From contig CAZVTT010000002.1 in the NCBI GenBank assembly GCA_964629685.1, positions 51,468 through 115,467 of the forward strand: a stretch of 64,000 bases of DNA. The letters run 5' to 3'. The notes beneath the pieces were generated by a model that was given only the letters and a program-made list of their open reading frames with translations, was not told the DNA's origin and made no database searches. Source of the stretch: an uncultured Gammaproteobacteria bacterium (GTDB lineage Bacteria; Patescibacteriota; Microgenomatia; UBA10105; UBA927). The translations under genes were made by a program, and so were the position numbers. This document shows, in pieces, positions 1 to 64,000 of this stretch; within the stretch, counting starts at the first letter, position 1, and each line of letters opens with the position of its first letter.

Positions 1-898
1 GTACCGTCGCATATACGAAGAGTATTACGCCATTCCTGTTGTGCTTGGAACAAAAAGTGCTTCGGAGCGGTTTGCCGGCGCTAAAAGTACGTACACGTTA
101 GAAGCGCTCATGCCGGATGGAAAGGCTTTACAGAGCGGAACCTCTCATAATTTGGGACAGAATTTTTCTCAGGCCTTTCATATTCAATTCCAGAATAAAG
201 AGGGAAAATTAGACCATGTATGGCAAACGTCATGGGGCTTGTCTACCCGAAGTATGGGAGGATTGTTCCTGACACATGGCGATGATAACGGACTTATACT
301 ACCGCCTAAAATTGCACCTATAGAAGTGGTGATTATACCCATACTCAAGAAAGGTGCAGATGAGAATAAAATTATTGAATACTGTGAGGATTTATGCGAC
401 ACCCTGCGGAATGGCGGAGTACGGGTAAAACTTGATCACCGATTGGAGCAAAGCGTCGGTCGCAAGTTTAACGATTGGGAAGTAAAAGGTGTACCAGTGC
501 GGTACGAAGTAGGTGCAGCGGAAGTAGAAAAACGCATAGTGACTATCGCGAGGCGCGATACGGGAGAAAAAGTTACCGTGGATCGGATATACGCACTGGT
601 GGAAACGCAGAAGCTATTGGACATAATCCAGAAAGCACTTTTCCAAAAAGCTAAAGAATTTTTGCAGGCTAATACGCATATCATTAATACGTTTGATGAA
701 TTTAAAACAGCCATGGAGACATCCCGTGGATTTTTAAGCGCATTATGGTGTGAAGACGCTGCCTGTGAAGCAAAAATTAAAGCGGAAACTCATGCGACAA
801 CCCGCTGTCTGCCGCTAAACGCACCGGAAGAGCAGGGTGTTTGTGTCCATTGCGGGAATCCCGCACGACACCGATGGTTATTCGGACAGTCGTATTAA
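1..898 (+). CDS. proS: Prolyl-tRNA synthetase, archaeal/eukaryote-like class II, 5'-truncated by window edge
   Basis: In-frame translation from nt 2 gives YRRIYEEYYAIPVVLGTKSASERFAGA...; class II motif 3 and a C-terminal zinc-binding-like domain (CVHCGNPA). Confidence 0.9.
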   Translation, partial: YRRIYEEYYAIPVVLGTKSASERFAGAKSTYTLEALMPDGKALQSGTSHNLGQNFSQAFHIQFQNKEGKLDHVWQTSWGLSTRSMGGLFLTHGDDNGLILPPKIAPIEVVIIPILKKGADENKIIEYCEDLCDTLRNGGVRVKLDHRLEQSVGRKFNDWEVKGVPVRYEVGAAEVEKRIVTIARRDTGEKVTVDRIYALVETQKLLDIIQKALFQKAKEFLQANTHIINTFDEFKTAMETSRGFLSALWCEDAACEAKIKAETHATTRCLPLNAPEEQGVCVHCGNPARHRWLFGQSY

Positions 899-937
899 CA
901 TTGTGGTATCGTTGTCTATAGACTTATAGTATAATAT

Positions 938-960
938 CGTACGCCTCACAGGGGCGTACG
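938..960 (+). terminator. GC hairpin (cgtacgcc-tcacag-gggcgtacg) followed by A/T run between proS and the next gene
   Basis: 8-bp inverted repeat seen directly, then atattttat. Confidence 0.3.
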
Positions 961-967
961 ATATTTT

Positions 968-1966
968 ATGTTGGAAACATTTAAGCACCCATCATGGTTC
1001 TCAGTGGCCAAAGGCTTTACCGCGCGGTTGATTCATCAACCGCGGACTACCTTACGGCAAGTATCTTTGGAACAGGCTGCGTTCGCAGGAAATGAAACGG
1101 CAATTTCCGATTTATACTCTTCACTGGAAAGTCCAACGGTTATAGAATTTCGGAAAGCCGCAACCGCCATCAGGTCATCCGAACGGCAGACGACGGTGCA
1201 ATCATACAATTTTGAAAGAACCCGCCAATGGTTTGTCATGATTGAACGGGTTGGGTTAAAAACCGGTAAAGGGGTAAGTGTGGCAGCCGTAAACGAGTCC
1301 AAAAAAGTGATAACGGCTATGGCAGATTTAAGTGCCAAACATCCAAGGTTTTCTTCACTGGGGCAAGCAGATTTATACGCTACGTTTCTGCAAAGTACGT
1401 CACCTGTTATCAGACAAGCGGCGAATGACGGATTTGGTGCGTTGGGATTTATGCAGGCAGTAACGGTATTCGGATCATTAACCGAGTCACAGGATAGGTT
1501 TTTGGCTGAAAACAGGGTAACACCGGATCTCAGGCAAATATTGGTACAATCAGGTCAGTTTGATGTTGCGGAATTTGCCGGAAGAGCGACGGCACTTGAC
1601 CATATATTCCAACGCGGGTTGCGAATGCAATATCTTAAAGATATTCAGACGTTGACCGGCAGCCTGCCTCCGGGGTATGAAGCTATGGATTTGCATCAGA
1701 TATCCGATTTTGATCTGGATGCGATGCAGAGTGTAGATACGTACGATACCCGCAGACTACAACTCACGACGGAATTACAGCAGACATTGCTTTCCCCGAG
1801 GGGGTATTTGCGGCGGACGGTAGATATAGGCTTGCGCTTGTATGGAACATTTTATACTGATAACAGCGATGTCCTTGCACCGCTCGCGCCTGCAATGCAA
1901 GCGGGAATGTTTGCTGATGTGTGGGAAAAATTCAGCAGTGGTCTGCCGTATTCGCAATCTGCATAA
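968..1966 (+). CDS. hypothetical protein
   Basis: 332-aa ORF with no recognised motif; tightly packed behind proS. Confidence 0.55.
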   Translation: MLETFKHPSWFSVAKGFTARLIHQPRTTLRQVSLEQAAFAGNETAISDLYSSLESPTVIEFRKAATAIRSSERQTTVQSYNFERTRQWFVMIERVGLKTGKGVSVAAVNESKKVITAMADLSAKHPRFSSLGQADLYATFLQSTSPVIRQAANDGFGALGFMQAVTVFGSLTESQDRFLAENRVTPDLRQILVQSGQFDVAEFAGRATALDHIFQRGLRMQYLKDIQTLTGSLPPGYEAMDLHQISDFDLDAMQSVDTYDTRRLQLTTELQQTLLSPRGYLRRTVDIGLRLYGTFYTDNSDVLAPLAPAMQAGMFADVWEKFSSGLPYSQSA

Positions 1967-2022
1967 GTAGTACCCTCTGATTGTTGTCCGGAAGTGCTTC
2001 AGGTATACTAGCGGGTAATCGT

Positions 2023-2847
2023 ATGAAAACAGTAGTCACACATATCGGTCCTGATTTGGATGCATTAACCAGCGTGTGGTTAACGAAGTCATTTATTCCC
2101 GGATGGGAAGAAGCGGTAGTGGCGTTTGTTCCCGCCGGTACCACTTTAAAAGGTATGCCTCCCGATGCTGATCCGGAAATCAGGCATGTAGATACGGGAT
2201 TCGGGAAATACGATCACCATCAAACAAATGCCGATACCTGCGCCGCCCGGCTAGTATACGAGGAAATTAAACAGTTACACGGTGATGACCCCGCACTCCT
2301 GCGTTTGGTTCAGGTGGTAAACGATGTGGATCATTTTCGTGAGGTATTCTATCCGAATCCGACGGCGGATTTTTGGGATTTTTCGCTGGTCACCCAAATA
2401 GACGGATGGCGGTTAATTTATCATGACGATCCGCTTAAAATTGTGGCTTTAGCAATGGATTGTTTAGATGCGGTATATAAATCATTTCAAAATAAGGTAT
2501 GGGCGGAAAAAGAGTTGACGGAAAAAGGTATTTCATTTACCTGCGAGTGGGGCAAAGCCCTCGCCATCGAAACGACCAACGACGAGGTGGTGCACCTGGG
2601 ACAGAAAATGGGATATGTTATGGTGATCCGGAAAGATCCCAAGAAAGGGTACCTGAGGATTAAGGCTTTGCCACAAGACCATGTCGACCTAGCGCCGTAT
2701 TATGAAATGTTAAAAGCCGCAGAACCGCAAGCTACCTGGTTTTTGCATGCCAGTCATCATATGGTATTAAACGGCAGCAGTAAAAATCCTGATATGCGTC
2801 CATCCATGCGTCCGCTGGCGGAAATAATAGACGTATTCAAAAAATAA
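2023..2847 (+). CDS. DHH-family phosphoesterase (NrnA-like nanoRNase/pAp phosphatase-like)
   Basis: Motif I HIGPDLDALTS (HxxPDxDxxxS) and the DHH motif (GFGKYDHHQT). The ATG at 2023 is preferred over the TTG at 1981 used by the ORF track. Confidence 0.7.
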   Translation: MKTVVTHIGPDLDALTSVWLTKSFIPGWEEAVVAFVPAGTTLKGMPPDADPEIRHVDTGFGKYDHHQTNADTCAARLVYEEIKQLHGDDPALLRLVQVVNDVDHFREVFYPNPTADFWDFSLVTQIDGWRLIYHDDPLKIVALAMDCLDAVYKSFQNKVWAEKELTEKGISFTCEWGKALAIETTNDEVVHLGQKMGYVMVIRKDPKKGYLRIKALPQDHVDLAPYYEMLKAAEPQATWFLHASHHMVLNGSSKNPDMRPSMRPLAEIIDVFKK

Positions 2848-2855
2848 GGAGGTCT

Positions 2856-3350
2856 ATGGCAGGTGCTCTAAAACAAGAACTGGTGCAGATTATAAACCCA
2901 GATGCCAAAAATTTTATCTTCGGTCAATCGCATTTCATAAAAACGGTAGAGGATCTTCATGAAACGTTAGTTTCATCCGTTCCCGCAATAAAATTCGGTG
3001 TAGCTTTTTGCGAGGCTTCCGGACCACGGTTAATCCGAAAAACCGGAACCAGTGCGGAAATGATGGAATTGGCGGTGAAGAACGCCCGGGCAGTCGGTTG
3101 TGGCCACACGTTCTTTGTGTTTTTGGATAATGCTTTTCCCATAAATGTGGTAAATGGAATTAAAGCCGTTCCGGAAGTTGTGCGTCTTTTTTGCGCGACG
3201 GCAAACCCCGCACAAGTAGTCGTAGCCGAGTCGGATCAGGGACGGGGAGTACTTGGTGTTATAGATGGTGCTTCACCTCTCGGAGTTGAGGATAAAGCAG
3301 GAGAACAGGCAAGGAAGGATTTTTTACGGACCATCGGATACAAACTGTAA
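2856..3350 (+). CDS. small conserved protein resembling the adenosine-specific kinase family (PF04008-like)
   Basis: 164 aa; perfect RBS aaggagg; GQSHFIKTVEDLHE...GCGHTFFVFLDNAFPINVVNGIKAVPEV pattern recalled from PF04008. The family assignment is from memory and not verified. Confidence 0.5.
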   Translation: MAGALKQELVQIINPDAKNFIFGQSHFIKTVEDLHETLVSSVPAIKFGVAFCEASGPRLIRKTGTSAEMMELAVKNARAVGCGHTFFVFLDNAFPINVVNGIKAVPEVVRLFCATANPAQVVVAESDQGRGVLGVIDGASPLGVEDKAGEQARKDFLRTIGYKL

Positions 3351-3368
3351 CAGGGACAAGAAAACGTC

Positions 3369-3776
3369 ATGGTAAAAGATACGTCGTGCGTTTTTTGTAA
3401 GATTGTCGCGGGGGCTGCACCTGCGCATATTGTCTACGAGGATGCTTTCACTATCGCTTTTTTGGATAAATATCCACGGACAAGAGGCCACCTGCAATTA
3501 GTGCCGAAACAGCATTATCGTTGGATCTATGAGCTTCCGGATATGGGAGCGTTCTTCACTACCTCGCAACGGATTATCCGTGGTATAATACCGGTATTAA
3601 GAGCGGATCATGTTACGCTCTCGAGTTTCGGACACGAAGTTACACACGCGCATCTGTGGATAGTCCCGCAGTACGCCGAACGGGTGACGGTATCCGAAAG
3701 ATCGAGGCAAAGTAACGGTTCCGATCAAGAGCAAATAGCGCAAATTCTGCGAAATGAATTTTTAAAGGGGGTGTAG
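3369..3776 (+). CDS. HIT-family (histidine triad) nucleotide hydrolase/transferase
   Basis: Histidine triad HEVTHAHLWIVPQ (HxHxHxx); N-terminal CxxC. Confidence 0.85.
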   Translation: MVKDTSCVFCKIVAGAAPAHIVYEDAFTIAFLDKYPRTRGHLQLVPKQHYRWIYELPDMGAFFTTSQRIIRGIIPVLRADHVTLSSFGHEVTHAHLWIVPQYAERVTVSERSRQSNGSDQEQIAQILRNEFLKGV

Positions 3777-3785
3777 TTTTACTGT

Positions 3786-3974
3786 ATGGTGGTTGTAAAA
3801 GCACAACCGGGCGATTCTTCCGATGCATTAATCCGGAAGTTTACTCGGAAAGTATTATCTGAAGGAATATTACAGGACTTGAAAAAGAAAGAGTTTTATC
3901 AGAAACCAGCTGAAGTTCGAAAAGAAAAACGACGTGAACTTGAGCGACGTTTGCGGCATCCGAATCGACCGTAA
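3786..3974 (+). CDS. rpsU: 30S ribosomal protein S21
   Basis: 62 aa; KFTRKVLSEGILQDLKKKEFYQKPAEVRKEKRR is typical of S21. Confidence 0.85.
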   Translation: MVVVKAQPGDSSDALIRKFTRKVLSEGILQDLKKKEFYQKPAEVRKEKRRELERRLRHPNRP

Positions 3975-3991
3975 AGTTTGTCGGAATTTTT

Positions 3992-4441
3992 ATGCTGATG
4001 ACTCAATTGCGAAAAGATTTAACTGATTCCATGAAACAGGGGAATGCTGTTGCTGTGGAAACCATCAGATTTCTCATATCGGCAATCAAAAATGCTGCCA
4101 TTACGAAATACGGAGCTACGGGTGAATCGGCACTCACTGATGCTGACGTCCTCGAATCCGTAAAAAAGCAGGTTAAAAGCCATCGGGAATCCATTGATGC
4201 GTTTGGTCGTGCGGGACGGAAGGACCTGGTTGAGAAGGAATCGGCACAGCTTGCTGTTTTGGAGCATTATATGCCGAAACAGTTATCTGATGATGAGTTA
4301 AAACAAATAGTCGCACCGATTGTTGCCGGCGGAGAAACAAATTTCGGTTTGCTCATGAAGGCGGCTAAGGAAGCCGCAGGTGATGGTGCCGATGGCGGTC
4401 GGATATCAACGATGATCCGGTCCCTCATGCAACCGAAGTAA
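3992..4441 (+). CDS. GatB/YqeY domain protein
   Basis: 149 aa; alpha-helical, YqeY-like (AVETIRFLISAIKNAAI..., DDELKQIV). Confidence 0.75.
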   Translation: MLMTQLRKDLTDSMKQGNAVAVETIRFLISAIKNAAITKYGATGESALTDADVLESVKKQVKSHRESIDAFGRAGRKDLVEKESAQLAVLEHYMPKQLSDDELKQIVAPIVAGGETNFGLLMKAAKEAAGDGADGGRISTMIRSLMQPK

Positions 4442-4478
4442 ATACAAAGTTATTCTGTCCGATAGCTAAACGATTACA

Positions 4479-4901
4479 TTGTCCGTTAGCAGTTTACCCA
4501 TGACTACTATTTCCGTTCTCTTTCAAACAGAATCACATTTCCCGGTTCCTACCAAAGTGGTAAAGGAAGCCGTTACGGCAGCTTTGGAAAAACGGGTAAA
4601 AGGAAACGTGGAAGTCAGCGTTACGATAGTGGGTGATCGACGAATGAAAGATCTTAATTCAAGTTACCGGAAAATAGAAGATACTACCGATGTGCTTTCG
4701 TTTCCCCAAAATGATCCGTCTCAGAAAGCTTACCCCTTTGTGAATCCTCCGGATAATACCCTGTATTTGGGAGACATCGTCGTTTCTTATCCGCAGGCAG
4801 TCCTGGAAGCTGCGCATGAAAACAAAATGGTCGATGCCAAAATAGTTGAACTTGTGCTGCATGGTTTGGATCACCTTTTGGGGATACATCATCCCGAATA
4901 G
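4479..4901 (+). CDS. ybeY: rRNA maturation endoribonuclease YbeY
   Basis: Metal-binding HGLDHLLGIHH motif (HxxxHxxGxxH); VLSFPQNDP. Confidence 0.85.
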   Translation: MSVSSLPMTTISVLFQTESHFPVPTKVVKEAVTAALEKRVKGNVEVSVTIVGDRRMKDLNSSYRKIEDTTDVLSFPQNDPSQKAYPFVNPPDNTLYLGDIVVSYPQAVLEAAHENKMVDAKIVELVLHGLDHLLGIHHPE

Positions 4902-4964
4902 TACCGGTGTTTTTTCGGAATAGGGGGTTTTCCTTTTTTCCGAATTCCTTCTATACTGTACTCC

Positions 4965-6419
4965 ATGTCCTTCTATAGAAAATACCGGCCCCGTGTGTTC
5001 GCGGAATTGGATAACGCGTCGGTCCGCGATACATTACATTCTTTTCTGAAAAAAGAAAAAACGGAATTGCCCCATGCTTTTTTATTCTGCGGAACCCGGG
5101 GGACAGGAAAAACCACTGCTGCGCGGTTAATTGCAAAGTTATTTACCTGTGAAAATCCCAAAAAAAGCGGAGAGCCCTGCGGCGCATGTGAAGCCTGCGT
5201 GGGTATTGCCGACGGTAACTATATAGACGTATTGGAAATAGATGCAGCCAGTAATACCGGAGTAGATAATATTCGGGATTTACGGGATAAAATAATGCTG
5301 TCTCCCAGTCGCGGGAAGTGGAAGGTATATATTATCGATGAGGTGCACATGTTATCGACAGGCGCCTTTAATGCGTTGTTGAAAACACTGGAAGAACCTC
5401 CCGGTCACGCCGTATTTATACTCGCAACTACCGACCAACATAAGGTTCCCGCTACGATTCAGTCTCGCTGTATGACTCTGGTGTTTAAGCGGCCGACGCT
5501 GGCAGAAATTTCCGGTGTGCTTAACAGGATTTCTGCTTCAGAAAAAATAGATATAACGCCGGAGGCAGTAGATTTGATTGCCAATATTGCCGATGGGTCA
5601 TTTCGGGACGCAGTGAAATTGCTTGAGCAGGTAGGATTGTCAGCCAACACGGTAACACGAACGGAAGTGGAAAACGTGTTGTCCATGAGCAACGCGGATA
5701 CTATCGTACAGTTTACGGATGCGGTATTAAAACGACAGGCAAAACAGGCATTAACACTACTGAATACTGCGGTAACGGAAGGAAAAGATTGTAAATCATT
5801 TTTAACTCAGGTACTGGCAGGGTTAGAGCAAAGACTTACCGCGCAGGTTACGGGCTCAGCCGCAACAGGTTGGGTCCTCACGGATTTAACTGATGTTATC
5901 AGAAAATTATCCCTTGCCTACGGGGAAATGAGATATACGTCTATTCCGCAGCTACCCATAGAAATAGCCGTTGTAGAATTCTGTGAAGCCGGTGCAGTGA
6001 GTAAACCGAAAGCAGTACCACCGGTATTGCCGCCGCAAAAACCGGCACCGGTTCCGTCCGCACCAGTTGCACATGCCGTTCCTGCGGCAAAATCATCCGT
6101 TCCCGCGCCGACGGTTCGGGAAGCAGTACCGGAAGTGGAAATTGCCCCTATCTCTACCGGATTGATTACGTTGGAAAAACTGCAGGAATACTGGAAGGAA
6201 ATAATAGACGCCATGAAAACGGTAAATCACTCCGCGGCCGGAATGCTCCGGTCTACTAGACCAAAAGCGGTAGCAAATGGTATAGTTACCATCGAAGCGT
6301 TTTACACGTTCCATCAGGAGCGATTGTCAGATTCAAAGGTAAAGGACGGTTTGGCAGGCACGCTTAAAAAATTGTTTGGTGAACCCGTAAAAGTGGAAGT
6401 TGTGCTCGGCAAAAAATAA
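4965..6419 (+). CDS. dnaX: DNA polymerase III subunit gamma/tau
   Basis: Walker A GTRGTGKTTAARLIAK; CGACEAC zinc module; IIDEVHML; Pro/Ala-rich linker. Confidence 0.9.
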   Translation: MSFYRKYRPRVFAELDNASVRDTLHSFLKKEKTELPHAFLFCGTRGTGKTTAARLIAKLFTCENPKKSGEPCGACEACVGIADGNYIDVLEIDAASNTGVDNIRDLRDKIMLSPSRGKWKVYIIDEVHMLSTGAFNALLKTLEEPPGHAVFILATTDQHKVPATIQSRCMTLVFKRPTLAEISGVLNRISASEKIDITPEAVDLIANIADGSFRDAVKLLEQVGLSANTVTRTEVENVLSMSNADTIVQFTDAVLKRQAKQALTLLNTAVTEGKDCKSFLTQVLAGLEQRLTAQVTGSAATGWVLTDLTDVIRKLSLAYGEMRYTSIPQLPIEIAVVEFCEAGAVSKPKAVPPVLPPQKPAPVPSAPVAHAVPAAKSSVPAPTVREAVPEVEIAPISTGLITLEKLQEYWKEIIDAMKTVNHSAAGMLRSTRPKAVANGIVTIEAFYTFHQERLSDSKVKDGLAGTLKKLFGEPVKVEVVLGKK

Positions 6420-6437
6420 TTGCCGGAAAGGAGCAGT

Positions 6438-6704
6438 ATGCAAAACCCATTTAAAGCTTTAGGAGACCTAAATTCTATGCGAAAACAAGCCCAACAGATT
6501 CAGGCGGCGCTTGAACAACAGGAGTTTGAGGTTATGGAAGGCAACGTAAAGTTGGTAATTACCGGAAACCAAAATGTAAAATCAGTAGAAATTGACGGAG
6601 TTCCTGCCGAAAACGTGAAACGGGCTTTTAATAACGCGATTAAAAAATCCCAACAGGCGGCAGCCATGAAACTTGCCGAAATGAGTAAAGGGATGGGAAT
6701 GTAA
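6438..6704 (+). CDS. ybaB: nucleoid-associated protein YbaB/EbfC
   Basis: Follows dnaX as in the canonical dnaX-ybaB arrangement; RBS aaaggag then ATG at 6438. The track's TTG at 6420 was rejected. Confidence 0.8.
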   Translation: MQNPFKALGDLNSMRKQAQQIQAALEQQEFEVMEGNVKLVITGNQNVKSVEIDGVPAENVKRAFNNAIKKSQQAAAMKLAEMSKGMGM

Positions 6705-7651
6705 TGAATCAACGTGTTATTGTTACCGGGACAATTGCTTACGATTATATTATGGATTTTACCGGCAAGTTTGCTGACCGGATAATGCCGGAAAAAATTC
6801 ATAAGCTGTCGTTATCTTTCCTGGTCGATCATCTCTCCCGGCAATTCGGCGGTACAGCGGGTAACATTGCATATTCACTGAAATTGCTGGGTATCGATCC
6901 GCTTATTGTGTCACCTGCAGGGAATGATTTCCCCCTATACGAAGCACACTTAAAGAAACAGAAAATTTCGGCTAAGTATATATCCGTGCATAAGGACGTA
7001 TCTATGGGTTCGTATTTTGTGATCACTGATCAGGATGATAATCAAATCGGTGCTTTCTACGCCGGCGGAGCCAAATACGCGGCCAAACTCAATCTCTCGG
7101 CAGTAAAAGAAAAAGTCGGATTTATCGTAGTGGCACCCACGGATGCGAAGGCGATGATATCGTATGCCCGGCAGGCTGCAAAAATGAATATCCCATATTT
7201 ATTTGATCCTGCGTTCCAGATTGCGGATTTCCCTTTGGAAGAACTTCGGGAGGGGATTACCCGTGCGCAGATACTCATCGGGAATGATTATGAAATAGCG
7301 TTAATAGAACAACGACTGGAAGTTAGTCATGAGGAATTACGGACAATGGTTCCGCTCGTCATTACGACACTGGCGGGAAAAGGATCAATTATAGAAACCC
7401 GTTATGAAAGTGTGCATTGTGCTGTTGCCCGGCCTGACAACACCAGTGATCCTACCGGAGCAGGCGATGCCTTCCGGGCTGGTTTTTTAGCAGGGTATTT
7501 ACGGAGCTACGATCTGAAAGTATGCGGACAAATGGGTTCTACTGCTGCGGTATATACGGTAGAAAAATACGGAACGCAAACACATACATTTACCCCCGCA
7601 GCGTTTATGAAACGCTACACGGAAAACTTCGGTACTGCCGTAAAACTGTAA
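6704..7651 (+). CDS. PfkB-family carbohydrate/nucleoside kinase (ribokinase-like)
   Basis: Start overlaps the ybaB stop (taATGa); GGTAGNIAY (GG motif); C-terminal DPTGAGDAFRAGF anion-hole motif. Confidence 0.8.
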   Translation: MNQRVIVTGTIAYDYIMDFTGKFADRIMPEKIHKLSLSFLVDHLSRQFGGTAGNIAYSLKLLGIDPLIVSPAGNDFPLYEAHLKKQKISAKYISVHKDVSMGSYFVITDQDDNQIGAFYAGGAKYAAKLNLSAVKEKVGFIVVAPTDAKAMISYARQAAKMNIPYLFDPAFQIADFPLEELREGITRAQILIGNDYEIALIEQRLEVSHEELRTMVPLVITTLAGKGSIIETRYESVHCAVARPDNTSDPTGAGDAFRAGFLAGYLRSYDLKVCGQMGSTAAVYTVEKYGTQTHTFTPAAFMKRYTENFGTAVKL

Positions 7652-7686
7652 ATATCTGCACGTGTTGAGCCGAATATATTTCACTA

Positions 7687-7715
7687 TTGACACAGATTGT
7701 AATATGCATTACATT
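7687..7715 (+). promoter_or_regulatory. sigma70-like promoter candidate TTGACA-N17-TACATT
   Basis: Seen directly: ttgaca 7687-7692, 17-nt spacer, tacatt 7710-7715; embedded in a partial palindrome (tgtaatatgcattaca). Confidence 0.3.
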
Positions 7716-7913
7716 TTGACTGTGTTCGTACATTAACACGTGAAGATAAAGAAAAGACTACAGTGTTCCGACAAGGATATAAGTGTATCTTTGTGGGAGC
7801 ACTGTAAAGGAATAAAACATCCGAAAGGAGAAAAGGCACCGAATAGGGCCTTGCTTCCGCATCCAGCCGTTTTGGTGAAGATGTGAACGAAAACGTATTT
7901 GTGAGGAGGTTTC

Positions 7914-8063
7914 ATGATGTTGTACCAAGGTCTGAGGCAGAGTTGTCGCACCGTCCACCGCCGTCGCCGTGAAGAAGGTCGTTTCAACACCATCTGGCGC
8001 GAGCAGTCATCCGGTCACGATCATCAGCCGAACACCCCCGAAGCGCACGCCGCCACCAGCTAG
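7914..8063 (+). CDS. candidate 49-aa Arg-rich small ORF (MMLYQGLRQSCRTVHRRRREEGRFNTIW...) in a GC-rich structured segment; may instead be part of an ncRNA
   Basis: Strong RBS gtgaGGAGGtttcATG. Codon usage is GC-rich, unlike neighbouring genes, so coding status is doubtful. Confidence 0.2.
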   Translation: MMLYQGLRQSCRTVHRRRREEGRFNTIWREQSSGHDHQPNTPEAHAATS

Positions 8064-8140
8064 GCAGACGAGCCGACCAGCAAGGTTGCGTGCAGTACAC
8101 ATGTCGTAGGTGAGCCGAGAGGTTCGCCCCCACAAGTACA

Positions 8141-8207
8141 TCGTAGGATGGAAGGGAATCGGCCCAGGCTGATTCCCGACCTACGTTTCCGTAGCTATTC
8201 TTTTTTG
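8141..8207 (+). terminator. Nested hairpins plus T-run (Rho-independent terminator-like)
   Basis: Outer stem cgtagg...cctacg encloses gggaatc-ggcccaggct-gattccc; then ctacg-tttc-cgtag followed by ctattctttttt. Confidence 0.4.
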
Positions 8208-8517
8208 ATTCATCCTTTTATTCACTTTTTTCTTTTTCCTTTACCGCTTTCGCTTAACGACATTACTCCGGAAATACGCAGTATTTTCGGACCCATATCG
8301 TTAAGCGCAGGCAGATGTCGAACACAAATCCGCTATCCGAAAATGCATCGGTAACAGCGGATTTTTTTGTGGCACTAAGCGGGTCAGCGATGGAACCATT
8401 CCCGTTATCTGGGCTCATCCGTTCTGGCAGAAATACGTCACACCTCGGGATACGCAGGGTAGAGAACCGAGCATACTTACGCGGCTGTTTCAATTGTGCT
8501 AGCATAAATACTTGCAT

Positions 8518-9210
8518 ATGAAACGACCATTAGTGCTCTTCGATATTGACGGTACGTTAATTAAAAGCGGTGATAAGAAGTTACGCAAACGGTTTGATCA
8601 TGCGTTTAAATCCGTGTACGGCGTTGATCATCAGGTTAGATGGGATATGCACGAAGGCGCCATAGACCGACAGCTGTTTTTGGAAGAGATGCTGTTCTGT
8701 GGTGTCGCGGAGTCCGTTATTCTCGAACGATTGGATGTCGCCTACGAGGCGGCATTTATCTACTTTCACGAACATGTAGACCGGAAGGAATATGCTGCAT
8801 ACGAGTTACCCCATGCACGGGCTTTACTGGAGACACTCTGGGAACAAACGCATATGGGCGTTCTTACCGGTAATTACGTAAAGTTGGGATGGCTGAAGTT
8901 GGAAATTTTGAATATGAAGCAATTTTTCCCCTTCGGTTTATTCGGAAACGAAGCAGGAAAACGAACTGAGCTTGCCGCGCAGGCCCTGCCACGGGCAAAA
9001 AATCATTTTGGCGTAGAATTTATTCCGCGGGATATCATTATAATCGGAGATACCACCCGTGATATCGACTGTGCCAGGGCGATAGGCGCCAGGGTGATCG
9101 CTACCGCTACCGGAAGAATTCCCTATACGGATTTGGTGAACGCTAAACCCGATTTGGCGGTACACGATCTATCCGACGACAGAATTATTCCGTTTATTCT
9201 TCAATCCTGA
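8518..9210 (+). CDS. HAD-superfamily hydrolase
   Basis: Motif I LFDIDGTL; IIIGDTTRD motif IV. Confidence 0.8.
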   Translation: MKRPLVLFDIDGTLIKSGDKKLRKRFDHAFKSVYGVDHQVRWDMHEGAIDRQLFLEEMLFCGVAESVILERLDVAYEAAFIYFHEHVDRKEYAAYELPHARALLETLWEQTHMGVLTGNYVKLGWLKLEILNMKQFFPFGLFGNEAGKRTELAAQALPRAKNHFGVEFIPRDIIIIGDTTRDIDCARAIGARVIATATGRIPYTDLVNAKPDLAVHDLSDDRIIPFILQS

Positions 9211-9300
9211 TCTGCCGTGTACGTCAGGGGTAGTCACACCAACCACAGAACGAGCATAAGCCGGAGTTTTCTCGTCACTCTTCCTAATACGGTAATATGA

Positions 9301-10614
<1,314 letters not shown>

Positions 10615-10642
10615 TACTCCGTAACTTTCCCTGCCTGTATCT

Positions 10643-11200
10643 ATGGGCAAAGAGACCGGAATTGGTTATACCGTGCGGCGGGTTCTACCCGAACGCGTTA
10701 TGCATCGCATAGATACGGTTAAATTACGTATCGGTGCCGTTGATGCTGTTTCCCTGGTTGATTTCGTTTCCTCCTGTCCCAGTCCGGCCTTCCGGTATCA
10801 CGAGACGGAAAATCCTTTATGGAAACGATGGGGCCAACTGTTCTGGGGATATTATACGGATGCCGACACGGATGCCCGGCAGTTGCTGGTTTCGGAAATG
10901 TCAGGAAGGTTGCGTCCATATCTGCAGGTTGTGGCAGCAGAAATGGCTTGGCAGGCAAACATTGCCCGGGACGTCCCAACGCAAAAGCCAACCAGGGACC
11001 AATTGGAATCTGCTGAACCATTTGTAGAATTTCTCCTTTTGCTCCGTGACCAGCATACTCCGGATACTTCCGTATATGCGAACTTTCAGGAGGAGGTAAG
11101 GTTAAATACCGTACTACCACGTTCGGTAAAAAACCGAGTGCTGGGTTTACCCGATATAGAAGATCAGGAAGAACCGGAATCGGATACCGCTTCCGTGTAA
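10643..11200 (+). CDS. hypothetical protein
   Basis: 185-aa ORF with acidic C-terminus and no recognised motif. Confidence 0.5.
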   Translation: MGKETGIGYTVRRVLPERVMHRIDTVKLRIGAVDAVSLVDFVSSCPSPAFRYHETENPLWKRWGQLFWGYYTDADTDARQLLVSEMSGRLRPYLQVVAAEMAWQANIARDVPTQKPTRDQLESAEPFVEFLLLLRDQHTPDTSVYANFQEEVRLNTVLPRSVKNRVLGLPDIEDQEEPESDTASV

Positions 11201-11221
11201 TACTGCCGTGCGGGGTATACG

Positions 11222-12088
11222 TTATCCCGGTATTATTTTCCCGATATACCGTTTAACCTGCGGGAGAATTCCTGGCTGACGGACAGACATACACTGTAGA
11301 ATTTTTGGAAGAACTTCATCCGTAGCAATTTCACCGGATTTGATGACGGCGGCACTACCTTTTGCCGTCATAAATTTGCTGAAGAGTCCTACCGTACCGA
11401 CTTTTGGATAAATTACGACGTCCGCTAGTTGCGCATTCTCCCTTGCCAAATGCAGTGTAAGTGTCGCCACGGAACGGCTTATAAGTGTATTAAATCCGTA
11501 TTTTTGTTCGGGAACAATATCCGCATACGTTTCATTTACATTTACTGCAATAACTATGTCTGCCCCCATGTCACGTACAACCTGTACGGGGACGGGCATG
11601 GACGTACCGCCGTCTACCAATATCATGCCGTCTTTAAGTACCGGTTTAAACAGTATCGGTATAGAAATGCTGGCCCGGACAGCGTCCACTAAATTGCCCT
11701 TACTGAAAGTTACCGTTTTTCCGCCAACCAGATCCGTAGCTACTGCCGTAAACGGAATTTTTAAGCCGGAAAAATCTTCGTCTACATATTTTTGAATTAG
11801 GGTACTAATACGTTGACCGCGCAGCAATCCGTGGCGGATAGAAGGTTCCAAAAAAATAGGTAATAGCTGTGGCCAGTTAAGTTGTAAAGCCAGTTGCTCC
11901 AATTTATGGATATCTTTCATTGACGCGTAAGCAGCTCCTACTAAAGCGCCAATGCTTGTTCCGGCAATGTAGTCTATCGGAATATTTTCGCGCTCCAATA
12001 CCTTAATGACACCAATGTGCGCGAGACCTTTTGCTCCGCCTGAACCCAGGGCCAGTCCAATGGTGGGACGACTTCCGAATAATTTCAT
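11222..12088 (-). CDS. patatin-like phospholipase
   Basis: Oxyanion GSGGAKG; nucleophile elbow GTSIG (GxSxG); catalytic DGG. Confidence 0.85.
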   Translation of the reverse strand: MKLFGSRPTIGLALGSGGAKGLAHIGVIKVLERENIPIDYIAGTSIGALVGAAYASMKDIHKLEQLALQLNWPQLLPIFLEPSIRHGLLRGQRISTLIQKYVDEDFSGLKIPFTAVATDLVGGKTVTFSKGNLVDAVRASISIPILFKPVLKDGMILVDGGTSMPVPVQVVRDMGADIVIAVNVNETYADIVPEQKYGFNTLISRSVATLTLHLARENAQLADVVIYPKVGTVGLFSKFMTAKGSAAVIKSGEIATDEVLPKILQCMSVRQPGILPQVKRYIGKIIPG

Positions 12089-12173
12089 GCATGTAGTATA
12101 CTACGAAATGCTAAAATAACCGGTAACATATCCCGTCAGGATATGCCGTACGGTTATTTGCTATAATCCGCAT

Positions 12174-12962
12174 ATGAACGAACCAGCCTTTATTCAACTC
12201 GTGGCCGATTACGGTGTGGGTGATCCGGCGTTCGGGGAAGTAATTCAGAAATTACAACTGTTAGCACCCGGTGTGCGCGTGCATCCGACCAGTGTGCCGG
12301 CTTTCAGCACCCTGTCCACCGGCTTCTGGACATATCAGTATGCCATGGTGAATGCGTTGCCCGGCATGGGGATATACACAAATACCGCGCCCCGCAAAGA
12401 CAGGAAGGAATCCCGGGAAAACAACGAAGGCGAACGGTTAGTTTACGCAAAACTGAAAAACGGTGTCCAAATTATCGGGGTAAACGCAGGGTATTGTTTT
12501 TCCTTTGTAAAACCATTCATTGCAGAATTTGTCGCGGTTAATGTAGCCAATAAAGGATCACAGTTTCGTTCCCGGGATTTTTATCCGGAAGCGGTGATCG
12601 GCATATTACGGGGAGATGCTCAATTTCATGGAAATAGTATGCCGTTAGCTGCTATTCCGGACGTCCCCCAAAATAAAATTGCCTGGATAGACGGTTATGG
12701 CAATATAAAAACTTCCGTACGCCGATCGGCTTTGTCTTTGGAAGTGGGCAAACCATTAACGATAACGTTAAACGGTATGAAGCGGACAGCGTTTTTTTCC
12801 GATGGAACTTTTGCCGTCAGGGAGGGCGAACTGGCATTTTCTCCCGGTTCATCCGGAGGCGATGATAAATTTATGGAAATATTTCTCCGGGGTTTATCGG
12901 CCTGGAAGGAATTCGGTAAACCGCATGTGGAAGATGAGTTTTCGGTTGGGGTGACAACCTGA
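12174..12962 (+). CDS. DUF62-family SAM hydroxide adenosyltransferase-like protein (SAM hydrolase / fluorinase-chlorinase fold)
   Basis: N-terminal ADYGVGDPAFGEVIQKL resembles TDFGxxDxYVGxMKGVI. C-terminal WIDGYGNIKT...FSPGSSGG...FMEIFLRG matches the DUF62 C-domain pattern. Sits 1.5 kb from ahcY. Confidence 0.6.
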   Translation: MNEPAFIQLVADYGVGDPAFGEVIQKLQLLAPGVRVHPTSVPAFSTLSTGFWTYQYAMVNALPGMGIYTNTAPRKDRKESRENNEGERLVYAKLKNGVQIIGVNAGYCFSFVKPFIAEFVAVNVANKGSQFRSRDFYPEAVIGILRGDAQFHGNSMPLAAIPDVPQNKIAWIDGYGNIKTSVRRSALSLEVGKPLTITLNGMKRTAFFSDGTFAVREGELAFSPGSSGGDDKFMEIFLRGLSAWKEFGKPHVEDEFSVGVTT

Positions 12963-13567
12963 TGGAACGGTTTCTCCGTCGTCCGTTGGATTTTTTCAGT
13001 GCACCATACCGTCGTCAGCGTATCCTCTATAAACTTCATCATGAGCATAACTCTAGTGATGTATTGTCCGCTATCCGCGATATTAAGACTCCGGACGATT
13101 TATTATATGTGAACACCGTACTGAATGAGGAATTGTCCCGCCGGAAAAACGAAAAACCTAAAAGTATCCATATTGAGATTCCGCCGGAACCGGTAGAGCC
13201 ATCGATAACGGATATCCGGCTGAATCTGTACGGTATTAATTCTCCCGGGTGGCAGCACTCCGTAGATGTTTTGCTGGTACATGCGCTGTTATCGAAAGAC
13301 AGGTTTAACCTGTCGGCCTTGTCCGGTATAGAACATGATTTTACTCCCTGGCAGCAGGGGTTACTTACGTCGTTGTGTTACTGGTACGGTTCATCCTGGC
13401 ACAGACAAACCTGGTTACCGGACATGACGAACGGTATGTATGCTGCCATGGAAACGGAAAGTGCGCGTTCGGAATATACTACTGCGCTGTCTGATTTTTC
13501 GGTTCCGTACCGGGTGGGAAATGAAGGAATTGTGTTTGAATATTACTTCGGTGAGGTACACGAATAG
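12962..13567 (+). CDS. hypothetical protein
   Basis: 201-aa ORF; its start overlaps the upstream stop (ATGA). Confidence 0.5.
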   Translation: MERFLRRPLDFFSAPYRRQRILYKLHHEHNSSDVLSAIRDIKTPDDLLYVNTVLNEELSRRKNEKPKSIHIEIPPEPVEPSITDIRLNLYGINSPGWQHSVDVLLVHALLSKDRFNLSALSGIEHDFTPWQQGLLTSLCYWYGSSWHRQTWLPDMTNGMYAAMETESARSEYTTALSDFSVPYRVGNEGIVFEYYFGEVHE

Positions 13568-13643
13568 TAATCTTGCCGTGCGTATTGTTTTTTGCTGCGG
13601 AGTTGTTGCAAAGCAGGGATTGGTCGGTATACCATAGCAACAT

Positions 13644-14558
13644 ATGCGGGACTTTATTTTGTTTTCCGGAAGTAGTAATCAACCCTTAGCTGCAGCAGTA
13701 GCCGAAAAACTCGGTATTCAACTCGGGAAGGTAGACTTAACCAGATTTGCCGATGGTGAATTACGTCCGTGGATTCAGGAGGATGTACGGGATAAAACGG
13801 TTGTGGTGTTAAATTCACTCAGCAATCCCATAGACCATAATGTCATGGAAATGGTACTCCTGGGGGATGCGATCAGACGGAGTGCACCCAAAACGATGAT
13901 AGCAGTCGTGCCCTATATGGGCTACTCCCGTCAGGATAAGCAGCATCGGGTGGGGGAGCCGGTCTCTGCGCGGGTGATTGCTAAAATGTTGGAAATTTCC
14001 AAGTATCGCGAAGTTATGTCTGTCGATTTGCACAATGACGCCATCGTGGGATTTTTTCAGGTTCCGGTTACGCATTTGGCTGCATTAACCATTCTTGCCG
14101 ATGAAGTCAAAAAATTAAAATTGGTAAATCCCGTGGTGATCTCACCTGATGTCGGTGGAGTTAAACGCGCTCGGAATTTTGCATATGCCCTCGATGTTCC
14201 TATGGTAGTAATGGAAAAGAAGCGGTATCTGGATCGGTACGATCAGAGTGAAACGTTTCAGATCATCGGTGATGTTTCCGGTAAAACCGCCATTATTGTA
14301 GACGACATTATTTCTACCGGCGGAACCATTGTAAACAGCGCTAAGTCGTTGATAGCCGCAGGCGTTAAAAGTGTCGTCGTGTGTGCGACGCATGCTGTTA
14401 TGACCGGAGAGGCTGCCAAGAATCTGGAAGCAGCGCCATTGGAAACGGTTATTCTCACTGACTCAATCTTAATTCCCCCGGAAAAGCGGTTTTCTAAGTT
14501 GAAAGTGGCGTCACTCGCTCCGGTAATTGCCCAGGCATTATCCGGAGTAGTCGGGTAA
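13644..14558 (+). CDS. prs: ribose-phosphate pyrophosphokinase (PRPP synthetase)
   Basis: RFADGE; PRPP-binding loop VDDIISTGGT; 304 aa. Confidence 0.9.
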   Translation: MRDFILFSGSSNQPLAAAVAEKLGIQLGKVDLTRFADGELRPWIQEDVRDKTVVVLNSLSNPIDHNVMEMVLLGDAIRRSAPKTMIAVVPYMGYSRQDKQHRVGEPVSARVIAKMLEISKYREVMSVDLHNDAIVGFFQVPVTHLAALTILADEVKKLKLVNPVVISPDVGGVKRARNFAYALDVPMVVMEKKRYLDRYDQSETFQIIGDVSGKTAIIVDDIISTGGTIVNSAKSLIAAGVKSVVVCATHAVMTGEAAKNLEAAPLETVILTDSILIPPEKRFSKLKVASLAPVIAQALSGVVG

Positions 14559-14567
14559 AATAACCCC

Positions 14568-15185
14568 ATGGAAATAGTTCCCAAAGCAGTATCACGACTG
14601 ATTGAATCGTTTGAACGGTTACCCGGCATTGGTCCGAAAACCGCACAGCGTTTAGTGTTTTATCTGTTGCATGTGCCTCAGGGGGATCTGGATAAGTTTG
14701 GTGATTATTTAAAGTCCTTAAAAACTTCCACCGTTTTGTGCAGCGTATGCCGCAATATTGCAGACAATGATCCGTGTGTTATTTGTGAAAATCCGGCACG
14801 CGATACGGAAATAGTCTGTGTGGTAGAACAGCCGACGGATGTTTTGTCGCTGGAACGAACCGGGAAATTCAGAGGCAGATATCACGTGCTTCACGGGCAT
14901 ATTGATCCGCTCAATAATATTGGCCCTGATGAGTTGTATATAACTGATTTACTGAAGCGGATAGAAGCACCGGACTCCCGGATTTCTGAAGTACTCCTGG
15001 CTACCAATCCGAATATGGAAGGGGAAGCTACAGCCATGTACATCCAAAAACAAGTGGAATTGCACAGCAACGGCAGGCAAATTGCCTGTTCACGTTTGGC
15101 ACATGGTTTACCGGTCGGCGGTGATCTGGAATATGCCGATGAAGTCACACTTTCGAGGGCGATAGAGGGCAGACGCACGTATTAG
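14568..15185 (+). CDS. recR: recombination protein RecR
   Basis: HhH LPGIGPKTAQRL; C4 zinc finger CSVCRN...CVIC; Toprim. Confidence 0.9.
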   Translation: MEIVPKAVSRLIESFERLPGIGPKTAQRLVFYLLHVPQGDLDKFGDYLKSLKTSTVLCSVCRNIADNDPCVICENPARDTEIVCVVEQPTDVLSLERTGKFRGRYHVLHGHIDPLNNIGPDELYITDLLKRIEAPDSRISEVLLATNPNMEGEATAMYIQKQVELHSNGRQIACSRLAHGLPVGGDLEYADEVTLSRAIEGRRTY

Positions 15186-15274
15186 TATTAAATCTCCTAG
15201 TATTTCATTCTGTATCTACTACAATAGTGTGTTATATCACGGGTTTTACAGTACCCCGTAAAAAGGAGGACTAT

Positions 15275-15577
15275 ATGAAAGGATTTCTGGAGTTTGTCAG
15301 AGAACAGGGCGTGGTGGGCTTGGCGGTAGGTTTTATACTCGGCGGCGCGGTATCTAAAGTAGTGGCGTCGTTGGTCTCGGATATTATTAATCCCGTTTTA
15401 GGAATATTGCTGGGTGCGGCCGGAGATTTAGCTACCATGTCGCTTAAAGTAGGTTCAGCAGAAATTATGTGGGGTAAGTTTATAAATACGGGTATAGATT
15501 TCCTGGTAATTGCGTTGGTGGTATATTTCGGGGTAAAGCGATTAGGATTGGATAAAATAGATAAGAAAAAAAGTTAA
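15275..15577 (+). CDS. mscL: large-conductance mechanosensitive channel
   Basis: MKGFLEFVREQGVVGLAVGFILGGA...; RBS aaaggagga. Confidence 0.85.
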   Translation: MKGFLEFVREQGVVGLAVGFILGGAVSKVVASLVSDIINPVLGILLGAAGDLATMSLKVGSAEIMWGKFINTGIDFLVIALVVYFGVKRLGLDKIDKKKS

Positions 15578-15667
15578 GAGAAATACAAAGAGCGTCAAGG
15601 GAGATTGTCTGCGCGGGGCAGGTCTGTTGACGCTCAGTTGTTTTGCACCTTTCGCACATTCGTTAAA

Positions 15668-15970
15668 TCAGTTATATCGTTCGTTGATCTTAGGGTATCT
15701 TCCCGCGATAGCGTTCCAGCGGAACAGCGATCTTTCTTTTTCGCTTTTCCCGTCAAGAAGCAAAACTCGGACATCGTGAGGGTATTTGTATACCCGATGA
15801 TGGTTGCCCGGGTCAATCACAGGACGTAGCAGTTGCGTTTGTATTTCTTCGTCGGAGTATCCCACGATGACGTGTACGATGACGCCGTCAGCGGTGAATA
15901 CCATACCAATGGCTTTCTCGCCGTGTTGGTCGATGATTTCGCCGAGTGTTGGGTTTTGGTTTGTTGACAT
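15668..15970 (-). CDS. hypothetical protein
   Basis: 100-aa ORF preferred over the overlapping + ORF 15605-15829 on amino-acid composition. No family recognised. Confidence 0.4.
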   Translation of the reverse strand: MSTNQNPTLGEIIDQHGEKAIGMVFTADGVIVHVIVGYSDEEIQTQLLRPVIDPGNHHRVYKYPHDVRVLLLDGKSEKERSLFRWNAIAGRYPKINERYN

Positions 15971-16173
15971 CCGTTCTCCTCGTAACTACCTGATTTATTG
16001 TTTGTGCGTTAAGGTGCGTGCGACTGCAAGCGTGTTTTTGGTACCAAGCGTAGTGTGGTGTAACACTTGCAACAGCATATAAGTGTACCATTTCGGCATA
16101 CCGGTGTCAAATACTATAGGACTATATTTGCCAGTGGTCAGGTGGGGTTTGAGCGTGGTATGCTAGGTAATAC

Positions 16174-16476
16174 ATGGCTACAGAAGCAGATGTTATTACC
16201 GTGTTAAAGGAAATCCCGGATCCGGAAATTGGAGTCTCTTTGTGGGATTTGGGGCTTATCTATGGCATCACGTTTAAGGATAAGGGTATTGTGGAGGTGC
16301 GGGTAACCCTGACATCCATCGGCTGTCCGTTATTTAATCTGATATCCGAACCGATTAAAACAAAGGTCGGTGCCCTGGACGGTGTGAAAGGGGTTGAGGT
16401 GGAATTAACGTTTGAACCCCCATGGACACCCGACAAAATGTCTGAAGATGCCAAATTGCAGTTAGGCTTTGTTTAA
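16174..16476 (+). CDS. DUF59/MIP18-family Fe-S cluster assembly protein (SufT-like)
   Basis: DPEIGVSLWDLGLIY ... TSIGCP motif. Confidence 0.8.
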   Translation: MATEADVITVLKEIPDPEIGVSLWDLGLIYGITFKDKGIVEVRVTLTSIGCPLFNLISEPIKTKVGALDGVKGVEVELTFEPPWTPDKMSEDAKLQLGFV

Positions 16477-16485
16477 TTGCTTACT

Positions 16486-16965
16486 ATGCCCGGAGGACCA
16501 GGAAATATCATCGGGGAGCTGTCAGAGCTCGGGAAACAGATAGGCACGGAAGCCGCAAAGGTACCGGCAGATCTTACCGGAAAAGCACTGGAAAGCTTAG
16601 GCATGTCCGGTGGGAAAAAAGGACAACACGGATCTCCGTCCAAGTCCGTGCAAATGCCGCATGAACGAACCGCCAATCCTACTGCATGGGAATCTATAGA
16701 TCAGGAAAGTGATATTCAAATTAAAAAAAGTATTGCCAGAGCAGCCCTGGAAGAACTTATTCATCCTAAACCGAAACAGCGTGAACCTTCAATTTGGGAA
16801 CGGATTCAGATGGAAGAGAATCAGAAAAAAGAACAGGCTGCGAAAAAAGCTGCAACTCAAAATACAATACCCATGCCTTCCGGTAAAAAAGCCCGAGGTG
16901 ACCTGTATGGCGTTAAAGCTAAACGGCAGGGATCCGAATTGGGAAAGAATGTAAAGCACGATTAA
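16486..16965 (+). CDS. hypothetical Lys-rich hydrophilic protein
   Basis: Low-complexity, K/E-rich; ATG at 16486 preferred over the upstream TTG. Confidence 0.45.
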   Translation: MPGGPGNIIGELSELGKQIGTEAAKVPADLTGKALESLGMSGGKKGQHGSPSKSVQMPHERTANPTAWESIDQESDIQIKKSIARAALEELIHPKPKQREPSIWERIQMEENQKKEQAAKKAATQNTIPMPSGKKARGDLYGVKAKRQGSELGKNVKHD

Positions 16966-17037
16966 TTGTCGGCGTTTCCGTGATTAGGTTTATGCGGTAT
17001 ACTACCTGTCACAACAGTATGCGAAGGTTTATCCACT

Positions 17038-18492
17038 ATGCAGTTTTATAACACGTTAACCAAATCCATAGCCGAATTTAAACCACTGTTACCGAATCAG
17101 GTGAGTATTTATGCCTGTGGTCCGACTGTTTACGATTATGCCCATATCGGAAATTTCCGGACATATACGCTCACGGATCTGGTTGTGCGGGCGTTAAAGC
17201 GCGCCGGTTACTCCGTCAAATATGTAATGAATATTACGGATGTGGGGCATTTGGTGTCCGACGCGGATTCAGGAGAAGATAAAATGGAAAAAGGTGCGCG
17301 TCGGGAAGGAAAAAGTGCATGGGATATTGCCAAATATTTTACGGACGTATTTTTGTCCGACAGTACAAAGCTTAATTTGCTTGAACCGGATGTCCGTCCG
17401 AAACCAACCGAACATATTCCGGAACAAATTGCTATGGTACAGGCGTTACTTGATCGAGGGTATGCATACGTCATAGATGACGGCATTTATTTTGATACAT
17501 CAAAATTTTCCGGTTATGGTGCATTAACCGGTCAGAATTTGGAAGAGCTAAAAGCCGGGGCCCGTGTGGAGATGAATCCGCAGAAACGGAATTTAACGGA
17601 TTTTGCTCTGTGGAAGTTCAGTTATCCGATGGGACGTGCATTTGACTCCAAATTGGATGATCCGAAACTTGTCAGACAGATGGAGTGGGACAGTCCCTGG
17701 GGAAAAGGGTTTCCCGGATGGCATATAGAGTGTTCTGCCATGATCAGAAAACATTTGGGGGATCAGATAGATATACACACCGGCGGAATGGACTTGGTTC
17801 CCGTGCATCACACCAATGAAATTGCCCAAAGTGAAGCTACCACCGGAAAAGTTCCGTTCGTGGAATATTGGGTTCATGGGCAATTTATTCAGGTAGACGG
17901 GGAAAAAATGTCCAAAAGTAAAGGAAATTTTTATCGTTTAGCCGACATAGAGGCTAAAGGATATGACCCATTGGCGTTACGGTACCTGTATCTTACGGCC
18001 CATTACCGCACATTTCTTAATTTTACCTGGAACGGACTGGATGCTGCCCAAAATGCACTCCGTGAGCTGCGTAATCACATCGTTACGCTTAGAGAACAAA
18101 TGCAGCAGGGAGAGCGGGTACAGTTATCACCGGAAAAATTACGGAAAGTAGATGAATACAGGCAGTCATTTACACATGCATTATCATTGGATTTAAATCT
18201 TCCCCGCGCGTTATCGGTTGTATGGGAAGTCGTTAAATCAAATATTCCGGCAGGTGACAAATATGATTTGTTGCTGGATTTTGATGAAGTATTAGGTCTC
18301 GATCTTGCACACGTGAGCGGGAAACCCGTTGCGGAAATACCCGCAGAAATCCAACAGCTCGGAGATAAACGGTTTGCATTGCGGGCTGCAAAAAAATTCA
18401 GCGAAGCGGATGCCATACGTGAACAATTAACCGCAAAAGGATTTGAAGTCAAAGATACCGCTACGGGAACGGTAGTTACCAGGAAGCCATAA
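17038..18492 (+). CDS. cysS: cysteinyl-tRNA synthetase
   Basis: HIGH (AHIGNFRTY) and KMSKS motifs; zinc-binding Cys residues; 484 aa. Confidence 0.95.
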   Translation: MQFYNTLTKSIAEFKPLLPNQVSIYACGPTVYDYAHIGNFRTYTLTDLVVRALKRAGYSVKYVMNITDVGHLVSDADSGEDKMEKGARREGKSAWDIAKYFTDVFLSDSTKLNLLEPDVRPKPTEHIPEQIAMVQALLDRGYAYVIDDGIYFDTSKFSGYGALTGQNLEELKAGARVEMNPQKRNLTDFALWKFSYPMGRAFDSKLDDPKLVRQMEWDSPWGKGFPGWHIECSAMIRKHLGDQIDIHTGGMDLVPVHHTNEIAQSEATTGKVPFVEYWVHGQFIQVDGEKMSKSKGNFYRLADIEAKGYDPLALRYLYLTAHYRTFLNFTWNGLDAAQNALRELRNHIVTLREQMQQGERVQLSPEKLRKVDEYRQSFTHALSLDLNLPRALSVVWEVVKSNIPAGDKYDLLLDFDEVLGLDLAHVSGKPVAEIPAEIQQLGDKRFALRAAKKFSEADAIREQLTAKGFEVKDTATGTVVTRKP

Positions 18493-18545
18493 ATCATGCG
18501 TAATTTTCCTGCATAACTTCCGGTCGGAAGAGGATAAGCGCTCGT

Positions 18546-18944
18546 TCAGCGCATCGGGACGATGGCGGTGGCAGTGAGTGTTTTGCTGCTGGCAATAAAC
18601 GTTTCCGCTACAACACTGATAATAACCTTAGTTCCCGGAGAAAGGGAAGTAACCGAAACGTTTGCGGGCGGAGTAACAGTCCACGACCCAAGGGATTTAC
18701 TTCCTGCTTCAGCATCTTCGAACATCAAGTTGTCTACTGTCACCGTATTTGTATTTTCATCAACTTCGGTAACTGTCCCTACAAATTTTAAAGCGGACGC
18801 CACGGCAGCTTTTGCTCTGATATCGGTGGTGGTGCCGTCATCTTTTTTCGCTGACGTACCCAAAATAGTAATGACCATAATACCAAGAAGCACAAAAATA
18901 ACACTGCCGGCAAAGAAAATAATAGAATTTTTTCCGCTGTTCAT
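18546..18944 (-). CDS. hypothetical membrane-anchored protein
   Basis: N-terminal TM helix IIFFAGSVIFVLLGIMVITILG then a Thr-rich soluble domain. The antisense + ORF 18562-19029 was rejected. Confidence 0.4.
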   Translation of the reverse strand: MNSGKNSIIFFAGSVIFVLLGIMVITILGTSAKKDDGTTTDIRAKAAVASALKFVGTVTEVDENTNTVTVDNLMFEDAEAGSKSLGSWTVTPPANVSVTSLSPGTKVIISVVAETFIASSKTLTATAIVPMR

Positions 18945-19057
18945 AGTGAGGCTATTGTTTCACTCACACTGCAAGGCTGTCAAGTATCCGGCTTTCCATT
19001 GCATTAGGACTCCGGGTTTTTTATACTGATGAACAGACAAGGAGCGGTAAATACATT

Positions 19058-19267
19058 ATGACAAAACTTTTGTATATTTTATTCGGGTTAATGGCAACTG
19101 CATTTATCGTTGGTGCCGGGTATTACGTCATTAAGCCACCGTCTCCCGATAAAACACTTGTTCCCAGGCTAACTCCCAGTCCCACTCCCGAAACTGAGTT
19201 TCAGGAAGGGTTTTTTAACGAAAACGCGGAAGAACAACCGGCGGAAAGTCCGGCTATTACCGAATAA
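19058..19267 (+). CDS. small membrane-anchored protein
   Basis: RBS caaggag; one TM helix then Pro/Thr/Glu tail. Confidence 0.45.
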   Translation: MTKLLYILFGLMATAFIVGAGYYVIKPPSPDKTLVPRLTPSPTPETEFQEGFFNENAEEQPAESPAITE

Positions 19268-19284
19268 ATATCCGTCACAAGACT

Positions 19285-19923
19285 ATGCAACGCGGTTTTA
19301 TTGATCACGTGTTTTTATTTCTGACCAAACGGACGGTAACCGTTATTCTGCTTTTTAAAATAGTCTACGGTTTGCTGTGTATTTTTTTGTTTTTGGCCTC
19401 CGTCTCAGCGTATTACCACAATCAGTGGTTTATTACCGTCTATAAATTAGCCAGACAAAGTGGTGAAGTAGCGTTGGTGTTGTATATACTCACATGTTTA
19501 CCGGGTTTGGGACGTCGTTTGGGAGTGCGTCACAAGTTATTGGCGTTACTTATGATCTTCCGTCGACAAATCGGAATACTAATGTATATGTTCGTACTGA
19601 TTCATAGTGTGATTCTCAGGTTTATTCCGGTAATATCGGACGGTCTGCCTTTACTTCCCGATAGCTGGTTTGAAATATTCGGGAGTATTGCTTCAGGAAT
19701 GTTATTCCTGTTATTTGTTACGTCGAATGATGTCAGTGTGAAGCGTCTGGGACCGTGGTGGCACAAAATTCATCAATTAACCTATATCACGATGTTTTTT
19801 ATACTACTGCATGTGGCATTTCAGGAGATAAGCCTTTGGACTATTTTGGCCGGCCTGCTGGTAGCTGCGCAGGTGGTTTCCTATGGCGTGAGCCGCATGC
19901 GAAAGCGGAATACTTCAGGGTAA
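19285..19923 (+). CDS. polytopic membrane protein with ferric-reductase-like TM domain (MsrQ/YedZ-like)
   Basis: Paired His in TM helices (MYMFVLIHSV; WHKIHQLTYITMFFILLHV), the pattern of haem-b-binding MsrQ-type domains. Confidence 0.4.
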   Translation: MQRGFIDHVFLFLTKRTVTVILLFKIVYGLLCIFLFLASVSAYYHNQWFITVYKLARQSGEVALVLYILTCLPGLGRRLGVRHKLLALLMIFRRQIGILMYMFVLIHSVILRFIPVISDGLPLLPDSWFEIFGSIASGMLFLLFVTSNDVSVKRLGPWWHKIHQLTYITMFFILLHVAFQEISLWTILAGLLVAAQVVSYGVSRMRKRNTSG

Positions 19924-19940
19924 AACACGTTTATTGTGGT

Positions 19941-21038
19941 TTAGCGTTTCCACCAATTGGCACAACCGGCAAATACGAAAGCGCTTTCCTGGCAACCGGC
20001 TCCCGATTGTCCGTTCGTGGTAACGGACAGAATGTACCATCCCGGAAGTAAAGCCCTGATGGTTTCTGCATTGCTCACATTAGTGTTTAATCCGAATGGT
20101 CCTGATATGTGCAGCGTCGTGTCGCTGGCAAATTGTCCGGTGCCATTATGAAAAGAACCTACTCTAAATGTTTCACCGCACTGTACTCCCAGACTAGAAA
20201 CCCAGCTCTGTTGTTCGTCCCGTTGAATACGGGCCTGAGTATCACGATACGCACATGATCCCGGAGCAACTGGTGGGGGCGAAATCCACGGAGTGGGAGT
20301 CGGCGTCGGTGTGGGCTTGGTTGTCACGCATTGAACGGATACGGATGCTGTCTCCGAGCAGCCAAAGCCGGACTGTCCGTTCGTATTTACCTGAAGCACA
20401 TATATGCCGTTAATTCCTGCCGTTACCGTCTCTCCATTTCGTACTGTCCGGTAAAATCCGTTCGGACCGGTTACTACGGCAGTCGTGTCTCCGGCAAATT
20501 GTCCGGTACCGTTATGGAACGATCCGACATTAAATGTTTTCTCGCATCCAACCCGGATTGCCTGAGACCATGGTGTTCGGATTGAATTCTGTACGCGGGC
20601 TTGTGTATCACGATATTGGCACTGACCAGCCGGAATGGGTGTGGGTGTTGGAGGCGGAGGTGTATTTGGACATACAACGTTTACCGTGGCGGTTTCCGAA
20701 CATGCCGGACCGTCCTGATTATTCGTCGTTACGTTAAGTGTATATGTCCCGGGGTGTTGTACGCGAACGGTATCTCCATTGCGGAAATATCCCGTAAAGT
20801 TGCCAGGGCCGGTAACCAATAGTGACGTGTCTCCGGCAAATTGTCCGGTACCGTTATGGAACGATCCGACATTAAATGTTTTCTCACATCCTACCGTAAT
20901 TGAGGGGGCCCAGGGTACAGTTATGGAATTCTGTACACGAGCTTGGGTGTTGCCATAGGAGCATGAAGCAGCCTGTACCGAATGCGGATGCGTCAGCATT
21001 GCAAATATTGTCAGTAATCCTGCCAGTATATGTTCCAT
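19941..21038 (-). CDS. secreted protein with three tandem ~114-aa Cys-containing repeats joined by Pro/Thr linkers
   Basis: Signal peptide MEHILAGLLTIFAMLTHPHSVQA. Repeats carry CEKTFNVGSFHNGTGQFAGDT...CSETA...C; linkers TPPPPTPTPIP and TPTPTPTP. Confidence 0.75.
   Translation of the reverse strand: MEHILAGLLTIFAMLTHPHSVQAASCSYGNTQARVQNSITVPWAPSITVGCEKTFNVGSFHNGTGQFAGDTSLLVTGPGNFTGYFRNGDTVRVQHPGTYTLNVTTNNQDGPACSETATVNVVCPNTPPPPTPTPIPAGQCQYRDTQARVQNSIRTPWSQAIRVGCEKTFNVGSFHNGTGQFAGDTTAVVTGPNGFYRTVRNGETVTAGINGIYVLQVNTNGQSGFGCSETASVSVQCVTTKPTPTPTPTPWISPPPVAPGSCAYRDTQARIQRDEQQSWVSSLGVQCGETFRVGSFHNGTGQFASDTTLHISGPFGLNTNVSNAETIRALLPGWYILSVTTNGQSGAGCQESAFVFAGCANWWKR
20119..20885. repeat. Intragenic tandem DNA repeats (period ~342-366 bp) with two identical 59-bp copies
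   Basis: gtgtctccggcaaattgtccggtaccgttatggaacgatccgacattaaatgttttctc is present at 20485-20543 and 20827-20885; a diverged copy lies at ~20119-20178. Confidence 0.75.
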
Positions 21039-21117
21039 TGGTACCTCCGTACGCTCACTATTATACGGGACGTGTCAATCTGGAATGAAACGGATTTTGG
21101 GATTATACTGGTTTATA

Positions 21118-21308
21118 TGAAAAAACGATTAGTCAGACCACGCAAAGGCCGTATGGTAGCAGGGGTTTGTCTGGCAGTGGCGGATTATTTTTCGGTTGAT
21201 CCCACAATCGTGCGTTTAGTTTGGGCATTCCTCTTGCTTCCGGGAGGTTTGCCGGGATTTATACCGTACGTACTGTGTTGGATTATTATCCCTGAGGAAC
21301 GGTCATAG
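21118..21308 (+). CDS. PspC-domain protein
   Basis: MKKRLVRPRKGRMVAGVCLAVADYFSVDPTIVRL (PspC N-domain); 3' end overlaps the convergent kinase gene. Confidence 0.7.
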
Positions 21309-22566
21309 AGCCATCGCGGGGGGCGAGCGGTAATAAGAGTTTAAACGAGGAGCCGACGCCCGGTTCACTTTTTTCCAAAACCAGGTCACCTTTCATAAGT
21401 AATGCCAATTTTTTGGCAATATAAAGTCCAAGTCCCGTACTCTTGGTAGTTGCCATTGATCGGGATGCGCCGATCTGTTGAAATTTGCGGAAAAGTAACC
21501 TGTGATTTTCTTCTGCAATGCCGTTCCCGGTATCGCTTACTATTGTGGCCACAAATGAGCCTTCAATTTTATGAGTGACTTCTATTCCGCCCTGATGTGT
21601 GTATTTAATGCCGTTACTTATCAGATTGGTAAGTATTTCCTGAGTTTTGTCCCGATCACCCATAACTTTGGGAATCAGTTCGGTAATCGTATGATTTATA
21701 TACAGTTTATGTTCCTTGGCTTGAATTTCCGATTTGCCGATAACTTCTTTTACTAAGAGCGATAGGTCGAACGGTTCGCGTTTTAGTTCAATGCGGCCTT
21801 GTTCTATGCGCGATACGCTGAGATAGTCGTTTACGAGCAGCATCAGATGAGCGGTGTATTCCAGGGTCTCTTTCAGCATTTCCCGGGCTTTGTCCTTTTG
21901 TAGCGTATCAAAATCGTTAACCACTAAGGAAAGCACGGCCTGAATTGTGGTAAGCGGAGAACGAAGTTCGTGTGCGGCTGCGGAAAAGAAGGCTTTCTCT
22001 TCCTCAATATCTTTAAATTCCTGGGTACCATCCCGCAGAATTAATACGATGGAACTTGTTCCGTCAGGGTTTTTTAGTGGAGTTACCGTACCGCTAAAGG
22101 GTACTTTGGTTGTTCTGTTGGTCACAAACGTCCATTTTGGAAATGTGGCTAAGTGTCCCAGTAATCCTGCCTGGATTGCATCGAACTCAGGTTCTCCTTT
22201 TTGGTTTGTAAACTGAAGGACGTCGCGATATTGTTTTTTTAAGGTGTCAACGCGGTACAATCCCGTTAATTTTTCTGCTGCCGGGTTAAATAAAGAAATT
22301 ATTCCGGACTGATCAAGTACGATGACTGCTTGTTCAATATCCCGAATAACCGTTCCCGATAGTATCTGTTCGCGGTCAGTCTGTTGTAGTGCGTCCAGAT
22401 TTTTCTGGGCCATTTTTAGTTGTGCCTCCAATTGTACGATAGTTAACGAAGATTGTTCCTGCTTTTTTTCGAGTTGGGTTGCTCGGGCAAAATGGAAAAT
22501 TACACCGGCCACAAGAACGGCGATAAGCACTACAAACAGAATGATCAGTACGGCAATAACGGTCAT
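21286..22566 (-). CDS. sensor histidine kinase (TM + PAS + HisKA + HATPase_c)
   Basis: H-box AAAHELRSPLTTIQ; N/G boxes (NLISNGIKYT; DTGNGI; GLGLYIAKK); N-terminal TM helix. No adjacent response regulator. Confidence 0.85.
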   Translation of the reverse strand: MTVIAVLIILFVVLIAVLVAGVIFHFARATQLEKKQEQSSLTIVQLEAQLKMAQKNLDALQQTDREQILSGTVIRDIEQAVIVLDQSGIISLFNPAAEKLTGLYRVDTLKKQYRDVLQFTNQKGEPEFDAIQAGLLGHLATFPKWTFVTNRTTKVPFSGTVTPLKNPDGTSSIVLILRDGTQEFKDIEEEKAFFSAAAHELRSPLTTIQAVLSLVVNDFDTLQKDKAREMLKETLEYTAHLMLLVNDYLSVSRIEQGRIELKREPFDLSLLVKEVIGKSEIQAKEHKLYINHTITELIPKVMGDRDKTQEILTNLISNGIKYTHQGGIEVTHKIEGSFVATIVSDTGNGIAEENHRLLFRKFQQIGASRSMATTKSTGLGLYIAKKLALLMKGDLVLEKSEPGVGSSFKLLLPLAPRDGSMTVPQG

Positions 22567-22593
22567 TATATTTATGGTATCACGGTTTTCGTT

Positions 22594-22926
22594 TTACTGT
22601 CGGGGGTGCGTGGGGAAGGTGTATAAGACAGTATCAAAGTCAACTATTTTACCGTGAAGTACCTGAACTCCTTCAGCGGAAAGTAAACCGATTTTTTTCT
22701 GTATTTCCTGTCCATCGGTTTTTCCCATAAATCCGCCTAGTTTGCCGGTGGATGAAACTACGCGATGACACGGTACATCCGGCGCATATGGGTTTTTTCG
22801 CATTGCTTGTCCGACTGCTCTATATGCTGTCGTACCCGCCGCATGGGCTAGTTCCTTATACGTTGTTACTTTTCCCCGGGGTACCGTTTTTAGCAATGTG
22901 TACAATGTTTGATCAAGATTGGTCAT
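22594..22926 (-). CDS. ogt: methylated-DNA-protein-cysteine methyltransferase (DNA-binding/catalytic domain)
   Basis: Active-site PCHRVV motif; 110 aa. Confidence 0.8.
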   Translation of the reverse strand: MTNLDQTLYTLLKTVPRGKVTTYKELAHAAGTTAYRAVGQAMRKNPYAPDVPCHRVVSSTGKLGGFMGKTDGQEIQKKIGLLSAEGVQVLHGKIVDFDTVLYTFPTHPRQ

Positions 22927-22967
22927 ACGCTTATTTTATCCTGATTTTGTGATTTATAATACCCCTA

Positions 22968-23534
22968 GTGGAAACGTTTCGTCACAAAATACATGTACGT
23001 AAAAATATAATAAAACGTCGCCGGGAATTGCCGGTAACGGACCGGCGTGCTGCCGGGTCGGTTATAGCTGATTCGTTATATCTACGTCCCGAATATGCTG
23101 CTGCGGGAACTATTTGTCTTTACGTCTCCATGGCGGAGGAAGTAGATACGACTAACATTTTACGTACCAGTTTGGGTACCAAGCGGGTTGTTGCTCCCAG
23201 AGTCGGTACGGATGGAAATTTGGTACTTCATTTAGTTACTGCTCCGGAACGCTTAGTACATGGGATGTTCGGTATATTGGAACCGGACGGGGAAAGTGAA
23301 ACAGTTTCGCCTGAAGCAGTAGATACGTTTATCGTGCCGGGTGTAGCATTTGACCGACTGGGAGGTCGGATAGGATACGGGCATGGATACTACGACAGAA
23401 TGCTGGAAAAAATTTCGGTACCGGTTATTGCTTTGGCGTTTGCAGCCCAAATCGTACCGGATACGTATGCTGAGCCTCATGATGTTCCGGTGGACTTAAT
23501 CATTACCGAGAAAGAAGTCATTGAAATATGTTAA
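22968..23534 (+). CDS. 5-formyltetrahydrofolate cyclo-ligase
   Basis: GYGHGYYDRML signature; sits beside thyA-folA as a folate cluster. Confidence 0.8.
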   Translation: METFRHKIHVRKNIIKRRRELPVTDRRAAGSVIADSLYLRPEYAAAGTICLYVSMAEEVDTTNILRTSLGTKRVVAPRVGTDGNLVLHLVTAPERLVHGMFGILEPDGESETVSPEAVDTFIVPGVAFDRLGGRIGYGHGYYDRMLEKISVPVIALAFAAQIVPDTYAEPHDVPVDLIITEKEVIEIC

Positions 23535-23579
23535 GCAATCTATGTAGTATGGAGTACGTAGAACGAAGGAGGTTCATAT

Positions 23580-24575
23580 ATGGCAAGGCCAAAAAAAGTT
23601 GATCATTCCCATCCGGAGTACCAGTACCTGGATCTGATGCAGGATATTATGGACAACGGCACCTGGAAGGTAAGTCATTCCACCGGTGTCAGACTAAAAA
23701 GTGTGTTTGGTCGGATCTGCCGATATGATCTTTCACAGGGTTTCCCGTTATTAACCACCAAAAAAGTATTCGTGCGGGGTATACTCCATGAATTGCTCTG
23801 GTTCCTTTCCGGTAACAGTAACATTAAATATCTGGTAGATAATAACGTGCATATTTGGGATGAATGGGCCTTCATGAAATATGAGTGGGCAGTTAAAGCC
23901 AAACAAGCGGAACCTATGACATTCGAAGCGTTTATGGAGCGTGCAAAAACGGATCCCAAATTTTTGGAAGTGTGGGGAGAGCTCGGTCCGGTTTACGGCG
24001 TACAGTGGCGTAAATGGCCGGCATACGTAAAGGAGACGGTCGGGAAACCTGCACTTCGGGAGAAAACGATTGATCAATTGGGTTGGGCTATAGAAAAAAT
24101 AAAGAAATACCCGATGAAGAAGCATTACATAATTTCCGCCTGGAATGCGGGCTGTATATATGAAATGTCCGGGAGTCACTCGGCTTCCATGGTGATTGCG
24201 CCGTGCCATACCATGTTCCATATCAATATTACGGGTGATAAGTTATCGCTTTTGCTGTACCAACGCAGTGCTGACTTATTTCTCGGGGTACCCTTTAATA
24301 TTGCGTCATATGCATTGCTGACGATGATGTTGGCGCAGGTTACCGGGTATAAGCCGGGGGATTTCGTGCACGTTTTCGGAGATGTGCATATTTACGAGAA
24401 TCATTTTGAACAGTGTAAAGAACAATTGGCCAGGATTCCGAGAGCATTTCCGACAATTCACATCAATCCGGATAAAAAGAATATAGATGATTTTGTATTC
24501 GAGGATTTTGCAGTAGAGCATTACGATCCGTATCCGCCGATTAAAGGGGATATAACCGTCGTAGGCGGATTTTAA
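23580..24575 (+). CDS. thyA: thymidylate synthase (long form)
   Basis: LLWFLSGNSN; catalytic Cys in APCHTMFH; QRSADLFLGVPFNIASYALLT. Confidence 0.95.
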   Translation: MARPKKVDHSHPEYQYLDLMQDIMDNGTWKVSHSTGVRLKSVFGRICRYDLSQGFPLLTTKKVFVRGILHELLWFLSGNSNIKYLVDNNVHIWDEWAFMKYEWAVKAKQAEPMTFEAFMERAKTDPKFLEVWGELGPVYGVQWRKWPAYVKETVGKPALREKTIDQLGWAIEKIKKYPMKKHYIISAWNAGCIYEMSGSHSASMVIAPCHTMFHINITGDKLSLLLYQRSADLFLGVPFNIASYALLTMMLAQVTGYKPGDFVHVFGDVHIYENHFEQCKEQLARIPRAFPTIHINPDKKNIDDFVFEDFAVEHYDPYPPIKGDITVVGGF

Positions 24576-24581
24576 GGATTC

Positions 24582-25076
24582 ATGAAATCAAAACTATCGC
24601 TGATTGCCGTGGTCGGAAAACATCGTGAGTTAGGTAAAGACAACCACTTGCTTTGGAAAATACCGGGGGATTTACCGAGGTTTAAAAAAATTACCTACGG
24701 ACACCCGGTAATCATGGGACGTAAAACGCATTCCACATTTCAATACAACGGTGGTCCGCTACCCGGAAGAACCAACATCGTTATCACCAGAAATCCGGAA
24801 TTTCATCCGGAGGGGTTTATAGCGGCACACTCGTTACCGGAAGCTATAGAAATAGCTGAAGGTTCACCGGGTAACGAAGAAATATTTATCATCGGCGGGG
24901 GAGAAATATACCGGCAGGCCATTGAACAGGCCGATCGTTTATATCTCACCGAAGTACAGGCTACCGCAGATGCAGATACGTTTTTCCCGGAATATTCCGT
25001 TTTTACTAATGTCATTTCGGAAGAACGGCCGGCGGCAACGGAAGTTCCGTTTCGCTATGTGGTGTTGGAACGGTAG
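24582..25076 (+). CDS. folA: dihydrofolate reductase
   Basis: LIAVVGKHRELGKDNHLLWKIPGDLPRFKKITYGHPVIMGRKTH; 164 aa. Confidence 0.9.
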   Translation: MKSKLSLIAVVGKHRELGKDNHLLWKIPGDLPRFKKITYGHPVIMGRKTHSTFQYNGGPLPGRTNIVITRNPEFHPEGFIAAHSLPEAIEIAEGSPGNEEIFIIGGGEIYRQAIEQADRLYLTEVQATADADTFFPEYSVFTNVISEERPAATEVPFRYVVLER

Positions 25077-25188
25077 TACTACTTCATCCGACTTCCCGGA
25101 AGCAATACATCATCGTTACATACTGACAGGTATTTAGCCTGCCATTAGGATGGCTAGTATTCGTATAAGAATTTATTTCAAGGAACGT

Positions 25189-25977
25189 ATGAAAAAAGAT
25201 ACTCTCGCCATTCTGTTTTTAGTTGTACTGGAATTTGCTTTAATTTTTGTCCCCAATCCGCTTAAACCTCTACCGGTAACACCGGCCGCCCATTCAACCG
25301 TTTCACATTGGAGCTATGAAGGAACTACCGGTCCGGCACATTGGGGAGATATTAGTGAGGAGTATCAGACATGCAAAACCGGAACGATGCAAACTCCGAT
25401 AAACATAGATGCCTCAAATGTGATGCCTGCGTCTACGAAAGATTTTAATTTTGGCTATAAACCCAGCCCGTTACATGTTGTTAATAATGGGCATACGATT
25501 CAGGTAAACTATGCGCCGGGAAGTTTTGTAACCTTTAACGGCGGCAAGTATCAGTTAGTTCAGTTCCATTTTCATGTTCCGTCGGAACATACAATAAACG
25601 GAAAAGCCTGGCCGATGAATGTGCATCTGGTGCACAAAGACGATGCAGGTAAACTGTTAGTGGTAGAAGTATTGTTCAATGCCGGAAATAAAAATGAAGA
25701 GCTGGCCAAAATTTTCAGCCTGATGCCGAAAGACGAAGGGGAAGTAAAGGACGAGCATATACTGGTAGATGCGACCAAGCTGTTACCGGCTAAAATTTCT
25801 TATTTCCATTATGACGGTTCACTCACGACACCACCGTGTACGGAAGGTGTTTCCTGGTTTGTGATGAAACAGGCAATAGACGTGGCCGGGAGTGATATAG
25901 AGAATTTTAAATCCATATATCCCATGAATGCCCGTCCCGTTCAGCCGGTCGGAGGACGTGTAATTGAATCATTGTAA
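25189..25977 (+). CDS. alpha-class carbonic anhydrase, secreted
   Basis: Signal peptide; HWSYEG, QTPINID, zinc-ligand His triad (QFHFHVPSEH), SLTTPPCTEGVSWFV. Confidence 0.9.
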   Translation: MKKDTLAILFLVVLEFALIFVPNPLKPLPVTPAAHSTVSHWSYEGTTGPAHWGDISEEYQTCKTGTMQTPINIDASNVMPASTKDFNFGYKPSPLHVVNNGHTIQVNYAPGSFVTFNGGKYQLVQFHFHVPSEHTINGKAWPMNVHLVHKDDAGKLLVVEVLFNAGNKNEELAKIFSLMPKDEGEVKDEHILVDATKLLPAKISYFHYDGSLTTPPCTEGVSWFVMKQAIDVAGSDIENFKSIYPMNARPVQPVGGRVIESL

Positions 25978-25997
25978 AACGGTAGCGTATACATCGT

Positions 25998-27635
25998 GTG
26001 TGGGCGATAGTTTCGTCAGTTGTTCCTCTCACAACGGTAAATAGACTAACCGCCACTGATTCATGGCAGTGTAGTATTATAGTTTTACCTATGGTTGAAA
26101 GCGAAAGTACTGAACTCCCACGGCAGGAGTCCTCTGAACTTATTCTCGCCAGGTCACACGGAGCGTTTTACCGTGAGATGATTCATGGATTACTGCCGGA
26201 TTCTACTGACTCTACGGCAAAAACGCTACAGTTGGAAACGGCTATCTCAAAGTTACCTACACATCTACAACCATTGTATCGGCGAGGTGTCCATGTCCTG
26301 CAAACCGAACTACGTCATCAACAATCATGGTTATCCGAACACGCTGCAACACCGGTAGTGGACATGATGGATGCTGTTTTGGCGCAGGAAGCAGCGGAAC
26401 CACAACTCATAGAGCGGATAAAAACCGAATTTGCCGCAAAAGGAGAATATCATGAGGTATTCCCGGGAATTCCGGCAATTATAGTTCCTGCCGAAACATA
26501 TGTGACGTTAAGAGAATTAGGCGGCGTACTTGGTGCCAGTTCTGCCGTAGCATTCTTGGGAGATGAGCGTGAAGAAGTTACCTTTATGGTCGTTCGCCGG
26601 GGGATGAAAAACGGAGAAATAAATGAAGCTAAGCTGCAGCACGAAGCGCATCATATCGTTTGGCGGATGTTAAAACGCGGCGGGTTTATCCGTCCGCCGG
26701 AATACGCGGACCCGAAAATGGCGGAAGCATTTGAAAAAATGCGCGATGAATTAACTGCGTATATTGTTGAGCAGGGACAAAACGTAAATATAAAAGTTGT
26801 AGAGCCGGAATTATTAACGTATAGCCAGGATCAGGATACATTGAATCGAGCGCGTGATTCACGGGATCGACTCCATGTAATAACCGAACTAATCAAGTTG
26901 TCCGGTACCTCACCGGATATATTACTTTATCCTATCGCCTCATCAGTTTCGTTAGAGGATATGGAAGCGAAGGCAAAGTCCCTGCTTTTAGAATTACCCA
27001 GATCTGGAGACAGTATTATCGCACCAATCTATGGATTCTGGCAGTCAGATGTAGTAGTAGATAGAAAAACCTGGACTAAGCAAAGACAGGAGCGGACTAC
27101 ACCAATACTCAGAGAATATATGGCGGGTAATCCCGATATTTCGGCGGAGTCGTTTGAAGAGGCGTTTATCGGAATGTATGCGACGGAACAGTTAACCGAT
27201 ATTGCAAGGGTTCAGGAGCATATAGCGGATTTTACGCAGTTTGCGGAAGATGTTAGCGGAGTCCAAATAGATCTCCCTGCAAGGGTAAAGCAGTGGGTAG
27301 AAAGTCAATTTCCTTTTGCAGAGAGTACAAGGAATTTTTTAACACAACAAGTATTAGCCGGAGACGTTCCGGCTTTTATTCCTTTTCATACTCAGGATAG
27401 CACTGGTTTTGCAAGGAGTTTGGTACGTTCAGTTGGTTGGAGTATGGATAAACCGGGTGTGATAGACACGTTTAAAGCTATTCGTCGTAACTGTCCCGAT
27501 GTTGCTGCAGAGATAGTGCGAAATCGGGAAGAGGTATTACAACAGCTTCAGATAGACATGTCCCGTGAGATGGGAGATGTAACCGCACATGGAAGAATTG
27601 TACAGCTTGCTGCTGTTTTACAGGATATTACATAA
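25998..27635 (+). CDS. hypothetical protein (start uncertain; possible ATG at 26092)
   Basis: 545-aa ORF with no recognised motif; its stop overlaps the msrB start (ATAATG). Confidence 0.55.
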   Translation: MWAIVSSVVPLTTVNRLTATDSWQCSIIVLPMVESESTELPRQESSELILARSHGAFYREMIHGLLPDSTDSTAKTLQLETAISKLPTHLQPLYRRGVHVLQTELRHQQSWLSEHAATPVVDMMDAVLAQEAAEPQLIERIKTEFAAKGEYHEVFPGIPAIIVPAETYVTLRELGGVLGASSAVAFLGDEREEVTFMVVRRGMKNGEINEAKLQHEAHHIVWRMLKRGGFIRPPEYADPKMAEAFEKMRDELTAYIVEQGQNVNIKVVEPELLTYSQDQDTLNRARDSRDRLHVITELIKLSGTSPDILLYPIASSVSLEDMEAKAKSLLLELPRSGDSIIAPIYGFWQSDVVVDRKTWTKQRQERTTPILREYMAGNPDISAESFEEAFIGMYATEQLTDIARVQEHIADFTQFAEDVSGVQIDLPARVKQWVESQFPFAESTRNFLTQQVLAGDVPAFIPFHTQDSTGFARSLVRSVGWSMDKPGVIDTFKAIRRNCPDVAAEIVRNREEVLQQLQIDMSREMGDVTAHGRIVQLAAVLQDIT

Positions 27636-28186
27636 TGCGTACCAGACAGTATCACTATATATCTATCGTGATTTTTATTGCGATCATTATCTGTGTTGTA
27701 GGATTATGGTTGAGCTTCGTTACGCTTAACCGAAAAATTCCGCCAGTAGAGTCGCTTACCAGAACTCATATTATCTCCGGAAATTTTGATCAGGCAAAAG
27801 TGAAAACGGAAGCGGAATGGAAAGCACTGTTAACTCCGGAGCAGTATCACATTTTACGGGAAGCGGGGACGGAAATACCGTTTTCCGGTGCACTCCTTGG
27901 GGAAAAAAGGAAGGGCACATACGTTAGCGTCGGGTGTGAACAGCCGGTTTTCCGATCAGAACAGAAATTTGAATCCGGTACCGGGTGGCCCAGTTTTTGG
28001 GCACCAATACATGAGAATGCGGTTGTACTGCGGGAAGACACCAGTTTGGGGACAACACGGGTAGAAGTGCTGGATATGTGTGGCGGACATTTGGGTCATG
28101 TATTTGATGACGGTCCGGAACCTACCGGGAAACGGTATTGTATGAATTCTGCAGCACTCAGGTTTATTCCTGATGAGGGAGAGTAG
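27635..28186 (+). CDS. msrB: peptide-methionine (R)-S-oxide reductase MsrB with N-terminal membrane anchor
   Basis: GTYVSVGCEQPVF; GWPSF; catalytic RYCMNSAAL; one N-terminal TM helix. Confidence 0.9.
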   Translation: MRTRQYHYISIVIFIAIIICVVGLWLSFVTLNRKIPPVESLTRTHIISGNFDQAKVKTEAEWKALLTPEQYHILREAGTEIPFSGALLGEKRKGTYVSVGCEQPVFRSEQKFESGTGWPSFWAPIHENAVVLREDTSLGTTRVEVLDMCGGHLGHVFDDGPEPTGKRYCMNSAALRFIPDEGE

Positions 28187-28232
28187 TCATGCATGATGTT
28201 GTGCAGTTTATTTGGTATGATATAACACACTC

Positions 28233-29297
28233 ATGCGTAAAGTTCCCGTTTGGTTTTTCCCCATCGTTATTTTAGTCTGTCTGATTATCCCATTAGTATT
28301 TTTTGTGAAGATCATTCTCCAAGATCGGTCAGCACAAAAACCTCAGACGCAATTACCTAACGCACAAATTTCCACAACTCCTACCCTCACGCCGTTTCCG
28401 TTTCAGGAAATGACTATCCCATATCTGCGAAAGCGCCAATATGTGAGCACCCTGGGATCTCGCCAGCACTCATATGAACGGGCTACCTATACCGCATATG
28501 TAACCAGTTATAATTCGGATGGATTAACCATAAACGGATTACTCACAGTTCCAAAAGGGGAAAAGCCTGCGGGTGGATATCCGGCAATCGTTTTTGTACA
28601 CGGCTATATTGCTCCATCCATATATAGAACCCTAGAGCGTTATGGTGATTACGTCGACTATTTGGCCAGGAATGGGTTTGTGGTTTTTAAAATTGATCTG
28701 CGCGGGCATGGTGATTCAGAAGGAACGCCCGGTGGAGGGTACTATTCATCGGACTATGTTGTAGACACCCTGAATGCATATGCAGCACTGCAGCGTTCAG
28801 ATTTTGTGGACGGCAATAAAATAGGTTTGTGGGGACACAGCATGGCGGGAAACATTCTCATGAGAAGCTTTGCTGTTAAACCGGAAATTCCGGCGGTCGT
28901 AATCTGGGCGGGTGCAGGGTATACGTATAAAGATTTGTTGGAATACAGATTAAATGATACGAGTTATCGCCCACCGCAGAATAACACGGAACGACAGCGC
29001 CTGAGACAACAGTTGTTTGATACACACGGACAGTTCGACGAGAAAAGTCCTTTTTGGAGTCAGGTTGCCGTAACACAATACTTACCGGATTTACGTGGTG
29101 CACTTTCGTTACATCATGCAGTAGATGACACAGTCGTCAGTATCGAATACAGCCGGAATTTAAAGACGTTGTTAGATCAGACAAGTGTTCCTCATGAATT
29201 ATTTGAATATGCGAATGGAGGACATAATATTACGGGGAGCGGCTGGGTTTCCGCGATGCAGCGCACGGTAGAGTTTTATAAAAAATATCTTCAGTAA
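28233..29297 (+). CDS. alpha/beta hydrolase (S9/dienelactone-hydrolase-like), membrane-anchored
   Basis: Nucleophile elbow GLWGHSMAGN (GxSxG); HGYI, DLRGHGDSEG; paralog of 45308-46366. Confidence 0.75.
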   Translation: MRKVPVWFFPIVILVCLIIPLVFFVKIILQDRSAQKPQTQLPNAQISTTPTLTPFPFQEMTIPYLRKRQYVSTLGSRQHSYERATYTAYVTSYNSDGLTINGLLTVPKGEKPAGGYPAIVFVHGYIAPSIYRTLERYGDYVDYLARNGFVVFKIDLRGHGDSEGTPGGGYYSSDYVVDTLNAYAALQRSDFVDGNKIGLWGHSMAGNILMRSFAVKPEIPAVVIWAGAGYTYKDLLEYRLNDTSYRPPQNNTERQRLRQQLFDTHGQFDEKSPFWSQVAVTQYLPDLRGALSLHHAVDDTVVSIEYSRNLKTLLDQTSVPHELFEYANGGHNITGSGWVSAMQRTVEFYKKYLQ

Positions 29298-29299
29298 TA

Positions 29300-30436
29300 T
29301 TATTGCTGCAGTTTCGCCAGGGCGGTTATCGCCGGCTTATACGCTGAATTGTACAACACCGCCTTTCGGTATTCCGCAATTGCCTGGGGAATGCGTTGTT
29401 GTTGTTCGTATGCCTGCCCCCGTATAAAGTACAGTTCCGAAAACGCCCGGTTCTGATTTTTCAGTACGCCGTCCGTAACTGCGAACAATGTGTCATATGC
29501 TCCGATTTCGTAATATGAGAGAATCGGTTCAATTTGATACCACAACATTCTGAAGGGGAGACGTGCTTCTATCTGTTCGAATTCTTTTACTGACTGCTGA
29601 TAATTACCGGTATGGTAATAGGCAACGGAAAGGTTAAACCTGGCATACACATCATCGGGGTTTACTGCTATTTCTTCCTGGGATAGCCGGACGGCAGCGT
29701 TCCAGGCAAATTTTTCATCGGTGTTAGTACCGAGAATGGCTTCAGCGATTTCTTGTTTTTCGCGAGGAACGAATACAACGTATTCGTAACTGAATTTTTT
29801 CCATAAGTCGATAAATAGGGTATAGGAATATCTCAAATTTTTCCCCTGTAGTGAGTCATCCTGAATAAACTCGCCGGTAGCATCATCGTACCCTTTAATG
29901 ACCCGGAAATGTCCGATATCGTCGTTCGGTTTAAGCCAGGTTCTGGTAACTACGGGCATGTCATGCGCTATGAATTGTTTTACTATCTCCAATGTCCCGT
30001 TGGGACGGTGGTAAGCCAGCAGATTATATTCCGGAGCGAGTCGGGCAAGTTCCGAAAGGGTTACGGATTTATCGTCATTGTCACCCTGTTTATTTTGATA
30101 CGGGCGAAGAAGTTCACCCAGTTTCTGTTGTGTTTCGTTAATGCCAAAGTATGAAAGTGCCATAGACATGGCTGCCGGACCGCAATTGTTAAAGGTTTGG
30201 AATACATGCGTACCGCCGGGCAATATTTTTTGTTCTGGCGGGGTAGGTAAGCGCAGGCCGGGTGTAGGTGTGGGTGTGGTAGCAGGAAAATGGCTGTCAG
30301 GTTTGCCTGAGTTTTCCGTAATAGTAAATACGGATTCAAGTGTAGACGCGCGCCGAGGGTGCAAACTAAAAAGTATGCCTATGCAGAATACGAGTAAACC
30401 TGCCCAGAATAATACAAATGGTGTTTTAAATTTCAT
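29300..30436 (-). CDS. secreted C39-like peptidase domain protein with TPR repeats
   Basis: N-terminal TM/signal; NNCGPAAMSMALSYFG (papain-like Cys motif); C-terminal TPR-like helices. Confidence 0.55.
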   Translation of the reverse strand: MKFKTPFVLFWAGLLVFCIGILFSLHPRRASTLESVFTITENSGKPDSHFPATTPTPTPGLRLPTPPEQKILPGGTHVFQTFNNCGPAAMSMALSYFGINETQQKLGELLRPYQNKQGDNDDKSVTLSELARLAPEYNLLAYHRPNGTLEIVKQFIAHDMPVVTRTWLKPNDDIGHFRVIKGYDDATGEFIQDDSLQGKNLRYSYTLFIDLWKKFSYEYVVFVPREKQEIAEAILGTNTDEKFAWNAAVRLSQEEIAVNPDDVYARFNLSVAYYHTGNYQQSVKEFEQIEARLPFRMLWYQIEPILSYYEIGAYDTLFAVTDGVLKNQNRAFSELYFIRGQAYEQQQRIPQAIAEYRKAVLYNSAYKPAITALAKLQQ

Positions 30437-31209
30437 TAGGGTTCAAGGAGTTTTTGTTCCGTCAGGAACATAATAACACCATCAGCAATTCCCCGGGCAG
30501 AACGCTCAGGTTGGTCAACAATAACCCGACGATCCGAGCTATTGGTCAGAAAACCCGTTTCCAGAATAACCGCCGGAGTCATGGGGTGTACCGCATGTTT
30601 GTACCTCCACCAGGCAAAGGCGTAATACCCGAGCATATTTCTACTCACATTCGGGTCCAGATCGAGTTTGGTTGTTAAGGCATACGTCCGTTCAATTGTG
30701 GTTGCCAGTTTTACTGCGTTTCCGCTGCGGTCACGTCTCGGTCCGGAAATTTTAAATCCGGAAACGCCGGTATTGGTATTGCCGTCAGCATGGATAGCAA
30801 TGAAGGCATCGGCAATATAGTTTTCCGGAACCGTGGCTGGGATAATATCGACGGTTATCCCTTTACTTTGCAGTAATGCCGCCGTCTCGCCGGCAATCCG
30901 TAAATTTACTTCCCATTCCGTTTTTCCTGCTGCGTTTGCACCTGTGCTGCCGCGTAACCGTTCCAATTCATCAGGAAGTTCTTCGTTTTTCCAGTGTCCG
31001 ACTTGTAATCCTACCCTTACGGGTCCTTCCGGCCTTTTCCACTGAGACAATCCATACGGATCGACTACCGGCGGTTCTAAGTCTTCAGCCACATAAGGCG
31101 GTGCTCCGGACTGAAAAGAGCCGCTGTTTCTTACAATCAATACACTTAAGACGATTATCGGTATGAGGAAAAGCAGTATACGAAAACCAGTGAAGGATTG
31201 TTTATGCAA
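30436..31209 (-). CDS. N-acetylmuramoyl-L-alanine amidase (Amidase_3)
   Basis: FIAIHADGNTN, ETGF motifs; signal/TM; start overlaps the upstream gene's stop. Confidence 0.8.
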   Translation of the reverse strand: MHKQSFTGFRILLFLIPIIVLSVLIVRNSGSFQSGAPPYVAEDLEPPVVDPYGLSQWKRPEGPVRVGLQVGHWKNEELPDELERLRGSTGANAAGKTEWEVNLRIAGETAALLQSKGITVDIIPATVPENYIADAFIAIHADGNTNTGVSGFKISGPRRDRSGNAVKLATTIERTYALTTKLDLDPNVSRNMLGYYAFAWWRYKHAVHPMTPAVILETGFLTNSSDRRVIVDQPERSARGIADGVIMFLTEQKLLEP

Positions 31210-31304
31210 AGTTATTTAGTGTATATCCCATAACTGAAAATTAACTGAAAATATGTGCTTCCGGTGTTTCTGCTGAGGTGTTTTCCGTGATACTATAACA
31301 GGGT

Positions 31305-31721
31305 ATGAAGCTTCTCCGTCATTTTAACGCAGGTCCCATACCCATCGGAATTATGTTGTTGGCCTTGTGTCTGGCTTTAATCGTGATTCAATCGCAACTA
31401 CAACTAAATAAGTCGAAACAGATAGTACCCGTTTTACCTACGCCGACCCAAATACCCGGGGCACATATCACGGTGAGCGGTACGTTTATGTGTCTGCCGC
31501 ATAAGGATCAAACCGGTATACAAACTATGGAATGCGCATTTGGCTTAATGGACGATAACAAAACTTATTACGGATTACGCGATTCCGACCCTGGGTATAA
31601 AAATATAAGCAGCGTACCAGGCAACAGTAGGGTAACGATAGACGGCATGTTTTATCCACAGGACAATGAAAAATACCCAACCGTCGGAACAATAGAAATA
31701 TTTACACTTAAACAACTGTAA
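31305..31721 (+). CDS. hypothetical secreted protein
   Basis: N-terminal TM/signal; three Cys. Confidence 0.5.
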   Translation: MKLLRHFNAGPIPIGIMLLALCLALIVIQSQLQLNKSKQIVPVLPTPTQIPGAHITVSGTFMCLPHKDQTGIQTMECAFGLMDDNKTYYGLRDSDPGYKNISSVPGNSRVTIDGMFYPQDNEKYPTVGTIEIFTLKQL

Positions 31722-31793
31722 TTATCCCCGTATGAAATCTCGTGTGTCTTTCCTCTTGACTCTTACGTAACGTCACGGTTTATACTCCGAAAT

Positions 31794-32549
31794 ATGGAAT
31801 ATACAGTGAAGCAATTAGCTACGATTGCCGGTATTAGCGTCCGAACCTTGCATTATTATGACGGAATAGGATTATTACAACCGTCCTTTCTCAAGGCCAA
31901 CGGGTACAGATGTTACCGCGAGTCGGAATTACTGAAGTTGCAACAAATATTATTCTTCAGGGAATTGGAGTTTTCTCTTGAGGAAATCACAAAAATTGTA
32001 CATACAAAAGATTTTAATGCGTTAGAAGCGCTAACAGAACACAAAAAATTGTTGCAGCTAAGGCAAAAAAGAATAAACGGGCTGTTGGACACAGTGGATA
32101 CCACTATCGCTGCGTTAAAGGGGGGTAAAAATATGAAAACAGATGATATGTTTGCTTCGTTTAGTGATGTGCAAATGGAAAAGTATAAAACAGAAGCCAA
32201 AAAAAGGTGGGGAAATACTGAAGCCTATAAACAATCGCAGGAACGGACCCGCAATTGGACAAAAGCGGATTATAAACGGGTGGCAGAGGAAGGCAAGGCG
32301 TTTACGCAAAAATTGGCGGCCGTGATGGACAAGGATGTGAAGAGTCCGGAAGTACAAACGCTCATTGATCAGCATCACGCTGGAATTGAAATTTTTTACG
32401 ATTGTCCGCCGGAAATGTACAGAGTGTTAGGACAGATGTACGTACAGGATAAGCGGTTTATGGAGTATTATGACGGGTTTAAACCCGGTCTGGCAAAATT
32501 CGTCGCTGAAGCAATTGCGTATTATTGCGACGTCCGGGGGAATACGTAA
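31794..32549 (+). CDS. MerR-family transcriptional regulator with TipAS-like C-terminal domain
   Basis: HTH YTVKQLATIAGISVRTLHYYDGIGLL; long helical C-domain typical of TipAS/Mta. Confidence 0.85.
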   Translation: MEYTVKQLATIAGISVRTLHYYDGIGLLQPSFLKANGYRCYRESELLKLQQILFFRELEFSLEEITKIVHTKDFNALEALTEHKKLLQLRQKRINGLLDTVDTTIAALKGGKNMKTDDMFASFSDVQMEKYKTEAKKRWGNTEAYKQSQERTRNWTKADYKRVAEEGKAFTQKLAAVMDKDVKSPEVQTLIDQHHAGIEIFYDCPPEMYRVLGQMYVQDKRFMEYYDGFKPGLAKFVAEAIAYYCDVRGNT

Positions 32550-32620
32550 CGAAAGACCAGGCTGCTGCTGCATCAGCTTTCGGTCTGTGATACACTTCGG
32601 CAAGTTAAAAATAATCCATA

Positions 32621-33189
32621 TGCCGGAAATAGAATATCCCTTCACACCGAACGAACATGGTATTCCGTTTTCCACTCTCTTTCAGCGAGTTTCAGCGGGT
32701 GAAACAACCGGAACTATCCAGGGCGGATCCGGATTGGAGTTGACGTATGAAGTACAACCGGATTTGATTTATATTCAGGATAAAACATATGCGGATAGGC
32801 TTATGGCCGCTCGATTTGAGGAAGGTGTTGCTCGATTTGAAATTCAAACCCGTGAATCGGAGCTCGATGTAGTCGGTAAAAAAATTCCGTGGGAAGTACA
32901 TCCCGATATGTACGCGCGGGAGTTTGTGGGAGTATCACTCGCTTATTTTGCACGCAACGGATTAACCGTAGACGCATGTAAGGGTATATGGAAACCAGGT
33001 TCGGATAATTATCGACAGTATCGCCAGGAACTACAACTTAATGGAAACTATATCCGTGCAGCTAAGCAAACGAAATCAGCTAAAATTTTTGCAGCATATG
33101 GGTATACGGAAGTGACAAAAGAGGATATCGGGAGTATACCACTCTGGAATACGAGCATCGTGACTGTATTATTTCATAAAAAAATATAG
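32621..33189 (+). CDS. hypothetical protein downstream of MerR/TipAS regulator
   Basis: ATG at 32621 chosen; the track ORF 32470 overlaps the MerR gene. Confidence 0.45.
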
Positions 33190-33226
33190 AAGATTATTTT
33201 GTATTCAAAGTATTTATTGAACGTTA

Positions 33227-34702
33227 ATGGTATTTAATTCGTTATCGTTTTTCATTTTTTTTCCTGTCGTTACGTTGCTGTATTATCTGATGCCGTTCAG
33301 ATGGCGCTGGGTATTGTTACTGATAGCCAGCTGCATCTTCTATGCGGCGTTTATTCCGGCTTATATTTTAGTTTTGTTTTATCTGATAGCGGTAGATTAT
33401 ATTGCAGGAAGAACGCTGGAAAAGACCGCTGGGAAGCTTCGGTTTCGCATCCTCGTAATAAGTTTGGCTTCCAATCTGGGAGTGCTCTTTTTCTTTAAGT
33501 ATTTTAACTTTTTTCAAACCGGTGTGGCTCAGTTGGGACAGTTTATCCATTGGAATTATTCGCCATATTTACTGCAGCTTATTTTACCCATTGGTTTATC
33601 GTTTCATACCTTTCAAAGCATCAGTTACGTAGTGGAAGTGTACAAGGGAAATATTAAAGCAGAGCGTCATATAGGGATTTACGGACTCTTTGTTTTATTT
33701 TTTCCGCAACTTGTAGCCGGACCAATAGAACGACCGCAGCACATGTTGCCCCAACTGCATACTGAACATGTTTTCGACGCTGCAGGGGTAACCGAGGGAT
33801 TACGGCGGATACTGTTAGGATTATTTAAAAAAATGATTATTGCCGATCGCCTGGCCATTCTGGTTAATCAGATTTACGGAGCTCCGCGGGAGTATACCGG
33901 CTTCCCATTATTACTGGCGACTGTTGCGTTTGCGTTTCAGGTGTATTGTGATTTTTCCGGGTACAGCGATATCGCTATCGGTGCCGCCCGCTGTCTCGGG
34001 ATAAAACTTAGCGAAAATTTTAATCAGCCGTATCTTGCCGGTTCAATCAGTTCGTTTTGGAGAAGATGGCATATTTCCCTGTATTCCTGGTTTCGCGATT
34101 ATGTGTACATACCTTTGGGTGGAAACAGAAGGGGAATAGTAAAACAGTTCCGGAATATCCTCATCGTATTTAGTATTACCGGGTTGTGGCATGGCGCAAA
34201 CTGGACGTATGTAATTTGGGGACTTATTCATGGCGTTTACATGGGCATACATATGTTGGGGACAAAGGTGCTCCGGTTTAATCTTGTTCCATCTGTATTG
34301 CCCCAAATAGTCCGGAACATTTTGGCTGTTGCGCTAACATTTTACTTCGTATGTTTTGCCTGGATATTTTTTCGTGCGAATACCCTTGCGGATGCCTGGT
34401 ATATAGCTACGCACGCTTCAGTGGGACTGGGAAGTTTGTTGTCATATATCGTGCACGGGCGATGGGAATATTTTAACGCTATCGTGTTCGGTCAGGGGCA
34501 GGGTTTAGGGTTAACTTTACCGCAAATCGGCATTGCTGTTGCCGCACTTGCGGCGCTGCTTTGGTTGGAATATGTACAGGGAAAAACAGGAATACAGAAA
34601 CTTCCCGTCGTCAGCCGTTGGGTAATTTATGTCGGATTGGTGCTGGCAGTGATTAATTTAGGTCCGGCAAATCAGGTTCCGTTTATTTATTTTCAATTCT
34701 GA
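33227..34702 (+). CDS. MBOAT-family membrane-bound O-acyltransferase (AlgI/DltB-like)
   Basis: FRDYVYIPLGGNRRG; WHGANW; conserved His; multi-TM. Confidence 0.85.
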   Translation: MVFNSLSFFIFFPVVTLLYYLMPFRWRWVLLLIASCIFYAAFIPAYILVLFYLIAVDYIAGRTLEKTAGKLRFRILVISLASNLGVLFFFKYFNFFQTGVAQLGQFIHWNYSPYLLQLILPIGLSFHTFQSISYVVEVYKGNIKAERHIGIYGLFVLFFPQLVAGPIERPQHMLPQLHTEHVFDAAGVTEGLRRILLGLFKKMIIADRLAILVNQIYGAPREYTGFPLLLATVAFAFQVYCDFSGYSDIAIGAARCLGIKLSENFNQPYLAGSISSFWRRWHISLYSWFRDYVYIPLGGNRRGIVKQFRNILIVFSITGLWHGANWTYVIWGLIHGVYMGIHMLGTKVLRFNLVPSVLPQIVRNILAVALTFYFVCFAWIFFRANTLADAWYIATHASVGLGSLLSYIVHGRWEYFNAIVFGQGQGLGLTLPQIGIAVAALAALLWLEYVQGKTGIQKLPVVSRWVIYVGLVLAVINLGPANQVPFIYFQF

Positions 34703-34703
34703 T

Positions 34704-35687
34704 ATGAAATTATTTTTTGCGAAATTGGCGTTCCTTTTTTTCATTATCCTCGTGCTGCAAACACTGATTGTAAAAAGCGTACCGTATCCGCCTCCTGAGG
34801 CCATTACGTTGTTGGATGAATATCGGCACCGGGGGATAGATATAGTGTATTTCGGTGACAGTACTACCACCTGGTACAGTAAGTTTGATACGGATATCCG
34901 CTCGATGCCGGTCATGGTTCAGGATATATTGGGAAAGCCTATCGGGGCTGTGACGCACAATTCATATCATGCCTGGAATTATGATGTGTATACCGAATAT
35001 ATGGTTCGGCACGGGTATAATCCTTCGTGGATACTTATTCCGATTAATTTGCGTTCATTTCCGCCGGAATGGGATCAGCGTCCCAATTTCCAATTTACCG
35101 ATGAGTCCTTGTATTTATCGCTATATAAAAGTCCGTTTCTTCCGTTATTATCGTTTCTCGTAAATATAACGGTACCGGAGATGGATAGACTGTACCGGAA
35201 TATATATCTGGCCGCTCCGTATTATGACGGAAGTACTAAAGTAGGAAACGGTGCTGACTATGAACGGAAGGTAAGTACGGAAAACCCTGACAGTATCCGC
35301 ATGCCGGCCATGGTACAAATGTTTTATCTGGGAGATATTGCCCCCACACACCGAAAGCTTCAGAATTTTATCCGGATCACGGAACGTTTCCGGTCCGGGA
35401 ATACTCATGTAGTATTTTATATTACCCCCATAGATTATCAGGCGGGCGAGCAGTATTTTGGTCCCAGGTTTACGGTACAACTCCGAAAAAATGTGCAGAC
35501 GGTTATGCAAATATTAAAGCAACACGAAGCGGACGTAATCGACTTAAGCCTTTCCCGGCCTACCGAGGATTTTTCCTGGCATGAGGTTTGGTATATTAAC
35601 GAACACTTAACCGCAACCGGCCGGGCATCGGTATCTGCCGAATTGGTAAAACATATGGCTTCCGTTTCCGCCACACGGAAAAATTAA
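34704..35687 (+). CDS. hypothetical membrane-anchored protein, likely the MBOAT partner (DltD/AlgJ-like role inferred from position)
   Basis: N-terminal TM; starts 2 nt after the MBOAT stop; no motif recognised. Confidence 0.45.
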   Translation: MKLFFAKLAFLFFIILVLQTLIVKSVPYPPPEAITLLDEYRHRGIDIVYFGDSTTTWYSKFDTDIRSMPVMVQDILGKPIGAVTHNSYHAWNYDVYTEYMVRHGYNPSWILIPINLRSFPPEWDQRPNFQFTDESLYLSLYKSPFLPLLSFLVNITVPEMDRLYRNIYLAAPYYDGSTKVGNGADYERKVSTENPDSIRMPAMVQMFYLGDIAPTHRKLQNFIRITERFRSGNTHVVFYITPIDYQAGEQYFGPRFTVQLRKNVQTVMQILKQHEADVIDLSLSRPTEDFSWHEVWYINEHLTATGRASVSAELVKHMASVSATRKN

Positions 35688-35830
35688 GCACAACACGTAG
35701 AATTTGACTTGTTCGTATCTCTGCAGTACGCTGCATTCAGTTTTTCAATTTTGCGCACCTTACCATCGGAGAAGATAAAAATCTTCTGCAGCCAAATTCC
35801 TCCAGTATAAAGTAGAGAAAGGTGGTCATC

Positions 35831-35974
35831 ATGACCAGCCGGCGTGGACTGTGTCTGTTAGTATGTGCTTTGTGTGTTGTGGCTACGGGCATTACAGCTC
35901 AATTCCTGTTCGTTACGAGCCAGACATGGTACAGCCAGACATGGGACTGGTTGTACTCACTCCCGTTGCGGTAA
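35831..35974 (+). CDS. candidate 47-aa secreted Trp-rich peptide (MTSRRGLCLLVCALCVVATGITAQFLFVTSQTWYSQTWDWLYSLPLR)
   Basis: RBS gagaaaggtgg 7 nt upstream; signal-peptide-like N-terminus; a 10-bp GC hairpin lies ~170 nt downstream (36148-36183). Missed by the 60-aa ORF track. Confidence 0.3.
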   Translation: MTSRRGLCLLVCALCVVATGITAQFLFVTSQTWYSQTWDWLYSLPLR

Positions 35975-36348
35975 CATGAATTGTCGTACCGGACGATGGG
36001 AAAGGATCAAGTTCTATATCGGGGTACCGTATGCGTGTCTGTTAATTCTCGTGCTGATCATACGGTACAAATTCGGTCGGTTTATTCCCCGGATATCGTT
36101 GAAAAAAACTATATGGCACATCCGTAGGTGATCAAACTAACCGATGCAACTGAAGGGAAGAGGGAGCTCTGGGAGATTTGACTCCCTCTTCATGGTTTAC
36201 GTATTACTGTTTCGGTTTAGGAGATTTATACGTACGGGGATAATCGCGTTTATATATTCCTCCTATACTGAAATCAGCTGAATTGATTTACTAATCCTCA
36301 CCGGAAGCGAAGTGCACTTTCGGGCGGGGATTTTTTTTGAAATACTGC

Positions 36349-36377
36349 TTGACGCAATAAATAATTAGCAGTATAAA
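36349..36377 (+). promoter_or_regulatory. sigma70-like promoter TTGACG-N17-TATAAA
   Basis: ttgacg 36349-36354, 17-nt spacer, tataaa 36372-36377; preceded by a palindrome and T8 run (terminator of the upstream unit). Confidence 0.45.
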
Positions 36378-36795
36378 TACGACTTAGTGTGTTAATCCGC
36401 TGTGATTATTACATGTTGCACGTTACCATTTGAAACACATAAAAATAGGAAAAGTTTCCCCGGGGAACAGAGCTATGAACAAATATTCACAGTTCCGTCC
36501 CCTGGGGAAAACCGGTTTCCACTGTGGGATTCACTCCTCGCTTAGCTAAGTTAACGCCAATCAAAAATGAAGGGAGGTGCCTCGACAAAAAGACGAAAAC
36601 TGTTCACAAACGGTAAAGTAAGAATCGTCAAAAAGAAAGAGGATCACCTATGAGAGCACTGAACAACTCACCCAATGGCGCGGACAATCGGGCGGCTAAG
36701 GCTGTCTGGCACTAGGCTGGCGATGCGATGATACCCCCCGTCAAAAATCGGCTACACTGTCGCAGTCCTACTTAAATCCCTAGGAGGCGGACAGA

Positions 36796-36860
36796 GGAGT
36801 TCGCGAATAAACGACGCGTGGCACGCGAACTCCTTCTGTACTGTTGTCTATTTTTTCTAT
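36796..36860 (+). terminator. Rho-independent terminator: 10-bp stem ggagttcgcg/cgcgaactcc plus T-rich tail
   Basis: Seen directly; followed by ttctgtactgttgtctattttttctattctttattg. Confidence 0.45.
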
Positions 36861-37054
36861 TCTTTATTGTTTCATTTTTTATTGCCCCGTGCTTAATCTC
36901 GTTTTTTCCGGAAAGATGATGTCTTTTTGGAAACAGAAGAGATTAAGCATGGAAATTCGTGTACGGAAAATCCGCTGACCATATATGCATGGGTAGGCGG
37001 GTTTTTTTTGTTTAGCCTGAGTGTCTATCTTGGACGAAGGGTGGAACGGAAGGC

Positions 37055-37381
37055 TTATGCGTATGTATTCGCGAATTTTTCTATTTCAGCCATGATGGGA
37101 AGTACAGCCTGTCCTTTTACGGTTAAAACATAGGTGACGGATAATTTATCTACCGTTTCTTCCTGTCGCCGGATAATGTTATCCTGTTCCAGTTTTTTTA
37201 ATCGATTGGTGAGTGTCGTAGGATTAAGTCCGCCCAAATCCCGCTGCAGTTGGCAAAATCGTTTTTCTCCGTCCCGTAGCGCCTGAATCAGCGCCAGGGT
37301 CCAGTAATCACCCAGCATTTTTAAGCCCTCGGCTGAGCAGTGCGGTTTTTTCCCGGGAGACGATCCTGTATGATTTTGCAT
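37055..37381 (-). CDS. HxlR-family (MarR-like winged helix) transcriptional regulator
   Basis: CSAEGLKMLGDYWTLALIQALRDGEKRFCQLQRDLGGLNPTTLTNRLKKLEQDNII; divergent from the FMN reductase. Confidence 0.8.
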   Translation of the reverse strand: MQNHTGSSPGKKPHCSAEGLKMLGDYWTLALIQALRDGEKRFCQLQRDLGGLNPTTLTNRLKKLEQDNIIRRQEETVDKLSVTYVLTVKGQAVLPIMAEIEKFANTYA

Positions 37382-37463
37382 AGTTGACACTGCTATAAAA
37401 TCTATAGTACTATAAATACTATAGTATTAGGGTGTTTCAGTCAATATTTTATAAAGGAGTCCT

Positions 37464-38051
37464 ATGTCTACGCAAGCATCAACCCCAATTTCTCTTCAGG
37501 TTATAATCGGCAGTACCCGGGAAGGCCGATTTAGCGAAAAGCCGGCCGGTTGGATTTTTAAAGAACTGCAGAAACGCAGTAACGTACAGGCGGAACTTGT
37601 CGATTTACGGGATTATCCGTTACCATTTTTTGAAGAAGGAATCTCACCCTCAATGATGAAGGAACCTTATGCGCATCCCGTGGTGGCAAAGTGGACGAAA
37701 AAAGTCGCAGAGGCAGACGGATATATTATAGTAACCCCGGAGTATAATCACGGCTATCCTGCGGTACTTAAAAACGCACTGGACTATGTGTACAAAGAAT
37801 GGAACAGAAAAGCTGTGGGATTTGTCAGTTATGGTTCGGTTGGAGGTGGAAGATCTATCGAACAACTGCGGCAGGTTGCCGTAGAATTACAAATGGCTCC
37901 GGTTCGACCATCTGTGCATATTACCTGGGCGGAATATATGGCCGCAGTAAAAGGGCAACCGGACGCATTTGCTCCGTTGGAACAGCAGGCAAATGTGTTA
38001 CTGGATCACATCATCTGGTGGACTACCGCCTTAAAGGTTGCCAGAACATAA
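37464..38051 (+). CDS. NADPH-dependent FMN reductase (flavodoxin-like fold)
   Basis: IIGSTREGR...; YIIVTPEYNHGYPAVLKNALDY. Confidence 0.85.
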   Translation: MSTQASTPISLQVIIGSTREGRFSEKPAGWIFKELQKRSNVQAELVDLRDYPLPFFEEGISPSMMKEPYAHPVVAKWTKKVAEADGYIIVTPEYNHGYPAVLKNALDYVYKEWNRKAVGFVSYGSVGGGRSIEQLRQVAVELQMAPVRPSVHITWAEYMAAVKGQPDAFAPLEQQANVLLDHIIWWTTALKVART

Positions 38052-38103
38052 ATGATTTTCCGGAAATATTGCCGGACGCGGCAAGAGTGAGTACACTGAT
38101 AGT

Positions 38104-38379
38104 ATGGAATCGCGTCAGTCTCTATCCGTTTGGTTATATGTCGGTGTGATAGCGATTTTCGCAATAGTGGTCGTATTTTCTTTATATAAATCAAAAAAGG
38201 AAAATGCTTTACGGCAGGTAAGCGATTTTGAAACATGTGCGCAGGCAGGCTTTCCCGTAATGGAATCTTATCCTGAACAATGCCGGACTTCTGATGGCCG
38301 CACGTTCGTGCGAAAGATTACGGAACCGGTTGAAACGACGACTCCGGAATTCCCCGAAAGTGATGAACCGACAATGTAG
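38104..38379 (+). CDS. small membrane-anchored hypothetical protein
   Basis: N-terminal TM helix, two Cys, acidic tail. Confidence 0.4.
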   Translation: MESRQSLSVWLYVGVIAIFAIVVVFSLYKSKKENALRQVSDFETCAQAGFPVMESYPEQCRTSDGRTFVRKITEPVETTTPEFPESDEPTM

Positions 38380-38382
38380 GTG

Positions 38383-39792
38383 TTATCTCTGCAGTGTTAA
38401 CGTTGCGGTAACCGGTTTATCCGGTCTCATAACTGCTAGCACAGCGGGCTCTGGTGAGTTGGTTAAGGCTATGTCGTACCGTGAAAGCGTCATTGCTACC
38501 AGTGCCGGTCCTTCCAGCATTGCCAACGGAGCACCTATGCAGCTCCGTGGGCCCATGCCAAATGGAATATACGTTCCCGCTTTCTGAGATTCGTTCCGAA
38601 TAAATCTCAGCGGGTTAAACTCTTCGGGATTCTGCCAATGACGATTATCATGGTGCATAATGTACGGACTTATAACAATGGTCCGTGCGATGGGGACGAT
38701 GCGGCCCTTAGTAAGTTCAAGCTGACGTGTGGCTCTACGGCTAAATACCCAAACAGGCGGATGAAGCCGCATCGCTTCCTTAAAGCACATTTTCGCCATT
38801 TCCATTCCCCTAAATTGTTCAACTGCTGGCCGTCCTGTCGCTTCGTTCGCCTGTAACCGTATTGTCTTCACGTGTTCCGGTTGGGTATGAAGTTCGTTAA
38901 TTGTCCAAATAGCGGCGTTTGCTGTTGTTTCATGACCGGCGACGAAAAATCCGACGACTTCGTCAATCATCTCCTGTCTGGTAAATTTCTCCGGGTTATC
39001 CCGGTGTGCCTGTATTAAAGATGACAATAAATTCTGTCTATCGGGGGTGGCATGTGCGAGCATGTCTTCCGCAAAAGCCCGTAGATAGGTAATACTTTCC
39101 TGGGCTTTTCTGTAACCGGAAAATGCGAAATTACGGAGTATCCAGGGAAGTCCTGCACCCCTGACGGCATCGCTATAGTATTGAAATACGGTACTTATGG
39201 CTCCCCCCAATTCTTGAGCTTGCTGCGTATTTATCCGGTAATCAAATAAGGCTTCTGCGATGATTCCCGCAGCGAGGTTATTCAAACTTTGGTGCAGATT
39301 ATCTATATGAATTGTACCGTCGGGTAAGGCAGTTCTTTCCCAGTCCGTAAACATCTCACGGGTTTGTCGTGAGACTACCTCCATGTATCCGTCAATCATG
39401 GTACGGTGAAATGCAGGTTGGGATATGGCCCTATGTATCATCCATTGATCCCCGCCGATTACTCCAAACAGATTATCGCCGTACAGTTCCCGGAAAATTC
39501 TGATATCCCGTCCGTCCCTGAGTACGTCGTCGCTATAGGTGGTTAATACTAATCTGATATCTTCGGGGTCACTCAGGAGAAATACGCGCTTAGTTGCCAG
39601 ATCAAATTCTACAAAATCTCCATACTGATCCTGTACGTTTAGCAGTTCATTATACGGATCGCGCGCTAAAGCATAACCGGTTCGGATGGTATCAATGCCC
39701 CGGATGACGGTAGTGTCACCTTCTTTAATCATAATTTTCGGCGTATTGTACCGGAACGTTGCTGATTTCACAACCATTACCGTCAGTCCCAA
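38383..39792 (-). CDS. cytochrome P450 monooxygenase
   Basis: Haem-binding FGMGPRSCIGAPLA (FxxGxRxCxG); EAMRLHPP (ExxR); AGHETT (I-helix). Confidence 0.9.
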   Translation of the reverse strand: MGLTVMVVKSATFRYNTPKIMIKEGDTTVIRGIDTIRTGYALARDPYNELLNVQDQYGDFVEFDLATKRVFLLSDPEDIRLVLTTYSDDVLRDGRDIRIFRELYGDNLFGVIGGDQWMIHRAISQPAFHRTMIDGYMEVVSRQTREMFTDWERTALPDGTIHIDNLHQSLNNLAAGIIAEALFDYRINTQQAQELGGAISTVFQYYSDAVRGAGLPWILRNFAFSGYRKAQESITYLRAFAEDMLAHATPDRQNLLSSLIQAHRDNPEKFTRQEMIDEVVGFFVAGHETTANAAIWTINELHTQPEHVKTIRLQANEATGRPAVEQFRGMEMAKMCFKEAMRLHPPVWVFSRRATRQLELTKGRIVPIARTIVISPYIMHHDNRHWQNPEEFNPLRFIRNESQKAGTYIPFGMGPRSCIGAPLAMLEGPALVAMTLSRYDIALTNSPEPAVLAVMRPDKPVTATLTLQR

Positions 39793-39814
39793 AGGAGGAT
39801 TACCGTAATCGCAG

Positions 39815-40792
39815 TTAGTATACAGCCTTTACGTTGGTGTAATTTATGGTTTCTTCGGCTATATTGGCGATATAACTCCTGATCCGTTCTATGCTGTCCT
39901 CAATCATAATATTCAGTGCGGATTTGGATACGCTTTTTATGGACATGTATTCGTTCTTTGGATGTGATTCATAGAGGTCCAAAACCTGATGGGCTTTTCG
40001 TTTATCTGTAGACGCCACAGTAGCTTTCAGCAGTGAAAAATATTCATCGAGCTTAGTCAGATTCGCGTGTTCAAATTTATTGAGCTGAATCTTTTCATTC
40101 TCCTTTAATAACAGAATAGTAGAAGCGATCCGGACCATATGGTCTGCCATACGTTCCAGACGAATTGCTACATGTTCATAATAATGTAGATCAAGAAGGG
40201 GTAGGTCTGCCGGTTGCTCCTGAACAATGGAATAGAGCATACGGTTAAACTGCCTTAGCATCATCAGATGAATACGGTCAACTTCCACATCACGTTCGAC
40301 GACGTCTTTGGCAAGTCTTTTATCCTGATGTTCGACAACATGTGTAACATCCTGATACATGGAGTAAACCAGTTCAGCCATTTTCATACAATACTCGGGA
40401 GCTGTTATGCGGGTACTGGCTACATTTTTCATGACAATTTGTTGCGAGGTCTGTTCAAATAGTTCAAAGCCGAATAGTTTATATGAGGTGGCACGTACAA
40501 ACGCCCGTTGTTCATACGTTATTGCTCTGGCTTGTACTACTATTTCTTCCACTCCCGATACAAACATGCCGATTATTTCCCGAAGTACGTGCGTATTACT
40601 TAAATAATCAATCGTGATAACGGCCCGGGCGGGATCTTTACTTTTCCGCGATCGGATGAGCAATTGTCCGCCGGGAAGCGTATCAATATTTACGATTCCT
40701 TTATCTTCCAGCTGATGGTGTAGTATCCATTCTTTTGGCAGGGTTACTATGTAGCTGGAACCTCCGGTCTTTTGTATACAGCGTGTTTCCAT
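39815..40792 (-). CDS. PhoU-domain regulator with N-terminal SpoVT/AbrB-like swapped-hairpin domain (archaeal-type phosphate uptake regulator, COG0704-like)
   Basis: N-terminal GGSSYIVTLPKEWILHHQLEDKGIVNI then two helical PhoU-like repeats. Family call from pattern memory. Confidence 0.55.
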   Translation of the reverse strand: METRCIQKTGGSSYIVTLPKEWILHHQLEDKGIVNIDTLPGGQLLIRSRKSKDPARAVITIDYLSNTHVLREIIGMFVSGVEEIVVQARAITYEQRAFVRATSYKLFGFELFEQTSQQIVMKNVASTRITAPEYCMKMAELVYSMYQDVTHVVEHQDKRLAKDVVERDVEVDRIHLMMLRQFNRMLYSIVQEQPADLPLLDLHYYEHVAIRLERMADHMVRIASTILLLKENEKIQLNKFEHANLTKLDEYFSLLKATVASTDKRKAHQVLDLYESHPKNEYMSIKSVSKSALNIMIEDSIERIRSYIANIAEETINYTNVKAVY

Positions 40793-40986
40793 ATGGTTAT
40801 CTCTGTAGATCTATAGATGACTATATAGTTGCGAATTTAGATCTTTAAGACAAGACAATTCCTTCATTACGATCAATAATCTTATAGTATTTATCTTATT
40901 TTGTCTGCGGTAATGATTATTTAGCATAAATATATATTAACAATTAAATATATAGATATCATAACGTAAAGAGAAAGTACAGTCCT

Positions 40987-43900
40987 ATGCCTGTAGAAAG
41001 ACAATTTACTCCGGAACAAGTAAGACCTGATATTGCCACACCCCGTATTCAGGAACACTTTACGGCGTTAAGCCTAGTCCCTCCGGAAACGCCGATTGAA
41101 CGGGGTGATTTATTTACTGCAGTCACCGATACATTGCAGGTCCCGGTGAATACGTTGCAACTCCTCGAACCGTTGTGGGATAAAGCAGTTCAGGAACGGG
41201 GACGATTGGCAGATGAAACCTTTCGAAATGAATTTGTGGCTGATTTCCTGACGGAATGGACGGATGCCGTGCTGAGTGCACCGGATATTACCGTTTCCGA
41301 TAAAGCCGTTCGACTGTTTCATCATCTATCAGTTCCCGAGGATACAGGTGAACGGATTTTGGAAGTGTTGCGGAAGCCGGGAACGATTCACAAACGGAAA
41401 ACGCAGATATTGGAAGATGTTTCCCTGGTTGCTGCAGCCGTTGCGGAAAGTCAGGAACTCTCATTGCCTGTTGCACATGCATTCACGGAAATTTGCCTAC
41501 AAGTACGGCCGTTGTTGGGTCGTAAAAAAAAGGTACAGCTTGAACATGCGGTCGCGACAGTTATAGATTCATTGCGCGAAAACGCCCCGTATCAGTCAGC
41601 TGCGGTATATATGGCTTTACACGATGGCATGTACGCCCAAGACCAACAGGGAGACGTGCAGGTTGGGAAGAAAATAAACGTCCGGCGGATTTCCCGTCAA
41701 ACTCAGTTTTTACCGTACTTACTGCAAACACTTCCGCAGCGTGAATTTGACCGGGTAGGACAAGTTGTTCGGACAGCACTAACGGATAGTAAGGGTGTAA
41801 CCGCGGCAGAACTACAGGTACTCGATTCGTCACTGGCGGATATTCCACCACGCGTATTTCGGGAAATGATGGATTCGTTCACACAAACCGGCTACGTAAA
41901 GAAGAACGGCAACGAGAAGTATTCATTGACGAGTACGGGTAAGCTGCGTGATCATCTTGGATTCGAAGAAATAAACCGTGTGCAGGTAGCAAGGGAAATG
42001 CAGGATAGCGGTGCCGTAACCGGAAAAACCATAAAAAGTATACAGGATATCGTTTCCATATACCGGCACAATCGGGAAGAAATAAAGGTTTCCGAACGCC
42101 AGGTAACTGTGAGTGGAAGCGGTTACCGTATGCTGTACCTTTCCGAATTACCCATCGGAAATAAAGATGTGGATATAGAATTGGCGGCCCGGATCGTAGA
42201 TTACTATCACAGACTTCCTGCGGATCAGCGTCCTGACGTGATTGTTATCTCCGGATTACTGCAGGGAGGTTTTCAACATCGGGACAAAAACAGAAGGGGT
42301 GCTTTGGCCATTAAAAGCGTAGATGAACAGTTACAGGCTGCTCATGTATTTATGACGCACCTGCAGACCATAGGCGTGCCTATTCTTTACAACATGAGTA
42401 ATGATGATTTTGAAATTTGTCATAATTATGCACTGGAGGCAGTCCGTATGGTGGGGGCTGCTGCCGCACCGCAGTCAGACACGGATAAATCATTTATCAG
42501 TTATTGGAATATTGACCGGTTAAAGCAGACGCGTGAGTGGGATATTCATTTAAGTTTCCAGCTAAATGTCGCGTTTCCCTATATGTTGCGGTTGGGTAGA
42601 CGATTACGGTCTGCAGATGAAGTGGCGGAATTTACCGACGGTAAGCTACGGAGAGAAGAATATTTACTCCTATACGAAGCATATCGTGCCGGTGTGCGGG
42701 GTGAGCACGTCACTGCAGAACAGTTCGGCGGCGTAGTTGATTTGGGAGCGCTACCTTTTGAAGGCAGGATATTTCCGTTTGATATTGTTGATGACGTTGA
42801 TCTCACGGTAAAAACGGATAATCAAACATATGTGCACTACATTAAGCATAATTTTAATTTCGGGGATAAACCTATGTATCAAAACCCCACAGCTGCGATG
42901 GAAGCCAGCGTGGGTCAGCTTTCGGCCAGAGGTGAAACGGTACCCAATGTATTTACCATTCAGCATCAATTGCAGGGATTAGCACTGAGTACCGGAGAAT
43001 CCTGGGTGATTTCTACCCCAGGATTTCTCCGACCCGATATCCGGCAACGTGCAGCGGTGGCAAATATTCAAGGCGAGCCGATTCACCGGACGTTAAAAAC
43101 CAGAAGGTTGGAGCCGACACCCGGTGCGTTTACTGCAGAACAAACGGATGACGGTCGGACTATATTTCATGTTCTTACCGATAAATTTCTGGATAAAGCC
43201 ACAATAGAGTCGGACCGGTCTACGGTCGTATATTTTAACGACTGGCAAACGGGTTCCATGACGGCACAATCTGATTTACAGGCGAAGCTAATAGATATTG
43301 TGGCACACGAATTGTTACCAACCAGACCGGTATACCTAAATCTGATTGGCGATATGATTCAGGGAAGAAATTATCCCGGAATGGAATTGGAAAATAAAGC
43401 GTTGGGATTAGTTGAAATAGACGATCAGGCCAGATTTGTAACCGAAATGCTTTCATTGGGCCTGGCTGATGTATCTGCCGCAAACGTGGCAAATTTAAAA
43501 CGGGTAGGAATATTACCCGGTAATCATGAATGGAATTCTCAGTATGTAAAAACCGGAGCAGTCCATACCGGATATCTCTATGATTTCTTCAGATATTATT
43601 ATCAACTCCACGGCATTACGCCAAATGCCAAAAATTTACAATTCTACCGGCAATTACAGGCTGACCGGGATCATGTAAAGGCCTGGACCGGAATGGAAAC
43701 GGTTGCCGGATACGGTATGTTATCCCAGCATATTATTATCGAAAAAGGAGCTAAAGGAAATTCGGCTGGCGCGCCGGTATATCAGGCGCAAAATTTATTT
43801 ACCGGAGTCGGCTCCCTGGTTGAATCCGTAGACACGATGGTTGCCGGTCATTGGCATCATGGGCAGTTGGCTTTATTTAACGGAAAAGTCGCTACCATTG

Positions 43901-44211
43901 CCCCGGCTCTCGCCGGTTTATCCGGCTACGAATGGTTACGCGGATATCGTCCGCAATTGGGCGCACTGTTCATTCATCTGGGCGGGGGACGTGTGCCGGC
44001 GTTCGAATACCTCAGTGCGCAGGCGTTATACCGACATAGGATGCAGGGAAAATATTTTTCTGAGGAGCATCTCCGGTCACTAGGATTTAAAGATGATCGT
44101 CATTATGATCCGGCCAAGCATGGATTCATGTCGCGAAAGAGTGGGTTACAAAAGGCGTTATGGGATCTGAAAGATCATATTATCGGTGATTCCCATGCGA
44201 TTATTGCGTAA
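40987..44211 (+). CDS. large (1074-aa) uncharacterised protein with a C-terminal calcineurin-like metallophosphoesterase domain
   Basis: LIGDMIQGRNYPG (GDxxxxG), ILPGNHEWN (GNHE), VAGHWHHGQ (GHxHH). Degenerate earlier copy (DVIVISGLLQGG ... VPILYNMSNDDFEI). wHTH-like FTQTGYVKKNGNEKYSLTSTGKL. No signal peptide. Confidence 0.6.
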   Translation: MPVERQFTPEQVRPDIATPRIQEHFTALSLVPPETPIERGDLFTAVTDTLQVPVNTLQLLEPLWDKAVQERGRLADETFRNEFVADFLTEWTDAVLSAPDITVSDKAVRLFHHLSVPEDTGERILEVLRKPGTIHKRKTQILEDVSLVAAAVAESQELSLPVAHAFTEICLQVRPLLGRKKKVQLEHAVATVIDSLRENAPYQSAAVYMALHDGMYAQDQQGDVQVGKKINVRRISRQTQFLPYLLQTLPQREFDRVGQVVRTALTDSKGVTAAELQVLDSSLADIPPRVFREMMDSFTQTGYVKKNGNEKYSLTSTGKLRDHLGFEEINRVQVAREMQDSGAVTGKTIKSIQDIVSIYRHNREEIKVSERQVTVSGSGYRMLYLSELPIGNKDVDIELAARIVDYYHRLPADQRPDVIVISGLLQGGFQHRDKNRRGALAIKSVDEQLQAAHVFMTHLQTIGVPILYNMSNDDFEICHNYALEAVRMVGAAAAPQSDTDKSFISYWNIDRLKQTREWDIHLSFQLNVAFPYMLRLGRRLRSADEVAEFTDGKLRREEYLLLYEAYRAGVRGEHVTAEQFGGVVDLGALPFEGRIFPFDIVDDVDLTVKTDNQTYVHYIKHNFNFGDKPMYQNPTAAMEASVGQLSARGETVPNVFTIQHQLQGLALSTGESWVISTPGFLRPDIRQRAAVANIQGEPIHRTLKTRRLEPTPGAFTAEQTDDGRTIFHVLTDKFLDKATIESDRSTVVYFNDWQTGSMTAQSDLQAKLIDIVAHELLPTRPVYLNLIGDMIQGRNYPGMELENKALGLVEIDDQARFVTEMLSLGLADVSAANVANLKRVGILPGNHEWNSQYVKTGAVHTGYLYDFFRYYYQLHGITPNAKNLQFYRQLQADRDHVKAWTGMETVAGYGMLSQHIIIEKGAKGNSAGAPVYQAQNLFTGVGSLVESVDTMVAGHWHHGQLALFNGKVATIAPALAGLSGYEWLRGYRPQLGALFIHLGGGRVPAFEYLSAQALYRHRMQGKYFSEEHLRSLGFKDDRHYDPAKHGFMSRKSGLQKALWDLKDHIIGDSHAIIA

Positions 44212-44232
44212 TGCGGTGCCGGGAGGTAATTC

Positions 44233-44493
44233 ATGCGTATGTTTAGAAGAATAGTTGTTCAATCCCTATCTTTTGAAGACCAGCTGAGATATCGGTTGAA
44301 ACCTTATCTGGAAGCAAAATTAATAGAAGATTGGATTTTCCGGATGCAGGAACAATTGAAAATTATCCGGCGTGATCCAAACTGGTGGCCCAAAGGAGAA
44401 TTAGATTACAAATTATTTATTCTGGAACTGGTATCGGATGTTATCGCAGTTAACCGAGCTATGCAAAAAGGAAAGGAGGTGATTAGTCAATGA
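44233..44493 (+). CDS. small protein, paralog A of a tandem WWP-motif pair
   Basis: 86 aa; DPNWWPKGELDYKLFILELVSDVIAV; RBS gggaggtaattcATG. Confidence 0.55.
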   Translation: MRMFRRIVVQSLSFEDQLRYRLKPYLEAKLIEDWIFRMQEQLKIIRRDPNWWPKGELDYKLFILELVSDVIAVNRAMQKGKEVISQ

Positions 44494-44747
44494 ATGTATC
44501 TCCGTTGTATACGACAAATGCCTTTGAACAGGCAATGGTCAGTAATCTTACGCCGCAATTCGGTAGGAGATTAGTGCATACCTGGATATGCGAGTTGCGG
44601 GCAAATATGGTGGGTATGCATAAAGGTACTGACTGGTGGCCACGGGATGTCGAAGCGTTTACGATGTTTGTCTTGGATATTCTTACTCAGGTAGTACCGT
44701 CGTATTCCCTTTATTCCCGGGTGGGTATAAACCCGGCGGTGGAATAG
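44490..44747 (+). CDS. small protein, paralog B of the tandem WWP-motif pair
   Basis: 85 aa; GTDWWPRDVEAFTMFVLDILTQVV; start overlaps paralog A's stop by 4 nt (ATGA). Confidence 0.55.
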   Translation: MNVSPLYTTNAFEQAMVSNLTPQFGRRLVHTWICELRANMVGMHKGTDWWPRDVEAFTMFVLDILTQVVPSYSLYSRVGINPAVE

Positions 44748-44804
44748 TTAATATTGTAATCTACCGTACAAAGGCCTCATAATACGGTAAAGGGGGAAAT
44801 TATT

Positions 44805-45227
44805 ATGGAAGTTCAGGTTAATTTTTTGGCAATCTTACTTGCCGGCATCGTATCTATGGCCGTGGGATTTTTTTGGTATAGCCCTATGGTATTGGGAAAG
44901 CCATGGATGAAGTTGAAGGGGTATACCGCCGACTCATTAAAAAAAGCCCAGAAGGAAATGGGAAAACTATATGGCGTAAGTTTTGTCGTTAGTTTGATTA
45001 CGGCTTACGTGCTTTCTCATGTCATGACGCTTTCTGTTGCATTTTTTCATTATGGAAAGTTGGAAACAGGACTGATTACCGCGTTTTGGATGTGGCTGGG
45101 ATTTATGATGCCGGTACAACTGACAGCAACTATTTTCGGTGACAAAAAATGGAAACTGTTGGCAATAGACAGCGGATATCAGTTGGCATCCGTACTTCTG
45201 ATGGGGGTCGTGCTGGGGTTACTGTAA
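44805..45227 (+). CDS. DUF1761-like small membrane protein
   Basis: NFLAILLAGIVSMAVGFFWYSPMVLGKPWMKLKG pattern; 4 TM helices. Confidence 0.55.
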   Translation: MEVQVNFLAILLAGIVSMAVGFFWYSPMVLGKPWMKLKGYTADSLKKAQKEMGKLYGVSFVVSLITAYVLSHVMTLSVAFFHYGKLETGLITAFWMWLGFMMPVQLTATIFGDKKWKLLAIDSGYQLASVLLMGVVLGLL

Positions 45228-45307
45228 CATAGGGTTTTCAGTTCATTCTCGGCAATATATAATACAAATCCATTCAGGTGGATTGGTGTTACTCGTCGGA
45301 TTTCACC

Positions 45308-46366
45308 ATGAACAAAAAATTATTCCCCATTGTTATAAGTAGTCTTATTCTCGGTTTCGGTATTGTTGCGTTTGTATCTCAATTCCCCCAAAGTACTCCT
45401 CAAGTGTCTCCGTTGCCGGAAGAGACGGAGGTAGCGGAAAATCAGGGTGGTCCCGCGCTAGTGCCCCATGCATTATCGATAGAATCCTTGCGGAATGGGG
45501 AGTATCCCGGCAGCGATATTACTATAGAAAATACTCTTGCTCCCGGTTCCAATTACCAACGCTATCTGACATCGTATAAATCTGAAGGACTTAAAATATA
45601 CGCGTTATTAACCGTGCCGAACGGTACGCCTCCCGCAGGCGGCTGGCCGGCGATTGTATTTAATCATGGATATATTCCGCCGACACAGTACAGGACAACG
45701 GAGCGGTATATTGCGTATACCGATGGATTTTCCCGCAACGGATACGTACTCATCCGTCCGGATTACCGGGGACATGGAAATTCGGAAGGTCGAGCCTCGG
45801 GCGGATACGGTTCGAACGACTATACCGTAGACGTTCTGAACGCACTTGCCAGTATAAAAAAATATACAAACGTAAATCCCGAAAATATAGGTATGTGGGG
45901 TCACTCTATGGGTGGGCATATTACCCTGCGGTCGATGGTAGTTTCTAAAGACATAAAAGCCGGTGTTATTTGGGCTGGAGTAGTGGCTTCGTACCCTGAT
46001 TTGCTTTCCAAATGGCGCAGGCAAAACAATAATCTTACTCCGTTTCCTACTACGTCAAATCGCGGGGGGTGGCGACAGGGTTTACTTGCGGAGTTCGGTA
46101 CGCCTGAAGCGAATCCCGCATTTTGGAATTCAATTTCCTCTAATTCGTATCTGGCCGATATTTCCGGTCCGTTACAGTTACATCACGGGACAGCAGATCA
46201 TTCCGTACCGCACGAATTTTCGGAAATCTTGGCGGATCAGATGAAACAGGCAGGGAAGGTTGCAGAACTGTATATTTACCCCGGGGATGAACACGATATA
46301 CCCAATAATTTCAGTGTGGCCATGTCCCGTTCGATTGCGTTCTTCGATACGTTCTTAAAGCAGTAA
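45308..46366 (+). CDS. alpha/beta hydrolase, paralog of 28233-29297
   Basis: GMWGHSMGGH; shared blocks LLTVPxGxxPAGGxPAIVFxHGYIxP and YRGHGNSEG. Confidence 0.75.
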   Translation: MNKKLFPIVISSLILGFGIVAFVSQFPQSTPQVSPLPEETEVAENQGGPALVPHALSIESLRNGEYPGSDITIENTLAPGSNYQRYLTSYKSEGLKIYALLTVPNGTPPAGGWPAIVFNHGYIPPTQYRTTERYIAYTDGFSRNGYVLIRPDYRGHGNSEGRASGGYGSNDYTVDVLNALASIKKYTNVNPENIGMWGHSMGGHITLRSMVVSKDIKAGVIWAGVVASYPDLLSKWRRQNNNLTPFPTTSNRGGWRQGLLAEFGTPEANPAFWNSISSNSYLADISGPLQLHHGTADHSVPHEFSEILADQMKQAGKVAELYIYPGDEHDIPNNFSVAMSRSIAFFDTFLKQ

Positions 46367-46489
46367 CGGTGTAAACTAAATTACAATATTTTTCCTGTAC
46401 GTGTGATACAGGAAGAGTATCACAACGTGTAGCCGCAGTTTTTCCCAATGAAAATTTTTTCTAAAGACCAAATATTAACAGGGGCATCC

Positions 46490-46594
46490 ATGTTAATTCT
46501 GTTTGTAACTGCCATGGTGAACTGGACCATTTACTCGTGGTTTATACTGGTCGCGATTATTCTTTTATTGTTCGCCTGGTATTCCAGGAAGTAA
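46490..46594 (+). CDS. candidate 34-aa hydrophobic peptide (MLILFVTAMVNWTIYSWFILVAIILLLFAWYSRK)
   Basis: Single predicted TM helix; weak RBS; lies in a 240-bp intergenic region. Confidence 0.2.
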   Translation: MLILFVTAMVNWTIYSWFILVAIILLLFAWYSRK

Positions 46595-46608
46595 AAAAGC
46601 AAGATCGT

Positions 46609-46995
46609 TTATTTGTGGGGATTTAGTACGTACGTGGCTATGGCTTTCTGAACGGCTTCCAGGTTTGATCCCTTTTTAAATTCTTTCATTATCGGTTGTT
46701 CATGTCCGCGGATCCATATTTTTAATTCCGAATCCAAATCAAAATGTCCGGCGGTTTCGGTGCTGAAGTGACTAATATCGCTGTAGGGGATGGAGTGGTA
46801 TTCAATTTTTTTACCGGTTACACCTTGTTTGTCTATCAGAATAAGCCGCTTATCGGTAAAAATAAACAGGTCACGGATAAGTTTAAATGCTTTTTCCGCC
46901 TTTTCATTTTCGATCAATAAATGGGAGAGCTCTTCTTCAAGCTCTTTTACATCTATTTCGCTGGCGTTTCCGAGTAGTCCCGATAAAAATCCCAT
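46609..46995 (-). CDS. bacterial PH-domain protein (YokE/bPH_2-like)
   Basis: 128 aa; FIFTDKRLILIDKQGVTGKKIEYHSIPYSDISHF pattern. Confidence 0.65.
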   Translation of the reverse strand: MGFLSGLLGNASEIDVKELEEELSHLLIENEKAEKAFKLIRDLFIFTDKRLILIDKQGVTGKKIEYHSIPYSDISHFSTETAGHFDLDSELKIWIRGHEQPIMKEFKKGSNLEAVQKAIATYVLNPHK

Positions 46996-47028
46996 ATGGT
47001 TAGTATAAACGAAAAATCGGTAAAACGA

Positions 47029-47067
47029 GATAAGCGGATCAGGGTTGTCGGGCTTGACCCGCTTATC
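47029..47067 (-). terminator. 9-bp-stem hairpin (gataagcgg...ccgcttatc) between lemA and the PH-domain gene
   Basis: Inverted repeat seen directly; flanked by T-rich sequence on both strands. Confidence 0.4.
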
Positions 47068-47108
47068 TTTTAGGTTACTTCAGTGGATGGAAACAAGACG
47101 GTTGCTGA

Positions 47109-47792
47109 TTACTGCGACGGAACAGCCGCAGTCAGGGCATCAAGCGCATCCTGCGTCAGAATCAGGTTGGTCAGCCGGAGCGCACGGGACGACGGGTCGG
47201 TCAGGGGCTGGAAATTCATCCCTGCCAACCAAGGCGATACCGGCGAAACGCGGTAGCTGTTGAACGCATCTACCGTCGTATCGTAGTTGCGGGTCGCTGT
47301 TGCCGCAAAATGCAGTACGATGTCGAGATTGCGGACGGCATCCAGAAATTCAGGCGACTGGGCGAGTTCCGGGACGGCGGTGTTGCCGGTCAGGAAACTG
47401 TGAGCGTTCCGCTTGTAGGTGTCGAGCGCCGAGAACATGGTCGCCGGTACTTGCGGGCTGGTGTCCCATGCCGATCTCCATGTATCGTAGGTGCGGTTGA
47501 ATGTCGTCACGGCACTGTTATCGGCGGGCGCAAGCTGATCTACCAGCGATTTCACTTGCTCGACGGCATCGGGAACCGGAACCATCATGGCACTGTACGC
47601 CGCCGCCGCATTGTTCGCATCGGTTTGCATGGTAGCAAGCGTACTGTTCGCGCCGGGAAGTCCGACGAGGGTAAGCACCACGCCCACGACGAGCGCGATG
47701 AACAGGAACTTGTTGCGCCGGCTCAGACGCAAAAAGAGATTCAGAAAGACGTTGCCGCCAGTCTGACCGGTGGGTTTGGTAGTAGCTGTCAT
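47109..47792 (-). CDS. lemA: LemA-family protein
   Basis: N-terminal TM; C-terminal RNYDTTVDAFNSYRVSPVSPWLAGMNFQP matches the LemA signature (RYNxAVxxYNxxIxxFPxxxxAGxxGFxP). The gene is markedly GC-richer than its neighbours. Confidence 0.8.
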   Translation of the reverse strand: MTATTKPTGQTGGNVFLNLFLRLSRRNKFLFIALVVGVVLTLVGLPGANSTLATMQTDANNAAAAYSAMMVPVPDAVEQVKSLVDQLAPADNSAVTTFNRTYDTWRSAWDTSPQVPATMFSALDTYKRNAHSFLTGNTAVPELAQSPEFLDAVRNLDIVLHFAATATRNYDTTVDAFNSYRVSPVSPWLAGMNFQPLTDPSSRALRLTNLILTQDALDALTAAVPSQ

Positions 47793-48095
47793 GATCGTTA
47801 CTCCATATCACTAACTCTTCGGATAGTTCTGCAGCGATTCTTGGATGGGTTTGTTTCTCCTTTCGTATTGAAGACGTAATAGTTAAGACTTCAGAAAATC
47901 TGAACTATTACGCCTTCAACGGATAAGGACCACTGAAGTTGTTAAAGTACAAAGTATAGTTTTACTGTACACAGCTTGCTGTGTAGGTAAAATATAATAA
48001 TTGCTATAGGGCAATTGACCGCATTATAGGCGTGCAGGGGTGAAGTAGCAAATTATTATTTCGGGGCTTTACAAACAGGAGTAGAATTGGGGTAT

Positions 48096-48656
48096 ATGAA
48101 TTTGAAATTGGTATCGTTACTGTTGCTGGTGGTGGTCTTAATGGTCCTGGGTACATTCGGTATCGGATTTATGACGTCACGGCTCATTGCAGCGCAGCGA
48201 ATCGGGAAGACACCTGCTCCTACCGGTATACAAGAAAATACTGACTTGCGAAAGCAGCGAGTGCCGAACATTGGTCTCACATTGTCCATTCCCGCCGGAT
48301 TATCGTACCGGGAAGAGCTGGCCGATGACTACGGAAAAATCCGAACTATGGCATTTTATCTGGAAAATGCCGATCAGTCGAAAATTCCTTATCAGCTTTA
48401 TGCGTTGTACCAGGCAAATACGTCTGCGACGCAGGCGGATTTAGTTAAGGCAAAATCAGAAATGGATCCCACAACAATTAAAGACATTTCCATTGCGGGA
48501 TTTCCGGGAATAGAAGGAGTAATAACCGGACCGAAGGCGCGGTACATTTCAATAATTATCAAAGACGGACAATTGTTTTCCGTATCCACTACACCTGTAA
48601 CGGCGGAAAGCAAAAAGCGTACCGACGATATACTATCCACTTTTCGCTTCGAATAA
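48096..48656 (+). CDS. hypothetical membrane-anchored protein
   Basis: N-terminal TM LVSLLLLVVVLMVLGTFGIGFM; ~165-aa soluble domain. Confidence 0.5.
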   Translation: MNLKLVSLLLLVVVLMVLGTFGIGFMTSRLIAAQRIGKTPAPTGIQENTDLRKQRVPNIGLTLSIPAGLSYREELADDYGKIRTMAFYLENADQSKIPYQLYALYQANTSATQADLVKAKSEMDPTTIKDISIAGFPGIEGVITGPKARYISIIIKDGQLFSVSTTPVTAESKKRTDDILSTFRFE

Positions 48657-48749
48657 ACAGAGTTGCGGAATCTTGCAAACTTCTTACCGTATTTTTATTG
48701 GAACATTACCCTTGGTCGTTACGATGGATATGGAAAGGAGGTGATACGC

Positions 48750-48998
48750 ATGAATGATGATACTCGCAGAAATACAGACACGGATCAGCAACCGTCTCCA
48801 ACACAACCATCTAATCCCGCGAACGATGCAAATGATCCGCGTCGGACATCGGATCCAGGGCAAAAAGGCGGACAGGTATCGGGCCAAAATCGTCAGCCGG
48901 ATGATGATCAGGAAGCAAAAGGAAATCGTCCGACGGTTAGCGGAACTACCACAGTTCCAGGGGATGCCCGGGGGGGCATGCACGGTGGGATGAGATAA
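48750..48998 (+). CDS. small intrinsically disordered hydrophilic protein, KGG-repeat stress-protein-like
   Basis: RBS aaaggaggtga; MNDDTRRNTDTDQQPSP...DPGQKGGQVSGQN...; low complexity with no hydrophobic core. Confidence 0.4.
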   Translation: MNDDTRRNTDTDQQPSPTQPSNPANDANDPRRTSDPGQKGGQVSGQNRQPDDDQEAKGNRPTVSGTTTVPGDARGGMHGGMR

Positions 48999-49076
48999 AA
49001 TCCTACCCTCTATCGCTAAGCGAGATTCGTCTACTTACTTAGCGGTAGAAGAAATTATTTATTAAATAATCTAAAT

Positions 49077-49253
49077 ATGGCTAAATACGGTAAAAAATCA
49101 CAGCAGAAAGTCAGAAAAGCCTTGCACGAAATGCATGAAGGAAAACTTAAGAGTGGGAAAAATGGTAAGAAGGTTACCAATCCCAAGCAAGCTATTGCCA
49201 TAGGATTATCGCAGGCGCGTAAAGCAGGCGGCAAAGTCCCCAAAAAGAAATAA
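49077..49253 (+). CDS. small (58-aa) basic conserved protein (MAKYGKKSQQKVRKALHEMHEGKLKSGKNGKKVTNPKQAIAIGLSQARKAGGKVPKKK)
   Basis: Missed by the ORF track (<60 aa). Resembles a widespread ~60-aa family (xKYSxxAxxKVxxxMHEFKxGxLKSGxxGxKVTxRKQAIAIxLSEARKxGxKVP). Family recalled from memory. Confidence 0.5.
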   Translation: MAKYGKKSQQKVRKALHEMHEGKLKSGKNGKKVTNPKQAIAIGLSQARKAGGKVPKKK

Positions 49254-49320
49254 CAAAGAGTATTTGAAGTAGATTCATATAATTCTAGCGTTTTAGGGCG
49301 CCGCTTGTTACAATTGCTGC

Positions 49321-50394
49321 ATGAATTTGAAAGTCGGGATTGTTGGATTGCCCAACGCCGGGAAGTCTACATTATTTAATGCGCTGTTAAAAAAGCAGGT
49401 AGCGGACGCTGCGCCGTATCCCTTTTGTACTATAGAACCCAATAAGGGCGTGGTGCCGGTTCCGGATGAACGGCTAACAAAACTTGCGGACATTGTCGAG
49501 CAGACAGAAGGCGGTCGTCCGCCGTTGGTTCCCGCGGTAGTGGAATTCGTTGATATTGCCGGATTAGTAAAAGGTGCGTCCGAAGGTGAAGGATTGGGGA
49601 ATAAATTCCTGGCACATATCCGCGAGGTAGACCTGATTTGTCATGTGCTGCGGTTCTTTGATGACGGAGCAGTCATGCACGTTGCCGGCTCGGTAGATGC
49701 CGCCCGGGATAAAGAAATTATCGAAACGGAATTAATATTGGCGGATTTACAAACCTTAAACAAACAGGCGGAACCACGGGGGGTAAAAGAGCGTGATGCT
49801 CAGGCCCGCTGGCAGATCATCGTTCGGCTTAAAACTGCACTGGACACCGGAAAACTGGCCCGTCAGGTGGTAGTAGACCCGGAAGAACAACTGTTAATCC
49901 GGGATTTACAGTTATTAACCATGAAACCGATGATGTATGTGGCGAATGTGAGTGAATCGGTGTTGGGTACGTTTGCAGCAGGACCGGAATTTGAGCCTAT
50001 TGTTCCCATTTCCGCTAAAATCGAACAGGAGTTGTCAACGCTCGCTCCTGAGGAACAACAGGTGTATTTGGAATCACTGGGTGTCACGTCTTCCGGTTTA
50101 GATAGACTCATTACTAAAGCGTATTCATTTTTAGGGTTAATTTCATTTTTAACTTGCGGTATTAAGGAAGCCAGAGCTTGGACAATTACGTCCGGCATGA
50201 AAGCTCCCCAGGCTGCCGGCGTGATTCACACGGATTTTGAAAAAAAGTTTATTAAAGCCGACGTGGTTTCTTTTACCGATTTTGTATCCGCTGTGGGTTG
50301 GGTAAAAGCCCGCGAACAGGGGAAAGCCCGCATGGAAGGCAAAGAATATATTATGCGGGATGGAGATGTGGTAGAGTTTAAAATAGGCAGTTAA
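49321..50394 (+). CDS. ychF: ribosome-binding ATPase YchF
   Basis: [17 protein letters not shown]; C-terminal TGS domain; 357 aa. Confidence 0.95.
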
Positions 50395-50461
50395 TAATTA
50401 TAGGATATTTATCGTCCACCTCTTGTCAGTACCGGGCGTGACGTGATATCATCCCACTATT

Positions 50462-50779
50462 ATGCGTCAGTACAATCTTATGTTGGTGTTTCGGCCTGAT
50501 TTCGATATAGAAGATTCGAAAAAACGGGACGATCTTATCAAAAAATTACTTAACGGCACGACAGCAACAGTTGCAGAAACTGAAGTTCTCGGAAAAAGGG
50601 AACTCGCCTACGAAATAAATAAATTTCGGGAAGCAAATTATGTTTTGCTTCGCTTAACTGCTGAAAGTTTTCAGCTTGCACCGTTCGAGCAACAGATTAA
50701 ACTAGGTGACACGGTTATCCGCTATCTGCTGACGGTTCGTAAACCGGTTAAAGCAGACACAGCGGAGAGTAAAAAGTAA
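50462..50779 (+). CDS. rpsF: 30S ribosomal protein S6
   Basis: MRQYNLMLVFRPD...; S6-ssb-S18 cluster. Confidence 0.9.
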   Translation: MRQYNLMLVFRPDFDIEDSKKRDDLIKKLLNGTTATVAETEVLGKRELAYEINKFREANYVLLRLTAESFQLAPFEQQIKLGDTVIRYLLTVRKPVKADTAESKK

Positions 50780-50788
50780 GGAGTTGGT

Positions 50789-51262
50789 ATGGCAGCACGG
50801 AGTTTGAATAAAGTAATGCTGATCGGAAATCTGACCCGCGATCCTGAATTACGGTATACTCCCCAAGGCACAGCCGTCTGTACCATCGGATTGGCTACCA
50901 ACCGTTCCTGGTCTACTGAATCAGGTGAGAAAAAAGAAGAAGTAGAATATCACCGTGTAGTGGCCTGGAATAAACTGGCTGAACTGTGTAGTCAGTTATT
51001 AACAAAGGGTAGGAAAATTTATGTAGAAGGCCGTTTGCAAACCCGTTCCTGGCAAGCACAGGACGGATCACAACGGAATACGGTAGAAGTAATAATAGAA
51101 GACATGATTTTGCTGGATTCGCGACGTACAGCCGAAGAAGGGGAAGCACCAGTTGTTACCCGCCCTGCTGCCAGTACGGCAAAAGCTCCTACGGCTCAAC
51201 CGGAAACACCGGTAGCCTCAGAGGCAACAGAAACAGTAAATCCTGATGATATTCCGTTTTAA
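50789..51262 (+). CDS. ssb: single-stranded DNA-binding protein
   Basis: OB fold NKVMLIGNLTRDPELRYTPQG; acidic C-terminal tail DDIPF. Confidence 0.9.
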   Translation: MAARSLNKVMLIGNLTRDPELRYTPQGTAVCTIGLATNRSWSTESGEKKEEVEYHRVVAWNKLAELCSQLLTKGRKIYVEGRLQTRSWQAQDGSQRNTVEVIIEDMILLDSRRTAEEGEAPVVTRPAASTAKAPTAQPETPVASEATETVNPDDIPF

Positions 51263-51295
51263 GCTTTTTTTCAGTTTAGGAGGAAATAATACATT

Positions 51296-51523
51296 ATGAA
51301 ACGCATGATGAAACGAGTAGTTCCGAAAAATTCGACCATTTGGACTCCGACGACGGAGCCGGATTATCTGGATACGACATCCTTGGAAAAGTTTTTATCC
51401 GAGCGGGGTAAGATAATTCCGCGAAGCAAGAGCGGTCTAAGCAGTAAGCAACAACGGGCAGTGACGACAGCCATTAAACGGGCACGACACTTGGCTTTGT
51501 TGCCTTTTTTAGTTAAAGTATAA
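51296..51523 (+). CDS. rpsR: 30S ribosomal protein S18
   Basis: [39 protein letters not shown]. Confidence 0.9.
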
Positions 51524-51570
51524 CGACGCAATTGTTACACAAAACGACACGGGGAAGATATTTCGCATTC

Positions 51571-52866
51571 ATGAGTACACTGCCATTTTCCAAAATCCGT
51601 TCATTTGTTATTATCATTGCTTTATTACTCCTGGTGGGAGGAACGGGCTATAGACTGGGCGAGCATAAAGTTTTCGGCCCTAATTCTTCGTCAACATCTT
51701 CCGGTTCAAAAAGTATTATAAACACGGCAGCCCCCGGCGGTTCCAATATCGATTTTGCGATGTTTTGGGATGTATGGCAGCGGTTGTTTAAGTACTATAT
51801 CGATGCTTCCGCCTTGGATAAACAAAAAATGGTATGGGGTGCCATATCGGGAATGGTAAATTCCCTGGACGATCCGTATACGGTATTTTTACCTCCGAAA
51901 GAAAATACTGATTTTAAGGAAGATTTAGGCGGTCAATTTGAAGGTATCGGTGCGCAACTGGGATTAAAAGAAGGCCGGGTTATGGTTATTTCTCCCCTAA
52001 AAGGAAATCCCGCGGAAAAAGCCGGGATTAAGAGCGGGGATTTTATATTAAAAGTAAATGATGAAGATACCAGTGGCTGGACATTACCGGAAGCGGTTTC
52101 CAAAATCAGAGGGAAAAAGGGTACCACGGTAAAGTTAAATATTCTGCACGAAGGTCAGATGAAAGCATCCGATATTACCGTAACCCGCGATGAAATCCGC
52201 GTGCCGTCTGTGGAGTCATGGATTAAATCAGCCGGAGAAATCACGGAAATAACCGGTGTAACCGGAATTGAAGCCCTGAAGAGTAATACCGGAAAAGTCG
52301 GATATATCAGATTAACCCGTTTCGGTGACAATTCAAATCAGGAATGGTTATCCGCAGTAGACCAGATGGTGCAGTCGGGCATCCGTGACGGAAAAGTAAA
52401 GGGTTTAGTGTTCGACTTGCGCGGAAATCCCGGCGGATATTTGCAGGGAGCAGTATTTGTGGCCAGCGAATTTATTCCCAAAGGAACGGTTGTTTCTCAG
52501 GTGAATAGTGACGGAACCAAAGAAGATTATCCGGTAGACCGTAACGGCAGGCTTACTGACATTCCGGTTGTGGTGTTAATAGATAAAGGAAGTGCTTCCG
52601 CTGCCGAAATTGTGGCCGGAGCACTCCGTGACTACAAACGGGCTACATTAGTCGGTGAACAATCATTCGGAAAGGGTTCCGTACAGACGCCTATGGATTT
52701 AAACGGCGGTGCCGGATTACATATTACTACCGGTAAATGGTTATTGCCGAACGGAGATTCCATAAATAAAACCGGAATTAAGCCTGAATTTGAGGTAAAA
52801 TTAGAGAATCCGACTGCTTCTGCCGACGCCCAACTTGCCAAAGCAGTGGAATTATTATTAAAATAA
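51571..52866 (+). CDS. carboxyl-terminal processing protease (S41) with PDZ domain
   Basis: PDZ GIGAQLGL...IKSGDFILKVND; S41 block GLVFDLRGNPGGYL; TM anchor. Confidence 0.85.
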   Translation: MSTLPFSKIRSFVIIIALLLLVGGTGYRLGEHKVFGPNSSSTSSGSKSIINTAAPGGSNIDFAMFWDVWQRLFKYYIDASALDKQKMVWGAISGMVNSLDDPYTVFLPPKENTDFKEDLGGQFEGIGAQLGLKEGRVMVISPLKGNPAEKAGIKSGDFILKVNDEDTSGWTLPEAVSKIRGKKGTTVKLNILHEGQMKASDITVTRDEIRVPSVESWIKSAGEITEITGVTGIEALKSNTGKVGYIRLTRFGDNSNQEWLSAVDQMVQSGIRDGKVKGLVFDLRGNPGGYLQGAVFVASEFIPKGTVVSQVNSDGTKEDYPVDRNGRLTDIPVVVLIDKGSASAAEIVAGALRDYKRATLVGEQSFGKGSVQTPMDLNGGAGLHITTGKWLLPNGDSINKTGIKPEFEVKLENPTASADAQLAKAVELLLK

Positions 52867-52875
52867 TTCGCGCAT

Positions 52876-54051
52876 ATGAAACTTCCAAGACTTTTTGTTT
52901 TCGGAGCCGCAGTAGTTCTTGTGTTGTACGCTTTGGGTAATACCGGAGCAATAGCCTTACCCAAACTGGACTGGAAACAACTAAGCCAGCAGTTACGGTT
53001 ACCCGGTAAGACTACTACTATTCCGTCTTTTGATGCGGAAAATACCAGAGTGGTGAATGAAGAAAGCGTCGTCATAGATGCCGTAGAAAAAGTATCTCCA
53101 TCAGTTGTGACCGTCGGCATTTCCACTACCAGGCGCTCGAACGGATATTTTGAAATAAATCCGTTTGATCCGTTTAGTCCGTTCCGCCAACAACCGGGAT
53201 CTTCCCAAAAAATAGAACAGGATATAGGGACTGGCTTTGTGGTAAGCAAAGACGGGATTATCGTAACCAATAAACACGTGGTTTCCGAGACGGACGCAAC
53301 ATACAGAATTATTACCAAGGATGATAAAACGTATACGGTAGACAGAATTTACCGCGATCCGGTAAACGATTTGGCGATCATAAAAATAAACGCGACGGAC
53401 CTTAAACCTGCAGAATTGGGTGATTCCAGTAAAATTAAGGTTGGTCAGTTGGCGATTGCTATCGGTACCGCGCTGGGTGAATTCAGAAATACGGTTACCA
53501 CTGGAGTAATTTCCGGTGTAGGGAGGGGAATTAGTGCCGGAAGTCCGTTTGAAGGCTCCGTGGAACGACTGGATAACGTGATTCAGACCGATGCGGCAAT
53601 AAACCCCGGTAATTCAGGTGGCCCGCTATTAAATTCCGCCGGTCAGGTTATCGGTATAAACACGGCAGTATCGTCTGAAGGGCAAAATATCGGTTTTGCC
53701 ATTCCGATTAACGTTATCAAGGATTCCATAGATAATTTTAATAAAACAGGGCAATTCGACAGACCGTATTTAGGTGTACGGTACAAGGTGGTGACTAAAG
53801 ATGTTGCCATATTAAACGATATTCCTGAGGGAGCATATATCATGGAGGTGGTAGCTGGTAGTCCTGCCGAAAAATCCGGACTCGAGCAGGGAGATATTGT
53901 TACTAAAATCGGGGACGTACGGTTAAGTGGTGAGAATGCCGAGCTATCAAAAATTATCAGTCAGCGGAAAGCCGGAGAAGCGCTGAACCTTACCATCTGG
54001 CGCGACGGAAAAGAAAACTCGATTACCGTTACGCTGGGAACGCAAAACTAA
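52876..54051 (+). CDS. htrA: HtrA/DegP-family serine protease with PDZ domain
   Basis: GTGFVVSKDGIIVTNKHVV (His), DLAIIKI (Asp), GNSGGPLLN (Ser); C-terminal PDZ. Confidence 0.9.
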   Translation: MKLPRLFVFGAAVVLVLYALGNTGAIALPKLDWKQLSQQLRLPGKTTTIPSFDAENTRVVNEESVVIDAVEKVSPSVVTVGISTTRRSNGYFEINPFDPFSPFRQQPGSSQKIEQDIGTGFVVSKDGIIVTNKHVVSETDATYRIITKDDKTYTVDRIYRDPVNDLAIIKINATDLKPAELGDSSKIKVGQLAIAIGTALGEFRNTVTTGVISGVGRGISAGSPFEGSVERLDNVIQTDAAINPGNSGGPLLNSAGQVIGINTAVSSEGQNIGFAIPINVIKDSIDNFNKTGQFDRPYLGVRYKVVTKDVAILNDIPEGAYIMEVVAGSPAEKSGLEQGDIVTKIGDVRLSGENAELSKIISQRKAGEALNLTIWRDGKENSITVTLGTQN

Positions 54052-54074
54052 CGCGAAGGGAATTTATTTCTCCT

Positions 54075-54794
54075 TTACAGACCACTCTGGAGCATGGCTT
54101 CTGTTACTTTCTGCATTTTGCCTTCCATAATATCCTCCAGATTGTGCCATGATTTATTGATCCGGTGATCCGTAACACGGTTTTGCGGGTAGTTATACGT
54201 TCTGATTTTTTCCGCCCGCATGCCTTTGCCGATAACACTGCGGCTGTCGCTTAACGTTTGTGAATTCTTTATTTCTTCCGCTTCCCAGAGTTTTGCCCGC
54301 AACATAGACAAAGCTACTTGTCGGTTCTGGAATTGATCCCGTTCGTTGCTGCAGCTCACTACGATACCCGTTGGTTTATGACGCAGGCGTACTGCCGAGC
54401 TGACTTTGTTTACATTCTGGCCGCCGTGACCACCAGCACGATGAAAATCCCATTCCAGATCCTCGTTACGGATGTTAATATCCGTCTCCGGAATTTCCGG
54501 GAGTACCGCTACTGTAGCTGTGGATGTGTGAATCCGCCCCTGTCTTTCCGTGGTGGGTATCCGTTGCACGCGGTGTGTGCCTGCTTCATACTGTAGTTTT
54601 GTGAATACTTCGGGACCCTTTATCCTGATAGCAGTTTCGCTTACTGTACTGACTTTCCAGCCGTTAATGTTGGCATAGCGGTTATACATACGGAGTAGAT
54701 CATCAGCCCAGATTTTAGCTTCCTCACCACCGGGACCTGCTCTAAACTCAAGTATGGCAACATCGGTATTCATAGGATAGTTGTACGCAGACAC
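54075..54794 (-). CDS. prfA: class I peptide chain release factor, RF1-like, lacking N-terminal domain 1 (239 aa)
   Basis: GGQ motif (AGGHGGQNVNKV); RF1-type tripeptide region RVQRIPTTERQGRIHTS (PxT = PTT); RTYNYPQNRVTDHRI. GTG start, in frame with rpmE 12 nt upstream. Confidence 0.75.
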   Translation of the reverse strand: MSAYNYPMNTDVAILEFRAGPGGEEAKIWADDLLRMYNRYANINGWKVSTVSETAIRIKGPEVFTKLQYEAGTHRVQRIPTTERQGRIHTSTATVAVLPEIPETDINIRNEDLEWDFHRAGGHGGQNVNKVSSAVRLRHKPTGIVVSCSNERDQFQNRQVALSMLRAKLWEAEEIKNSQTLSDSRSVIGKGMRAEKIRTYNYPQNRVTDHRINKSWHNLEDIMEGKMQKVTEAMLQSGL

Positions 54795-54806
54795 GCCAAA
54801 GGAAAT

Positions 54807-55115
54807 CTACTTGGCACCCATGAGCATGTCTTTGAGGGATCGCGGATTACGCAGCTGTTCCTGTCGTTCGACCTTTTTCTTTTTCTTTTCGGCTAGTTTC
54901 CCGGCTAATTCTACAGCCTGCTTTTGTTTCTGTACGAAGCGGTCTACGCGGCCCAAGGCATCAACGAATTTCATTTCGCCGGTATAGAACGGGTGGCAAT
55001 TTGCACAAATTTCTACTTTAATTTCCGGTTTGGTAGCACCCAGAGTAAATACTGCGCCACAGGCACAGGCAACTCGTGCTTCCGGATACCATTGAGGATG
55101 TACGCCCTGTTTCAT
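54807..55115 (-). CDS. rpmE: 50S ribosomal protein L31 with Lys-rich C-terminal extension
   Basis: HPQWYPEARVACACGAVFTLGATKPEIKVEICANCHPFYTGE...GRVDRF. Ends with a TAG stop that is in frame with the RF1-like gene. Confidence 0.85.
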   Translation of the reverse strand: MKQGVHPQWYPEARVACACGAVFTLGATKPEIKVEICANCHPFYTGEMKFVDALGRVDRFVQKQKQAVELAGKLAEKKKKKVERQEQLRNPRSLKDMLMGAK

Positions 55116-55169
55116 AGACTACGATTATAGCACATTATTTATATATTGTGGAGTATAGGGTAAAGTCGG

Positions 55170-56144
55170 TTATTTCCTGCGTGAATGCTTGGGTTTTTTA
55201 CCTGTTCTCCGTTGCTTTAATTTTTGCCGGCGTTTATATTCTGCCAAAGCCACACCCACAGCAATCAGTACCGCACCGAATATAAAACCTACGGTAACCC
55301 GTTCTCCCAGCCAGAAAAAGGCCAGAGGTGCTGCCCACACGGGGAGCAGATAAGAAAAAATTGCCGCTTCGCCGGCTTCTATATTTTTTAAACCGCGGTG
55401 CCATAGTGTGTACGCTACGGTTCCGGATAGAATCCCCATATACCACACGCCTAAATGAGCAGCAAGCGGAGCTGACACAAGTGCATTCCAGACACCCGGT
55501 GCACCGTGATACCAGACAGCCACGGGTGCTATGGTGGCAAATCCGATCACAAAGCTTAAGTTCGTCATATACAATGGCGACGATTCTTTATTCAGTAATA
55601 CTTTGCTCCAGATAGCCAGAAAAACTCCCAGAAAAACCGACATCAGAACAATAATGTTTCCGGTCATTTCACCCGTAAAATTCTGATGGCTAATATCCGT
55701 CAGCGGCGCAATGATGCTTATACCGGTACCTAATAAGGCAATTATCATACCGATCCGTTCCTGAGAGGTAATTGTTTCATGTAAAAATAATGCTCCCGCA
55801 GCAACGATAAGCAGGGGTTGGACGGCACCCAACACGGTGGCGGATATTGCAGTCGTCTGATCGTATCCGAAAAATAACAAGCCAAGACTAACGGTGGATG
55901 TTAAAAAGCCATATACCAGCATTGATCCGATATTGTTTGGACTGACCCGTTTATTTTGTGTTTGTTTCCGCTCAACAAAAAATGTCAGTATCAGTGCCAG
56001 GGTTGCACTGACGGCAAACCGATAGCTCAGGAATATGAGTGGGGATAGGTCCGAAAGCGTATATTTTATGATCGGACCGGCCGCACCCCAAATCAGGGAC
56101 ACGATAAGTAAATAGATATACGCCTGTATTCTTTTTTGTGACAT
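55170..56144 (-). CDS. EamA-family (DMT superfamily) transporter
   Basis: 10 predicted TM helices; two EamA repeats. Confidence 0.8.
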   Translation of the reverse strand: MSQKRIQAYIYLLIVSLIWGAAGPIIKYTLSDLSPLIFLSYRFAVSATLALILTFFVERKQTQNKRVSPNNIGSMLVYGFLTSTVSLGLLFFGYDQTTAISATVLGAVQPLLIVAAGALFLHETITSQERIGMIIALLGTGISIIAPLTDISHQNFTGEMTGNIIVLMSVFLGVFLAIWSKVLLNKESSPLYMTNLSFVIGFATIAPVAVWYHGAPGVWNALVSAPLAAHLGVWYMGILSGTVAYTLWHRGLKNIEAGEAAIFSYLLPVWAAPLAFFWLGERVTVGFIFGAVLIAVGVALAEYKRRQKLKQRRTGKKPKHSRRK

Positions 56145-56161
56145 GGGCAGTGCCTTTGGTT

Positions 56162-57379
56162 TTATGAACCGGTTGTAAACCGTTTTATAACGGCGTCAAC
56201 CGCGATCACTTCCTGTTGGTTCGTTTTCATATCTTTTATTTTAAGGACATTCCCGGCCACTTCCTCCGGTCCCTGGATAATGACGTACGGAATGCTTTTT
56301 TTGTCTGCGTATTTCAATTGCTTTTCCAGTTTGGCATCCGGCTGTAAATATATTTCCGTGGAAACCCCCGCACCACGCAGTGCTGCGGTTATTTCCAGTG
56401 CCTGCGGCAGTAAATCCGGTGCAAATATGGTAACCAGAACCTGCGTTTTGGTTGATTGGACTCTGGTTAATTTTAATTCTTCGAGTGCATCCAGTATTCG
56501 GTCAAATCCAAATGCCACACCGATGGCGGGAAGCTCTTTTCCGCTAAATTGTCCTATTAATCGGTCGTAGCGGCCGCCGCCGGCCAATGATCCTCCGGTA
56601 TACGCCGGTACTTTCAATTCAAAAATAGTACTGGTGTAATAATCCAGACCGCGGGCTAAAAACGGATCAAAGCGGAAATCTATATCCCTGCGGAAGCCAC
56701 TGGCTTCCAAAGCCGAAAATATACCGGCTAATCTTTCCGTAATCCGGCTTCCTTCCAATGTGGTAAGGAGGGCTTCGGGATTTTCCCTCCCGGTTTTCCC
56801 TAATTCGGAAATTACCGCAGTGCGGCCTATTTTATCAAGCTTATCGAGAATAATTATTTCCGTTTTCGTCAGTTGCAGTACATCAAAAATGGTGCGGTCA
56901 TTAATAAGCATTATCGGTTGCGGTAAGCCCAATCGTTTAGCCACAGTCAGTACGCATAATATAATTTCGGCATCTGCCAGCGCCGCATCCGTTCCCACCG
57001 TGTCAATATCGCATTGCAGAAACTCACGGTAGCGACCTTTTTGGGTATTTTCCGCACGCCAGACAGGTTGGATTTGGTAGCGTTTAAACGGCAGGGGAAG
57101 TTCCGGATATTGTGCTATAACCCGGGAGAACGGGACTGTTTGATCGTAACGTAATCCTACTTTTCGTTGTCCGTTATCTTCAAAAAGATACAGCAACTTA
57201 TCGGCTTCGCTGCCGTATTTTCCCAATAATGTCTCCGCATATTCCAGCGCCGGCGTTTCCAGCGGATCAAACCCGAATAGTTCAAAAACGGAACGGATGG
57301 TGGAAATTAGCTCCTGCCGTTGAATTGCCATTGGGGGCAGAAAGTCGCGAAATCCTTTTAATGTTTGTGGTTTAATCAT
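56162..57379 (-). CDS. hisS: histidyl-tRNA synthetase
   Basis: LKGFRDFLP; class II motifs; C-terminal anticodon-binding domain. Confidence 0.9.
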   Translation of the reverse strand: MIKPQTLKGFRDFLPPMAIQRQELISTIRSVFELFGFDPLETPALEYAETLLGKYGSEADKLLYLFEDNGQRKVGLRYDQTVPFSRVIAQYPELPLPFKRYQIQPVWRAENTQKGRYREFLQCDIDTVGTDAALADAEIILCVLTVAKRLGLPQPIMLINDRTIFDVLQLTKTEIIILDKLDKIGRTAVISELGKTGRENPEALLTTLEGSRITERLAGIFSALEASGFRRDIDFRFDPFLARGLDYYTSTIFELKVPAYTGGSLAGGGRYDRLIGQFSGKELPAIGVAFGFDRILDALEELKLTRVQSTKTQVLVTIFAPDLLPQALEITAALRGAGVSTEIYLQPDAKLEKQLKYADKKSIPYVIIQGPEEVAGNVLKIKDMKTNQQEVIAVDAVIKRFTTGS

Positions 57380-57420
57380 AAAACTCCTTTATTATGAGCA
57401 GAAATATGTCGGATTGCTTG

Positions 57421-58494
57421 TTATAGTTTAGTCGGTATTTTCGGTGCCTGACTGAGTATTTCTACGCCAGCTGAAGTTAAGCGTACCAAATCCTCAATTC
57501 TGATACCATATTCTCCCTCTACATAAATTCCCGGTTCGACCGAAAAAATCATACCAGTTTCTACTGTTTCATCGTACATTTCTGACAGTCGTGGCCCTTC
57601 ATGAATATCCAATCCGACGTTGTGACCCAGACTATGCGGATAAACCGGAAAACCACGGGCGGTAATTTCCGCTTTGGCAGCTTTGTCTAAAACGGCTCCG
57701 GATCGTTCTCCGTTAGCCAGGAGTTGTAACGCTTTCTCCTGACCAGCGAGAGTGGCTTCATAGGCGCTCATCACTGTCTCCGACGGTGTACCCACAAATA
57801 CCACTCTGGTCATATCGGCACAGTATCCGTTTATGCGTGCACCAAAGTCCATCAGGACTGCCGAATCTTCCTGCAGCGTGCAGTTCCTACGGGGAGCGTA
57901 ATGCGGCTGACTGGCGTTTTTACCGAAGGCCACAATTGGTGCAAATGCCAGCTCCGCATTGCGTTCCTTAAAGTATTTCTCAATCTGCCAGGCTATATAT
58001 GTCTCGGAAACTCCGGGTCGGAGGAGTTCACATATTGCCGCATAACACTCATCAGTAAGGATGCAGGCTTTCCGGATGTGAGCGACTTCGTCATCCCGCT
58101 TTATCATGCGCATACGTTCTATCTGCGGTAATGCCGGCGACCATTGTACCGACGGTAGTTTGGATACCAGTCGGTTGTATTCTGCCACGGTGATTTCCTG
58201 ATCTTCAAAACCTATTTTTTTTATTTGTTCAGCCTCGACTATTTCTGACAATAAAACGGATAATGGTTTACCGGGACCCATTATTTTTACCGTCCAGTCC
58301 TGCTTGTCGGCCGTGAGTTCTTTGGCTTTCTCGGCATAAAGTGGGTTCGTAAAAAGGTACGTTTTATTCTTTCCGATCAGTAACTGAGCCTCCCGATGTC
58401 CTGCTTCCACGGGAATAAATCCACTTAAGTACCGTACGTTGGTTTGATTGCTGACGAGTAGGGCATCTATGTCGGGTAATAATTCGGATTTCAT
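57421..58494 (-). CDS. M24-family Xaa-Pro aminopeptidase/prolidase
   Basis: HSLGHNVGLDIHE; VEPGIYVEGEYGIRIED metal-ligand blocks. Confidence 0.85.
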   Translation of the reverse strand: MKSELLPDIDALLVSNQTNVRYLSGFIPVEAGHREAQLLIGKNKTYLFTNPLYAEKAKELTADKQDWTVKIMGPGKPLSVLLSEIVEAEQIKKIGFEDQEITVAEYNRLVSKLPSVQWSPALPQIERMRMIKRDDEVAHIRKACILTDECYAAICELLRPGVSETYIAWQIEKYFKERNAELAFAPIVAFGKNASQPHYAPRRNCTLQEDSAVLMDFGARINGYCADMTRVVFVGTPSETVMSAYEATLAGQEKALQLLANGERSGAVLDKAAKAEITARGFPVYPHSLGHNVGLDIHEGPRLSEMYDETVETGMIFSVEPGIYVEGEYGIRIEDLVRLTSAGVEILSQAPKIPTKL

Positions 58495-58512
58495 ATACCT
58501 ATTGTACGTGGT

Positions 58513-59217
58513 TTACCTCAGCTTCTCCAGCACTTCCTGGCAGGAAATTTGCGTATACAGCGCAAACGGCTGTTTATAGTAATATGCCCATTCCCGGTCG
58601 CCGTACGAGAAATGCCACCACTCTCCGTCAAAAGGTGCAAACCCTTCCTGCATCAGCACTGATCTGAGCAGTAAACGGTTGACTCGTTCATTTGCTGTTA
58701 AATCGGGTGAAAACGTATAACACCGTTTGGTGGAATAGTCATACATTTCCGACCCGAAATGGAGTGGCTGCGAATTGGTACGATTTCTGATATATATATC
58801 GACGGCGCCCCCGGTCGGATGTCCCGCCACGGTCGGAACGGCGACACGCCTGTGGGCAGTTTCATATAAAGTTACCGGGTCGGAATTCCAGTCCGACTGT
58901 ATTACGGAACATAATTGCTCTTTGAACCGTTGCTCCTGAAATTCCAATGTCCTGTACCCGAATGCAACGTACAGTTCCAAATCGGGATTTGTTTTGGTTA
59001 ACCGTTGCTGCGCTCTTTTTAGTTTGGCGCGCACTGCGCGGCGGACAATAATTCCCGGTCCAAGTGTATTTTCCTGTGCTTTCATCTGCTTCAGATAGCC
59101 ATTGGCAATGTCACGTGTCGTTAGCCTTACCATCGTTTCACTTTTCGGTATAACCGGAACCATCAGCAGCTCGCTGTACGTCACCATTTGTCGCTCGAGT
59201 TGGGTATACGTATCCAT
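58513..59217 (-). CDS. VanX/DdpX-like D-alanyl-D-alanine dipeptidase (peptidase M15D)
   Basis: AGHPTGGAVDIYI (SxHxxGxAxD) and GEWWHF (EWWH) signatures. Confidence 0.75.
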   Translation of the reverse strand: MDTYTQLERQMVTYSELLMVPVIPKSETMVRLTTRDIANGYLKQMKAQENTLGPGIIVRRAVRAKLKRAQQRLTKTNPDLELYVAFGYRTLEFQEQRFKEQLCSVIQSDWNSDPVTLYETAHRRVAVPTVAGHPTGGAVDIYIRNRTNSQPLHFGSEMYDYSTKRCYTFSPDLTANERVNRLLLRSVLMQEGFAPFDGEWWHFSYGDREWAYYYKQPFALYTQISCQEVLEKLR

Positions 59218-59221
59218 AGTT

Positions 59222-60637
59222 TTATGATTTTTTGGTAAAGAATATCCGTCTGTCGGTTTTTACGGAACCATCTGTGCGTTTGCCTGTTATATCCTGCTGT
59301 ACTCCGGGAATCCGGATAAACCCCAGTGAACGGTAAAGGGATTGGGAAATAATATTATTTTCCGATGTACGCATCACAATCTGTTTACCTGCGAGCGCGT
59401 CCAGTCTGGCTTCCACTAATCGTTTGCCGATACCTTTTTGCCTGCCTGCGTCAGCTACTCCCAGGTCAGCCATATACCAGCCGTCGGCGGATATGTCTGC
59501 GTTAATGATGCTATCGGCTACTTCGGGTACTTCCGTAAGGGGTAAGGCGGCGCCGAATCCGACAATCCCATTTTTCCCTTTAGCCACAAAAAGCAAGCCG
59601 CGCGAGACATATTGTGCAAATATGTCGGATACTTCCGTGTCGGAAAACACTTCTTCATAGGGAGGTTTCCCGAATATTTCCTGATACAACCGATTTAATC
59701 CGCCGCTATTTAATGCGTCCTGCAAAGCCCCTGCATCGGAAACGCGTTCAATGGAAAACGGTTCACCATTGCGGTCAAATTCCAGCTTTCCGCGCTCGAG
59801 TACTTTAACCGGGCCGCTGATTTGGGCATAGCCAAATACATCGTTTCGGTAATCTATCTGTACGTTTATCGGTATACCGGTAGGCTGGATAACCGGCAGA
59901 TTGGTAATTGATTGCTTATTTATGCGTGAAAGCGCCATGCCAAGGGCGGTAGTCCCGCTGCCGCAAGCTGTTTCCAAAAATAGCGTATCTATACTTTTAA
60001 CATAGACTACCGGCGTAATTTGCCACGAATCTCCCTGGCGCTGACTATACATCACCCCTGCAGCCGGGTATTCGGTAAGGCCTTTTTCTCTGATAGTCCG
60101 CATGGCTTTAGCTTTAATGTCTTCCGCGGATAATCCGGATAAACCGGCACTATTAAAATCTATATATTGGGTAATACCTTCCATCTCGACTATGAAATTG
60201 TCCTGACCGGAAGGGGAAACTACATCGGTTCTGACTTTACCGACCTCCGGAAAGATAGGCATTTGAGCGAACGCTTCACCGTTTGTATCTATACCTGCCC
60301 GTAATGTATCCGCGACACCGGATACCGTCAGGGAAAGCGTTCCCGGCTCGCCCCCCAGAGCCAGATACGCAGTAGATCTGGTAGCATTTCCACAAAATTC
60401 ACCGCCTGCCATTTGCAGTCGTTCATTACCCGGAGACAAGTCAATAAATCCGACCTGTTCTATATTCGGATATAACGACATGATGGCATCGTTAAGTGTT
60501 CTCCTAACTTCCGGATCTTCTATAATGCCGTTTATAAGACAGGTATCATTGCCGCCCGGACGGACAATCGTAAAAGAATATTCAGGGCGTTCCGGATTTG
60601 TTACATTCTCCGGTGGTGCTGACTGTTCGGTAACCAT
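59222..60637 (-). CDS. fusion protein: DapF-like PLP-independent epimerase/racemase domain + C-terminal GNAT N-acetyltransferase domain
   Basis: RPGGNDTCLI (GNDF-like), EFCGNATR (first catalytic Cys block CGNGxR), LETACGSGTTALGMA (second Cys block ACGSGA). C-terminal GNAT motif (GKQIVM...QKGIGKRLVEARLD). Confidence 0.65.
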   Translation of the reverse strand: MVTEQSAPPENVTNPERPEYSFTIVRPGGNDTCLINGIIEDPEVRRTLNDAIMSLYPNIEQVGFIDLSPGNERLQMAGGEFCGNATRSTAYLALGGEPGTLSLTVSGVADTLRAGIDTNGEAFAQMPIFPEVGKVRTDVVSPSGQDNFIVEMEGITQYIDFNSAGLSGLSAEDIKAKAMRTIREKGLTEYPAAGVMYSQRQGDSWQITPVVYVKSIDTLFLETACGSGTTALGMALSRINKQSITNLPVIQPTGIPINVQIDYRNDVFGYAQISGPVKVLERGKLEFDRNGEPFSIERVSDAGALQDALNSGGLNRLYQEIFGKPPYEEVFSDTEVSDIFAQYVSRGLLFVAKGKNGIVGFGAALPLTEVPEVADSIINADISADGWYMADLGVADAGRQKGIGKRLVEARLDALAGKQIVMRTSENNIISQSLYRSLGFIRIPGVQQDITGKRTDGSVKTDRRIFFTKKS

Positions 60638-60897
60638 ATAACCTCCTTATCCGCAGAAAAAATAATGGAACTGCGAATAGGGGAAACGGGAACCGATGGA
60701 AGTTGTATTTGTTCAGGACTCACCCACGCGCAGCATTATGCCGTTACGGGGTGATGATGAAAAAACGCAGCAAACGTATCCCCTTGGCGAGGGGAAATAA
60801 ACGGGAGGTAGGGAATACGTTTCGGGAACATGTTAGTATGTTAACATGTTAATACAACTATGTCAAGACCTTCGCCAACTGGATCAGAAGGAATACG

Positions 60898-61215
60898 TTA
60901 TTTCTTTAGAATCCGTTCCGCAGCTTTGGCATAGCCACCCATCCCGTGGCGAAGCCAGTAGGCTACACGGGTTACCGTGGTGGTGGAAACATTCAGCTGT
61001 TTGGCAATTTTTTGATAGGATTGCCCGCGGTTTAATGCTTTTACTATCTGCCAGCGGTTGGCAAATTCCGTAATCTCCGGTAATGTCAGTAAGTCACGAA
61101 AAAAGGCAGCTATTTCTTCTTCAGTTTCCAGAGATTTTACTGCGGTAAACAATTCAGACATGGTAGGTGTGGGGAATTCCGAATGCATACCGGGTGATCG
61201 TTTCATAGTACTCAT
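60898..61215 (-). CDS. TrpR-like YerC/YecD-family DNA-binding protein
   Basis: EEEIAAFFRDLLTLPEITEFANRWQIVKALNRGQSYQKIAKQLNVSTTTVTRVAYWLRHGMGGY. Confidence 0.7.
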   Translation of the reverse strand: MSTMKRSPGMHSEFPTPTMSELFTAVKSLETEEEIAAFFRDLLTLPEITEFANRWQIVKALNRGQSYQKIAKQLNVSTTTVTRVAYWLRHGMGGYAKAAERILKK

Positions 61216-61243
61216 GATACCATGCTATCCGCTTGTCCTATGG

Positions 61244-62074
61244 TTACGGCGTAGCCGTGGTAGTCGGTTTCGGTGTTGCGCTGGGTTTTGCTGTCGGTGT
61301 CGTTGTGACACTTGTTTTCGTTGTGGGTGCAGGTGTATTGGTGGCAGTTGTAGCTGCTGCCGTGGGAGACGGATTGTCGGAAACCGGGGCTGCTTCAGTT
61401 CCCAGAGCCAGACTGATTATCCGGAGTGCGCTAATCCTATTGTCCTTTTTCGGTACGGGAGTTCCGATAATATGAACCGTATCACCGATATTGAGCTTGG
61501 AAAATCCGGATTTTTCTATACCGCCTGCCTTGGTCCAGCCAAATGTTTTGGTGGATTTTTCAATATCGACGGTGTATGTTTGACCTTCGTGCGTATTTAT
61601 CTGCAGGGTAAAATCATTCTTATCGATAGCAGAAGCTGTACCTGATATCCGAATCGGTTTAGCTCCGGTAATAAAAATGATTTTGGCTTTCATTATTTCC
61701 AGTGTGGTATCAAAATCTCCGAAAACCACAACCGGATCTCCCTGTTCCAGATCATTAATTGTCAGTTTCGTCCGGGTGCCTTTCAGATTTTGGTATACCA
61801 AAATATCATCCGTTAATTCGATCTTAATATCTTTGGTTTTGGTTTCGATGGTAACGGTAGATACGGTTACCGTTTTGACGGTGCCGACCATGGCGCGTTT
61901 CTGGGTTTGTCTGAGTTCTGCGACTTTGGTGGCGAGCCGTTCTTTCAGATCTTCTATCTGTTTCGTTTTTGCGCTGGTAGGGGTAGCTGAAGGCGTCGCG
62001 GTTACCGCGAGTACCGCGGCGCTATGTGCGAGGAGTACGCTGCCGAATACGAATGTAAAAAGTATTTTTTTCAT
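61244..62074 (-). CDS. secreted protein with C-terminal Thr/Pro-rich low-complexity tail
   Basis: Signal peptide MKKILFTFVFGSVLLAHSAAVLA; C-terminal TATNTPAPTTKTSVTTTPTAKPSATPKPTTTATP. Confidence 0.55.
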   Translation of the reverse strand: MKKILFTFVFGSVLLAHSAAVLAVTATPSATPTSAKTKQIEDLKERLATKVAELRQTQKRAMVGTVKTVTVSTVTIETKTKDIKIELTDDILVYQNLKGTRTKLTINDLEQGDPVVVFGDFDTTLEIMKAKIIFITGAKPIRISGTASAIDKNDFTLQINTHEGQTYTVDIEKSTKTFGWTKAGGIEKSGFSKLNIGDTVHIIGTPVPKKDNRISALRIISLALGTEAAPVSDNPSPTAAATTATNTPAPTTKTSVTTTPTAKPSATPKPTTTATP

Positions 62075-62077
62075 ATA

Positions 62078-62536
62078 TTAAAACTCATCAGGCGTGTAAT
62101 ACACCGTTACGCTTTGACTTACCGGTTTGCCGCTGCCGTAACTGGTAACCGTTAAGGCGTTGTCACCTTCCTGGAGGGCAATGGTAGCTGCATATTTCCC
62201 ATCCGCAGTTACGGTAGCCACTTGTTCATCAATATCACTTTGGACAAAAACCGTACTTCCCGGAGGTGTATTTCCGGAAACCAGTACATCGTCTTTATTC
62301 TGAATGGTATCGGTAACCGGACTGTCTATAGAAAACGTGGTTGTTTCAGGCGTAGGTGCAGATACCTTGTTTTCCGTGGCTGAAGGTGCAGTTGCAGTTT
62401 GACTTTTTTGCGGAAAGGCAAACGTGGGGAGCTTAGGCATAGCCTTGAGCACGTTGGGCCCAACCAGCAAAATACCGGTGATACATATGCCGATGCCGAA
62501 ACCTATTACAGAAGCCAGGATTGCGTCCTTATTCAT
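62078..62536 (-). CDS. membrane-anchored protein with Ig-like (Big) C-terminal domain
   Basis: ATG at 62536 chosen (MNKDAILASVIGFGIGICITGILL); the longer track ORF would overlap the MBL gene start. Confidence 0.45.
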   Translation of the reverse strand: MNKDAILASVIGFGIGICITGILLVGPNVLKAMPKLPTFAFPQKSQTATAPSATENKVSAPTPETTTFSIDSPVTDTIQNKDDVLVSGNTPPGSTVFVQSDIDEQVATVTADGKYAATIALQEGDNALTVTSYGSGKPVSQSVTVYYTPDEF

Positions 62537-62623
62537 AACAGCTGAGTTACGCTTGTTCTTTTGCGAGTGTAGGCAGATAATTATGACTCGGTGTTGATTT
62601 AGGATATCGAAATCTGTTATAAA

Positions 62624-63280
62624 ATGCAAGCTATGGATATTACACCACTCGGTCATGCTTCGTTTAAGTTACGCGGAAAATCGGTTACCGTTATTACCGA
62701 TCCCTATGATTCGGACTCTGTCGGGCTTAAATTCCCCAAGAATCTGGAAGCGCAGATTGTAACGGTTTCTCATCAGCATGAGGATCATAACCACACAGCG
62801 CAAATTGGCGGGAATCCTTACATAGTGGGAGGTCCGGGAGAATATGAGATCGCGGGAGTACGTATCGAAGGCTTGTCTACTTTTCATGACGCGGAAAAAG
62901 GCGCTTCCCGAGGGAGAAACACGGTTTACTACATACAGTTAGATAAATTAAATATTTTACATGTCGGGGATTTGGGTCATGCACTTTCGGCGGGAGAAAT
63001 TGAACGGATTGGGGATATAGATATCCTGTTCGTACCGGTCGGCGGTGTGTATACCATTACCGCCAAGCAAGCCGCTGATCTGGTTCACGAAATTGAACCG
63101 TCTGTTGTCATTCCGATGCATTATCAGCGGGAGGGATTAAATCCAAAATCGTTTAGCGAACTTTCACCTGTTACGGAATTTCTCAAAGAAATGGGTAAAG
63201 AAGGTGTTGTTCCGCAAAATAAATTTTCGGTAACCAAAGATAAGCTTCCGGAAGAAATGCAGATTATCGTATTGGAATAA
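62624..63280 (+). CDS. MBL-fold metallo-hydrolase
   Basis: HQHEDHNH (HxHxDH) motif; 218 aa. Confidence 0.85.
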   Translation: MQAMDITPLGHASFKLRGKSVTVITDPYDSDSVGLKFPKNLEAQIVTVSHQHEDHNHTAQIGGNPYIVGGPGEYEIAGVRIEGLSTFHDAEKGASRGRNTVYYIQLDKLNILHVGDLGHALSAGEIERIGDIDILFVPVGGVYTITAKQAADLVHEIEPSVVIPMHYQREGLNPKSFSELSPVTEFLKEMGKEGVVPQNKFSVTKDKLPEEMQIIVLE

Positions 63281-63305
63281 ATCCCAGCGCGTTTGATCGT
63301 ACACT

Positions 63306-64000
63306 ATGGCCGACCCCAGAGTTCCGCCTCATGATGAGCAAGCAGAGCAATCCGTGCTCGGCGCTATATTGCTGGATAAAGACGCCCTCATGCAGGTAGC
63401 CGAATTCCTCCGGCCGGAACATTTCTATAAAGAATCACACGGTCATATTTTTGACGCCATGTTAACACTGTTCGAAGAACATGAGCCTGTCGATGCCGTT
63501 ACCCTGCAGGCGCAATTAAAGAAAAACGGATCGCTAAAAGACGCTGGAGGCGCCGCTTATCTTTCGCAGTTACTTACCGTCGTACCCACCAGCGCCAATG
63601 CCGTGAATTATGGTCGTATTATTAAAGAGCTATACGTAAAACGGACATTAGTTACCGTTTCGGCAAAATTAACGGAGTTGGCGTTTCGTGAGCAGGGAGA
63701 GGCGCAGGAGATACTTGACGAAGCGGAGCGGGAAATCTTTGCCATTGCCCAACACAGCACCAAACGTGATTTTGTGCAGATAAAAGAAGCACTGGCTTCA
63801 TCGTTCGACCGCCTGGATGAACTCCACAAACAGGCAGGTGGGCTGCGGGGTGTGGCTACCGGATTTGCTGATCTGGACTTTCGTTTATCAGGCATGCAGG
63901 ATTCTAATTTAATTATTCTGGCGGCCCGTCCCGGTACCGGAAAAACGGCTATGGTGTTAAACATCGCCCAGCACGCGGCACTAAAAACCAAGCAGCCGAT
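63306..64000 (+). CDS. dnaB: replicative DNA helicase DnaB, 3'-truncated by window edge
   Basis: N-terminal domain PPHDEQAEQSVLGAILLD...; Walker A ARPGTGKTAM at the window end. Missed by the ORF track, which only shows an antisense ORF here. Confidence 0.9.
   Translation, partial: MADPRVPPHDEQAEQSVLGAILLDKDALMQVAEFLRPEHFYKESHGHIFDAMLTLFEEHEPVDAVTLQAQLKKNGSLKDAGGAAYLSQLLTVVPTSANAVNYGRIIKELYVKRTLVTVSAKLTELAFREQGEAQEILDEAEREIFAIAQHSTKRDFVQIKEALASSFDRLDELHKQAGGLRGVATGFADLDFRLSGMQDSNLIILAARPGTGKTAMVLNIAQHAALKTKQP

What the first reader, a model, noticed from the sequence alone, without database searches (positions are those of the whole stretch)
40793..44747. Uncharacterised three-gene module: 1074-aa multidomain calcineurin-like phosphoesterase plus two overlapping small paralogs, behind an AT-rich palindromic control region
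- The 1074-aa ORF carries clear metallophosphoesterase signatures in its last ~300 aa: LIGDMIQGRNYPG, ILPGNHEWN and VAGHWHHGQ.
- About 400 residues earlier sits a degenerate copy (DVIVISGLLQGG ... VPILYNMSNDDFEI) in which the GNHD histidine is replaced.
- A winged-helix-like segment (FTQTGYVKKNGNEKYSLTSTGKL) is also present.
- I cannot place the N-terminal ~700 aa in any family, and there is no signal peptide.
- Immediately downstream are two 85/86-aa paralogs sharing a (D/G)xxWWP(K/R)...F(I/V)L(E/D)(L/I) core. Their reading frames overlap by 4 nt (ATGA), which implies translational coupling.
- The 194-bp upstream intergenic region is >75% AT. It holds two AGATCT palindromes (one extended to TAGATCTA) and AAATATATA repeats.
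- A PhoU/AbrB-type regulator is transcribed divergently from this region.
- A large enzyme-domain protein plus small duplicated partners under a dedicated regulator resembles phage-defence or effector modules. It could equally be a Pho-regulated phosphoester scavenger. Either way it looks undescribed.
Basis: partly seen in the sequence, partly recalled or inferred. Interest (0 to 1): 0.72.

Follow-up and report, generated by a model that had tools for sequence, protein, structure and literature searches.

The report
Tandem dead/active DP1-like phosphoesterase gene
The 1074-aa gene belongs to a rare, unnamed protein family of mostly candidate-phyla bacteria and some archaea: a likely DNA-binding nuclease whose active domain most resembles the proofreading subunit of archaeal DNA polymerase D, often paired with an AbrB-PhoU regulator, while the two small downstream genes are lineage-specific extras.

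Summary
The sequence observations hold: the 1074-aa ORF, two overlapping 86/85-aa paralogs, a divergent AbrB-PhoU gene and an AT-rich palindromic spacer are all present.

**The large protein.**
- It matches nothing in Pfam, NCBIfam, PADLOC or the PDB by single sequence. A word-indexed search of 5.8 billion proteins found only itself.
- An exhaustive HMMER search found about 157 clusters of ~1000-aa relatives, in Patescibacteria, a few other bacterial MAGs, Woesearchaeota and Methanosarcinales.
- A family-alignment AlphaFold model (pLDDT 86) and profile comparisons give this layout: variable helical N-terminus, winged helix, a degenerate metallophosphoesterase (MPE) copy with a helical insert, then an intact MPE.
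- The intact MPE has invariant D752/D789/N846/H847/H915/H955/H957, and motif I is DxQ.

**Context.**
- The AbrB-PhoU gene is conserved divergently upstream in six loci, with shared spacer motifs.
- The small paralogs occur only in this lineage and one close relative.
- There is no defence signature and no viral context.

**Verdict.** This is a new architectural variant of a known superfamily, most likely a regulated intracellular nuclease. The "three-gene module" and the defence reading are not supported.

The parts
39815..40792 (-). AbrB-fold + PhoU-domain regulator (325 aa), divergent from the large gene
   Evidence: Pfam PhoU E 8.7e-14 and MazE_antitoxin (AbrB fold) E 1.5e-8. Orthologues at 39-49% identity sit in the same divergent position in L007, L013, L017, L018 and L019.
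40793..40986 (.). 194-bp divergent control region, 74% AT. Contains palindromes TAGATCTA/ATCTATAGAT (40806-40818) and ACTATATAGT (40820-40829), a second AGATCT (40839-40844), a conserved central TATAGTA (40883-40889), and AAATATATA / ATATAG repeats (about 40929-40955).
   Evidence: Sequence. Alignment of six orthologous spacers. The k-mers AAATATATA and ATATATAG are shared by at least 5 of 6 spacers, against 0 of 300 dinucleotide shuffles. TATAG[TC]A sits at position 89-130 in all six. A promoter-like AAGACA-17-AATAAT lies at 40852-40880.
40987..44211 (+). 1074-aa gene, member of an unnamed ~1000-aa family
   Evidence: ORF. 157 clusters at E<=1e-3 and 85 at E<=1e-30, conserved over residues ~240-1070. 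AlphaFold2 model with the family alignment: pLDDT 86.2, pTM 0.80.
41710..41946 (+). Winged-helix domain (residues ~242-320)
42091..43191 (+). Degenerate metallophosphoesterase-like copy with a ~110-aa helical insert (residues ~369-735). Metal ligands of motifs I, II, III and V are lost; only the motif-IV-equivalent H621 is kept.
   Evidence: hhalign of family sub-profiles, co-linear and in register: 378-478 vs 743-852 (E 3.3e-5, Prob 72%) and 612-733 vs 906-1012 (E 7e-4, Prob 26%). H621 is nearly invariant.
43216..44022 (+). Intact metallophosphoesterase domain (residues ~744-1012): D752-x-Q754, G788-D789, G845-N846-H847-E848, H915, G954-H955-x-H957
44233..44493 (+). Small paralog A (86 aa, pI 9.6), lineage-specific
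   Evidence: Paralogy E 9e-11. SD GGGAGGT upstream. Only self-hits in the database. 44% identical orthologue in a relative that is otherwise ~90% identical.
44490..44747 (+). Small paralog B (85 aa), overlaps A by ATGA, lineage-specific
   Evidence: 89% identical orthologue in the relative L028. Absent from all other family loci.

Best explanation
The locus is a two-gene unit plus two lineage-specific passenger genes.

**The enzyme.** The 1074-aa gene encodes a cytoplasmic, metal-dependent phosphodiesterase, most probably a DNA exo- or endonuclease. One chain carries a winged-helix DNA-binding domain, a catalytically dead metallophosphoesterase (MPE) copy and an intact MPE domain. This is a built-in 'pseudo-dimer' with one active site. 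The active domain belongs to the DP1 / polymerase B-subunit / phage-exonuclease branch of the superfamily.

**The control.** The gene is transcribed divergently from an AbrB-PhoU regulator. That regulator probably binds the conserved ATATAG-containing palindromes at both ends of the ~200-bp spacer. It would then control both genes in response to a phosphate or metal signal.

**The small genes.** The two 85-aa paralogs are real, fast-evolving genes of this lineage only. They are not part of the conserved system.

**Shown:** the family, the domain layout, the conserved catalytic residues, the closest relatives, the conserved regulator pairing and the spacer motifs.

**Inferred:** nucleic-acid substrate, repression by the regulator, and the nature of the signal.
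For: - Family and conservation.
- All MPE metal ligands are invariant except motif I His->Gln.
- Phage relatives are annotated as exonuclease or Pol II small subunit.
- The internal duplication is co-linear over both halves.
- Winged helix.
- No signal peptide or TM segment.
- The regulator is conserved divergently in 6 loci, plus an AbrB-only regulator in L016 and HTH_3 regulators in L009, L010 and L031.
- Spacer motifs are conserved beyond chance.
- The small ORFs are absent elsewhere. They are kept but divergent in a close relative.
Against: - No biochemical data exist for any member.
- Motif I is DxQ rather than DxH, and the second Asp of GDxxDR is Gln. Metal content and chemistry may therefore differ from DP1 and Mre11.
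- Generic small-molecule phosphodiesterases (GpdQ, Rv0805) also score well.
- The second-half duplication alignment is weak (Prob 26%).
- The regulator pairing holds in only about a quarter of the loci examined, all among the closer relatives.
- Regulator binding to the palindromes is untested, and AT-rich shared motifs could be promoter elements.
- The orphan status of the small proteins rests on a word-indexed search, not an exhaustive one.
Confidence: 0.6

Rival explanations
1. The enzyme is a Pho-type, phosphate-starvation-induced phosphodiesterase that acts on non-nucleic-acid phosphoesters (glycerophosphodiesters, cyclic nucleotides, nucleotide-sugars or polyphosphate-like compounds) to release phosphate inside the cell.
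For: A PhoU-domain regulator is conserved next to the gene. GpdQ and Rv0805 are among the good Foldseek matches. The unusual DxQ motif I suggests a modified active site.
Confidence: 0.2
2. One reading: the large enzyme and the two small paralogs form a phage-defence or toxin/effector module under a dedicated regulator.
For: The pattern of a large enzyme followed by small, fast-evolving duplicated genes with translational coupling. The AbrB domain matches the Pfam MazE_antitoxin model.
Against: No PADLOC hit for any of the four proteins. The small genes are absent from all 21 other family loci. Neighbours are housekeeping and variable: FolD, BacA, MetRS, SecA, UvrC. There are no relatives on viral contigs. 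In the nearest relative another gene separates the large gene from the small ones.
Confidence: 0.07
3. The protein is a non-catalytic or accessory subunit of a replication or repair machine. It would act like a DP1/B-subunit that docks a polymerase or another partner, with exonuclease proofreading as its role.
For: DP1 and eukaryotic B-subunits are the closest structures. UvrA and UvrC lie within 6 kb in L031.
Against: No conserved partner gene, no DP2-like or PolB gene, and no Zn-finger C-terminal-domain partner in any of about 25 loci. The catalytic residues are intact, unlike eukaryotic B-subunits. The hosts are mostly bacteria, which replicate with PolIII (DnaX is in this window).
Confidence: 0.08

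Closest known systems
Archaeal DNA polymerase D small subunit DP1 (3'-5' proofreading exonuclease; PDB 5ihe, 6knb, 8ppt) and eukaryotic Pol alpha/delta/epsilon B-subunits
   Different: This family is about 1000 aa and mostly bacterial (Patescibacteria). There is no DP2 or polymerase partner nearby. Motif I is DxQ. The active domain is preceded by a winged helix and a dead MPE copy rather than a demonstrable OB fold: a profile of the middle domain finds nothing in the PDB. There is no Pfam DNA_pol_E_B or Metallophos hit.
Mre11 / SbcD nucleases
   Different: No Rad50/SbcC partner gene in any locus. Clearly lower scores than DP1. A single chain with one active site.
Phage 'DNA polymerase II small subunit'-like metallophosphatases / PHROG 284 exonuclease (e.g. 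Bacillus phage BSP38, Lactobacillus phage LfeInf)
   Same: Closest predicted viral structures: Foldseek E 1e-9, about 295 aligned columns, rmsd ~4.8. PHROG 284 E 2.3e-4 over residues 739-1002.
   Different: The phage proteins are about 400-500 aa with a single MPE. The family studied here is chromosomal and has no relatives on IMG/VR contigs.
AbrB-PhoU fusion regulators (COG0704-type 'phosphate uptake regulator' with an N-terminal SpoVT/AbrB domain, common in archaea; from my own knowledge)
   Same: Same two-domain make-up in the divergent gene.
   Different: Here the regulator is paired with the MPE gene rather than with a pst operon. The target and signal are untested.

Membership tests
Calcineurin-like metallophosphoesterase superfamily | Five motifs: DxH, GDxxDR, GNH[DE], H, GHxH | tested here: met
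   D752-x-Q754 (His replaced by Gln family-wide), G788-D789, G845-N846-H847-E848, H915, G954-H955-x-H957. These are invariant or >=90% conserved in 63 sequences.
Calcineurin-like metallophosphoesterase superfamily | Beta-sandwich MPE fold | tested here: met
Calcineurin-like metallophosphoesterase superfamily | Match to Pfam Metallophos-type models | tested here: not met
   No Pfam family at E<=1. The family is too divergent for the curated models.
PolD DP1 / polymerase B-subunit family | MPE domain closer to DP1/B-subunits than to other MPEs | tested here: met
PolD DP1 / polymerase B-subunit family | OB-fold domain immediately N-terminal to the phosphoesterase domain | tested here: inconclusive
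   Foldseek alignments span the whole DP1 but with rmsd ~16 A. A profile of the middle beta-rich domain finds nothing in the PDB. That domain aligns instead with the second half of the MPE domain.
PolD DP1 / polymerase B-subunit family | Partner catalytic subunit (DP2 or PolB with a Zn-finger C-terminal domain) | tested here: not met
   No such gene in the neighbourhoods of about 25 loci. Whole genomes were not examined.
Mre11-Rad50 / SbcCD | Adjacent Rad50/SbcC ATPase partner | tested here: not met
   Absent next to the gene in the window and in all fetched loci.
Known anti-phage defence systems (PADLOC-DB 2.0) | HMM match of any component | tested here: not met
   No hits at E<=1 for the large protein, either small protein or the regulator.
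Type II toxin-antitoxin (MazE/AbrB antitoxin) | Small antitoxin with an adjacent toxin gene | tested here: not met
   The AbrB-fold domain is the N-terminus of a 325-aa PhoU fusion. No MazF-like toxin is adjacent.
Pho regulon member | Control by a phosphate-responsive regulator | not testable with these tools
   Only the adjacency of a PhoU-domain regulator is shown. Response to phosphate needs an experiment.

The most novel reading that the evidence does not exclude
This is a previously unrecognised branch of the DP1 / polymerase-B-subunit lineage outside Archaea and Eukarya. It would be a self-contained tandem dead/active MPE nuclease with its own winged helix, widespread in episymbiotic Patescibacteria and DPANN archaea. 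An AbrB-PhoU sensor would switch it on to break down DNA (the cell's own spare copies or imported DNA) for phosphate and nucleotide salvage. Scattered salvage genes beside family members hint at this: a deoxynucleoside kinase, a nucleoside deoxyribosyltransferase and a cytidine-deaminase-like gene.
Probability: 0.2. Interest if true: 0.65.

Novelty: new variant of a known kind. Interest (0 to 1): 0.5.

Why it matters
- The family escapes every curated profile library tried here (Pfam, NCBIfam, PADLOC), yet it has a confident model and intact catalytic residues. It is a cheap target for biochemical characterisation and for a new family definition.
- It places a DP1/B-subunit-like phosphoesterase in bacteria. 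This bears on the debated history of polymerase accessory subunits.
- The fused dead+active MPE pair is an unusual way to build what Mre11/SbcD achieve by dimerising.
- If the PhoU link is functional, it would give a handle on phosphate and nucleotide economy in Patescibacteria and DPANN, organisms that depend on salvage.
- The AbrB-PhoU gene, its operator and its target gene form a compact, testable regulatory pair.

Tried and rejected
- Word-indexed homology searches returned only self-hits for the large protein, the small-protein profile and the family profile. The family became visible only with the exhaustive HMMER search.
- Single-sequence AlphaFold2 was useless (pLDDT 36).
- BLASTP of the N-terminal half against the C-terminal half showed no duplication. 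Family profiles were needed.
A six-sequence C-terminal alignment worked.
- The afdb50 fold library was unavailable.
- A profile of the middle domain found nothing in the PDB, so an OB fold could not be confirmed.
- The small-protein profile found nothing credible in the PDB, PHROGs or Pfam. It also found nothing in family proteins or elsewhere in the window.
- Viral contig scans were negative.
- The Rfam and tRNA scans of the window were empty.
- A literature search for the SRA runs found nothing, and a search for AbrB-PhoU regulators gave no characterised example.
- The 14-bp palindrome is not enriched across the window as a whole (6 hits against 3.5 expected). Its support comes from conservation across loci.
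- The window's own organism could not be named. Its genome is not among the GTDB representatives scanned.
Full report
**1. Observation**

The ORFs are as described. The large ORF is at 40987-44211 (+, 1074 aa), followed by 44233-44493 (86 aa) and 44490-44747 (85 aa, ATGA overlap). A divergent 325-aa gene lies at 39815-40792.

- Pfam finds PhoU and an AbrB-fold (MazE_antitoxin) domain in the divergent gene. It finds nothing in the other three proteins.
- The small ORFs are paralogs (BLASTP E 9e-11, shared WWP core). Both have good Shine-Dalgarno sequences.
- The spacer is 194 bp and 74% AT, slightly under the stated 75%. It holds two of the window's nine AGATCT sites.
- None of the three proteins has a hydrophobic segment.
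- The window is ordinary bacterial chromosome, with DnaX, AhcY, CysS, HisS, HtrA and YchF. It has no tRNA or Rfam hits.

**2. The large protein belongs to a real but unnamed family**

Curated libraries and indexed searches all miss it:
- Pfam, PADLOC and NCBIfam give no meaningful hit.
- A single-sequence search of the PDB gives nothing significant.
- The word-indexed search of 5.8 billion proteins finds only the protein itself.

The exhaustive HMMER search finds 157 cluster representatives at E<=1e-3 and 85 at E<=1e-30. Most are 920-1250 aa and align over residues ~240-1070.

Genome and metagenome scans place members in several groups:
- Patescibacteria, including Daviesbacteria and Saccharibacteria;
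- MAGs labelled Gammaproteobacteria and Lentimicrobiaceae;
- a Woesearchaeota MAG and a Methanosarcinales MAG.

None is on an IMG/VR viral contig.

**3. Anatomy**

In a 63-sequence alignment the invariant or nearly invariant residues are D752, Q754, G788, D789, G845, N846, H847, H915, H955 and H957. This is the full metallophosphoesterase (MPE) motif set, with motif I as DxQ instead of DxH.

AlphaFold2 without an alignment failed (pLDDT 36). With the family alignment it gave pLDDT 86.2 and pTM 0.80. The model and comparisons give these domains:

| Residues | Domain | Evidence |
|---|---|---|
| 1-240 | Low-confidence, poorly conserved helical region | |
| ~369-735 | Degenerate MPE copy with a ~110-aa helical insert | |
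| 744-1012 | Intact MPE domain | |

Profile-profile comparison of family sub-alignments supports the duplication:
- Residues 378-478 align in register with 743-852 (motifs I-III; E 3.3e-5, Prob 72%).
- Residues 612-733 align co-linearly with 906-1012 (motifs IV-V; E 7e-4, Prob 26%).
- In the first copy the ligands of motifs I, II, III and V are replaced or deleted. Only H621, the motif IV equivalent, stays nearly invariant.

The support for its second half is modest.

An OB fold, as in DP1, could not be confirmed. A profile of the middle domain finds nothing in the PDB.

**4. Closest relatives of the active domain**

| Method | Best match | Other matches |
|---|---|---|
| Family profile vs PDB | PolD DP1 6knb_A, E 1.5e-6 | Mre11, SbcD at E>=0.2 |
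| Foldseek vs PDB | Top nine are P. abyssi DP1, E 8e-7 to 1e-5 | GpdQ, Rv0805, SbcD, Mre11, Pol alpha and epsilon B-subunits |
| Foldseek vs BFVD | Phage proteins annotated 'DNA polymerase II small subunit' or metallophosphatase, E ~1e-9 | |
| PHROGs | phrog_284 'exonuclease', E 2.3e-4 | |

The DP1 alignment shares motif detail: D-x-H/Q-x-G-S, GD..G...YPG and GNH. A survey of DP1/B-subunit homologues describes only archaeal and eukaryotic groups (PMC7544198, read).

**5. Genomic context**

I examined about 25 loci.

- *Small paralogs.* They are absent from all 21 family loci scanned with tblastn and an unfiltered hmmsearch (best E 0.7).
- *Downstream genes.* They differ from locus to locus and are often on the opposite strand: FolD, BacA, MetRS, UppS, SecA.
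- *AbrB-PhoU regulator.* It is conserved in the same divergent position in L007, L013, L017, L018 and L019, at 39-49% identity.
- *Other divergent regulators.* L016 has an AbrB-only protein. L009, L010 and L031 have HTH_3 proteins.
- *Spacers.* The six AbrB-PhoU spacers are 194-243 bp and 72-80% AT, and they share several elements:
  - an ATATAG-based palindrome next to the regulator's start, perfect as ATATAGATCTATAT in L018 and TAGATCTATAGAT in the window;
  - a central C[TC]TATAG[TC]A;
  - AAATATATA(G) near the large gene's start.
- *Statistics.* The number of 8-10-mers shared by 4 or 5 of the six spacers was never reached in 300 dinucleotide-preserving shuffles. Across the whole window the palindrome is not enriched, so the evidence is conservation across loci.

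**6. The small paralogs**

Database hits are only to themselves and to >=90%-identical variants. A related organism (~85% nucleotide identity; L028-L030) keeps the pair between the large gene and DUF1761.

| Protein in the relative | Identity to the window's copy |
|---|---|
| Small B | 89% |
| Small A | 44% |
| Large protein, C-terminus | 90% |
| DUF1761 | 96% |

In that relative a 343-aa cytidine-deaminase-like gene sits between the large gene and small A.

The small ORFs are therefore real genes of one narrow lineage, and A evolves fast. Nothing ties them functionally to the large protein.

**7. Interpretation**

The best-supported reading is a regulated, intracellular, metal-dependent nuclease.
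- It has its own DNA-binding winged helix and a dead MPE partner domain.
- It belongs to the DP1/B-subunit/phage-exonuclease branch of the superfamily.
- In the closer relatives it is controlled by an AbrB-PhoU regulator through conserved palindromes.

The substrate and the signal are inferences.

Rivals:
- A small-molecule phosphodiesterase under Pho-like control remains plausible (about 0.2).
- A polymerase or repair accessory role (about 0.08) has little support.
- A defence module (about 0.07) has little support: no PADLOC hits, no viral links, and no conserved partner gene.

Scattered nucleotide-salvage neighbours hint at a role in DNA turnover for salvage. These are dNK in L013, nucleoside deoxyribosyltransferase in L034/L035 and the deaminase-like gene in L028. 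This is anecdotal.

**8. Verdict**

The 'three-gene module' and the defence interpretation are not supported. What is there is a new architectural variant within a known superfamily that the curated profile libraries tried here miss, with a conserved regulator partner. Interest is moderate.

Noticed in passing
L028:653-1684 (related organism, Logan SRR29931267): A 343-aa gene lies between the large gene and small paralog A in the nearest relative and is absent from the window. It has HGE...SCGDC motifs, a sub-threshold Pfam dCMP_cyt_deam_1 hit (E 0.007) and a weak PDB cytidine deaminase hit. It looks like a two-domain cytidine deaminase.
   Followed up: partly
L013:5990-6706; L034:9091-9525 and L035:4301-4735; L018:6242-7396; L015:10682-11779: Nucleotide-salvage-type genes lie directly beside family members in several loci: deoxynucleoside kinase, nucleoside 2-deoxyribosyltransferase, queuosine salvage protein and PRPP synthase. 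The association is anecdotal and was not tested statistically.
   Followed up: no
L013:2701-4587 and 4584-5984; L014:304-1314 and 1334-3205: In two MAG loci the family gene is split into two ORFs, near query residue ~610 in L013 and ~460-470 in L014. This could be assembly frameshifts or genuine split genes. L013's halves also appear as separate cluster representatives (P0071, P0065).
   Followed up: no
window 38383-39792 (-): A cytochrome P450 gene (Pfam E 2.9e-60) starts 22 nt after the AbrB-PhoU gene's stop on the same strand, so it is probably co-transcribed with the regulator. This pairing is not seen in the other loci (tblastn).
   Followed up: partly
window 37055-38051: A divergent pair of an HxlR-type regulator (37055-37390, -) and an NADPH-dependent FMN reductase (37464-38051, +). 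An FMN reductase also lies near the family member in L031.
   Followed up: no
window 44805-46366: DUF1761 (140 aa) and an S9/S33-type alpha/beta hydrolase follow the small paralogs on the same strand, and no terminator-like site was found between the large gene's stop and DUF1761 (44211-44805). A weak terminator-like site lies inside the hydrolase gene at 45704. The small genes may belong with DUF1761 rather than with the large gene. The pair stays next to DUF1761 in the relative.
   Followed up: partly
window 21286-22566 (-): A sensor histidine kinase whose best NCBIfam matches are the phosphate sensors PnpS and PhoR, below their cut-offs. It lies about 19 kb from the PhoU-domain regulator.
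   Followed up: no
window 47109-47879: Two long ORFs overlap on opposite strands (227 aa on -, 189 aa on +) in the most GC-rich kilobase of the window (52.8%). The minus-strand ORF (227 aa) has no Pfam hit; the plus-strand ORF was not scanned.
   Followed up: no

Follow-up and report, generated by a model that had tools for sequence, protein, structure and literature searches.

Results

Organization of the rpmE-prfA locus

We analyzed a 64-kb stretch of DNA (the window) from a Gottesmanbacteria-like member of the Microgenomates, an ultra-small bacterium within the Patescibacteria (CPR). Two adjacent genes on the minus strand, rpmE and prfA, lie in the same reading frame with a UAG codon between them. 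The ORFs of the window and their profile matches define the following features:

55124 to 55152, minus strand: promoter-like site of the rpmE-prfA operon (TCCACA, 17 nt, TGcTATAAT; 10 of 12 matches)
54807 to 55115, minus strand: rpmE, coding for bL31, 102 aa (PF01197 and the NCBIfam L31 equivalog)
54810 to 54917, minus strand: C-terminal extension of L31, 36 aa, AVELAGKLAEKKKKKVERQEQLRNPRSLKDMLMGAK (sequence beyond the Pfam core)
54774 to 54806, minus strand: rpmE-prfA spacer, 33 nt, in frame and free of stops (sequence reading)
54075 to 54773, minus strand: prfA ortholog, coding for an RF1 without domain 1, 232 aa, ATG start and TAA stop (profiles and alignments)

In the promoter-like site, a TG precedes the -10 hexamer (extended -10). 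The hexamer ends only 8 nt before the rpmE ATG, so the mRNA would be leaderless or nearly leaderless. We infer from its sequence that this site acts as the rpmE-prfA promoter.

The two genes are neighbors well beyond the window. In the nearest relatives the shared gene order is hisS-EamA-rpmE-prfA-htrA-ctpA. We examined 161 RF-anchored sequences (the window and 160 fetched loci), and 121 of them have rpmE directly 5' of the RF1 gene. The same position holds a full-length RF1 in some of those loci. Among 58 long ORFs in the window, seven end in TAG and four in TGA. Both UAG and UGA thus serve as stops, which means that RF1 function is required and that RF2 is presumably encoded elsewhere.

The rpmE product is a bL31 protein. 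It matches PF01197 over residues 1-63 (E = 2.9e-25; 88.7 bits, cut-off 27), scores 87.1 bits with the L31 equivalog NF000612 (cut-off 70), and carries the Cys motifs CAC...CANC. A reading of the locus from its sequence alone (the sequence-only reading) had called the roughly 40-aa, Lys-rich C-terminal tail unusual. The tail is indeed long and Lys-rich, extending 36 aa beyond the Pfam core, but it is typical of the lineage. Its end is a motif found across the Patescibacteria (P-K/R-S/T-L-R/K-E/D-M-L), and extension and motif are kept in most of the 121 loci that have rpmE 5' of prfA. Enlarged bL31 proteins have been reported in CPR bacteria (PMC9297842).

An RF1 that lacks domain 1

The prfA ORF codes for an RF1-type class I release factor, as the sequence-only reading had proposed. 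Numbered from the ATG, it has PTT at residues 73-75 (54557-54549) and GGQ at residues 117-119 (54425-54417). The PTT aligns with the PVT of Thermotoga RF1, and GGQ, P73 and T75 are invariant in an alignment of 24 homologs. PF00472 is matched over its full profile (positions 2-116; 4.5e-37). Among NCBIfam models, those for prfA score highest (329 and 323 bits), followed by prfB (219), PrfH (67) and ArfB (54). Comparison with PDB chains gave the same order, with 208-256 bits for RF1, 135-150 for RF2 and 52.8 for PrfH.

The same reading had noted that N-terminal domain 1 is entirely absent, and the profiles bear this out. The match to the Pfam PCRF profile begins only at position 97 and runs to its end (97-194 of 194). 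The match to the NCBIfam prfA model begins at position 109 of 361, leaving positions 1-108 missing, and residue 6 of the short RF1 is the counterpart of E. coli RF1 residue 111 in the alignment. Both prfA scores fall below the equivalog cut-offs of 400 and 423 bits because about 105 residues are absent. An AlphaFold model built on a shallow alignment is of low confidence (mean pLDDT 62.7) and was set aside.

The start codon was revised. After the rpmE TAG (54809-54807), the sequence continues with ATT TCC TTT GGC and a GTG (54794-54792), all in one frame; this much of the layout was described correctly in the sequence-only reading. It had also taken the GTG as the start of a 239-aa factor, an ORF that ends with TAA at 54077-54075. 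The 120 best homologs (77-100% identical, with the same two Pfam domains) are 230-253 aa long, nearly all of them 230-236, and the GTG is missing in a relative (L164) whose release factor is 94% identical. The homolog lengths and the missing GTG indicate that prfA most likely starts at the ATG at 54773-54771, in frame and 33 nt (11 codons) past the TAG, giving a protein of 232 aa.

Neither the GTG nor the ATG is preceded by a Shine-Dalgarno (SD)-like motif. The lack of one before the GTG had been pointed out earlier, yet starts without an SD are the norm here: such a motif precedes only 20 of the window's 71 ORFs, and SD-less, leaderless-type gene starts are common. The part of the spacer just 5' of the prfA ATG is pyrimidine-rich. 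Spacer identity to L164 is 52%, against 46-62% at third codon positions, so the 33-nt spacer evolves like synonymous sites. The junction is not structured as RNA, folding less stably than its shuffled counterparts (z = +1.48). It has no Rfam match at E up to 1, and the spacer has no promoter or terminator match.

We asked whether the truncation could be an artefact or a pseudogene, with domain 1 hidden by a faulty assembly, a frameshift or a wrongly called start. The sequence is derived from a metagenome and the ORF opens straight after an upstream stop, as this explanation would have it. However, rpmE fills the upstream DNA and the 33-nt gap has no room for about 105 codons. The same length recurs, strongly conserved, in more than 100 independent assemblies, and a six-frame HMM scan of the whole window found neither a stand-alone domain 1 gene nor a domain-1-like ORF. 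The artefact explanation is effectively refuted. By these comparisons, the loss of domain 1 is real and clade-wide.

The bL31 tail was also examined as a captured RF1 domain 1, such that read-through would rebuild a full-size RF1. This idea was rejected: a profile-profile comparison with hhalign gave a probability of 0.1%, and the tail is also present in lineages with full-length RF1.

Another explanation is that the short factor is an accessory rescue paralog, similar to PrfH or ArfB, and that a full-length RF1 is encoded elsewhere. PrfH (RFH) and ArfB/ICT1 are class I RF homologs that likewise lack domain 1, and translational coupling to the gene upstream has been proposed for PrfH as well. 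NCBI names the close homologs of the short factor "peptide chain release factor-like protein", and its prfA scores are below the equivalog cut-offs. Our census of release factors covers the 64-kb window; here, a six-frame HMM scan found no other RF-like ORF, in agreement with the sequence-only reading. Several findings make a paralog very improbable. RF1 profiles and chains score far above those of PrfH and ArfB, and the TIGR03072 (PrfH) score of 66.8 bits is well under its cut-off of 166.65. In PrfH the codon-recognition region has diverged and RtcB2 is its constant partner, whereas the short factor retains the RF1 PxT motif and has rpmE, not an RtcB gene, upstream. ArfB consists of a GGQ domain and a tail only, whereas the short factor keeps domains 2-4 and both the PCRF and RF-1 Pfam domains. 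The missing residues account for the low prfA score. Finally, other Patescibacteria have a full-length or partly shortened RF1 at the same conserved rpmE-prfA position, where lengths in related lineages step down from about 345 to 300 to 232 aa. On profile scores and gene order, the short RF1 is the clade-wide prfA ortholog at the canonical locus and apparently serves as the housekeeping RF1 of the lineage.

The rpmE stop in the nearest relatives

The in-frame UAG had led to the suggestion of an autoregulatory device like that of prfB. In this model, rpmE would end on purpose in a weak stop specific to RF1 (UAG with C or A as the next base), which would sense RF1 and raise prfA output. Scarce RF1 could act by read-through, yielding an L31-spacer-RF1 fusion that would be 346 aa long in this window and would span ...DMLMGAK-X-ISFGVSAYNYPMNTDVAILEFR, where X is Gln, Tyr, Lys or Trp. 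Alternatively, the ribosome could wait at the stop so that the prfA start stays accessible. In the window, the UAG is followed by A and is in frame with prfA, and the spacer is stop-free. We rejected a nearby suppressor tRNA, since the 64-kb window has no tRNA gene at all.

We compared the junction in 11 Gottesmanbacteria-like lineages whose release factors are at least 81% identical to that of the window. Conservation of the stop and its spacing had been proposed as a check on the model, and the junction proved variable. The rpmE stop is TAG in five lineages, TAA in five and TGA in one. Spacers range from 6 to 133 nt and fall in all three frames, and two of the in-frame cases have an extra stop inside the spacer. 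A clean in-frame UAG is present in 4 of the 11. Since stop, spacer length and frame all vary, these alignments do not support an obligatory prfB-like device in this clade. The spacer, which appears neutral in evolution and is unstructured here, also argues against one, as does the expectation that feedback from plain termination-reinitiation coupling would run in the wrong direction. Most likely, the in-frame UAG is an ordinary rpmE stop, and a frame match with prfA is not required in the clade.

A single in-frame UAG junction has a chance expectation of about 4% (TAG in 7 of 58 ORFs, times one frame in three) and is not significant alone. TAG at 5 of 11 junctions exceeds the 12% of the window and the 18.5% of the locus background (binomial p = 0.006 and 0.04, uncorrected for kinship). 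With TAG above expectation in the clade itself and four clean in-frame cases, pure coincidence is not proven.

A UAG preference at the rpmE stop in the wider Patescibacteria

We extended the comparison to 86 lineages whose RF1 is about 300-345 aa long and keeps part or all of domain 1. In these, the rpmE stop is TAG in 66, TAA in 20 and TGA in none, a G share of 0.77. For comparison, 24 conserved two-fold A/G sites of these genes in these lineages gave G shares of 0.10-0.47 (mean 0.27). The conserved LREML motif is saturated at its four-fold sites, so inheritance alone does not account for the TAG bias. When loci are clustered at 70% identity, TAG still makes up about 21 of 39 clusters. The base after the stop is C in 54 of the 86 lineages and A in 25, where background frequencies are 18% for C and 37% for T. 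In L033 and L044, for example, a UAG-C lies in frame with prfA across a 15-nt spacer. The stop of prfA itself is TAG in only one of the 86.

These data count for an RF1-sensing stop, as do two comparisons with other gene arrangements. First, in control pairs TAG ends the upstream gene in 14 of 101 cases, and where rpmE is not 5' of prfA its stop is TAA in 11 of 11, although all 11 come from a single subclade with the short RF1. Second, short spacers are mostly in frame. Frame 0 is found at 67 of 119 rpmE-prfA junctions overall, and at 40 of 64 with spacers of 0-33 nt, compared to 42 of 101 control pairs.

Other observations weigh against it. The domain-1-less class as a whole has no TAG excess (8 of 33; G share 0.26 against the control mean of 0.27). 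Out-of-frame and long-spacer junctions are enriched in TAG just as strongly (20 of 25 among those out of frame with spacers over 30 nt), so a fusion cannot be the general explanation; many out-of-frame or long-spacer junctions appear to carry their own promoter or a large hairpin. None of the 121 loci has a fused L31-RF1 ORF, and each keeps its own prfA ATG. Feedback on RF1 has been demonstrated in no bacterium (PMC7530605; PMC12421855), and we found no description of rpmE-prfA UAG regulation in the literature searched.

Two variants of the model were tried and rejected. In a relay model, read-through ribosomes in out-of-frame lineages would stop again at the prfA start. The next stop falls within -27 to +6 of that start in 14 of 32 cases, compared to 8 and 11 of 32 in control frames, a difference that is not significant. 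In a hairpin-unmasking model for long spacers, 16 of 45 spacers fold strongly (z < -2), and their hairpins sit at inconsistent places with respect to both stop and start.

Taken together, a deliberately weak stop that senses RF1 is an unlikely account of the junction in this window. It is similarly doubtful that across much of the Patescibacteria an rpmE stop 0-33 nt before prfA, often in frame, has been selected as UAG-C, the weakest RF1-specific signal. On that doubtful reading, the UAG-A of the window would be a working or decaying sensor, and domain 1 loss in some clades would accompany its relaxation. The preference for a weak UAG at the rpmE stop in many more distant relatives is unexplained, and a role in sensing RF1 is possible. 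An RF1-titrated stop is therefore a live hypothesis for the wider clade and is at best relaxed in the clade of the window; of the suggested autoregulation, this is the part that survives.

Discussion

We consider it likely that the locus is a bicistronic rpmE-prfA operon that codes for a long-tailed bL31 and a naturally domain-1-less RF1, with the UAG as the plain stop of rpmE. The operon would probably be transcribed from the extended -10 promoter just 5' of rpmE as a leaderless mRNA. Its first product would be the long-tailed bL31 typical of the lineage, and its second the ordinary RF1 of the lineage, with domains 2-4, PTT and GGQ but without domain 1. RF1 would be translated from the ATG at 54773 without an SD, as is usual in this genome. 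Ribosomes would either initiate there de novo, independently of an SD, or re-initiate after terminating at the rpmE stop 33 nt upstream. Judging by its motifs, the protein should terminate at UAA and UAG like other RF1s. It would do so with no domain 1 to engage RF3 and the L11 stalk, presumably in a cell that lacks RF3.

To our knowledge, domain 1 is treated as universal in bacterial RF1 and RF2, and we found no report of a domain-1-less RF1 in CPR bacteria in the literature searched. The short RF1 resembles canonical RF1 in its domains 2, 3 and 4, its PxT and GGQ motifs and the position of its gene next to rpmE. It differs in having lost all of domain 1, the roughly 105 residues that contact RF3 and the L11 stalk, and in small deletions within domain 2 when compared to Thermotoga RF1. 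Domain 1 of RF1 contacts RF3 and is dispensable for codon recognition and hydrolysis; truncated RF1 works in vivo, and prfC is missing from small genomes (PMC1586002; PMC1780047). As summarized in PMC1586002, an N-terminally truncated E. coli RF1 engineered by Mora et al. (2003) kept codon specificity and release in vitro and supports growth, but could not be recycled by RF3. The short RF1 has the same architecture and may be the natural counterpart of this construct. The E. coli protein was made in the laboratory, whereas the short RF1 is natural, fixed in its clade and apparently housekeeping, with an activity predicted from sequence. A large uncultured clade with such a factor would be a natural experiment on the purpose of domain 1, and bears on RF3-dependent recycling, on the L11 contact and on how small the machinery of termination can become.

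Autoregulation is well known for RF2. The prfB frameshift site resembles the junction studied here in that a stop specific to the release factor, in a weak context, lies 5' of its coding sequence (UGA-C in prfB, UAG-A in the window and UAG-C in many relatives). Here, however, there is no internal stop, slippery CUU U or upstream SD, and no change of frame is needed. The stop naturally terminates a different gene, and the nearest relatives do not conserve the arrangement. A parallel for RF1 is found in enteric bacteria, where the gene 5' of prfA, hemA, likewise ends in UAG, although both the upstream gene and the phylum differ. The hemA-UAG-prfA arrangement prompted a proposal of RF1 read-through feedback (Elliott 1989, as cited in PMC7530605), which has never been shown (PMC7530605). 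We found no comparative UAG-C enrichment like that in Patescibacteria in the literature searched. An RF1-sensing rpmE stop, if true, would be the first natural RF1 autoregulatory circuit and the counterpart of the prfB UGA-C site. If neither the natural loss of domain 1 nor an RF1-sensing stop holds, the locus is simply a usual operon for a ribosomal protein and a release factor in a reduced genome. The UAG-C bias 5' of prfA in many Patescibacteria gives the question of RF1 feedback a concrete, testable element. Experiments may be possible in cultivated Saccharibacteria, as UAG-C occurs at the junction in one uncultured Saccharimonadales MAG (L072).

A shortened RF1 at the standard prfA locus

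The junction consists of two genes:

55115..54807, minus strand: rpmE, ribosomal protein bL31, 102 aa, stop TAG at 54809-54807 (ORF reading and profile matches)
54794..54075, minus strand: release factor ORF in the same frame as rpmE, 239 aa when read from GTG (54794-54792) to TAA (54077-54075) (ORF reading)

The sequence-only reading had described rpmE as ending with TAG at 54807-54809, followed four codons later, in the shared frame, by the GTG of an RF1-type factor that lacks domain 1. Its sequence facts on this junction were all correct on re-reading, the rpmE stop included. The upstream ORF matched Pfam PF01197 (2.9e-25, residues 1-63) and the NCBIfam L31 equivalog (87 bits, cut-off 70). 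The downstream ORF contains both release-factor domains, and its best family in profile comparison was prfA (329 and 323 bits), ahead of prfB (219), PrfH (67) and ArfB (54). Solved structures ranked likewise: RF1 chains scored 208-256 bits, RF2 135-150 and PrfH 53. It carries PTT where RF1 has its PxT tripeptide, together with GGQ, and both are invariant in close homologs. These scores bear out the RF1-type assignment. The absence of domain 1 was equally clear, with the prfA alignment beginning only at model position 103-109, the PCRF profile aligned no earlier than its position 97 of 194, and residue 6 of the short factor aligned with E. coli RF1 residue 111. A six-frame HMM scan of the 64-kb window found no second RF-like ORF, as had been claimed, and no free-standing domain 1. 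No tRNA genes were found in the window.

We compared this locus with 160 genomic and metagenomic loci anchored on an RF gene, and fetched 13 more for close relatives. Names on the homologs include Candidatus Gottesmanbacteria and Patescibacteria group. Of the 161 RF-anchored sequences (the window and the 160 collected loci), 121 have rpmE as the gene immediately before RF1, and this is the standard prfA position of the group. RF1 occurs there in three lengths: ~345 aa (full), ~300 aa (beginning near model position 50-70) and ~232 aa (without domain 1), represented by 9, 77 and 33 of the 119 loci where rpmE is upstream and the RF1 start was assigned. Records of the short class carry the labels Gottesman-, Woese-, Ames-, Roizman-, Shapiro- and Blackburnbacteria. 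Three lengths at one locus indicate, from sequence comparison, that domain 1 eroded stepwise, and probably repeatedly. Judged by this locus and these length classes, the short gene is a prfA ortholog that has lost domain 1. The gene's position led us to reject a PrfH-like paralog, and an artefactual loss was rejected because the 33 nt between the genes cannot hold 105 codons.

The short factor keeps the PxT and GGQ motifs and the locus of canonical RF1 but differs in lacking domain 1. We propose that it is expressed from an rpmE-prfA operon, and predict that it should act at UAA and UAG, reading them through PTT and hydrolysing peptidyl-tRNA through GGQ, without the domain through which RF1 stimulates RF3 and contacts the L11 stalk. 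According to published work summarised in PMC1586002, codon recognition and hydrolysis do not require domain 1, a truncated RF1 of E. coli works in vivo, and small genomes lack prfC; RF3 was not found in 72 of 191 genomes (PMC1780047). Loss of domain 1 is thus plausible in a reduced genome without RF3, whose absence here we infer. UGA ends 4 of 58 long ORFs in the window, typical ATGA overlaps among them; on this codon usage, an RF2 is presumably encoded outside the window. We found no description in the literature of a natural housekeeping RF1 that lacks domain 1, and databases label the short proteins only "release factor-like".

The in-frame UAG among close relatives

The proposed GTG does open an in-frame ORF of 239 aa, but the start is almost certainly an ATG at 54773-54771, which gives 232 aa. 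The best 120 database homologs (77-100% identical) span 230-253 aa, nearly all 230-236, and the spacer of locus L164, whose RF is 94% identical, has no in-frame GTG or other start. The ATG lies 33 nt past the rpmE TAG, still in frame.

The earlier reading had proposed prfB-like autoregulation at this UAG, to be checked for conservation in related genomes. We made the comparison in eleven lineages including the window, whose RFs share 81% identity or more with that of the window.

Table. The rpmE-prfA junction in the eleven nearest lineages (locus, RF identity to the window; rpmE stop; spacer; frame)
Window; TAG; 33 nt; in frame, clean
L164, 94%; TAG; 33 nt; in frame, clean
L166, 91%; TAG; 76 nt; out of frame
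L001, 89%; TAA; 51 nt; in frame, further stop in spacer
L168, 88%; TGA; 63 nt; in frame, further stop in spacer
L173, 87%; TAA; 11 nt; out of frame
L170, 84%; TAG; 75 nt; in frame, clean
L171, 83%; TAA; 10 nt; out of frame
L172, 82%; TAA; 133 nt; out of frame
L081, 82%; TAG; 6 nt; in frame, clean
L002, 81%; TAA; 107 nt; out of frame

Neither the UAG nor its spacing is conserved: every stop codon and every frame occurs in the set, and spacer length varies 20-fold. By the criterion set in the earlier reading, an obligatory in-frame UAG device is therefore unsupported in the clade. The window and L164 keep the 33-nt length and the TAG while the spacer sequence drifts (54774-54806 against L164:1066-1098, 52% identity; third codon positions 46-62%); identity in the two coding regions is 84% and 78%. 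Compared with shuffled controls, the junction RNA had less structure (z = +1.48), and it matched no Rfam family. Some doubt stays on this verdict because TAG, at 5/11 rpmE stops, exceeds both the window (12%) and locus (18.5%) backgrounds (nominal p = 0.006 and 0.04, kinship ignored).

A UAG-C bias in loci with longer RF1

In the 86 loci with an RF1 of ~300-345 aa (for example L033, L044, L048, L050 and L053), rpmE ends with TAG in 66, TAA in 20 and TGA in none. TAG makes up 18.5% of long-ORF ends in the same loci, stops the upstream gene in 14/101 close-spaced control pairs, and is RF1's own stop in 1/86. As a same-phylogeny control we scored how often G fills the third position of 24 conserved codons for Lys, Glu or Gln in the two genes, rpmE and prfA; its share was 0.10-0.47 (mean 0.27), against 0.77 at the rpmE stop. 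Four-fold sites within the LREML motif are fully randomised (A24 C20 G17 T16), so plain inheritance from a TAG ancestor does not account for the bias. TAG remained at ~21/39 after single-linkage clustering at 70% identity. The +4 base was C in 54/86 and A in 25/86 (background 18% C, 37% T), and C after a stop is a classic weak context, as in prfB UGA-C (PMC12421855). The UAG-C bias is real in these data and unexplained; we found no literature report of a UAG bias at rpmE-prfA junctions, and the pattern merits a dedicated controlled study.

With both TAG and the following C enriched, the rpmE stop looks, from sequence, as if selected as a weak, RF1-specific signal just before prfA. The sequence-only proposal shares this logic with Elliott's 1989 proposal for hemA-UAG-prfA, for which feedback was never demonstrated (PMC7530605). 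Read-through into a fusion is opposed by TAG being equally frequent at out-of-frame and long-spacer junctions (20/25 out-of-frame junctions >30 nt), by the prfA ATG kept in every locus, and by the lack of any fused ORF among them. The genes share a frame at 67/119 junctions, and at 40/64 with spacers of 0-33 nt versus 42/101 control pairs (Fisher p = 0.007). Spacers typically measure 0, 9, 12, 15 or 18 nt, and frame conservation at very short ones could be inertia, since moving a start or stop codon lengthens or shortens the spacer in steps of three nucleotides. Feedback from plain termination-reinitiation coupling would be positive, not negative. Two frame-independent variants were also tested, one placing another stop close to where prfA begins and one invoking hairpin unmasking in long spacers; neither gave a significant result. 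The domain-1-less class, which includes the window, has no overall excess of TAG (8/33; G share 0.26 versus the control mean of 0.27) and no +4 bias. The window's in-frame UAG is most likely incidental or a relaxed remnant.

Long spacers fold at z below -2 in 16/45 cases. Their hairpins are often very long, AT-rich and near-perfect (L036, L052, L125, L046, L032, L105, L130), with recurring words such as atttcaaat/atttgaaat, and may represent palindromic inserts, terminators or regulatory structures.

The L31 tail, initiation signals and locus variants

The ~40-aa Lys-rich L31 extension noted earlier is present, as a 36-aa tail past the Pfam core, but is not unusual: tail and motif P-K-S/T-L-R-E-M-L recur in the collected loci across the group, which fits the published enlargement of bL31 in CPR bacteria (PMC9297842). 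A relationship of the tail to RF1 domain 1 was ruled out (hhalign probability 0.1%).

A promoter-like TCCACA-17-TGcTATAAT (55124-55152, minus strand) ends 8 nt before the rpmE ATG, so the rpmE-prfA mRNA is likely bicistronic and leaderless-type; no promoter-like or terminator-like site was found between the genes. As previously noted, no SD precedes the GTG, nor does one precede the ATG. This is not special, as only 20/71 window ORFs carry an SD-like motif. TATAAT/TATACT-like boxes lie 6-9 nt before many starts (e.g. 4965, 12174, 22968, 28233, 31305, 46995 (-)). Together, the scarce SD-like motifs and these boxes suggest widespread leaderless or near-leaderless mRNAs in the source genome.

rpmE lies elsewhere in 12 loci, all of one short-class subclade, with TAA in 11/11 readable stops. 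It is downstream of prfA in L035, L037, L066, L067, L069, L071, L073, L122, L145, L148, L155 and L157; in L148 the ORF leaves the locus end and its stop is unreadable. In L056 (3704-3904), a 67-aa RF-like fragment directly after prfA (model positions 304-346) may reflect a frameshift, sequencing error or partial duplication. Records titled "uncultured Gammaproteobacteria" or "Pseudomonadales bacterium" (L001-L003, L006, L011, L012 and many more) are Patescibacteria-like MAGs, and these titles are probably mislabelled taxonomy, since the gene content is clearly that of Patescibacteria.

Follow-up and report, generated by a model that had tools for sequence, protein, structure and literature searches.

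Two histidine racemases have been described that bear on the locus considered here, namely CntK from Staphylococcus aureus, whose gene is part of the staphylopine cnt cluster, and HisR from Fusobacterium nucleatum, which is found in a pab neighbourhood. The name HisR is also used for YerC, an L-histidine-dependent regulator with a known regulon in Firmicutes (PMC9413887), and in vertebrates there is an N-acetylhistidine cycle, in which the GNAT enzyme HisAT (NAT16) N-alpha-acetylates histidine and a metallo-amidase, anserinase, reverses the reaction (PMC12219266). In the window analysed here (the whole stretch of 64,000 nucleotides), the ORF list contains three co-directional minus-strand genes separated by gaps of 4 and 18 nt, whose coordinates are exactly those given in the initial annotation. 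The folds assigned there, viz. a two-Cys PLP-independent racemase fused to a GNAT domain, a VanX-like M15D peptidase and an M24 peptidase, are also borne out (Table 1). By our estimate there is about an even chance that these genes encode the core enzymes of a histidine-limitation operon. The operon is widespread and uncharacterised, and it is probably tied to histidine shortage, bringing unusual (D-form) sources of histidine into protein synthesis; no description of it or of its module was found in the literature searched.

Table 1. Features of the locus, with positions in the window
Feature	Position	Strand	Evidence
YerC/HisR-type TrpR-family repressor gene (105 aa)	60898..61215	-	Pfam Trp_repressor 6.4e-21
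Promoter and overlapping operator-like repeats	60827..60866	-	promoter match, conservation
Leader peptide ORF, 31 aa, MFPKRIPYLPFISPRQGDTFAAFFHHHPVTA then stop	60736..60831	-	His codons CAT CAT CAC at 60759-60751
Structured leader RNA	60642..60753	-	folding, z-score, covariation
Racemase::GNAT fusion ORF (471 aa)	59222..60637	-	ORF list
Racemase domain (residues ~17-290), two-Cys cofactor-independent, histidine-racemase-like	59768..60589	-	HMM, PDB search, Foldseek
GNAT N-acetyltransferase domain (residues ~296-471)	59225..59752	-	Pfam Acetyltransf_1 4.9e-10
M15D VanX-fold zinc amidase (234 aa)	58513..59217	-	
M24B Xaa-Pro-type peptidase (357 aa), lineage-specific accessory	57421..58494	-	Pfam Peptidase_M24 3.7e-59 and Creatinase_N
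Histidyl-tRNA synthetase (405 aa)	56162..57379	-	Pfam tRNA-synt_His and HGTP_anticodon
EamA/DMT-family transporter (324 aa)	55170..56144	-	Pfam EamA 4.4e-38

The cluster was initially read as a DapF-like epimerase, a GNAT and a VanX-like dipeptidase serving D-Ala-D-Ala or peptidoglycan-fragment salvage or the detoxification of D-peptides, a reading that we now consider very unlikely. Both blocks of the two-Cys fold (GGEFCGNATR and ETACGSGTT) are present in the racemase domain, and its two Cys residues, on which the first assignment depended, are unchanged across 36 homologs. However, the fusion protein gave no match to Pfam DAP_epimerase at E<=0.01, and DapF ranks well under the histidine racemases, whose E-values are 7-8 orders of magnitude better in the HMM, PDB sequence and Foldseek rankings, so that the description as DapF-like was too loose. 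The matches concerned are those to the NCBIfam models for the Fusobacterium HisR (1e-23) and CntK (1.7e-19), to the PDB entries 9cr6 (2e-16) and 6l4l (1.6e-12) and, for the AF2 model of the domain (pLDDT 92), the Foldseek matches to CntK/HisR (6e-21 to 6e-19, versus 4e-13 for DapF). By sequence and predicted fold, the nearest relatives of this domain are the histidine racemases CntK and HisR and not DapF. Residues N30, E80, C82, N84, E222, C225 and S227, all invariant in the 36-homolog comparison, align with N18, E65, C67, N69, E206, C209 and S211 of the HisR racemase; besides the two catalytic Cys, they include the Asn/Glu/Gly-Asn/Gly-Ser set for which histidine binding has been proposed, every member of which is invariant, and the Glu two residues ahead of the first Cys is kept, whereas DapF has Ala there. 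Identity to CntK and HisR is only 23-29%, however, and the scores against the curated histidine-racemase models (84 vs 400 bits and 70 vs 300) lie far under the equivalog cutoffs, for which reason histidine is put forward here as the putative substrate. Further differences from CntK and HisR are the fusion to a GNAT and the genomic setting, which is an operon under histidine control that also contains M15 and hisS. An epimerase-GNAT fusion had at first been regarded as a novelty. It is common, being found in >120 clusters at 90% identity, but the names given to these fusions are generic and none has a characterised function, and hence in terms of function the novelty stands.

The M15 protein has a VanX fold with the complete catalytic set (Peptidase_M15 score 52.4, Pfam cutoff 27). 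Of the two motifs reported for it earlier, EWWH is found, whereas SxHxxGxAxD differs in one position, the 'S' being Gly/Ala (metal motif AGHPTGGAVD). Nevertheless, the VanX/DdpX equivalog cutoffs are missed widely (39 vs 320 bits and 43 vs 176), which also argues against the salvage of D-Ala-D-Ala. Compared with VanX/DdpX (MEROPS M15D), to which it is 18-20% identical, the protein has Tyr/Phe in place of VanX D68 and Ala in place of S114, and it carries additional invariant blocks (E119, H122 and GD(R/K)EWAxYY). Its gene never adjoins van/ddp; its neighbour or fusion partner is instead a histidine racemase or HisG. The Asp aligned with VanX D142, a residue that recognises the ammonium group of the dipeptide, is retained and would favour a dipeptide over an N-acetyl substrate, which counts against the histidine-limitation reading. 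The protein is a VanX-fold zinc amidase, putatively for a dipeptide-sized substrate. At other loci an ArgE/DapE-type deacylase stands in for M15, which suggests that the partner's job is the hydrolysis of a small histidine amide. However, it also counts against that reading of histidine limitation that the alternative ArgE-like M20 partner is normally L-specific, since with such a hydrolase the racemase would not be needed.

The suggestion that the upstream TrpR-like YerC gene encodes the regulator has gained in strength, since in most loci of the candidate phyla (CPR) this gene lies next to that of the racemase, and since the promoter is overlapped by an operator-like repeat that is itself conserved. 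YerC passes the curated NCBIfam YerC/YecD cutoff (63 bits, cutoff 42.2), and its best PDB match is the Eubacterium eligens HisR structure 3g1c (1.9e-12). The promoter, which is of sigma-70 type and the best match of the region (10/12 plus TG), has its -35 hexamer TTGACA at 60866-60861 and a TG-extended -10 hexamer, TAACAT, at 60843-60838, and it is overlapped at 60854-60827 by the operator-like 8-nt repeats TATTAACATGTTAACATACTAACATGTT, a putative YerC binding site. At least 12 CPR loci have the motif at the corresponding place; a degenerate 14-mer of it has 15 matches in 1.72 Mb of loci, all but one of which (14/15) lie 137-252 nt upstream of a racemase gene, and the exact palindrome TTAACATGTTAA occurs once in the window. 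As in the Firmicute HisR regulon (PMC9413887), the same regulator family adjoins histidine-related genes and the promoter is covered by an operator-like palindrome, the placement expected of a repressor site. However, the target here is neither his biosynthesis nor a histidine transporter, and the TTAACRYGTTAAC-type 8-nt repeats differ from the Firmicute HisR consensus cacTTTAnnnnnnTAAAgtg and look closer to the TrpR operator centre GTTAAC.

The leader ORF starts 6 nt past the -10 hexamer, and because the peptide ends in FFHHHPVTA, expression should respond to charged tRNA-His as well. Short ORFs with HHH lie upstream in 20 of the 78 unique racemase loci in the sense direction, whereas the antisense strand has 2 and shuffled sequences average 0.05. 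In the leader RNA (folding energy -58.5 kcal/mol, z = -3.97 vs shuffles), one hairpin, CACCCCG/CGTGGGTG (60753-60747 / 60728-60721), begins inside the last His codon, and a second, TATTCGCAG/CTGCGGATA (60679-60671 / 60656-60648), abuts the SD AAGGAGG (60648-60642), the SD-proximal stem covarying in two relatives, L001 (TTCGTAGG/CCTGCGAA) and L024. This arrangement resembles the his-operon attenuators (Rfam RF00514 and its Firmicute variants) in that a short ORF with a His-codon run is followed by alternative hairpins and in that many relatives have an intrinsic terminator just ahead of the first structural gene. Classical four-segment attenuators with T-run terminators are found in relatives. 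It differs from them in having only three His codons, in its occurrence in CPR bacteria, where it controls a racemase operon, and in that the HHH "leader" is in several loci the 3' end of the repressor gene itself. A search of Rfam gave neither a His leader nor a T-box match. In the window's own leader, the SD-proximal hairpin takes the place of a canonical T-run terminator, which is missing, and simple ribosome-masking folds of it showed no clear switch. These results, like the negative Rfam search, count against the histidine-limitation reading.

The conserved core consists of YerC, racemase::GNAT and M15, which are kept together in 5 otherwise unrelated CPR contexts, and it is present in many CPR lineages with differing surroundings. 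The racemase with M15 and/or HisRS is also found in Clostridia, Alphaproteobacteria and a Micrarchaeota archaeon MAG (L078), racemase genes are flanked by HisRS genes in many phyla, and some clusters begin with tRNA-His genes. In Lactococcus, the racemase gene is flanked on both sides by amino-acid transporters. Fusions join the racemase and HisRS in both orders (L046, L080) and M15 to HisG (L036, L051, L071, L091); racemase::M15, M15::racemase, HisG::racemase and GNAT::racemase proteins also occur. All of the lines of context (leader, YerC, hisS, tRNA-His, and the HisG and HisRS fusions) thus lead to histidine, whereas cell-wall genes showed no consistent linkage to the module in the loci compared, and salvage of peptidoglycan fragments or detoxification of D-peptides is left unsupported.

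What is observed for the module is the order of its genes, the folds and catalytic residues of their products, the conservation of their linkage, the fusions and the His-codon leaders. From these we infer the scheme that follows, including the substrates, the way the flux runs, what the GNAT does and how the window's own leader switches. The trigger would be a drop in His-tRNA charging. The sigma-70-type promoter under the operator-like repeat would be controlled by the neighbouring repressor with L-His as corepressor, and the ~200-nt leader with its HHH peptide would sense charged tRNA-His through ribosome stalling. The M15 amidase would free D-His from a small amide of D-configured histidine, be it an N-acyl-D-His or a dipeptide of the X-D-His type, the racemase would convert it to L-His, feeding HisRS, and M24 would contribute amino acids from X-Pro peptides. 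The GNAT may N-acetylate histidine as it comes off the racemase, in the simplest case D-His, and would form with M15 an acetylation/deacetylation shunt buffering free D-His. Against this scheme, a D-His acetyltransferase co-expressed with an N-acetyl-D-His amidase looks futile, and we know of no natural source of D-His amides.

The GNAT domain (Acetyltransf_1 score 40.1 bits, Pfam cutoff 20.7) has the acetyl-CoA motif RQKGIGKRL and invariant PPY-E-F, Y388, R423, T424, N428, D462 and R464. The best PDB matches of its profile are the N-alpha-acetyltransferases Naa30/Naa50/RimI, and there are also weak matches to phosphinothricin/MddA-type acetyltransferases. It is a single domain of ~175 aa with no specific similarity to HisAT, which is a double-GNAT acting on L-His with no racemase (PMC12219266). 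Among the loci compared, the GNAT is present only where M15 is present, whereas many have a racemase and hydrolase without any GNAT.

If D-His is first acetylated by the GNAT, then racemised as N-acetyl-His by the two-Cys domain and finally set free as L-His by a stereospecific deacylase, D-to-L conversion would be driven by acetyl-CoA and irreversible. The same set of GNAT acyltransferase, racemase and metallo-deacylase makes up the N-succinylamino-acid racemase (NSAR) pathway of Geobacillus, which Sakai et al. in 2006 reportedly showed to convert D- to L-amino acids, and the ArgE/DapE-type deacylases in M15's place, the racemase::GNAT and racemase::M15 fusions and induction by histidine shortage all fit this direction. 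The study of Sakai et al. is among the references of PMC12006748. We nevertheless regard it as unlikely, since the invariant N30 and E222 correspond to residues of HisR proposed to bind the free alpha-amino group, the substrate of CntK/HisR is free histidine, M15 enzymes cut amides with a D-residue nitrogen and would release D-His rather than L-His, and the GNAT is missing from many loci. The NSAR racemase has the enolase-superfamily fold, that of the present module a DapF/CntK fold apparently built for a free alpha-amino group, and the deacylase of the NSAR pathway is an M20 enzyme, whereas M15 is usual here.

Little probability is likewise given to a biosynthetic direction, in which L-His is turned into D-His by the racemase and then into N-acetyl-D-histidine, or another N-acyl-D-His, by the GNAT. 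The product, perhaps exported by EamA, would be a metabolite, a signal, a ligand for metals or a storage form, and M15 would recycle it or confer immunity. CntK does provide D-His for staphylopine, the racemase-then-GNAT order would suit product channelling, a D-specific-type amidase always accompanies the GNAT and an EamA-family transporter is conserved beside hisS. However, a leader and a repressor of these kinds should bring about induction when histidine is scarce, the wrong moment to drain L-His; the HisRS and HisG fusions link the racemase to histidine supply, no CntL/CntM-type domains were found among the neighbours of the examined loci, and many racemase-M15 loci have no GNAT. The RimI/Naa-type affinity of the GNAT and the tight linkage to hisS and tRNA-His genes would also agree with quality control of D-His-tRNA(His), where the GNAT acetylates the mischarged tRNA, peptidyl-tRNA hydrolase frees N-acetyl-D-His, M15 deacetylates it and the racemase gives back L-His. 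Although this would explain GNAT and M15 working in sequence, it is entirely speculative and highly improbable: no tRNA-binding element was found, and the invariant Arg and acidic residues of the GNAT suit a free amino-acid acceptor equally.

Contrary to the initial grouping, the M24 peptidase (Peptidase_M24 score 200 bits) lies outside the conserved core, its position in the window being shared only by the close relatives L093 and L094; in L095, L001 and L019 it is upstream or kilobases off, and other lineages lack it. On the same strand, hisS follows 41 nt downstream of M24, and canonical HisRS motifs are found in its product; eamA follows 17 nt further on, and this pair is kept in CPR loci L001, L013, L014, L016, L030-L032, L038, L044 and L095. 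Some Clostridial loci have two HisRS genes, and S66 (MccF-family) peptidases occur twice among the neighbours. An inhibitor of HisRS would set off exactly such uncharged-tRNA-His control, and the module could then be a defence against histidine antimetabolites or histidyl-adenylate mimics, with the GNAT acetylating the toxic amino group (cf. MccE/RimL and microcin C), M15 or M20 cleaving the compound and extra HisRS being induced. The doubled HisRS genes, the S66 peptidases and the phosphinothricin/MddA-type matches would agree with it, but we give it very little credence, as it has no role for the racemase, which of all the components is conserved best and fused most often, and leaves the HisG fusions unexplained, and we know of no toxin of this kind.

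The three genes of the cluster, which the initial annotation had described as co-directional ORFs on the minus strand, lie exactly where it had placed them, with gaps of 4 and 18 nt. They are followed on the same strand by hisS (41-nt gap), an EamA transporter gene (17 nt), rpmE and a release-factor gene, and a TrpR-like gene is located 260 nt upstream of the cluster. In Pfam searches the first protein showed a GNAT domain (residues 325-440), the second Peptidase_M15, and the third Creatinase_N and Peptidase_M24. Of the motifs reported earlier, GGEFCGNATR, ETACGSGTT and EWWH are present, whereas the serine of SxHxxGxAxD is absent and the metal motif reads AGHPTGGAVD.

Coordinates of the features described in the text (L-handles denote homologous racemase loci gathered from other genomes)
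Feature	Location	Strand	Length or remark
racemase::GNAT fusion gene	window 59222-60637	minus	471 aa
M15 gene	window 58513-59217	minus	234 aa
M24 gene	window 57421-58494	minus	357 aa
Leader peptide MFPKRIPYLPFISPRQGDTFAAFFHHHPVTA	window 60831-60736	minus	31-aa ORF with HHH in 200-nt leader
Leader-peptide ORF with preceding -10 hexamer	window 60736-60843	minus	TAACAT ACTAAC ATG
YerC-like ORFs with His tail	L007:5525-5920; L009:5550-5921; L027:1182-1478; L049:4562-4912; L064:2648-2965		
tRNA-His(GTG) genes	L051:3398-3473; L071:3441-3598; L091:3253-3329; L034:9-85		two in tandem in L071
Long HisRS-like ORFs	L086:2784-4871; L058:7167-9323	minus (L058)	~700 aa
Conserved protein after M15	L033:9294-9968; L035:6341-7057; L045:7252-7935; L037:7246-7590		~225 aa
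HD-domain protein	L092:5981-7048; L089:7203-8271		~355 aa
TIR-domain::SAM-methyltransferase fusion	L051:1747-3108		453 aa
YerC-to-fusion region with extra GNAT gene	L095:3923-5632		extra GNAT 140 aa
Second TrpR-like gene and neighbours	L005:209-4097		
Block upstream of YerC	window 61244-63280; L001:742-2668; L093:172-2163; L095:1514-3536		
Release-factor gene	window 54075-54794	minus	239 aa, GTG start
Release-factor counterpart	L001:13830-14528		232 aa

The N-terminal ~290 residues of the fusion protein, initially read as a DapF-like epimerase, match best, by sequence as well as structure, both characterised cofactor-independent histidine racemases, viz. CntK and the HisR racemase of F. nucleatum (a namesake of the HisR repressors considered below). 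The NCBIfam models for HisR and CntK were matched at 1e-23 and 1.7e-19, respectively, the PDB sequence search gave HisR 9cr6 (2e-16) and CntK 6l4l/6jis (~1e-12), and the precomputed Pfam label of the domain is PF26317 CntK_N. An AlphaFold2 model of the fusion, built from 36 homologs, is confident (pLDDT 92.1, pTM 0.87), and in Foldseek searches with it CntK and HisR were the top matches (E 6e-21 to 6e-19, TM 0.73-0.79), with DapF well below (E~4e-13, TM ~0.61). Hydroxyproline epimerase, PhzF and proline racemase likewise rank lower, these folds together with DapF giving E values of 4e-13 or worse and TM of ~0.5-0.65. Identity as DapF was rejected, since neither DAP_epimerase (PF01678, at E<=0.01 in Pfam) nor any DapF model in NCBIfam matched the domain and DapF structures are not its closest fold neighbours. 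The two catalytic cysteines noted initially are confirmed as C82 and C225, at the N-termini of two central helices and invariant among the 36 homologs (41-65% identity); such a pair is a feature of the whole superfamily, DapF included. More specific are the residues N30, E80, G83, N84, E222 and G226/S227, which are invariant or nearly so in the same homologs and which were mapped, via the PDB alignment and the text of PMC11602996, as counterparts of N18, E65, G68, N69, E206 and A210/S211 of the HisR racemase, proposed to hold the alpha-amino, alpha-carboxylate and imidazole groups of histidine (PMC11602996). In the HisR racemase a Glu stands two residues before the first Cys, where DapF has Ala (PMC11602996). 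Because the domain scores far below the curated NCBIfam equivalog cutoffs (84.4 vs 400 bits for HisR and 70.3 vs 300 for CntK), we only infer its specificity for histidine, and histidine racemase activity is regarded as likely. The conservation of GGEFCG and ETACGSG in loci L013-L092 is not counted as evidence, as the same patterns were used to retrieve these loci.

In the AlphaFold2 model, the C-terminal ~175 residues of the fusion form a single GNAT domain following the racemase domain. This domain exceeds the gathering score of Pfam Acetyltransf_1 (40.1 vs 20.7 bits), carries an acetyl-CoA motif of the R/Q-x-x-G-x-G/A type (RQKGIGKRL, residues 399-407) and has family-specific invariant residues (PPY-E-F, R423, T424, N428, D462 and R464). 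Its best profile matches are the N-alpha-acetyltransferases Naa30, Naa50, archaeal NAT and RimI, but the cutoff of the RimI model TIGR01575 was missed by the fusion protein (20.4 vs 86.4 bits). Homology to HisAT/NAT16 was also rejected, as that enzyme has a double-GNAT fold with histidine bound between its two domains (PMC12219266). Fusions of GNAT with the racemase exist in both domain orders, and among 80 sampled loci GNAT was found only alongside M15. In a 55%-identical relative (L095), genes for a separate GNAT, M24 and a DUF2007 protein stand, in this order, between YerC and racemase::GNAT, indicating that a second acetyltransferase can belong to the unit.

The second protein exceeds the gathering score of PF01427 and has a VanX fold with an invariant catalytic set (zinc ligands H133, D140 and H202; catalytic E199 and R89). 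However, it missed the VanX and DdpX equivalog cutoffs (39.1 vs 320 and 42.8 vs 176 bits), is only 18-20% identical to VanX, has VanX D68 and S114 replaced and contains additional invariant blocks; judged by its sequence, it belongs to a subfamily distinct from VanX, with about 1,500 homologs that each bear a generic name only. The assignment of substrate-contact residues in VanX is presumed here and was given little weight. The initial annotation had raised salvage of peptidoglycan fragments as a possibility and had read the protein as a D-Ala-D-Ala dipeptidase, a view for which the VanX fold is the one point in favour; with the equivalog cutoffs missed and a genomic context of histidine, such a role appears very improbable, and it is this context that argues for a histidine-containing substrate rather than D-Ala-D-Ala. 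The third protein, which matches Peptidase_M24 (200 bits) and Creatinase_N (70 bits) but missed the equivalog cutoffs (174 vs 393 and 150 vs 630 bits), is by its domain content an Xaa-Pro-type (M24B) peptidase. Its gene occupies the position seen in the window only in the two closest relatives; in related Microgenomates it is found upstream or at a distance of kilobases, and other lineages lack it. Due to this variability M24 is considered a lineage-specific accessory.

The racemase::GNAT architecture is common: more than 120 full-length clusters (90% identity clustering) were obtained from CPR groups, among them Gottesman-, Roizman-, Levy- and Peribacteria and Parcubacteria. As these clusters carry no functional name and the fusion has no characterised function, the novelty initially attributed to it is not lost. 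A YerC-like gene, racemase::GNAT and M15 recur in five lineages whose neighbouring genes are otherwise unrelated, and in CPR lineages the latter two genes often overlap by 4 nt. A genome scan (one genome per GTDB species) with an alignment-based query revealed at least 566 loci, whereas a scan of the same type with a single protein as query gave no relatives. Among 1.84 billion cluster representatives, the racemase domain has 1,219 relatives at E<=1e-10, counted as protein clusters at 50% identity.

The neighbours of these racemase genes point repeatedly to histidine. HisRS genes are found beside the racemase gene in CPR, Clostridia, Alphaproteobacteria and other groups, no systematic change in histidine-binding motifs being seen in these HisRS copies; in four loci the cluster begins with tRNA-His genes, and the commonest families among 117 neighbour ORFs are HisG, HisZ-like, HisI/HisE and GNAT. 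In one Clostridial type, racemase::GNAT lies between hisZ-hisG and hisIE and is followed by hisS and M15. Fusions racemase::HisRS and HisRS::racemase are present (L046 and L080), an M15::HisG fusion occurs in four assemblies, and the cluster representatives include racemase::M15, M15::racemase, HisG::racemase and GNAT::racemase, so that gene fusions link every pair of components. Since all the other components occur fused to it, the racemase is the centre of the module. In other loci, including one from CPR, M15 is replaced by an ArgE/DapE-type M20 deacylase. The Clostridial ORF of 340 aa that follows the racemase is, by Pfam and NCBIfam, also of this type, and its assumed identity as HisZ was ruled out. 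In Lactococcus taiwanensis the racemase gene has a polar-amino-acid ABC transporter on one side and an APC permease on the other.

Several further observations were made in these loci. The tRNA-His(GTG) genes, found in Lachnospiraceae/Oscillospiraceae MAGs and one rumen MAG, lie directly upstream of hisS-racemase-(GNAT)-M15::hisG clusters; just upstream of one of them (L051) is a TIR-domain::SAM-methyltransferase fusion, probably an unrelated defence-type gene. Two HisRS-like ORFs beside the racemase (L086 and L058) have an N-terminal extension of ~270-285 aa without a Pfam match, no anticodon-binding domain was detected in them, and that of L058 deviates in its RGLDYY motif (VRDMNYY). A stand-alone anticodon-binding-domain ORF in L037 was considered as a tRNA-binding component and set aside, a remnant of a deleted hisS being simpler. 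A conserved ~225-aa protein following M15 in Clostridial clusters (the L033 and L045 copies are 49% identical), which may be a further module component, had no NCBIfam match and in Pfam only a faint FGE-sulfatase-like one (E=0.04, motif WGNAYxWTTE..RGG). An HD-domain protein follows the racemase and M20 pair in Clostridial loci with an MKL..HHHRRSL leader.

The regulatory region also points to histidine. The TrpR-like protein exceeds the TIGR02531 (YerC/YecD) cutoff (63 vs 42.2 bits), being the only part of the module to reach a curated equivalog threshold, and its closest PDB structure is 3g1c (1.9e-12), the E. eligens protein that serves as the structure of HisR. By these matches it is a member of the YerC/YecD (HisR) family, whose members, B. 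subtilis yerC included, are L-histidine-dependent repressors of his genes (PMC9413887), and L-His-dependent DNA binding is predicted for it. The best sigma-70 match of the region is the promoter TTGACA-17-TG-TAACAT, which is overlapped by three 8-nt repeats (TTAACATG / TTAACATA / CTAACATG), and at least 12 CPR loci have this motif at the corresponding position. Of the 15 matches to a degenerate 14-mer of this motif in 1.72 Mb of collected loci, 14 lie 137-252 nt upstream of a racemase gene. The Firmicute-type HisR operator cacTTTAnnnnnnTAAAgtg is not present upstream of the target, the promoter having a different lineage-conserved repeat, TATTAACATGTTAACATACTAACATGTT; operator motifs of HisR are lineage-specific (PMC9413887).

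Between the promoter and the fusion gene lies the leader, whose peptide contains an HHH run. Similar leader peptides are found upstream in other CPR loci (..ILHHHPLVAG, ..NNHHHHAISEVI and ..QNHHHEPA) and in Clostridia (MKL.IFLNQLHHHRRSL). A short HHH ORF occurs in the sense direction in 20 of 78 unique upstream regions, compared with 2 in antisense and 0.05 in shuffles. Many relatives, clearly L005, L018, L038 and L044 among others, have a classical attenuator layout, with segment 1 directly after the His codons, segment 2 at the leader stop, and segments 3 and 4 pairing into a GC hairpin whose T-run immediately precedes the racemase gene; in such a layout, ribosomes stalled by a shortage of His-tRNA are predicted to allow read-through. 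The leader in the window, in contrast, ends in a hairpin proximal to the Shine-Dalgarno sequence, which covaries in L001 and L024, and has no T-run terminator. Ribosome-masking folds of this leader and 15 related ones gave ambiguous switching, and the switch of the window hairpin was not seen; a leader-peptide attenuator is thus claimed as an architecture only, and its switch is a prediction. No Rfam family, including His_leader (RF00514) and T-box, reached the gathering threshold in the window and 13 related loci. Taken together, the link of the module to histidine and its control by histidine starvation are considered highly probable.

Some details of these regulatory regions differ between loci. 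The ATG of the leader peptide is only 6 nt after the -10 hexamer in the window and in L011 (10-14 nt in other CPR loci), and due to this short distance translation of the peptide may proceed without a Shine-Dalgarno sequence, on an mRNA that is leaderless or almost so. In five CPR loci the YerC/HisR-like ORF ends in an HHH tail (..LHHHRR*, ..GHHHEAAIS.. or ..KRHHHTSLVAV*) running into the hairpin/terminator before the racemase gene, so that the 3' end of the repressor gene seems to double as an attenuator leader. A second TrpR-like gene in L005 (Roizmanbacteria) lies beside a tRNA_edit (YbaK-like)::class-Ib aaRS fusion and a PALP enzyme, neighbours that suggest a separate amino-acid-responsive unit, perhaps for tryptophan.

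From the arrangement of its control elements, the operon should be switched on by a shortage of histidine or of charged tRNA-His, and its products are therefore expected to provide HisRS with more L-His. A VanX-type amidase acts on a dipeptide-sized amide and frees an amino acid of D configuration, an ArgE-type deacylase likewise frees an amino acid from N-acyl amino acids, and the racemase appears to be built for a free amino acid; from these properties, the simplest scheme is amide hydrolysis followed by racemisation. A small histidine amide would be converted to (D-)His by M15 or M20, the racemase would turn D-His into L-His for use by HisRS, and M24, where present, would add general peptide salvage. 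In view of its fusion to the racemase in both orders and its dependence on M15, the GNAT would most simply acetylate D-His, and with M15 it could form an acetylation/deacetylation shunt around D-His. The D-to-L direction of salvage is given about an even chance, and this specific shunt is rather doubtful. The salvage scheme has its weak points: we know of no natural source of D-His amides, ArgE-type enzymes are usually L-specific, and the co-expression of an acetyltransferase and an amidase looks futile.

Two other directions of flow were weighed against salvage. An NSAR-like, acetyl-CoA-driven D-to-L stereoinversion would account for the component list, with a GNAT acyltransferase, a racemase and a metallo-deacylase in one operon; however, it is at odds with a racemase whose site appears suited to a free amine and with the D-specificity of M15, and the racemase fold is by Foldseek of the DapF/CntK type, not that of the enolase superfamily acting on N-acyl amino acids. 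We regard this inversion as improbable. A biosynthetic direction with N-acetyl-D-His as product would fit the domain order and the EamA neighbour, but its conflict with starvation control and with the HisRS/HisG fusions leaves it little chance. Antimetabolite defence and rescue of D-His-tRNA are speculative readings, and staphylopine-type metallophore synthesis was rejected, as no CntL/CntM-type domains were found in any neighbourhood examined.

More broadly and tentatively, D-His may be a physiological histidine currency, handled by a hitherto unnoticed three-enzyme cycle (the racemase, a D-His N-acetyltransferase and a VanX-fold/ArgE-like N-acyl-/peptidyl-D-His amidase). In CPR bacteria, many gut Clostridia and at least one archaeal MAG (Micrarchaeota, DPANN), this cycle would belong to the set of genes regulated by histidine starvation, with fusions to HisRS/HisG and, in CPR, under a new class of His-codon attenuator and a HisR-type repressor. 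If this is correct, histidine metabolism gains, in hundreds of species, a branch around D-histidine and its acetylated/peptidyl derivative, a large subfamily annotated as 'D-Ala-D-Ala dipeptidase' moves from cell-wall to histidine chemistry, and the repressor operator and leader-peptide attenuator would together give CPR bacteria, whose physiology is otherwise mostly deduced from missing pathways, one of their first amino-acid-responsive circuits that is concrete and open to testing. The kinds of components are known (viz. the CntK/HisR racemase clade, GNAT, M15D, M24B, the HisR repressor family and leader-peptide attenuation), and it is the biochemical logic of the module that is potentially new. 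In the literature we found no paper linking CntK-like racemases with GNAT, M15, hisS or CPR bacteria, none on the combination of a VanX-like amidase with a racemase and an acetyltransferase under twofold control by histidine, and none on the HisRS/HisG fusions of the module or its spread over CPR, the Micrarchaeota (DPANN) archaeon MAG and Clostridia. Only proteins of 250-308 residues entered the sequence-similarity network of the HisR racemase paper (PMC11602996), a limit that would have excluded the fusions. The module bears on a question raised for the F. nucleatum HisR, viz. the purpose of cofactor-independent histidine racemases beyond metallophore synthesis.

Two features of the wider neighbourhood may also be recorded. 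The block upstream of YerC is syntenic in this Microgenomates lineage and consists of a Lactamase_B_3 protein, a Big_6/Glucodextran_B protein and a secreted Thr/Pro-rich protein of ~255-276 aa, to which Pfam gives no match. The release-factor gene of the window, like its counterpart in L001, is short, with PCRF and RF-1 domains, and could represent either a truncated class-I release factor without its N-terminal domain or a prfB requiring a frameshift.
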